From: a virus
Lineage: Duplodnaviria; Caudoviricetes
IMG/VR virus record: IMGVR_UViG_3300043103_000174
Location: 1-25,615 of that record
Length of the DNA: 25,615 bases
Reading direction: 5' to 3' (one strand)
Shown here: positions 1 through 25,615 of the stretch, piece after piece
Layout: each line of letters opens with the position of its first letter
Position numbering within the stretch: the stretch's first letter is position 1
Program-made: the position numbers and the translations under genes
The notes under the pieces: generated by a model
The model's database searches: none
Told to the model about the DNA's origin: nothing
Seen by the model: the letters and a program-made list of their open reading frames with translations, nothing else

Positions 1-76
1 AGTCATTTACAAAATGCAAACAAGTTTTAAAAGAATTATAAAATAAATAAATATAAACCTAAAAACAAATACTACC

Positions 77-325
77 ATGAAAGAGGAAATCCTTAACAAC
101 GGCATCGAAGCCACAGAATCAAAACAAATCAACAAAGCAGCATTATATTTTGGTCTGCTTGTAGTTGTATCAATTACTGCTATCATTTCAATTGGAATGA
201 ATGTTAGAAACTCGATTATCAATTCAAATTTACAGTATCAAATCCAACAACGTGATAGTATCATTTATACTTGCAAAGGCGAAATTGATGAACTAACTTT
301 AAACGTTTACGAATTAAGCAAATAA
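77..325 (+). CDS. hypothetical single-pass membrane protein (82 aa)
   Basis: ORF with A-rich leader; hydrophobic stretch AALYFGLLVVVSITAIISIGM followed by a coiled-coil-like tail. Confidence 0.7.
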   Translation: MKEEILNNGIEATESKQINKAALYFGLLVVVSITAIISIGMNVRNSIINSNLQYQIQQRDSIIYTCKGEIDELTLNVYELSK

Positions 326-328
326 GCC

Positions 329-532
329 ATGCCAGTTAAAAGAATAGTAATCTCAGACAGTACAATCGGCTCAGTAGTTGAGAACGATAATCAACAAAAG
401 GCACAATATTTAAACGCCCTTAACGGCTTAATCAATTCAAGTGAATTTCAATTTTACACGCCGAGTAAAAAGGCTGCGGTAATAGGAGAACAAATTAACA
501 TTTATAAAGATATAAAACATGCAATTAAATAA
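329..532 (+). CDS. hypothetical phage protein (67 aa)
   Basis: Starts 3 nt after the upstream stop and overlaps the next ORF; no recognisable motif. Confidence 0.65.
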   Translation: MPVKRIVISDSTIGSVVENDNQQKAQYLNALNGLINSSEFQFYTPSKKAAVIGEQINIYKDIKHAIK

Positions 533-854
533 ACTAACAGAAACAGAATTAGACTTAATTATTCAAGGAATAGTTTTGCAATTTGACTACATCGAACCAA
601 TTGATGACGATTATAATTTAAAGGTAAGAGCTTACATTTTAAACAATAATATGATAAATGTAACTGCTAATTGGATTGTTGGCAATCATGAATATAATGA
701 TGACCAATACGCTTTTACAAGTGTTGAGTTTAAAGTTAATAAAGACGCTAATTTACGCAAGCTAACAAAGGAATTAAACGATGTGTTAAACGTTGTTATT
801 GCTAAGGCATACGATAACGAGATGCAAGACTTTGATTTTAAAGATGAATACTAA
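519..854 (+). CDS. hypothetical phage protein (111 aa, acidic C-terminus)
   Basis: ORF tightly packed in the + strand operon; A-rich start context. Confidence 0.7.
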   Translation: MQLNKLTETELDLIIQGIVLQFDYIEPIDDDYNLKVRAYILNNNMINVTANWIVGNHEYNDDQYAFTSVEFKVNKDANLRKLTKELNDVLNVVIAKAYDNEMQDFDFKDEY

Positions 855-875
855 CCCCTAAAAATAAATAAAACA

Positions 876-1202
876 ATGGAAATCAAAGGAACACTACACA
901 AAAAAGAAGATACTATTATTGTATCAGAAAAATTTAAAAAACGTGAATTTATTATTAAAACAGATAGCAAATACGCTGAGTATTTAAACTGTCAGTTAGT
1001 AAATGATAAATGTTTTTTGTTGGATAAAATAAATAACAACGATGAACTAACAATTCACGTTAATTTAAAAGGTCGTTTATGGACTAATAAATCAGGTGTT
1101 GAGGTTGCATTTAATACAATTGATGTTTGGAAAATTGATAACATTAATGCTTTGAATAATGATATTCAACCTGCAGCACCAGTTGATGATTTGCCTTTTT
1201 AA
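876..1202 (+). CDS. DUF3127-family single-stranded DNA-binding-like protein
   Basis: MEIKG...FKKREFII...INLKGR-W...FNTIDVWKI pattern typical of Bacteroidota DUF3127; acidic SSB-type C-terminal tail DDLPF; adjacent to ERF. Confidence 0.85.
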   Translation: MEIKGTLHKKEDTIIVSEKFKKREFIIKTDSKYAEYLNCQLVNDKCFLLDKINNNDELTIHVNLKGRLWTNKSGVEVAFNTIDVWKIDNINALNNDIQPAAPVDDLPF

Positions 1203-1232
1203 AATAAATTTTTTTAATCAAAAAAAAATAAA

Positions 1233-1240
1233 TATCTTTG
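1233..1240 (+). promoter_or_regulatory. Bacteroidota primary-sigma -7 box (TATCTTTG); predicted start site near 1245
   Basis: Exact TAnnTTTG match in the AT-rich intergenic region upstream of the leader/ERF; no clear -33 TTG at canonical spacing. Confidence 0.6.
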
Positions 1241-1244
1241 TAAA

Positions 1245-1335
1245 ATAAATACTACCACCAAATGAAAAAAATTAACATTAACCCTCAATTTGAAATGCCT
1301 GTGGTAGGGCTATCGAGTTGGGGGTTTCTTATTTA
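1245..1335 (+). ncRNA. putative structured leader / small RNA (long hairpin with GUGGUA loop, possible pseudoknot and attenuator)
   Basis: 1280-1293 pairs with 1313-1326 (11 Watson-Crick + 3 G-U); inner stem 1297-1300/1307-1310; loop region 1301-1307 GTGGTAG complementary to 1252-1258 CTACCAC; U-rich tail TCTTATTT. Confidence 0.6.
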
Positions 1336-1336
1336 A
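1262..1336 (+). CDS. putative 24-aa leader peptide MKKININPQFEMPVVGLSSWGFLI
   Basis: Manual translation: ATG at 1262, TAA at 1334-1336; spans the whole hairpin and stops 7 nt before the ERF ATG. Confidence 0.4.
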   Translation: MKKININPQFEMPVVGLSSWGFLI

Positions 1337-1343
1337 AAATACT

Positions 1344-1892
1344 ATGAAAAATTTATTAAAAGCATTAGCAGAATTTCAGCAAACAGTTCCTGTTATTCAC
1401 AAAGGTACACAAGGTTATGGCTACTCTTACGCAAATTTAGCCACTATCTTTGAAATTATTAATCCAATTTTAGAAGCGAATAAGTTAGGATTTACGCAAT
1501 TAGTTGGAGATAATAATATTAAAACAATTATATTTCACTATGAAAGTGGTGAGCAGTTAGAAACGATCACAACTATTCCACAAGGAACTAATTTAAAGGG
1601 AATGAATGACTTTCAGACATTAGGTAGTGCTATTACTTACATTCGCCGTTATGCTTTGTCAAGTGCCTTAGGATTGATTACTGATAAAGATACGGATGCA
1701 AGCGGTGAGCAAGCTAAAACAACTCCAAAAGTTGAGCAACCAACAATCGATATTGAAGGAGCAAAAGCCAAACTAATCGTTGTTAAGACACTTAATGAAT
1801 TAAAGCAAGTATATACCTCACTTAGTAAATTGGAGCAAGTAAATACAGAAATAGTAGATTTTACAAATAAACTTAAAGCAACTTTAAAATAA
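1344..1892 (+). CDS. erf: ERF-family ssDNA annealing protein (recombinase)
   Basis: YSYANL...GSAITYIRRYALSSALGL...DTDA signature of the ERF superfamily. Confidence 0.92.
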   Translation: MKNLLKALAEFQQTVPVIHKGTQGYGYSYANLATIFEIINPILEANKLGFTQLVGDNNIKTIIFHYESGEQLETITTIPQGTNLKGMNDFQTLGSAITYIRRYALSSALGLITDKDTDASGEQAKTTPKVEQPTIDIEGAKAKLIVVKTLNELKQVYTSLSKLEQVNTEIVDFTNKLKATLK

Positions 1893-2380
1893 TGAACATA
1901 TTTAAAATACAAGCAGAATACCAGCAAATAGTTACTGAACTAATTGAAAATGGTGGCGAGCTAACTCCTGAATTGGAGTTGGCATTGCAAATTACAAAAG
2001 ATAACTTTCACTCAAAGTCTGAAAGCTACGGTTATTGTATAAGAGAAATCAATTACAATAAAGAAATAATTGAAAAGGAAATTGAAAGGTTACAAAAATT
2101 AAATAGGTCTTGCAATAAAACAATTGATAGGTTAAAAGATAACATTGAACTTGCAATGAATACTTTTGAAGTGGATAAAATTGAAACGCCATTAATTAAA
2201 ATTTCATTTCGTAAAAGTGAATCAGTTGAAGTTGAAGATGTAAATGCTTTACCTAATGAATTTAAAGTAATTAAAGTTACTGAAGCTGCAGATAAATTTA
2301 AAATTAAAGATGCTATAAAAGCAGGTGTTAAAATTATTGGCTGCTACTTAAAAACTAATCGTAACCTTCAAATTAAGTAG
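1892..2380 (+). CDS. Siphovirus Gp157-family protein
   Basis: N-terminal coiled coil, KIETPLIKISFRKS...VEV...DKFKIKDAIKAG...G...NLQIK C-terminus; TAATG coupling to ERF. Confidence 0.85.
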   Translation: MNIFKIQAEYQQIVTELIENGGELTPELELALQITKDNFHSKSESYGYCIREINYNKEIIEKEIERLQKLNRSCNKTIDRLKDNIELAMNTFEVDKIETPLIKISFRKSESVEVEDVNALPNEFKVIKVTEAADKFKIKDAIKAGVKIIGCYLKTNRNLQIK

Positions 2381-2381
2381 T

Positions 2382-2579
2382 ATGGAATACATAATATTAG
2401 AACGTAACGGAAAGTTTTTTATAGGCTATATGAAAAGTAAACGCAATTGGTTTACATTTAAAAAATATAAAGAATTTGTATTTTTAGAAAGATTAGGAAG
2501 TCATATTCCTTTTGATACATTAGAGTATGCAAGAATAGCAATTGAAAGGTTATCTAAGCCTGATGTTTACCATTCTTAA
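2382..2579 (+). CDS. hypothetical phage protein (65 aa)
   Basis: Starts 1 nt after the Gp157 stop; last + strand gene, 3' end overlaps the convergent holin-like gene. Confidence 0.65.
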   Translation: MEYIILERNGKFFIGYMKSKRNWFTFKKYKEFVFLERLGSHIPFDTLEYARIAIERLSKPDVYHS

Positions 2580-2784
2580 ATTCAATAACATTCTGAACGG
2601 TAACAATACCTAAGCAAAGCAAACTGAAACTAAGCCATACCATTAGAGCATCTAATTGATGTTCTAATGGTATTTTAAAGATAGTTAAATAAATAGCAGT
2701 TAAAACGCCAACGAATGCAGAAAGTTTACGCCCTGAAAAGCCATTATTGTTATTCTTTAAACTATCAATTAAATTTTTTATCAT
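2554..2784 (-). CDS. putative holin (two transmembrane helices)
   Basis: SGRKL followed by two hydrophobic segments and a charged C-terminus; ATGA-coupled to the endolysin. Confidence 0.65.
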   Translation of the reverse strand: MIKNLIDSLKNNNNGFSGRKLSAFVGVLTAIYLTIFKIPLEHQLDALMVWLSFSLLCLGIVTVQNVIEFKNGKHQA

Positions 2785-3371
2785 AATGTTTTTAAAGTTT
2801 CAATTAGATTGAATTGTGGACTGCAATCATTTTTATCTGAACGATATGATACATGAGTATAAATACCATTAACACCTTTCAAAGCATTACCCGATATATC
2901 CCACATATCTGAATTATAACGCTTGTTAATTGCAAACTTAGCACATAACTCATTCAATAACTTTTTAAGGCTTAGAAGTTGTAAATCGTTGTATTTATGA
3001 TAATACTCAAAACCTCTAAACTTTTTTAATTGCACGACTTCGCTTTCAGGAACCTCCTTATTTACATAGTTAAAATACTTGTCCCCTTTCTTAATCAGTT
3101 GACCCCAATTACAAATTTCAATTCCAATACTACCTTTGTTAAGGCTCAAATTATTACCACTCTTTAAACCTAAATGGTAAGCCCAATACTCTGGCTCAAA
3201 GGCTTTTTTAATTACACCAGCACCATCAATTAAATAAGCAGTGCCTATACGTTCTACATTAAAGTTCCATCCATGTATTACGTTATCGGCATTAGAACCG
3301 CCTGCAGTATGATGAATAACAATTTGATTCTTAAATTGTTTTTCTTTAAAGTATTGGTCGTTATTTAGCAT
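2781..3371 (-). CDS. endolysin, N-acetylmuramoyl-L-alanine amidase (Amidase_2 type)
   Basis: IVIHHTAG, WAYHLG, SIGIEI and H-x-x-Y...DKNDCSP zinc-amidase motifs; no separate cell-wall-binding domain evident. Confidence 0.92.
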   Translation of the reverse strand: MLNNDQYFKEKQFKNQIVIHHTAGGSNADNVIHGWNFNVERIGTAYLIDGAGVIKKAFEPEYWAYHLGLKSGNNLSLNKGSIGIEICNWGQLIKKGDKYFNYVNKEVPESEVVQLKKFRGFEYYHKYNDLQLLSLKKLLNELCAKFAINKRYNSDMWDISGNALKGVNGIYTHVSYRSDKNDCSPQFNLIETLKTL

Positions 3372-3543
3372 CTTCTAAATGTTCTACTCTTTTTTCTAAG
3401 GCATCGTGTTTAACTGCAATTGAACGTATTTCAATCTTTATTTCATTTACTGATTTTGCAATTGACATCAAAGCGTTAACACCTAAAGCACCAACAAATC
3501 CAAGTATTCCTAAAAGTATTGTAATAATTTGAGTCCCCTCCAT
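3361..3543 (-). CDS. small membrane protein with coiled coil (holin/lysis accessory candidate)
   Basis: N-terminal TM (IITILLGILGFVGALGV) plus heptad tail ...LEKRVEHLE; immediately upstream of the endolysin. Confidence 0.6.
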   Translation of the reverse strand: MEGTQIITILLGILGFVGALGVNALMSIAKSVNEIKIEIRSIAVKHDALEKRVEHLEDAK

Positions 3544-3544
3544 T

Positions 3545-3730
3545 TTAAGTTGTTTTTACTAATGAAATTGATGTTTGAATTTTGTCGCCTTGAAATTGTC
3601 CGTTAACTACTAATTGACGAGAATGTTTTTTAAGCACTTCGTTAATTTCGTTTGAACAAATTTCGTCAACTCTTTTAATTTCTGCATCAATCAATTGTTG
3701 AGCCTTTTCTATTTCTGTTAAATTTTCCAT
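3545..3730 (-). CDS. hypothetical protein (61 aa; start reassigned to MENLTEIE)
   Basis: ORF-track start at 3766 overlaps the upstream gene and a promoter box; internal ATG at 3730 is more plausible; helical composition. Confidence 0.65.
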   Translation of the reverse strand: MENLTEIEKAQQLIDAEIKRVDEICSNEINEVLKKHSRQLVVNGQFQGDKIQTSISLVKTT

Positions 3731-3734
3731 GTTA

Positions 3735-3742
3735 CAAATATA
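3735..3742 (-). promoter_or_regulatory. Bacteroidota -7 box TATATTTG ahead of the lysis cassette
   Basis: Exact TAnnTTTG on the - strand in a short intergenic gap; last G is 5 nt before the ATG at 3730. Confidence 0.5.
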
Positions 3743-3746
3743 ATAA

Positions 3747-3956
3747 TTAGTTTTGAAAATCGGCATCCACTTCTAAAATAACTGCATCGGCAAATGTACC
3801 GTCTTGTTTTTCAAAAGTTAATTTGTTATCAGTAATAATTGGATTAATAATTATTTCACTTCGTTCTGCTAAGAAAGTAGTTAAGTCGTCTGTTAATTGT
3901 GAACATCCAATTTGCTCAGGGCAATTAGTTGTGTTGAAATAGATTAGTGTTTTCAT
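3747..3956 (-). CDS. hypothetical protein, possible fibre assembly/accessory protein (69 aa)
   Basis: Directly downstream of the fibre gene; A-rich start context. Confidence 0.65.
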   Translation of the reverse strand: MKTLIYFNTTNCPEQIGCSQLTDDLTTFLAERSEIIINPIITDNKLTFEKQDGTFADAVILEVDADFQN

Positions 3957-3965
3957 ATATTTTTA

Positions 3966-6146
3966 TTAAATTAAAGTTACTGTTTTACGAACGCCACCAA
4001 CTGTAAAATATAAGTTAGTTCCGTCAAATTCAAATGAGCCATTAACTGGCGTTGTTAAGTTAGTTCCCGCTATTAATTTTAAAGGTGCTATTGAAGTAGT
4101 GCCTGTTGCAAGTGTTAATGTATTTTGAAACCTACCTGTTCCTTGAACATCTAATCTAAAGCCAGCATCTGTAAACGTACTACTACCACTTGCTGCTAAT
4201 AAAACATTTGCTGATGGGCTAAATATAGTTAATGCTTCTGTTCCAGATGTATTTAAATTAGTATTATCAAATGAATTAACTATCGCTGAAAATCTTGACG
4301 CTAAATTCACCGTTGTTGATGCTTTATGTGCAAATCCTGAATATATCATCGATTGAGATGTTCCATTCCATAATGCTGCTTGCATTGGGAATGAATATGA
4401 ACTTTTTTGGGTGGCTGTTGAAAAAGCCGTTCCTATACGTTCCGTTATCGTTTGACCAGTAAAAAATATTTCCGTTCCCCTCATAAACAACTGACTTGTT
4501 GTACTTCCAAAATCCAATCTTCCTGAACAAAGTATTTCATTTACAAATGAAAAACTACTATTCTGTCCTATTGTTATAACACCACCAGCTGGATTATTGA
4601 CTCTTAATCCTATTGTTGAGCCTGTTATTTGAACTTGACCATTAAATTGTGCCGCAAAGTTATTGGTTATTGTACAATTAGTCCCAGCTACCGGTGCAGA
4701 AAATACATTACCATAAGCGTTGGTAATAGTTGAAGCACCAACAAATGAATAAGTAGTTGCACCCCAAACGTTTTCAGATTGAGTTGTAATGTTACCTGTT
4801 GCCCATTGACGTGTGCCACCGTTAACAACAAATCCATTTATTTGAGTGGATGCCGTTTGTGTAGTATTGTTTGGCTTTGTAAATCTAAAAGGTGTTATTG
4901 CACCACTTGTTTGAACGGCATTATTAAAATTAATAGTACCACTAACTCCATTAACAATTGGAGTTGTAATAGCAGTTGTAAAAGTTGGATTATCTATTGG
5001 AGCGTATGGTGTTAAGGCACTTGAAGTTATATAACCACTTGGATTAGTAGCATTGTAAGGAGTGAAACCTAAAGCCGTTGTAACATTTCCGCTGGTTATT
5101 CCTGTTATGTAACCACTCGGATTTGTACTGTTATAAGGTGTAAAGCCTAATGCAGTAGTTACCATTCCGCTCGTTATTCCGCTGATGTAATTAGATGGAT
5201 TAGTTGAATTATAAGGCGTAAATCCTAATGCAGAAATAACACTTTTATTTTTCCATAAACCTGTTGAACTTTCATAAGTTAATATTTCATTGTTACTCGG
5301 TAAGGTTGTTTTTAAATCTACGTCGTGAATTTCATTTAATTCAAAACCATTTTGAACCTTAACAAATATTTCTCCAACCGTTGCACTTACTCTTGTTACA
5401 ATACCAATGAATACTAAATGAGCTGGTGCGTATGGTTTACTTGCTAATCCGTAAATTAAAGCACCGTCAACACCTAACCAAACGGCATCTCCAATGGTTG
5501 CACTATTTGTATTTAAACCACTTAATAAGCCTTCTGTTATTACAAAGCCATTGCCGTTAATTGCTAAATTCTGAGCAATTAATCCTAATGTTTTTGAGCT
5601 TGTTGCTTCGCTTACATTTGATGCTTTGCTTACTAACATATTAGTTCCACTTGCACCGCTTACATAAACTGCTTGCCCTTTTGTTAATGCTACACTTGCT
5701 TTAACCGTATGTTTTAATACACTTGTATAGTTAGCGTAATTTTCAATCCATTCTAAGTTATAATCAGTATCGTCAACCTTTGCTAATATTTGTCCAGTAG
5801 TTCCACCAACGGGAACTACTTGAGTACTTAAATAAGTAGTTGAATCAACACTTCCATTTGCTTTTAAAAATTGTGATGCCGTCCCGCCACTTTTTACAAA
5901 TCCATTAGCAGTTATTGAATTAGTAGTTGTACTACCTAAGTCGGTTACATTTTGTAAAGTTTGGGTTTCTGAACTAATACCTAAAAAAGATAAAGCACTT
6001 AATGTAGATGTGCCATTACCTATTTTATAAGTCCCTGTTTGTTGTAAGTAAACAATTTGCCCTTCCTTTAATACTAATGTAGGATTAGCATTGAACCACG
6101 CTAAATTCTTATATCCTAATTCTAAACTACCGTTAACTATTGCCAT
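3966..6146 (-). CDS. virion fibre / receptor-binding structural protein (726 aa)
   Basis: N-terminal W..ANP.L..G.I......YKIGNG...L motif (Mtd-N/hyaluronidase-N-like); GGTTGQILAK...DY..EW motif; internal 26-aa repeats; Thr/Gly/Ser/Asn-rich beta-type C-terminal half. Confidence 0.8.
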   Translation of the reverse strand: MAIVNGSLELGYKNLAWFNANPTLVLKEGQIVYLQQTGTYKIGNGTSTLSALSFLGISSETQTLQNVTDLGSTTTNSITANGFVKSGGTASQFLKANGSVDSTTYLSTQVVPVGGTTGQILAKVDDTDYNLEWIENYANYTSVLKHTVKASVALTKGQAVYVSGASGTNMLVSKASNVSEATSSKTLGLIAQNLAINGNGFVITEGLLSGLNTNSATIGDAVWLGVDGALIYGLASKPYAPAHLVFIGIVTRVSATVGEIFVKVQNGFELNEIHDVDLKTTLPSNNEILTYESSTGLWKNKSVISALGFTPYNSTNPSNYISGITSGMVTTALGFTPYNSTNPSGYITGITSGNVTTALGFTPYNATNPSGYITSSALTPYAPIDNPTFTTAITTPIVNGVSGTINFNNAVQTSGAITPFRFTKPNNTTQTASTQINGFVVNGGTRQWATGNITTQSENVWGATTYSFVGASTITNAYGNVFSAPVAGTNCTITNNFAAQFNGQVQITGSTIGLRVNNPAGGVITIGQNSSFSFVNEILCSGRLDFGSTTSQLFMRGTEIFFTGQTITERIGTAFSTATQKSSYSFPMQAALWNGTSQSMIYSGFAHKASTTVNLASRFSAIVNSFDNTNLNTSGTEALTIFSPSANVLLAASGSSTFTDAGFRLDVQGTGRFQNTLTLATGTTSIAPLKLIAGTNLTTPVNGSFEFDGTNLYFTVGGVRKTVTLI
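5025..5231 (-). repeat. three tandem 78-nt (26-aa) repeats ALGFTPYN(S/A)TNPS(N/G)YI(S/T)GITSG.VTT in the fibre
   Basis: ALG codons start at 5231, 5153 and 5075 (exact 78-nt period); third copy partial; synonymous divergence between copies. Confidence 0.9.
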
Positions 6147-6147
6147 C

Positions 6148-6789
6148 TTATATTATATCGTCTGTTATTGTTGTTACGTTGCTTGTTATTGTGTCTTTTA
6201 TTCCAGATAATACAGTTACTATGTATTCTCCACTTGTGTTAAATGTTTGTATTACATTTCCGTCTTGGTCTTTAATTTCAACTATAAATGAGCCAACTAC
6301 CGAGCCACCAATATAAATGTAATTAGCATCAAAAATATTACCATTGTTAATTGGCAAGTTACATGAGTAGTTTCCAATATGCGACTTAATTGATAATTCA
6401 AAAAACCATCCCGTAACCATATCATCTCGGTCTTCTGTATAATCAGTTAACGTGGAATCTTTGGTTACTCTAAAATTTGGTACTTCGCCTAAGTCTTCAA
6501 TTTGTTCTAAGTAATTAATTAAATCAAAAGCTATTAATTCACAATCCGATAAAACATGCGTTTCATTACTCTCATCTAAATTAACTTTATCCGAAATATC
6601 AATAACAAATTTACGTTCAATAACACCGTTTGTGTTAATTGTATTTGTTAGAGAACACCAAAGTAAAGGATATTGAATTTCGCTTGATGCACCAACCTCC
6701 CACTTATCACCAAAATAGAAACTATTTAGGCTTTTGTGTTTCAAAGAAAAGTTTTTTAAAATCTCTATCGTTTGGTTTAATGTTAGCAT
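6148..6789 (-). CDS. putative tail terminator / tail-completion protein with C-terminal extension
   Basis: YPLLW...VLSD...D...GW pattern and position right after the head-tail adaptor; functional call is inferred. Confidence 0.55.
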   Translation of the reverse strand: MLTLNQTIEILKNFSLKHKSLNSFYFGDKWEVGASSEIQYPLLWCSLTNTINTNGVIERKFVIDISDKVNLDESNETHVLSDCELIAFDLINYLEQIEDLGEVPNFRVTKDSTLTDYTEDRDDMVTGWFFELSIKSHIGNYSCNLPINNGNIFDANYIYIGGSVVGSFIVEIKDQDGNVIQTFNTSGEYIVTVLSGIKDTITSNVTTITDDII

Positions 6790-6847
6790 ATTCTTTTTTT
6801 ATTTCTTTTAACTTTTCAATTATTTTATTCTCGTTTTTTTTGCTCAT
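6722..6847 (-). CDS. small basic protein (41 aa, MSKKNENKIIEKLKEIKKEYANIKPNDRDFKKLFFETQKPK), not in the ORF track
   Basis: Manual translation; ATG 3 nt after the adaptor stop fills the 6790-6849 gap; amphipathic helix. Confidence 0.5.
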   Translation of the reverse strand: MSKKNENKIIEKLKEIKKEYANIKPNDRDFKKLFFETQKPK

Positions 6848-6849
6848 AG

Positions 6850-7416
6850 TTATAAATATCCAAAATCATTAAGTTGGTCATTGTCGCTAATTTGCGATTT
6901 GCGAATCACGAAGTCATCATTTAAAAATATTCCTGTGCTTAAGTTAGTTCTACTTCTATACATACCCTCACTGTTATAAGTATTGTATAAAGGAAATAAA
7001 CCCTCGTTTTTTACTAAGTATTTTGTTAATAGTTCTGCGTATTCTTCAGCAACCGATCGCCATTCGTCCTTAACCGTTTTCATTTCACTTTCTGAAATAG
7101 GTTGTGAGTTTTCGCTATTCTTAACAACCACACCCTTATTAGAATAACGATACTTTAAAATAGTAGTAGCCTCCATTACAATATACCAATGTAACATCTT
7201 TTGAATGTACTTAGTAATTAAATTAGTTTCATTACTATTTAAAGTGCCAGCATTAATTTTAGATTGCAAGTCGTCAAACAATGGAGTACCTAATACTTGT
7301 TGAAGTTTCAAATCTTGTAACATGATAATTGATGGTTGCAAAAGCTCCCAATCAGTATTATCATTAATTAATGATTTGTCTTTTAAGTATTGTTGTGATA
7401 TAAATAGTGCGTCCAT
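6850..7416 (-). CDS. head-tail adaptor/connector protein (DUF6712-like)
   Basis: LFIS...I..N.D...L.P.I...QD...LGT.L...L pattern; TAATG-coupled to the portal. Confidence 0.7.
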   Translation of the reverse strand: MDALFISQQYLKDKSLINDNTDWELLQPSIIMLQDLKLQQVLGTPLFDDLQSKINAGTLNSNETNLITKYIQKMLHWYIVMEATTILKYRYSNKGVVVKNSENSQPISESEMKTVKDEWRSVAEEYAELLTKYLVKNEGLFPLYNTYNSEGMYRSRTNLSTGIFLNDDFVIRKSQISDNDQLNDFGYL

Positions 7417-9482
7417 TATTTTTTAGTTTTAACTTTTATTGTTTGTGCTTTCCAAATGTGTCGACACCAAGGGGTTGTTTCATTAGTGTTTGGATTAGTA
7501 TAGTACCCACCTCTAAAGTCCCAAGCATTCATTCCAAACTCATTACTCATGCTATCAATGTCTTCAAACTCCCAAAATTTAGTTTGACTTTCAGATAATA
7601 ATTCTTTGCAATATTGTCTTGACTCACCTAATAAAGCGGGTGCGTCTGGCTTAGTTTTGTATTTATAAATTGTTTTGATTTCGGTTACATATTCGTCAAT
7701 CGGATTAGTTACCTTTTCAATTCCTTTAGTAGTAGCTTCGTAACCTCTCGCATTAGTTTCAATTAATCCCTTTTCATTTAACCTTGCTAAACTTTCAGTA
7801 ACATCCACTTTTAGTAAAGCGTTTAACTGTTCAACTGTTAGTGTAGGATTGCCTTGTATTGCATTTAAAACAGCATCGTCTAATTCTGTTATGCTAATAC
7901 TTAAAGTGTCAGCAAAATACATTTTGTGAGCTTTTAACTCTAACTTCAAAGCATCCTGTGAATTATGAATGTGTGCGTCATGTTCAAATAATAACTCAAA
8001 CTCTTGATAGTCTGCTTTTGCTAAACTTTTAAACTTTGCTAAAATAGTATTTGTTTGTTCAGCCATTTTAACTTGACTTTCAACAACCGCATCATTCTCA
8101 TTTAAGAATGTTAAAGCGTCTGCTTCTGTTAATCCAAAAGCACTAACCATTAACGCTAAGGCACTTTCTTTGCTTATTTTACCAGCATCAAATTTAGATA
8201 CTATTCTCATTAAGCCTTGAAATTGTCTGCCTGTTAAATTGGTTAAAGTTGAATTAACTGCACCCTCTTTTATTTCAATTCCGTTAGCGTCTATTTTAAC
8301 CGCCGTTAATGGCTCATATCCTTTTAACTTTCTACGCTCATCTTGTGTTAAATCAGCATCGTTAGTTAGATCGTAACCGATTGCATCTAACTGTTCAATT
8401 TCTAAGTCAATATATATTCCTGTTACTGAATAACAAATGTTTTCAATGAATGTTATAAAAGTATCTTGACGTGGCTTAGTGTATGTATTTAAAAATAATT
8501 CGTGTGATTCTTTAATTGAAACACGATTACCTAAAGCACTGCCCTCTTGTTTGATACCAAATAATTCGGGGTTAGTTATATTGTGTCCTGTTACTATTTT
8601 TTGTTGGTAACGCTTAGATATAAATTCAAATTTCTTATCTAAGTCGTCAACGTTCAACGCTTGTATTTGTGCAGCTTGACCGCCTTTATCCGCAAAGTTA
8701 ATTACTACTTCGCCAGCATTATCGGGTGAACATAAACCTTGCTCAAATCTATCTTTTATTTGTCGCTTAACTTCTGGGGACTGTTCGCCATTAAAGAAAG
8801 TAACCATCGTTCCTGCTGAGAATCCTTTTTTAACATAGCTATCATTAAATGTAGTAATATCAATATCAGATTTGATTTCAGATAAGCAACCGTTATAAGG
8901 CACTTTTGTATAAATAGAATCTAACTTACTTTTGCTCGGTTGGTAATATTTAAACGTTGTAAAGAATGTACCTACTTCGCCTTTATTATATAAATCAAAT
9001 ATTTTAAAATCGGATGGTTTTTTAATCCAATCTTCGTTAAAATAAAGTTTAGTTTTACATTCTGATAAACGACACTTAGCATATTGCAATTGAAAAAACT
9101 CTTTTGGATTGCCACTCATATCAGTTATGATTTGCAAGTAAAAGCTATTAAACAATTCACAATCTAATGCTAACTTTTTACCTAAGTCGTTCCATGTTTC
9201 ATAACGATTAGCGTTATCTAAAAATTGATTAGCCACTAACTCTTGTTCAGGATTAACCGCCTTTAAACCTTTACCAAATAAGTAACGAGCCTTTGCGTTT
9301 ACAATTGCACCATGTTCGGCGTGCTCTTCAAAATAACGAATTAACTCATTTGGAAAATCATTTTTTTTACCGTACTTAATATAATCATAAGACCAATCCT
9401 TTTTTATTTCGGGACGTTTCTCTTCAGCAAATGTTACAAATGCCAAATTGTTACTAACTACTTCTATACTATTTTTAGCCAT
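7416..9482 (-). CDS. portal protein with extended C-terminus (688 aa)
   Basis: YG..NDFP..L...H.AI..K...G.G N-terminus, GFSAG, G..NAG, I..GH....LFGI portal motifs; about 300 extra C-terminal residues ending in GG...CRHIW. Confidence 0.85.
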   Translation of the reverse strand: MAKNSIEVVSNNLAFVTFAEEKRPEIKKDWSYDYIKYGKKNDFPNELIRYFEEHAEHGAIVNAKARYLFGKGLKAVNPEQELVANQFLDNANRYETWNDLGKKLALDCELFNSFYLQIITDMSGNPKEFFQLQYAKCRLSECKTKLYFNEDWIKKPSDFKIFDLYNKGEVGTFFTTFKYYQPSKSKLDSIYTKVPYNGCLSEIKSDIDITTFNDSYVKKGFSAGTMVTFFNGEQSPEVKRQIKDRFEQGLCSPDNAGEVVINFADKGGQAAQIQALNVDDLDKKFEFISKRYQQKIVTGHNITNPELFGIKQEGSALGNRVSIKESHELFLNTYTKPRQDTFITFIENICYSVTGIYIDLEIEQLDAIGYDLTNDADLTQDERRKLKGYEPLTAVKIDANGIEIKEGAVNSTLTNLTGRQFQGLMRIVSKFDAGKISKESALALMVSAFGLTEADALTFLNENDAVVESQVKMAEQTNTILAKFKSLAKADYQEFELLFEHDAHIHNSQDALKLELKAHKMYFADTLSISITELDDAVLNAIQGNPTLTVEQLNALLKVDVTESLARLNEKGLIETNARGYEATTKGIEKVTNPIDEYVTEIKTIYKYKTKPDAPALLGESRQYCKELLSESQTKFWEFEDIDSMSNEFGMNAWDFRGGYYTNPNTNETTPWCRHIWKAQTIKVKTKK

Positions 9483-9867
9483 TAAATTCTTTATATGTTA
9501 TTTGTTCGCCTGTAAATTTATTTAAATTAGTTTCAATTCCTTTAACCTCAACTTTTCCATTCTCAACTAATCCACTTGCATTTGCTACAACTAAGTTAGT
9601 AGTGCTTGCTTGTTGGTAAATGTTATATTTCCAATCTCCAACTGTTAAACTCACACGCCCTGTCAATGGCACTTCTGTTGCCGTTTCAATTATGTTAAAT
9701 AAGTTAAAACGTTCCTTATTAATAGAGAAGTCTTGACAAATAAATACCTTAGTTTGCTTTGTTGAATCATTTGTAAATTCAAATAAATAAGTAGGACTTG
9801 TTATTGAAGTTTTTTCACTTAGCGTTAAAACAACTTCGTTACTACTATTTTTGTTTATTAAAATCAT
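9475..9867 (-). CDS. conserved-looking virion structural protein, beta-rich (130 aa)
   Basis: First gene after a late-promoter motif; overlaps the portal start. Confidence 0.7.
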   Translation of the reverse strand: MILINKNSSNEVVLTLSEKTSITSPTYLFEFTNDSTKQTKVFICQDFSINKERFNLFNIIETATEVPLTGRVSLTVGDWKYNIYQQASTTNLVVANASGLVENGKVEVKGIETNLNKFTGEQITYKEFNG

Positions 9868-9871
9868 TATA

Positions 9872-9900
9872 TTAAAGTAATATAAAAGTAAAAAAGGGAC
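9872..9900 (-). promoter_or_regulatory. putative phage-sigma late promoter, copy 3 (GTCCCTT-N14-TACTTTAA)
   Basis: Both boxes identical to the copies at 12326-12355 and 20161-20189; just downstream of a terminator and 4 nt before the ATG at 9867. Confidence 0.75.
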
Positions 9901-9911
9901 TTGATTAAAAT

Positions 9912-9936
9912 AAAAAAGTAGCCTTACGGGGCTACT
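9912..9936 (-). terminator. intrinsic terminator after the major tail gene
   Basis: - strand AGTAGCC-ccgtaa-GGCTACT followed by a T run. Confidence 0.85.
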
Positions 9937-9962
9937 CTTTAAACAAATAATCTATTAAAAGA

Positions 9963-10481
9963 TTAAGTTAATAATGCAGTAATAATAGTTGGTGATACAG
10001 AAGCAACGCGAGTGAATGCACGTCCTTTAAACGCTAATTTATTCCCTCTAAAGTCTCCGATTGCAGTTCCTGACTCTAATCCATCAGTCGCTAAATCCAT
10101 TCCGAAGTCTTCGCCTAAATACCAATAAGTACCGTCGTTGTCTTCAGCAATCATAACTACTGTATTGCAAATCAATAAATCTAATTCAGTTTGAGAAACT
10201 TGATCTAAACCTAACATTTCAATATTAGCTTCAACATCATAAGCAACTGTACCTACTTTCGCATCTCCAGTTCCTGTTTGTTTCCACATTGCAACTTCAG
10301 CTTTTTGCTTGTATCTAAAGAATTTTTTACCTACCGCCTTAGTGATAGTTGTAATAACTCCAGCAGTCTTAGTAATAGAAGTAACACCGTCAAACTCAGC
10401 AATTAAGAATGATTTAGTACCTCCACTTGTTTTACATACTTTCGGTGTATGTCCCTGTGTTAATGAGCATGGGGTTGGCAT
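9963..10481 (-). CDS. major tail (tube) protein
   Basis: C.L..G....C....GG N-terminus, ED.DG.YW.LG..FG...SGTA.GD..G..L.F pattern of Bacteroidota siphophage tail tubes; flanked by hairpins; follows the capsid gene. Confidence 0.75.
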   Translation of the reverse strand: MPTPCSLTQGHTPKVCKTSGGTKSFLIAEFDGVTSITKTAGVITTITKAVGKKFFRYKQKAEVAMWKQTGTGDAKVGTVAYDVEANIEMLGLDQVSQTELDLLICNTVVMIAEDNDGTYWYLGEDFGMDLATDGLESGTAIGDFRGNKLAFKGRAFTRVASVSPTIITALLT

Positions 10482-10508
10482 ATTTTTATTTTTTTAATTG
10501 TTTATAAT

Positions 10509-10542
10509 AAGGCGGATTAAATTAATAACCCGCCCTTTTTTT
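10509..10542. terminator. stem-loop between capsid and major tail genes (weak terminator or stabiliser on -, T7 tail on +)
   Basis: - strand GGCGGGTTA-ttaatt-TAATCCGCC followed by TTATTAT; + strand stem followed by TTTTTTT. Confidence 0.65.
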
Positions 10543-10546
10543 AATA

Positions 10547-11566
10547 CTAAGATCCGCAGTATAAAACGTTAAACGCTTGGTTAGCTACATAAGGAGCTAT
10601 TGTACCAATGTGTTTGATAAACATTAAATCCTGATTTAAAGCAACCTTGTTGATTTCAACTTTATTAATGTCAGAAGTTAAATCAGTACACCAGAATAAA
10701 TGCTCTTTTGGTGCTGCAATCATTACGTTAGCTGGTAATGGAACGAATACAATTTTAACATCGTTATAGAAATACTCACCGTTAGTTACAACAAAAGCAT
10801 TTTTAAAGTTAGTAGTAATGTTGTTATTACTGTTAATAAATTGCTTGTTAACATGTGGCATGTAAATAACTGGCTGAGTTGCAGAAGCTAATACAGCAGC
10901 AGGGATAGCAGTGTAAACTTTCTCAGTTTCAGTTTGGATGTTAGCAGCAGTTACAACAACACCGTCAACTTTAACACGTGTACCAACTCCAGCAGTTAAT
11001 GAAGAGTTGAATGCGTTGTACATCATTAAAGAAACAACACCGTTAAATTGACCAGCAGTTAATGCAGCAGCAACAGTTTTTTCGTCAGCACCAATAGATG
11101 TGTTAGCAGTTCCAGCAGTTAAAGCAGCAATTGCAGTTTGTTGACCTGAAGTGATACCAGACCAATATTGAAATTCAGCATCGTAAGAAATTTTATCAGC
11201 ATACATTCCACCGATAACTACTCTTTCAAATTCAGAACTTAATACTTCCCAAGCTCCTGGCTTCATGTCTCTCTTGAAACGAGATGGACGCAAAGTGTTA
11301 GGATCAAATGTTTGGTAATACATGTATTTAGTAGGAGTGATTGCTACATCAAAGTTAGTTAAAGTTCCACTTGATGTTGGAGCGCCTGAAGTATAGGCTT
11401 GCATTGCTACTGAAGTTGAACCTTCTGTAAAAATTACTTCGTTTTTAACTTCTTCTTCAAAGGTTACATAACCTTCAGAAATTGTTTTGTTTTGGAAAAG
11501 GATTTCAGCGATTACGTTTTCTGACGCTTTACCTCTAATGTCGATAATGTTATAAGCTATTGCCAT
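10547..11566 (-). CDS. major capsid protein (HK97 fold expected)
   Basis: 339 aa; follows protease and scaffold; W.G...F.G, L...TDL.SD...V pattern; strongly biased codons (many GCT/ACT); 3' hairpin. Confidence 0.8.
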   Translation of the reverse strand: MAIAYNIIDIRGKASENVIAEILFQNKTISEGYVTFEEEVKNEVIFTEGSTSVAMQAYTSGAPTSSGTLTNFDVAITPTKYMYYQTFDPNTLRPSRFKRDMKPGAWEVLSSEFERVVIGGMYADKISYDAEFQYWSGITSGQQTAIAALTAGTANTSIGADEKTVAAALTAGQFNGVVSLMMYNAFNSSLTAGVGTRVKVDGVVVTAANIQTETEKVYTAIPAAVLASATQPVIYMPHVNKQFINSNNNITTNFKNAFVVTNGEYFYNDVKIVFVPLPANVMIAAPKEHLFWCTDLTSDINKVEINKVALNQDLMFIKHIGTIAPYVANQAFNVLYCGS

Positions 11567-11567
11567 T

Positions 11568-11753
11568 TTATTTTGTTTTTTTAGTTGTTTTTATATTTGT
11601 TGTTTCTTGTTTAAAATTTTCAAAGTCTGATTCTTTAACTGTACCTTTTGCTAATAGATGTAAGGCTAATTCATCCGTTAAATTATCATTATTGATTTTG
11701 GAGTTTGATGAATATACTACTTCAAAACCTTCTTTAAATTTATAAGTACCCAT
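11568..11753 (-). CDS. small head-module protein (61 aa)
   Basis: Fills the gap between scaffold and capsid with 1-5 nt spacing; NDNLTDELA..LL motif; Lys-rich tail. Confidence 0.65.
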   Translation of the reverse strand: MGTYKFKEGFEVVYSSNSKINNDNLTDELALHLLAKGTVKESDFENFKQETTNIKTTKKTK

Positions 11754-11758
11754 TGTTT

Positions 11759-12316
11759 TTATTTACTTAATTTGTATTTTTGAAAAGCAGTCATGTTAGC
11801 AAATTCAACTTTAGCTTCAATTGGTTCAACTACTGGAGTTGAAACGATTGTGTTAACCGCTGATAAAGTCAATTTAACTGTTTCTTTTAATTCTGCTAAT
11901 TCGTTTTTTAAACTTGCAATTTCAGCCATCATTGTTGGCATCTCATCTTTCTTTTCAATAGTAGCTTCAATTGGTTCAATAGCTTCAACTTCCTTAGTAG
12001 CTATTTCAGCAATTGCACCATTCATTACAGAATAAGATGTGCCGTCTTCAGCAACGTATTCGCCGTCCATAGCTTCAACTTCTCCTTCTGGAGTAATTAA
12101 CTTTACAGGTGAACCGATAGCAATATCGCCATCAACAGATAATGAAGTACCGTCGTTTAATTTAACTTCAGTAGCCATTTTAACTTTTTCTTCAGTCGGA
12201 GCGATAGGCTCAACAACCTTTTCAACGGGCATGTCGCTAAGTTTAGCAAAATGCTCTTTTAGTTTTACCTTAATATCTTCAGGCAAAAGTTTGTTAATTG
12301 TTTCTTTGATATTCAT
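11759..12316 (-). CDS. capsid scaffolding protein (putative)
   Basis: Very acidic; L.DGT...DGEY..EDG...V.NG.I.EI motif; C-terminal coiled coil; lies between protease and capsid. Confidence 0.7.
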   Translation of the reverse strand: MNIKETINKLLPEDIKVKLKEHFAKLSDMPVEKVVEPIAPTEEKVKMATEVKLNDGTSLSVDGDIAIGSPVKLITPEGEVEAMDGEYVAEDGTSYSVMNGAIAEIATKEVEAIEPIEATIEKKDEMPTMMAEIASLKNELAELKETVKLTLSAVNTIVSTPVVEPIEAKVEFANMTAFQKYKLSK

Positions 12317-12325
12317 ATTTTTATT

Positions 12326-12355
12326 TTAAAGTATTAATACAATTAATTAAGGGAC
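12326..12355 (-). promoter_or_regulatory. putative phage-sigma late promoter, copy 2 (GTCCCTT-N15-TACTTTAA)
   Basis: Occupies the protease-scaffold gap; 9 nt before the scaffold ATG. Confidence 0.75.
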
Positions 12356-12362
12356 ACTTTAT

Positions 12363-12935
12363 TTAGTCTATAATTGACATTAGAGCGTTTATCTCATCGT
12401 CGCTTAATGTAGTAATAGGCTTAAGTTTAAATAGTGCTTCTAATGAGAAACCATTGAACTCGCCATTTTTAACTTGTTCCCAAACAGTTGGATTATTTAC
12501 TTTCATAGTTACAAACCATGTACCGTATGGTAACTCTTCAAATCCTTTAACTTTTTGCACTCTATTCTCATCCGTTATAAATGATTCAAAAATAAATACG
12601 TCGCTAACATTTGTTTCACTTTCGTGAGTTGCTTTAACGTTTAGGTTTCTGTTTTCTGAGTTAAACTTTTGAGACGCTTCATAAATAGTTTCTTTGTTAG
12701 CTACTACATAGAATGACTTACCATCCTCTTCTCTATAAATCATTTTATCGGGTATCATTACTGCACCTAATATGATTCGTTTCTCTTCGTCTTGGATAGC
12801 GAAGTTTAATTTTTGCTCTTCAAACTTTACGAATGAAGATTGATAGGCGGGACTTTCAACTAAGGCTATATCTTGTAAGCCATATTTAGTATTCCCGTTC
12901 TCGTCTAATTCTAATAAATACACTGGATAATTCAT
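12363..12935 (-). CDS. prohead serine protease, XkdF-like (Peptidase_S78_2)
   Basis: IALVESPA, EKRIILGAVMIPDK.IYR, H, GTWFVTMKV...W..VK.GEF.GFSLE motifs. Confidence 0.88.
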   Translation of the reverse strand: MNYPVYLLELDENGNTKYGLQDIALVESPAYQSSFVKFEEQKLNFAIQDEEKRIILGAVMIPDKMIYREEDGKSFYVVANKETIYEASQKFNSENRNLNVKATHESETNVSDVFIFESFITDENRVQKVKGFEELPYGTWFVTMKVNNPTVWEQVKNGEFNGFSLEALFKLKPITTLSDDEINALMSIID

Positions 12936-12938
12936 AAT

Positions 12939-14924
12939 TTAAAATGTTGCTTGGTTTTCTAATACATTAACTCTATTTGTTTTTGCGGTTATTTCGTCAA
13001 CTCCAACGGTTGCTACAACGTTTATTGTGTTATCATTTTTACTACCTATTCGTCTGCCATTCTCATCGAATTGTGTACCGTCAACGTTTGCGTTTTGATT
13101 GCTAATTGTTGGGGGACCTGGAATAGATGCGCCACCGCCACCACTTGGACTTCCACCAGCAGAAGGACCGCCACCGCCACCTTCAAATTTTGACGCCGCA
13201 ATCTTTGCTATGTTTGCTAATGAAGTAGTAACTGCAAAAGCTAATGAAGCAATACCAGCGGGATTAGGCACAGGGCCAATTGCAACGGGTGCTGATGCTA
13301 ATGAACTTGTAACTGCTTTATATCCGTCAATAACTGCTAATCCTAATTGTAAGGCTTTATTTACATTAAATTGTTTTTTAGCAAGTGCCAACTCTTCTGC
13401 ACTGCCTTTCTTTAATTTAGCAGACTTTATAGTAAAGAATATATCAGTTACATTTTGAACTGATTGTAAAGTTTGTTCTGCTATTTTTATTGCATTAGCT
13501 CGTGATTCCTCTCTTGATGCTTTTTCTTTTGCTTGATTTTCTACAAATAAATCATTTTCTTTTTTATAATAAGCCTCTAAAAACTCTTGATTTTTTTCAT
13601 CCTGTGCTAATTTATCCGCAGCTGCTTTGTCGTCAAGTGCTTTTTTATCGGCTGCTGCTTTATCATCAAGTGCTTTTTTATCCGCAATTGATTTTTCATT
13701 AATGGCATTTAATTGAAACGCTAATGTTTTTTCAGATTCAATTAATTGAGCATTTTTTAAATCTTTAGATATTTTAGATTTATTGATTTCCTCATCCCTA
13801 CGCTCTTTATCTTTTACAGCCCTTGCAAATTGTCTTTCCTCTTCATTTTTAATATTATTTATTTGAGCATCCTCTAATTGTTTTAAAGCTGCTAAATTAG
13901 CATCCCTTAATTTATTAGCATTTTCAATTGACTTAGCATTTGCATCGTCGTCAATTTTTTTAATAGTGTTTTGAAAACCTGCCCTATCATTCTTTAATTT
14001 ATCTAATGCTTTCTTTTGCTCTTCTAATGATTTGTCTCCATTTGCTTTTACCTCGTCAGGATCAAATACCATTTTAGATATGCTACCAAAGAATTTATCC
14101 TCTAATCCAAAATCTTTACCAACTGCACTACCGATAGCATCAATACCTTTTAATATTGCGGTTATTGGTAATGATACAAATTTTAATAATCCCTCTAATA
14201 TTTCTCTATTCCTTGCCGCTGCTTTTACTTGAGCTTCATTAGTAGCAATGCTATTTTGGATTTGAATTTCAGATGCTTTAATAGTCTCATCTGTTTGCTT
14301 AATTTTCATCTGTAAAATTTCTTTTTCAGACTTGCCTTGTTGCTTTAAAATGTTATCTTGACTACCTAACGCATCTTGTTTAGCCTTTTCAGTGTCTAAA
14401 TTTTGTTGCGATTGTTTATTTAGCTTTTCTTGTTCACTACTAACACCACTAACTAATCCTTTTAATTCATCCCAATAAGCTATTATTAATCCTAATGCAA
14501 CTAAGAAAGCACCGATACCCGTTGCAATCATAGCCTTTTGAACGCCACTTAATGAAGTCATTGCAGAACTTCCAAACTGCATTATTCCAGACTTCATTGA
14601 ATTTAAACCGATTTTTATTTTATCGATATCTAAATTCATTACACCCTCTTTTAATTGGCCAAATCCTTGCGTTAATTGTTCAACACCCGTACCTTTTAAA
14701 GAGTTTGTTGAATCACTTAAGTCGTCAACTTTATCTTTTAAATTAGCTACATTCTTTGACGCATCTTGAAACTGTTTAGAGTTAGTTCCAAACTGTTCAC
14801 CCATTTTGACTTGCTCATCACGAGCTTCCTTAATGGCATTCTTTAAATCCTTTATTGATGCAATTGACTTTTCAGCCCCTTGCACTTCGACTTGTACCCC
14901 AACCTTTTGTGTATTATCTGCCAT
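12939..14924 (-). CDS. tape measure protein (661 aa)
   Basis: Helical Ala/Lys/Gln-rich; ATGIGAFLVALG.IIAYWD hydrophobic segment; 11-aa repeats; Gly-rich linker near the C-terminus. Confidence 0.82.
   Translation of the reverse strand: MADNTQKVGVQVEVQGAEKSIASIKDLKNAIKEARDEQVKMGEQFGTNSKQFQDASKNVANLKDKVDDLSDSTNSLKGTGVEQLTQGFGQLKEGVMNLDIDKIKIGLNSMKSGIMQFGSSAMTSLSGVQKAMIATGIGAFLVALGLIIAYWDELKGLVSGVSSEQEKLNKQSQQNLDTEKAKQDALGSQDNILKQQGKSEKEILQMKIKQTDETIKASEIQIQNSIATNEAQVKAAARNREILEGLLKFVSLPITAILKGIDAIGSAVGKDFGLEDKFFGSISKMVFDPDEVKANGDKSLEEQKKALDKLKNDRAGFQNTIKKIDDDANAKSIENANKLRDANLAALKQLEDAQINNIKNEEERQFARAVKDKERRDEEINKSKISKDLKNAQLIESEKTLAFQLNAINEKSIADKKALDDKAAADKKALDDKAAADKLAQDEKNQEFLEAYYKKENDLFVENQAKEKASREESRANAIKIAEQTLQSVQNVTDIFFTIKSAKLKKGSAEELALAKKQFNVNKALQLGLAVIDGYKAVTSSLASAPVAIGPVPNPAGIASLAFAVTTSLANIAKIAASKFEGGGGGPSAGGSPSGGGGASIPGPPTISNQNANVDGTQFDENGRRIGSKNDNTINVVATVGVDEITAKTNRVNVLENQATF
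13611..13683 (-). repeat. tandem 33-nt (11-aa) repeat DKKALDDKAAA x2 in the tape measure
   Basis: Directly visible in the translation and the DNA. Confidence 0.8.
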
Positions 14925-15036
14925 TATTTAAGTCTTTAATTTTATTAATTAATTCAATATCGTTAGATTCATATATCTTAAATAAAAGATAAATAGATGC
15001 TAATCCTTGTTTTATTTTATCGTCAAATTCTATCAT
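14914..15036 (-). CDS. small protein (40 aa, MIEFDDKIKQGLASIYLLFKIYESNDIELINKIKDLNNGR), not in the ORF track
   Basis: Manual translation; ATGA overlap with the 911-aa gene stop and 11-nt overlap with the tape measure start. Confidence 0.65.
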   Translation of the reverse strand: MIEFDDKIKQGLASIYLLFKIYESNDIELINKIKDLNNGR

Positions 15037-17768
15037 ATGATTATCCAGTTACCGTCGTTATATTGTAAATTTAAAGTATCAGTTGTGCTTAATGTATAAG
15101 AGCCAAATCCCTCAATTGTAGTTCCTGAAGATGGTATAATTGTAACTGTATTAGCAGAAGTATCAACACGCTTTAATGTTATTTTTTTACCATAATAAAC
15201 AGTTGTTAAAATATCATTAATTGTGTAAGTAGCAATTTCATAAAGGTTATTACCAGTTAAAGTAACATCAATGTTTGTAGTTGACGCATCAATTAAAATA
15301 GTTCCGTCTGCTTCATTGCAAGTATAATCAGAACCTATTTGTATTAAAGACGTTCCATTAACAACCTTAGGAATATAAACACCATTCAATTGAACAAATC
15401 CGTCTACATTATCAGGAACGATTATATTGTCGCCAACTATTAAAACATTGTTTGATGTTGACGGACTTACATTGTAATCACCAACAGATAATGTATTTGT
15501 ACTTTCAACACCTTGCGAATCGCCTATTGTAGTTGTTTGTGCAATCCTTGCAGTTCCTGTACTTCCAGTTGCTAAATCACTATCAGTTAATGAAGTTGAA
15601 GTTGGCACAAAAGCATTGGTATAAAGTAATTTAATTAGTTCGTACTTAGTTGAAGTCTCATCTAATGGAGTGTAGTTTTCAATACGATTAACAGAATAAT
15701 AACTGCCATCAATAAATAGTCTATTTCTAAAACTAAACTTGTTTATGTCAAGTGAATTAACCCATAAATATTTAGTAATAAACTTAGCGTCCCTATCTGA
15801 AATATTAAGAATATAGTTTTTATGGAATCTATTATAAAGGTTATTGTTAGTAAAAAAAGTACCAACGTAAGTATAAAAAACCTCTTTTGGTAAACCAAAG
15901 TTTAAATCGTAAGTTGGATTAAGTGGATCGTTTGTGTGGCCTACATATAAATATTGGTCTGTCTCTAAATATGATAAACCAAAACCATCGTAAATATATT
16001 TATTAGGTGCAGTCTTAACACTACCCGTTGTTAGTATTCTTACATTTGGAACTACTGAAGTTTTAACTCCATTTTCTTGTTTATAAATTTGTGGGCAAAT
16101 AATACCTAATTTATAATTTGCCACATTTGGAGTTGGCGAGAATATAACTTCATTAACTTTTTCAGCAACACTAAATTCATTTTCTACGTTTATGTTTTCA
16201 GTTCCAAACGGCTCGTTGTATTTAGTTTGAAATAAGTTATTCCAATAATCAGTATCGGCTTTATATTTAAAAATGTAACGCTTAGAATCTAAGGTATTAA
16301 TATTATTCGTTTGCTCTTTGTCTAAGTCTGTTTTATTTTCATAGTTCAATATCCCGCCAGCGTGAAATACATCAAAGGTTTCAATAATTAAATTGTTAGG
16401 ATTGTTTTTATCAACTTCAATTTGTAGGTTAAACATTTGAATGATTGACTTTAAAAAGTCTTTTTGTTTAATCTTTTGTGGCAAAACAGAATTAGCTAAA
16501 AGTGTGTCTGTATCTTGAACTGATTTGCTTGTTAGTAAAGAATAAAACGAAGTACCCGTTGCACCACTTTTTAGCTTAACCGTTACCGTTCCTGTGCCTG
16601 TTGTTACTTGTATATTACTTGCATTATAATAAACTATTGAACTTGCAGTATATTTGGTAAAATGATATAACCTATCACCAGTTGATAAGAATTGCTCTGT
16701 TGCTACTTGTTGAGTATAATTATATGTTACATTCTTTTGTAACTCATTATAAGGATTTATTGTGTTATTAACGAAAACAAAGAATGAGCTACCACCATCA
16801 GGACTTTTTTTGATTTGCAAACTACTTGAAAAACTTAAAGTACATCGAGTAACTGTTGGATCGGTGTGTGTCATTATAACGCTATAAACATTATTAGCAA
16901 CCGTATTATAATTACCATTAGATGCTATTTGAACATAAGTACCAAAAGATTGATTCCCTGTATCAAAGAATGGCGAGCTTTCACTTGTATGATTAACATC
17001 AAGGTTTGTTCCGCTTGTCATTGTGTAATCACTTGTTAAACCAACGTAATATTGTTTATTTGATATTTGAGCAGGTGTTAAATTTATAGTGCTTAAGTTA
17101 GGATAAATAACGTGCTTTCTAAATTCGGCACTATCTAAAATAGATGATGTATAAGTTCGCCCTGTTTTCTCAATTATCTTTTTAACGTATTCCCGAACGT
17201 GAAACATTGGTAAAAAATCGGTAACCTTAAATGTAGTTTGATTACTATTATTATTACCATTTTCAACGTGAGCGTAAATATAACCAAAACCAGAGCCAGC
17301 ATTTGAACGTGATGCTATTTGATTAGTTCTATTATAAGTATGGTTATATGCTGAAAAGTCTAAATCATTTGCCGTATCGGGATTGCCTGTTATGTAATAG
17401 TCTCCAATATCTCCAAAGAAACTTGCACCCTCACCTTTGATTGCACACTCGTAAGTTTTTAAATTATCAGCGTTAATAGTTATCTTAAGCAATTGTAAAT
17501 CCCCTTCTAAGTTTACAATATCATCTACATAATATTTAACTTTTGTTTTCTTATTCTTATTGAAAGTATTAGTAACTGCATTTACTTCAAATACGTTTTC
17601 AAATAATATATTGACTGCGTTTGATTCTGGTAAATTAATAGTTTTACTCCATGAGCTTTTAAACTTGTCTGGCTCTCTAACATCCGCAATATTAAAGTTA
17701 ATGCTAACGGGTATCTGTTCGCCAAATGGTACGCTTGTGTCTGCTATCTCTAATCTCGTTCTAACCAT
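15033..17768 (-). CDS. large tail tip / baseplate-hub-like protein (911 aa)
   Basis: I.DV.....SWSKTI.LP....N..F N-terminus, KQKDFLKSI..MFNL motif, beta-rich C-terminal domain ending in DGNW.I; TAATG-coupled to the upstream tail gene. Confidence 0.72.
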   Translation of the reverse strand: MVRTRLEIADTSVPFGEQIPVSINFNIADVREPDKFKSSWSKTINLPESNAVNILFENVFEVNAVTNTFNKNKKTKVKYYVDDIVNLEGDLQLLKITINADNLKTYECAIKGEGASFFGDIGDYYITGNPDTANDLDFSAYNHTYNRTNQIASRSNAGSGFGYIYAHVENGNNNSNQTTFKVTDFLPMFHVREYVKKIIEKTGRTYTSSILDSAEFRKHVIYPNLSTINLTPAQISNKQYYVGLTSDYTMTSGTNLDVNHTSESSPFFDTGNQSFGTYVQIASNGNYNTVANNVYSVIMTHTDPTVTRCTLSFSSSLQIKKSPDGGSSFFVFVNNTINPYNELQKNVTYNYTQQVATEQFLSTGDRLYHFTKYTASSIVYYNASNIQVTTGTGTVTVKLKSGATGTSFYSLLTSKSVQDTDTLLANSVLPQKIKQKDFLKSIIQMFNLQIEVDKNNPNNLIIETFDVFHAGGILNYENKTDLDKEQTNNINTLDSKRYIFKYKADTDYWNNLFQTKYNEPFGTENINVENEFSVAEKVNEVIFSPTPNVANYKLGIICPQIYKQENGVKTSVVPNVRILTTGSVKTAPNKYIYDGFGLSYLETDQYLYVGHTNDPLNPTYDLNFGLPKEVFYTYVGTFFTNNNLYNRFHKNYILNISDRDAKFITKYLWVNSLDINKFSFRNRLFIDGSYYSVNRIENYTPLDETSTKYELIKLLYTNAFVPTSTSLTDSDLATGSTGTARIAQTTTIGDSQGVESTNTLSVGDYNVSPSTSNNVLIVGDNIIVPDNVDGFVQLNGVYIPKVVNGTSLIQIGSDYTCNEADGTILIDASTTNIDVTLTGNNLYEIATYTINDILTTVYYGKKITLKRVDTSANTVTIIPSSGTTIEGFGSYTLSTTDTLNLQYNDGNWIII

Positions 17769-18913
17769 TATATACCTCTTTGTCTTGTTTCTGTATTATC
17801 GTATTCAGCCGTTATTGAATAGTTAAATAATTTATCGTTAACATGCTTGCTAAATTTATATGAATTATCAGTTATTGTAATAGGTTTATAGTCGCCTGTT
17901 TCTAATTGTAACCAAACCATTGGACTATCAAACAATTCATTTAATTCAATTGCTTGTTGCTCTGTAATCCAATTAGTATTTAAAGTAATTGACTTTTGAC
18001 TTGTAGTTGAAACCGTATTCTTTTCTCTTTTATAAGTTGGTGCAGAATAAACACCAGCCGTTAATGTTTTGGTATTCATTCTAACTGTATTCGTTTTCTT
18101 AGTCATTGTTTCTTGACTAACTAATTCAAAGGTCTTAAATCCAACTGATCCATTACGCTTATAATAGTAAACATTGTATTGAACTGATTTAGTACAAACG
18201 TCTGTAAAATTAAATGATAGTGTTAAAATAGTATCACCGTTAATATTAATATCTAACCTATCGCCAACGTTAACAGTAATACCAGAACCATTAAACAATT
18301 TCTTACCGGCATTTACATAATGAATATAAGCACCTGTTGGAATGATTTGATTTATAGTTCCTTTAAACGCTCCACTTGATCTATATAAATTAAAATCAAT
18401 ATCGTAAGCATCAAATTTCCAAAAGTGAATCCAATTGTCTGCTTTAATATCAATAACCTTATTCGGTGTTAAAAATTCATTTACATTATTTTTAGATACT
18501 AAGTGAACACCAGCCGTATAGTCAACATAATTATAAGTGCTAAATGTATCGGAATCTAAACAAGCGTTCCACGCTACATAACTATAAGTAAATGTACTTT
18601 GAACTGCACCCGAATAAAACTCTTTGATGTAAACGGTAACGGCCACTGCAGAATCAGTAGCATAGGTAACACTTGTAACCGTTGGATTGAATGAATGCTT
18701 AATATAATTCTTAACTACTTCAATAGCATCAAACACGCAATATCCATCTGGCCTTTGCAATATCTTTTTAGTGTAAATGATTGAACCACCTACTTGGAAT
18801 TGAACTAAGTAATAAAAATCACTAATAGCAATTTGATTAGATAATGCAACGAATATCTGCTCATTATAAGCGGGTGTATATATTTGTGGTTTTTGACTAA
18901 CTGTTAATGCCAT
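17768..18913 (-). CDS. tail structural protein (distal-tail-like, 381 aa)
   Basis: LNT.WI.E.....ELF.SP.VW C-terminal motif typical of this gene in Bacteroidota siphophages; within the tail operon. Confidence 0.65.
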   Translation of the reverse strand: MALTVSQKPQIYTPAYNEQIFVALSNQIAISDFYYLVQFQVGGSIIYTKKILQRPDGYCVFDAIEVVKNYIKHSFNPTVTSVTYATDSAVAVTVYIKEFYSGAVQSTFTYSYVAWNACLDSDTFSTYNYVDYTAGVHLVSKNNVNEFLTPNKVIDIKADNWIHFWKFDAYDIDFNLYRSSGAFKGTINQIIPTGAYIHYVNAGKKLFNGSGITVNVGDRLDININGDTILTLSFNFTDVCTKSVQYNVYYYKRNGSVGFKTFELVSQETMTKKTNTVRMNTKTLTAGVYSAPTYKREKNTVSTTSQKSITLNTNWITEQQAIELNELFDSPMVWLQLETGDYKPITITDNSYKFSKHVNDKLFNYSITAEYDNTETRQRGI

Positions 18914-19457
18914 CGTTTATTTCAATTATTACTTCTGTTTTTAATACTTCACTTATTCTAGCAGTCAACTCATCTAATCGACCATCGTTTATTACTTTAC
19001 TCCAGAAACCTAACTTTTGGTTTTTGTAAGGTTGTGAGTGTCCTTCCTTTTGTATCTTACGAGCTATTGCAAAAGCAAATTGTTTAACTGCCTTTTCTCT
19101 ATTTTGTGTTTTTTTCTGTTTATCAGATTTTCTATTCTTTGCAAACTTTTGCCTTGCTTCAGACATTTTAGGTTTCAATCCACGTCTAACAATCCACTTC
19201 TCAATACTTTCAAGTCCCTCTTTACTTACATTACCTTTACCCCTACCAGCATCAAGTATGTAACCATAAGTAGGCATACTAACTTGTAAAACAATTGCAC
19301 CGTTTACATTACGTGGTGGCGTGTAGTTAATCTTAGCACTTAATCTAGACGCTTGCCCACCATAAGACACCGCAGCATCTAAGTTAGCCCTAACATCGTT
19401 TACAGTCGATTCACCAAACTCAACAAGTATTTTATCTATTTCATCACCTAATGCCAT
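18897..19457 (-). CDS. neck / tail-completion protein (HK97 gp10-like, putative)
   Basis: Basic protein with S.RL..I, YG..D.GR, W...RG, AFAIARKI..EG motifs. Confidence 0.6.
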   Translation of the reverse strand: MALGDEIDKILVEFGESTVNDVRANLDAAVSYGGQASRLSAKINYTPPRNVNGAIVLQVSMPTYGYILDAGRGKGNVSKEGLESIEKWIVRRGLKPKMSEARQKFAKNRKSDKQKKTQNREKAVKQFAFAIARKIQKEGHSQPYKNQKLGFWSKVINDGRLDELTARISEVLKTEVIIEINDGINS

Positions 19458-20156
19458 TCACCGCTATTTCAAATTTCCCTTTATCTTTTAAGTAACTAAT
19501 CTTATTCATAAATTGTACCAAATTCCAATTGTAAACCACCTCCCACGTAACCCTTTCATTTTGCACACATTGGTCTATGTTGTACTCCCACCCCCATTGT
19601 TCAAGAAATCCTGAAACTCTTTGTCGTTCTGTATCTCGTCCATCGTCTTGGCTAACAACTCTTGATTCTTCACTAAATATTCCTGTATAAGTTTCTCGCA
19701 TTGACTGTAAAATCTTAGCGAAAAAAAAACAGCCCCTAAAACGTCCCCTATTCTTTTGCTTAACATTTTGTTTGCTACATAGGAATGATTAGATGCGTGG
19801 TATGCTCCATTACTTGGACGGTAAATAACTGCCAATAATTCATTAAGTTGAGCTTCATTCTTATAAAGTGAATAGAAGTCAACCATTTGATTAACAGATA
19901 TATTGGTTAGTTCAACTGATGGACTGTAATACTTAAAACCTATTCTTAACTTACGCTTAAAATCCAAATCAGTAGGCACTTGTTTTAAGAATGCTATTTT
20001 GGACATGATGTAATTAACGTCCATTAGTTCAACCTCTTCTAATGCTTTGCCTGTTACAATAGCCATTTCATTAGCTATCTTATCCAATGGCTCTAAGTCC
20101 TTAGGTAACTTTGCTAAGCTAATATATTGTTGAACTGTTAAATCTTCGAATCTCAT
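19444..20156 (-). CDS. tail assembly chaperone, -1 frameshifted long form (gpGT-like, about 237 aa)
   Basis: The 19444..19701 ORF is in the -1 frame and stays open back through the T9 run at 19721-19729 (FAKILQS-MRETY...); contains WGW and ...YLKDK. Confidence 0.7.
19575..20156 (-). CDS. tail assembly chaperone, short form (gpG-like, 193 aa)
   Basis: DLTVQQY N-terminus, LAVIYRP motif, GAVFF slippery site; first gene after a late-promoter motif. Confidence 0.7.
   Translation of the reverse strand: MRFEDLTVQQYISLAKLPKDLEPLDKIANEMAIVTGKALEEVELMDVNYIMSKIAFLKQVPTDLDFKRKLRIGFKYYSPSVELTNISVNQMVDFYSLYKNEAQLNELLAVIYRPSNGAYHASNHSYVANKMLSKRIGDVLGAVFFSLRFYSQCEKLIQEYLVKNQELLAKTMDEIQNDKEFQDFLNNGGGSTT
19721..19730 (-). 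other. slippery sequence GTTTTTTTTT (X XXY YYZ = T TTT TTT)
   Basis: A9C on the + strand; 0-frame codons GTT TTT TTT; -1 frame open for 92 codons. Confidence 0.75.
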
Positions 20157-20160
20157 TGTT

Positions 20161-20189
20161 TTAAAGTATTAAAAATTAATAAAAGGGAC
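20161..20189 (-). promoter_or_regulatory. putative phage-sigma late promoter, copy 1 (GTCCCTT-N14-TACTTTAA)
   Basis: Fills the TerL-chaperone gap; 4 nt before the ATG at 20156. Confidence 0.75.
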
Positions 20190-21371
20190 TTATAATAATT
20201 CAATCTTAGATGACTTATTAATCTTATTTAAGGCGATATATCTAAGTGCATCAATGGCATGATTATCTTTGTCTATCGGAGTTCCTAATTGTTTACCTTC
20301 TTTGTCAACCGCCCAACGCCACGTTCTAAATTCTTTGATTAAGTTAGTGCTTGACTTGGTTATATTGATGGTATATTGTTGTAAGGTGTCAATTGAATTA
20401 CGGATCGAATCCGACCCCTTTGATGCCGGATAAATGTTTTTATAACCACCTCGATAAACGTCTTCAATAGATTTTGGCTCAGCACTATCGGCTATTATAT
20501 CAGCATATCGATTGATAGCTAATTCATTCATTCTAAGTACTATGTCGCTATTGGTTAATCCTGTTTGATATATTAACTCATTAACGTAAAGTTCACCGTT
20601 GTATCGGTAGCATTCAATCAAAGTAGTTGGATCGTTTGTAAAACCCCAGTCCATTCCGTATGATATAAATTCAGCGTTAGGCGGGATTGCATCAACCTCA
20701 TTCCAATTCTCAAAGATTACGCCTTGTAAGTTACCAATGTTACCTAATCCGTAAACATTCCAAAGATTAGCCCAATACTTATTCTTTACTTCGCCATTCT
20801 CATAATAACCACTATTGTAATAGTTTAGTATTTCATTACGTTCGTTTTCAGATAGTAGCTCATTATCCCTAAATGTAAGTTGTAGAAAGTCAACATCGTC
20901 TCTACCTACAACATCGGTATCAATATAAAATTCGGCATCAGGATTGTAATCGGCATAGACTTGGCCGGCACGTGAAGCTACTTGCCTATAACTTTCAAAG
21001 TCAATCTTATTAACCTCATTGAAGTAAGCAACATCTGATCGTAAACCCTTACCAACGTCTGACTTATCTAATCCTATAAACTTAATGAATGAGCCATTAG
21101 GGAATCGGTATAAAGTACCTGCTAAGAAACGACTATCGTCATAGATACCTATTAACCTCATTAGCTTAACAAAGTCTTTAATGACAGTTAAACGCATCTT
21201 AGTTAACTCAGATGATAGTATCAATATTTCTTTATCTGGCTTTGATGCTGCATGGTTAATTAACAATATCAATATTGAAATAGTTTTACCGGCACCTTGC
21301 CCACCTCTTATTACTTTAATCCTTTTCTTTAAAGATGCTATCTTAAGTAAGGAGGTTGTCTTTTGAATCAT
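20190..21371 (-). CDS. terL: terminase large subunit (PBSX/SPP1-like)
   Basis: Walker A GGQGAGKT, Walker B YFNE, DYNP motif, nuclease GMDWGFTNDPT, ADSAEPKSI, NHAIDALRY. Confidence 0.95.
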   Translation of the reverse strand: MIQKTTSLLKIASLKKRIKVIRGGQGAGKTISILILLINHAASKPDKEILILSSELTKMRLTVIKDFVKLMRLIGIYDDSRFLAGTLYRFPNGSFIKFIGLDKSDVGKGLRSDVAYFNEVNKIDFESYRQVASRAGQVYADYNPDAEFYIDTDVVGRDDVDFLQLTFRDNELLSENERNEILNYYNSGYYENGEVKNKYWANLWNVYGLGNIGNLQGVIFENWNEVDAIPPNAEFISYGMDWGFTNDPTTLIECYRYNGELYVNELIYQTGLTNSDIVLRMNELAINRYADIIADSAEPKSIEDVYRGGYKNIYPASKGSDSIRNSIDTLQQYTINITKSSTNLIKEFRTWRWAVDKEGKQLGTPIDKDNHAIDALRYIALNKINKSSKIELL

Positions 21372-21780
21372 CCAATGGATCTAAATTTAAAACACTAATT
21401 GAAGTTGTAACTACTGATTCTGTTTTCTCTGTAAGGCCATTTAAACGTTGTGTAATGCTCGAATTATATTGGCCTACCATACCCCCATCTATTTGGTCAT
21501 CCTTTCTCTCGTTGACTATATGCGTACAGATAACACAATATTCATCATATCTATTATCTTGGTTATCAAAATAGTGTCTAATTGTAACTCCAAATTTACG
21601 ATAACAGTATGCTTCAAAACCTACTTGAGTAAGTGGGCGTTCTAAAGGTTCTGCTACCATTTCACCAGTCTTTTGAGAAAGGATATATTTAAAACGTGGG
21701 TTATTTTTAACCTCTTGTTTATAGAGTTGCCAAAACTCTAATAGCTTTTCAGGAGTTTCTATGTATTTATGCTTTGCCAT
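21343..21780 (-). CDS. terS: terminase small subunit (P22 gp3-like DNA packaging protein)
   Basis: ETPE.L...Y, RPLT..GF, DQI.GGM.G.YN.SI..RL.GL.EK motifs; overlaps the TerL start. Confidence 0.85.
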   Translation of the reverse strand: MAKHKYIETPEKLLEFWQLYKQEVKNNPRFKYILSQKTGEMVAEPLERPLTQVGFEAYCYRKFGVTIRHYFDNQDNRYDEYCVICTHIVNERKDDQIDGGMVGQYNSSITQRLNGLTEKTESVVTTSISVLNLDPLDDSKDNLLT

Positions 21781-21917
21781 TACGGTAATTTAAATGATAT
21801 TATATATTTTGTTTTTTCTTTATAAAGACTTAATTTAAGAAAATAGACACCGAATAATTTATATCCGTCAATCCATTTCATGAGTTCAAAATTAAAGTAT
21901 TTATGAATCTTAGTCAT
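21780..21917 (-). CDS. small hypothetical protein (45 aa, MTKIHKYFNFELMKWIDGYKLFGVYFLKLSLYKEKTKYIISFKLP)
   Basis: Manual translation; TAATG coupling into terS. Confidence 0.55.
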   Translation of the reverse strand: MTKIHKYFNFELMKWIDGYKLFGVYFLKLSLYKEKTKYIISFKLP

Positions 21918-21954
21918 TATTCCAAAAGTTTATATTTTCGTATTCGTCCTGCAT
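21910..21954 (-). CDS. 14-aa micropeptide MQDEYENINFWNND
   Basis: Manual translation; ATG 1 nt after the upstream stop; overlaps the next start by 8 nt. Confidence 0.35.
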   Translation of the reverse strand: MQDEYENINFWNND

Positions 21955-21955
21955 T

Positions 21956-22069
21956 TTAAAACCAAGTGTAAATAAATAATTTAACTAATAATTTAATTAA
22001 AGTTACTGCTAATAAAATACCTAAAGTTATTTGCAAACCTATAACTATTTTTTCAAATTTATCTCTCAT
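21956..22069 (-). CDS. small membrane protein (37 aa, MRDKFEKIVIGLQITLGILLAVTLIKLLVKLFIYTWF)
   Basis: Manual translation; TAATG coupling from the upstream gene; single TM helix. Confidence 0.6.
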   Translation of the reverse strand: MRDKFEKIVIGLQITLGILLAVTLIKLLVKLFIYTWF

Positions 22070-22362
22070 TAATTAATTAAATTATAAAGTTCCTCATTTG
22101 TATGTGATAATATACACCTATTCATTTCGTCGTCGTTTAGGATGTGTTCTGGACGTGGACTGATTAAAGTAGGTGGCTTGTGCATTTCATGTAATCCCCA
22201 AACTATTTGTTTGTGATTATCCTTAGTGTAATAAAAACATATATGTCCCATAGTTGAGAGAATATCAAACTCTTTAACATCAACTAAGGTTTGTGTTTTA
22301 AAATCATAAACCTGTTTTTTATATCCTAATTCTAATAGGTAATTTTCAAAGCTCATCTTCAA
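22069..22362 (-). CDS. hypothetical protein (97 aa)
   Basis: ORF in a coupled chain; WGLHE..KPPTLISPRP segment. Confidence 0.7.
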   Translation of the reverse strand: MKMSFENYLLELGYKKQVYDFKTQTLVDVKEFDILSTMGHICFYYTKDNHKQIVWGLHEMHKPPTLISPRPEHILNDDEMNRCILSHTNEELYNLIN

Positions 22363-22531
22363 CTACTTTTAAAACTCGGTAACCTCTATATTTTTTAACC
22401 TCACGTTTTAATTCAGTACAAAGTTTTTTGTATTGATCTGAATCCATTGCAAGTACTTGACGTTTCTTTAAATGATTATCTGGTAGCTTAGCTATGTGAT
22501 AGTCGAGTAATTCGGTTACAGTTACATCCAT
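22346..22531 (-). CDS. hypothetical protein (61 aa)
   Basis: TAATG-coupled to the upstream gene. Confidence 0.7.
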   Translation of the reverse strand: MDVTVTELLDYHIAKLPDNHLKKRQVLAMDSDQYKKLCTELKREVKKYRGYRVLKVVEDEL

Positions 22532-22761
22532 TACTTAGTTTTCTTAGGTTTAACATCCCACAATTCATTATCAACTGCATACTTGTATATTTTATCAAAT
22601 ATACTATTTTCGCCACATGTTAAGCATGTAGTTAAGTCGATTGTTTCTCCTGTTAGTTCAGCGTATTCATTAACGATTGCTAACATAGTTGAGTTGGATG
22701 CGTCGGGTTTGTTACCGTATGCAACTACACCTAAGATAAATTCTTTGTTTTCCTTTATCAT
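22531..22761 (-). CDS. hypothetical protein with CxxC motif (76 aa)
   Basis: TTCLTCG motif; ATGA-coupled to the sigma gene. Confidence 0.7.
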   Translation of the reverse strand: MIKENKEFILGVVAYGNKPDASNSTMLAIVNEYAELTGETIDLTTCLTCGENSIFDKIYKYAVDNELWDVKPKKTK

Positions 22762-23276
22762 AACTTTACGTTTGTTTTTATTTGTTTTATTATTCTTGCT
22801 TTATTTCTTTTTACTAATCTATAATTTATATCGAGTTCCTTTGATATTTCTGTAAGTTTTTTACCAGATACGTTTTCAAATAGAATGTAGACGTCTGACT
22901 CTTTAATATTTTTGTTAGTGTTTAAAAAAGTAAATACATTCTCAAAGTCTGTGTCTAATTGATAGTTGTAATTGTTATCTATTTGATTGACGTTATCAGT
23001 TGACTTGAATGAGTTACACATTTCAAATAGTACATTATCTTTACCGTTGAGACAAAAGGAACGGGATTGATTATTAGCTTTGCCAAACATAACAGAGAAT
23101 GTAAAGGCCTTTAAATTGTTTATCCTGTTAAACTTTTCGTCTTCAAGTGAATATAAATATAAAAACGTTTCTTGATATAAGTCTTCCCAAATGAATCGGT
23201 TATTGCATAGCTTTCGAGCATTAGCTTTTAGGCTTGCATCTTTGTATAAATCGGATATTTGTTTTTGTTTTATCAA
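22758..23276 (-). CDS. phage RNA polymerase sigma factor, ECF-like (regions 2 and 4)
   Basis: Region 2 EDLYQETFL.L; region 4 HTH GKKLTEISKELDINYRLVK; start uncertain (TTG at 23276 preferred because the TTG at 23288 lies inside a promoter box). Confidence 0.8.
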   Translation of the reverse strand: MIKQKQISDLYKDASLKANARKLCNNRFIWEDLYQETFLYLYSLEDEKFNRINNLKAFTFSVMFGKANNQSRSFCLNGKDNVLFEMCNSFKSTDNVNQIDNNYNYQLDTDFENVFTFLNTNKNIKESDVYILFENVSGKKLTEISKELDINYRLVKRNKARIIKQIKTNVKL

Positions 23277-23285
23277 AATATAATA

Positions 23286-23318
23286 CAAATATATAAATTA
23301 ATTACAATAAACAACAAA
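23286..23318 (-). promoter_or_regulatory. Bacteroidota primary-sigma promoter TTTG-N21-TATATTTG driving the phage sigma operon
   Basis: -7 box at 23286-23293 and -33 TTTG at 23315-23318 with canonical spacing. Confidence 0.7.
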
Positions 23319-23373
23319 TTTCCAACCATTTATATTTACTGCTTGGCAAATAGGTAACATTTTTAATATCTTA

Positions 23374-23655
23374 TCATTTAGTTGGTATCTCAATATATTC
23401 ATCTCCTTTAATTAAAGTGTAAGTAAAATTATGCATGTAGTCTGTCATTTGCTCGACTGCCTTAAGACTTTGCTCGTCTAAGTTAGTCTTAATTGTTTTA
23501 ACAAACATGTCGCTTGATCTTATCAAATCATTAAACTTTTGCTTCTCTAAATGTTTAAATCGTCCTAAAAAATGTGTATATGCTTCATTTTGCACTACTG
23601 ATAAAGCACAAAATACAATTAAGGCTCTTTGGGTTTGTTGTTCAATTTCTGTCAT
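23374..23655 (-). CDS. hypothetical helical protein (93 aa)
   Basis: ORF preceded by AAAAACAATACTACC-ATG. Confidence 0.72.
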   Translation of the reverse strand: MTEIEQQTQRALIVFCALSVVQNEAYTHFLGRFKHLEKQKFNDLIRSSDMFVKTIKTNLDEQSLKAVEQMTDYMHNFTYTLIKGDEYIEIPTK

Positions 23656-23683
23656 GGTAGTATTGTTTTTGGTAAATATATAA

Positions 23684-23929
23684 TTATTTTTTTGATTTTA
23701 ATACAACCGCATCAAAATTAAATGAGTTTAATTCATCAATCCTAAATTCCTGTAATTTACTTAACACTCCATTTATTGCTTTGACTTCAATAAATAAAGG
23801 TTTTTCTTTATCTTTTAAACACAACAAGTCTGGAATACCAACTTTATTAGTTCTAATTAATTTTAAGACATACCAACCCTTAGCTTCATATTCTTTAATG
23901 ATTTTAGTTTGATATTGTTGTTCTGTCAT
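23684..23929 (-). CDS. VRR-NUC domain nuclease (start reassigned to MTEQQYQ)
   Basis: E...Q, GIPDL, FIEVK, G.LS.LQ PD-(D/E)xK motif; adjacent to the helicase. Confidence 0.9.
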   Translation of the reverse strand: MTEQQYQTKIIKEYEAKGWYVLKLIRTNKVGIPDLLCLKDKEKPLFIEVKAINGVLSKLQEFRIDELNSFNFDAVVLKSKK

Positions 23930-25127
23930 TTTCAAAGATTTTAAGTGTATAATTTTTCTTATTTGATACTGCTTTATAAATTTTATCTTCAATCCCATTT
24001 TCAGAAAATATCCAATAAATGTTATTAGTTAACCTATCCATTGTAGTTAATCTGTCTCTGGACTGCCAGTAAGATAATGAGCTGAAGTCAATGTTATAAT
24101 AAACTAAATACTTAGCCTTACTTAATGAAATACCCTCACGTCCACTTACAATTTGTAAAGCAATGGATTTGTTGGTAGTATTAAACTCATCTAAGTCTTC
24201 TGTTAAATCATTACCATAAATAGTTTTTAAAGCATAATATTCGGCTTTAAATTTATAAAAAATAGCTATCTTATCTTTAAACCTATCTTTAATAAATATA
24301 GCCTTGCTATTATCAATAACCATAGTTTCTCCACTTTCAAATTTTACAGTTCCAGAATATAGCTGATGTAATTTTGATAAAAGTTTAACTGATGTGTCGG
24401 CAAGTATTACTTCATTTTTACCCTGCACTACCTTATCTTTTTTTAAACGTTGAATTAAAGAATAAGTATAATCAGACATCTTAACTCTTAATATATTTTC
24501 TTTTACTTCGGTAGTAAATCCAGCTTGTTGTTGGGTGTAAGTAATAAATAGATTATCCATGAAAGTTTTAATCTTATCATAGTTACAATTAGAGTAATCA
24601 TTTACTTTTGCATATCCAAAATTCTTTTGAGTAATATCAACAAATACATTAGCAAACTTATAAAAGTTAGGATAAAATTTAAATGGAGAATAATGGCTAA
24701 CCCAAAACTGATGGTATATTTGAGAGAATGATTCGGGATGTGGAGTTCCTGAAAGGTAAATCATTGGTTTAATAGCAAAGCGTTGTTTAATTAGTTTAGC
24801 AGTTTTATTAGGCTTTGGATAAGTTCCAAGTCTATGAGCTTCGTCAATTATAATTAAGTCATAGTTACCATTATCTAAATGCAATGATTCATTATTTATA
24901 ACATTGATGTTAAATGTATACCCAAACTTATTATAGTCGCTTAGGATTGACTTAATAGCTTTTTTCTTAGTAAGAAATAAAACACTTTCTGCACCGTATA
25001 ACTTAGCAATTTCCAATGAAGTAATTGTTTTGCCTGTTCTAACTTCCATAGCAAGGTAAACTAAATTATGATTAGTAAGTATTTCAACTCCTTTATTTGC
25101 TATTTCTAATTGATAGTCTCTTAACAT
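23904..25127 (-). CDS. SF2 (SNF2-like/DEAH) helicase
   Basis: LRDYQ Q-motif, RTGKT Walker A, IIDEAH, LSGTP, GREGISL, QSRDR. Confidence 0.92.
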   Translation of the reverse strand: MLRDYQLEIANKGVEILTNHNLVYLAMEVRTGKTITSLEIAKLYGAESVLFLTKKKAIKSILSDYNKFGYTFNINVINNESLHLDNGNYDLIIIDEAHRLGTYPKPNKTAKLIKQRFAIKPMIYLSGTPHPESFSQIYHQFWVSHYSPFKFYPNFYKFANVFVDITQKNFGYAKVNDYSNCNYDKIKTFMDNLFITYTQQQAGFTTEVKENILRVKMSDYTYSLIQRLKKDKVVQGKNEVILADTSVKLLSKLHQLYSGTVKFESGETMVIDNSKAIFIKDRFKDKIAIFYKFKAEYYALKTIYGNDLTEDLDEFNTTNKSIALQIVSGREGISLSKAKYLVYYNIDFSSLSYWQSRDRLTTMDRLTNNIYWIFSENGIEDKIYKAVSNKKNYTLKIFENDRTTISN

Positions 25128-25128
25128 A

Positions 25129-25615
25129 TTAAAATGGTTTATCAGTTACTAATTCAATATATCTTTGTCCCATACTATCCTGTCCTTTGTTTATATCAAT
25201 ATTATTAAATTCTGCATACTTTTCAACCCAACTCCAAAAACGCTTTGTTGATAGGTTATATTTTTTAAAGTCTGGATACTCTTCTATAAATAGATTAAAT
25301 ACCATGTTTTTGTTTAACCTTTCATTTTCTTTTAAAGTTTCTTTATTTGCCCACTCATAGAACTCAAATGAAGTTTCTTTAATATATTTTCTAATCTCTA
25401 AATTAACATATTCATAAGTAATTAAACCATTTACTAAATACATTTGAATGCAAGTAATCATATAATTATAGAACTTTAACCATTCGTTATAATCCCATTC
25501 GTCAAAAAACATCCTTCCAAATTCATTTAAAGGAGTGTGCTTATGGCTAAAATGACTACTAAATTCAACTTCCCATTTACGTCTCTCAAATGATCCACCT
25601 ACACCACCAACTGTA
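25129..25615 (-). CDS. C-terminal part of primase-associated (SF3/D5-like) helicase, 5'-truncated by the window
   Basis: Frame stays open to the window edge: TVGGVGGSFERRKWEVEFSSHF...TPLNEFGRMFFDEW (arginine-finger region). Confidence 0.75.
   Translation of the reverse strand, partial: TVGGVGGSFERRKWEVEFSSHFSHKHTPLNEFGRMFFDEWDYNEWLKFYNYMITCIQMYLVNGLITYEYVNLEIRKYIKETSFEFYEWANKETLKENERLNKNMVFNLFIEEYPDFKKYNLSTKRFWSWVEKYAEFNNIDINKGQDSMGQRYIELVTDKPF

Follow-up and report, generated by a model that had tools for sequence, protein, structure and literature searches.

A covarying leader RNA family of Bacteroidota phages with the layout of a probable RNA switch

In phages P1 and P7, processing of C4 RNA yields a mature, trans-acting RNA with two antisense loops that have paired target sites. 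The pairing of its loop words with sites in its own operon blocks a short upstream open reading frame (ORF) needed for read-through, the second target lies at the start of the downstream icd-ant operon, and specificity shifts by compensating substitutions. In the plasmid systems ColIb-P9 repY/repZ, R1 tap/CopA, and pT181, translation of a leader ORF gates the next gene and is blocked by pairing with a separate counter-transcript from the opposite strand. The general role of C4 is outlined in the available part of PMC8201110. According to the available part of PMC4825925, the CI RNA of phage P4 is processed out and pairs with sites upstream and downstream (seqA and seqC), and the leader that we describe here is alike in that a phage leader complements an upstream site of the same transcript and premature termination is controlled. 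The same portion of PMC4825925 describes Gifsy-1 IsrK, which is alike in having an ORF with conserved DNA and a variable peptide that couples translation to the next gene, and the short terminated form of which acts in trans on its own read-through form, as in the mode of action that we propose below. The guanidine-IV riboswitch (PMC11611296, in the part available) has an intrinsic terminator whose loop region pairs with a 5′ element, a layout that the present leader shares.

The stretch of DNA analyzed, referred to here as the window, is a 25.6-kb linear virus record with an estimated completeness of 76%. The first gene proposed to be gated by the leader is erf (1344 to 1892, + strand), which encodes an ERF-superfamily single-stranded DNA (ssDNA) annealing protein (PF04404; E value, 4.3e-24); a Siphovirus Gp157-like gene (1892 to 2380, + strand; PF05565; E value, 4.7e-31) overlaps the erf stop codon. 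Upstream of the leader, and relevant as context only, lies a DUF3127 gene (876 to 1202, + strand), the product of which is annotated as an ssDNA-binding protein in Flavobacterium phages. All 90 GenBank phage matches of the window's DUF3127 protein belong to Bacteroidota phages, and these relatives, together with the cultured Cellulophaga phages that carry the leader, bear out the Bacteroidota phage origin put forward in the initial annotation. No integrase of families PF00589 and PF07508 was found in any of five records (the window and four relatives, one of them complete), and a role in lysogenic immunity is not supported for these five. The annotation of the leader-bearing phage phi19:3 lists a tyrosine recombinase and a repressor.

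The leader of the window consists, in this order, of a promoter box, a 7-nt word, a start codon, a short ORF, a terminator-like hairpin with a loop complementary to the word, and the next gene. The box, TATCTTTG (1233 to 1240, + strand), matches the pattern TAnnTTTG, the Bacteroidota −7 promoter consensus in the available part of PMC7366714. It is present as the initial annotation had it, at chance level on its own in the AT-rich window (51 boxes versus 48.6 expected), and its weight rests on its conserved position, 8 to 16 nt upstream of the word in 28 of 30 rows, the exceptions being one contig end and one member of another architecture. Transcription would start near 1245 to 1247, and an A-rich stretch (1247 to 1250, + strand) holds the −13 adenine of the leader ORF initiation region, as judged by adenine counts in the family to which this leader belongs (family A). 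Within that initiation region lies the 5′ word CTACCAC (1252 to 1258, + strand), the exact complement of which, GTGGTAG (1301 to 1307, + strand), forms the apical word of the hairpin. The 24-codon leader ORF (1262 to 1336, + strand), the peptide of which is unconserved, spans the whole hairpin and the U-rich tract and stops 7 nt before erf; both the word pair and this ORF were correctly described from the start.

The interrupted hairpin (1280 to 1326, + strand) has a 14-bp lower stem, a 3 × 2 internal loop, and a short upper stem. Its minimum free energy (MFE) fold holds 14 + 4 = 18 pairs at −24.7 kcal/mol (z = −2.99), a value equaled by 2 of 200 shuffled sequences. All four non-Watson-Crick pairs are G-U on the + strand, in agreement with the initial annotation, and the opposite strand folds to just −11.8 kcal/mol. 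The 18-bp hairpin proposed earlier stands in pair number, but its apical closing pair U1300-G1307 is unconserved, as the corresponding columns read A and C in variant members. G1307 was therefore assigned to the word-loop helix, leaving as the conserved apex a 3-bp stem with an 8-nt loop. A U-rich tail had also been claimed, and the tract (1325 to 1334, + strand) directly adjoins the stable stem, a feature of intrinsic terminators; termination itself is predicted, with the 3′ end of a short RNA of about 85 to 90 nt placed in this tract. The 10 nt after the stem contain 6 to 9 U in 49 of 49 family A members. A simple terminator scan, which does not allow internal loops, did not call the window's hairpin. 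The 5′ word is single-stranded in the MFE fold, and the window's leader has no 5′ hairpin. Nested cotranscriptional folding predicts word-loop pairing in cis as the earliest structure to form; this helix (7 to 8 bp, −9.1 kcal/mol in family A) is the fold predicted from 1307 to 1318 and gives way only near 1322. The nascent helix is also predicted to reach the ORF start codon in the window (1259 to 1263 with 1288 to 1292), an extension that by eye is absent in several relatives.

Relatives of the leader were collected with a pattern that initially fixed the loop letters and, in rescans, left the loop free. With all 8 loop positions free, viral contigs yielded 73 loci, 57 of them distinct; 21 had a 7- to 8-nt upstream complement, and the rest were mostly chance matches. 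Metagenomes, scanned with 5 loop positions free, yielded 46 distinct loci, with a 7- to 8-nt complement in 32 of the 35 that had a hairpin of −18 kcal/mol or better and in 0 of the 11 weaker ones. A set of 50 members was then filtered on flanks, stability, and an AT-rich linker, complementarity not being a criterion; GC-rich matches lacking such a linker and hairpins weaker than −18 kcal/mol were excluded. From the alignments we omitted L103, which has another architecture (A1 and A2), and L081, which lies at a contig end (A2). The 50 distinct members carry 7 loop words, each of which matched its own upstream word over 6 to 8 nt and foreign words over at most 5 nt. Among the 49 aligned members, 99.7% of the word-loop cells were paired, and double changes occurred in 5 of 7 word-loop pairs. 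In the lower stem, the pairs covary as well, with double changes in 8 of 16. The 32 double-change cells of the word-loop helix, which amount to about six independent word changes, were reached in 0 of 500 shuffles, and sliding the partners lowered the paired fraction to 30 to 48%. The window's word is shared by 38 of the 50 members, partly by selection, and two invariant word-loop pairs and the upper stem were fixed by the patterns or the filter and have no evidential weight. The hairpin folded better on the + strand in 23 of 23 members, and the linker measured 20 to 27 nt in 49 of 49, with no tracking of stem height (r = 0.14, over a narrow range).

The clearest single case is the pair L102 and L272, in which 4 of 14 word positions differ, in step, versus 5 of 81 positions elsewhere; a second pair of near-identical leaders shows a word jump at 6 of 14 versus 8 of 82 positions. 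Accelerated word evolution was seen in such single pairs and not overall in family A, in which, for a set chosen in part by the word, the words change at a lower rate than the remaining leader sequence; in the sister family B described below, the rate is not cleanly measurable because pattern-fixed letters lower the background. The window carries one leader, and relatives have up to three or four per genome with a different word in each; leaders co-resident in one phage genome do not cross-pair. The leader is a real, strongly covarying RNA family of Bacteroidota phages under selection. The initial annotation had argued for selection on a + strand RNA structure with loop-to-5′-site pairing and proposed covariation in the stem and between loop and 5′ site as a check, and compensatory changes were found in both.

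Among 80 ERF relatives examined, only the five closest have the leader. A word-plus-apex pattern matched 29 viral loci, 28 of which share the layout, and the genes behind the leader encode different ERF subfamilies, DUF6291 and weakly DUF1376-like replication proteins, and small unknown proteins. Family A as a whole comprises 50 distinct leaders ahead of ERF, replication, HNH, and other genes. Since few ERF relatives carry it and it precedes unrelated genes, the leader is a portable module and not an erf feature, and the earlier idea of a switch specific to the ERF-Gp157 genes was not borne out. A covariance model built from 23 family A members matched cultured Cellulophaga phage phi19:3 (E value, 4.4e-10), and cultured Cellulophaga phages phi13:2 and phi46:3 carry the leader at 97 to 99% identity, the phi46:3 copy preceding an HNH gene; among the copies in these cultured phages is one at NC_021789.1, 4123 to 3994, minus strand. 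Applied to 23 candidates per genome in 151 genomes of one Bacteroidota class, the model gave three weak matches, none passing the leader scan, which is no test of absence. A pattern scan of GTDB gave 8 matches, 7 chance-like in GC-rich DNA and 1 real. The real one (L182) is a perfect family A leader, accompanied by an ERF-like gene, on a 2.7-kb contig of a Woesearchaeota bin, which is probably mis-binned phage DNA. Searching GenBank phages with the leader by blastn returned just short AT-rich matches, as it did for one family B leader. A word-plus-complement pattern free of stem letters gave 40 matches, 16 of them chance-like and lacking the family stem, and a loop-free scan within one subfamily gave 6, all previously found and identical in the loop. 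Contigs from three sequencing runs of one study covered parts at 85 to 99% likeness, with no bearing on ends or expression.

Several loci depart from the common arrangement. Six family A leaders (L252, L257, L265, L430, L433, and L440) have no clear TAnnTTTG box by the pattern used and may use variant promoters or belong to other hosts. In L103 (1461 to 1595, − strand), the word pair occurs in another layout, namely, a word, a hairpin with a complementary loop, and a second long hairpin; this leader precedes a small helix-turn-helix/excisionase-like ORF, has no Bacteroidota box, and is more C4-like. In L167 and L170, 100 nt 5′ of a replication-like gene, the word in a hairpin loop is complementary to one or two downstream copies adjoining a start codon, a mirror image of the window's layout.

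In Bacteroidia, translation initiates without Shine-Dalgarno pairing and is favored by adenines at −3, −6, −12, and −13 and by low structure (PMC9976891, in the part available). Family A leader ORFs have A at −13 in 46 of 49 members and at −12 in 32 of 49, and the 5′ word is placed between the −13 adenines and the ORF start codon; at −3, A occurs in 18 of 49 leader ORFs versus 38 of 49 next genes. From codon 2 to the loop, the ORF frame is open in 49 of 49 members versus 17 and 11 for the other frames, as computed without the ATGA letters of the search pattern. The ORF crosses the hairpin in 48 of 50 members, with the loop read in two frames (26 and 24 of 50). In most members it stops no more than about 14 nt from the next start codon or is fused to the next gene, and its stop codon lies at least 9 nt past the stem in 47 of 49 members, which is partly forced by the composition of the U-tract. 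The leader peptide had no Pfam match. Judged from these sequences, translation of the leader ORF is selected and the peptide is not. The hairpin starts 19 to 27 nt after the ORF start codon and would therefore lie outside the footprint of an initiating ribosome. In L265, the word is repeated just before the ATG of the next gene, which fits a masking of start sites. A second word copy at another start codon was found in neither the window nor four relatives, and one next to the leader occurs in 1 of 49 family A members and, among the family B matches listed, in 2 of 60.

Regions 5′ of replication-gene homologues, retrieved by protein search, have the family A layout with other words. A sequence-blind scan recovered 64 promoter-plus-hairpin leaders, 31 of which had at least 7 complementary nt versus 2.8% in cross-paired controls; 22 of these 31 carried the preselected word and 9 carried others (one probably by chance). 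Family B was defined by a pattern that left both words free and comprises at least 98 distinct matches of about 200 stretches estimated in total. Of the matches listed, 60 carry a promoter box, and the pairing reaches 9 nt or more in 55 of these, versus in 3.7% of 3,540 non-cognate pairs and in 6 of 38 listed matches without the box. At least 40 words occur across the 60 listed leaders. The 57 of the listed leaders that were scored have 513 Watson-Crick, 54 G-U, 3 other, and 0 A-C pairs, and the presence of G-U but not A-C pairs points to a + strand RNA rather than a DNA repeat. The family B word, 10 to 12 nt long, lies at the inferred 5′ end of the transcript, beginning 4 to 5 nt past the box in 60 of 60 matches listed, and its partner is the 3′ side of the terminator's internal loop. 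The ORF covers the 5′ arm in 60 of 60 and passes the whole hairpin in 29 of 60 of the matches listed. L282, L291, L321, and L335 are examples of this family, and many of its downstream ORFs resemble, by eye, HNH/NUMOD4 or GIY-YIG endonucleases. In the closest relative of the window (L001, 3574 to 3711; L196, 9387 to 9524), erf and gp157 are separated by an inserted endonuclease-like gene that comes with a family B leader of its own, bearing a different word, which suggests that the leader travels with the mobile gene. In ORF-less forms, the word sits in a small 5′ hairpin loop (kissing layout). These forms occur in cultured phages, i.e., phi18:3 (L465, 501 to 690), Flavobacterium phage hemulen6-1 (L461, 13726 and 14751 to 14920), and elemoA (L467, 201 to 370), and the same promoter stands ahead of the ORF-less form in phi18:3 and of a family A leader in phi19:3.

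We consider it likely that the leader is an RNA switch gating the next genes. The pairing is selected and covers the initiation region, and the ORF crosses the terminator-like hairpin; a ribosome on the ORF would mean ON and the loop on the word OFF. The reading that we favor, at slightly less than an even chance, is a translation-coupled attenuator in which the predicted short terminated leader RNA binds new transcripts in trans and switches erf-gp157 off. On a fresh transcript, a ribosome would start at 1262 and open the hairpin, RNA polymerase would pass the U-tract, and the ribosome finishing the ORF would arrive 7 nt before the erf start codon (ON). Transcripts without a timely ribosome would end near 1332 as a stable RNA of 85 to 90 nt. 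As this short RNA accumulates, its loop would cap the word on nascent RNAs, the word being first to exit the polymerase, and both ribosome loading and nascent word-loop pairing would be blocked, such that the hairpin closes (OFF). The outcome would be a burst of expression after entry followed by self-silencing, each leader answering just its own word. We favor such feedback in trans because it gives the switch an input and explains both the one word per leader and the word jumps; it would also suit ORF-less forms, whose cis pairing it would block, and has precedents in P4 CI and IsrK. The sequence patterns that support it are the covariation, the ORF frame kept open, the L265 repeat, the non-cross-pairing words, the word jumps, and the 5′-end word of family B. 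Arguing against it, a helix of 7 to 8 bp seems weak for an interaction in trans, the loop of the short RNA could be quenched in cis by the word that this RNA itself carries, there are hardly any further targets, and word divergence in family A appears slower overall. ORF-less versions, moreover, replace the leader behind the same promoter, which implies that part of the class does without the ribosome step; only 29 of 60 family B ORFs among the matches listed pass the whole hairpin, and IsrK, although it acts in trans, is an activator. The prediction that cis word-loop pairing forms first fits the rival mechanisms equally well.

The strongest of these rivals, though an unlikely one, is an antiterminator in cis: the word would pair with the emerging loop and delay closure of the terminator, so that pairing means ON, the ORF merely translates the read-through message, and Mg2+, temperature, a protein, or the 30S subunit sets the read-through fraction. 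The predicted order of folding, with the word-loop helix first (1307 to 1318) and displaced near 1322, is what such a device would need, the 20- to 27-nt linker (49 of 49) is long enough for the word to reach the loop, ORF-less kissing forms exist and are interchangeable with the ORF form (phi19:3 versus phi18:3), and the guanidine-IV riboswitch offers a precedent (PMC11611296, in the part available). However, with the word in the ORF initiation region, ribosome and antiterminator would both act as ON, leaving no OFF input unless an RNA acts in trans; in addition, the words vary freely with no conserved ligand-binding letters, and the window's leader lacks a 5′ hairpin. Somewhat less probable is a lock acting only in cis: once the hairpin has closed, its loop would form a pseudoknot with the word of the same RNA and keep the ORF silent, letting through only ribosomes loaded in the course of transcription, and the switch, with no trans action, would dose toxic or costly genes or sense the host initiation rate. 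It is energetically the simplest arrangement, as intramolecular pairing gives a 7-bp helix a large concentration advantage, and the lack of word targets elsewhere at start codons in the window and four relatives is in keeping with it, as is the scarcity of −3 A in leader ORFs (18 of 49 versus 38 of 49 next genes). Moreover, with the ORF stop at least 9 nt past the stem in 47 of 49 members, partly forced by U-tract composition, the terminated RNA would be a non-stop message better left untranslated. This lock leaves the ORF-less members unexplained, however, and linker length fails to follow stem height (r = 0.14 over a narrow range); the loop word would also emerge about 25 nt before the termination point, late for that decision.

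An amino-acid-sensing leader-peptide attenuator, or a functional peptide, is improbable: a short ORF does overlap a terminator-like hairpin, but the frame used across the hairpin differs between members (26 versus 24 of 50) and the peptides are unrelated, with no run of control codons and no Pfam match. Least probable of all is an inverted repeat in the DNA that a protein recognizes, as operator half-sites or a recombination site, with an incidental terminator, for although family A words are exact DNA inverted repeats, they change in step between relatives at varying spacing, the partner is in every case part of an RNA hairpin, more stable on the + strand in 23 of 23, and the mismatches, G-U on one strand, include no A-C, which largely refutes this reading. 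An antisense promoter was likewise rejected, since the minus-strand −7 boxes at 1400 and 1432 inside erf are not above chance and, lying inside erf, cannot be common to members with other downstream genes.

Early-gene timing and dosing are poorly known in Bacteroidota phages, and how an RNA blocks initiation in hosts without Shine-Dalgarno pairing is a question to which the leader offers a minimal answer of about 90 nt. The natural compensatory variants are ready-made controls, and cultured phages with copies (Cellulophaga) or ORF-less relatives (Flavobacterium) make the leader directly testable. If the leader RNA acts in trans, its many non-cross-reacting words would amount to a naturally occurring panel of orthogonal regulators for Bacteroidota and possibly to an RNA-based exclusion code between coinfecting phages. 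We tentatively suggest, with less confidence than for the feedback in trans itself, that these RNAs form a large uncatalogued class of protein-free self-silencing leaders of Bacteroidota phages and mobile HNH genes, whose own address words allow independent early-gene pulse generators to operate side by side, and in which a resident RNA silences an incoming phage with the same word and thereby drives word switching.

Compared with described systems, the leader has no named counterpart. The window and 35 related loci gave no Rfam match at gathering score, and 8 matches up to an E value of 10 were chance-like; the C4 model (RF01695) gave no match at gathering score in the same sequences and was not among the 8 weak matches. 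This Infernal search, foreseen in the initial annotation, supports its wording of a possibly undescribed RNA. We found no description of such leaders in Bacteroidota phages in the full-text literature searched, although catalogues of RNAs from comparative screens could hold the motif unnamed; no entry was matchable by name in the motif table of the available part of PMC2864571, and the available parts of PMC9723704 and PMC11946311 contain nothing on such a leader. The second downstream target and the link to lysogenic immunity expected from the C4 and CI analogy were not found in the window. Unlike C4, the window's leader has one hairpin with a single loop word, its ORF runs through the RNA itself, and the genes behind the family are erf, replication, HNH, and others rather than icd-ant. 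A seqA-like upstream site is present, analogous and not homologous to that of P4 CI, but one hairpin serves as both terminator and antisense loop, and the single upstream site has no seqC-like companion that we could find. IsrK activates, and orf45 lies downstream of its terminator (PMC4825925, in the part available), whereas here the ORF begins 18 nt before the hairpin and runs across it. By analogy, the leader would work like the C4/CI/IsrK group, yet it departs from the features that define them, with one loop, no downstream target, and an ORF through the RNA. The conserved control codons of amino acid leader-peptide attenuators are absent from the family, and in contrast to the plasmid systems, blocker and target lie on one strand within 60 nt. 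Relative to guanidine-IV, the window's leader has an overlapping ORF and lacks a conserved ligand pocket, an Rfam match, and a 5′ hairpin, while the kissing layout of that riboswitch, in which a 5′ hairpin loop pairs with the terminator loop, is matched by the ORF-less relatives.
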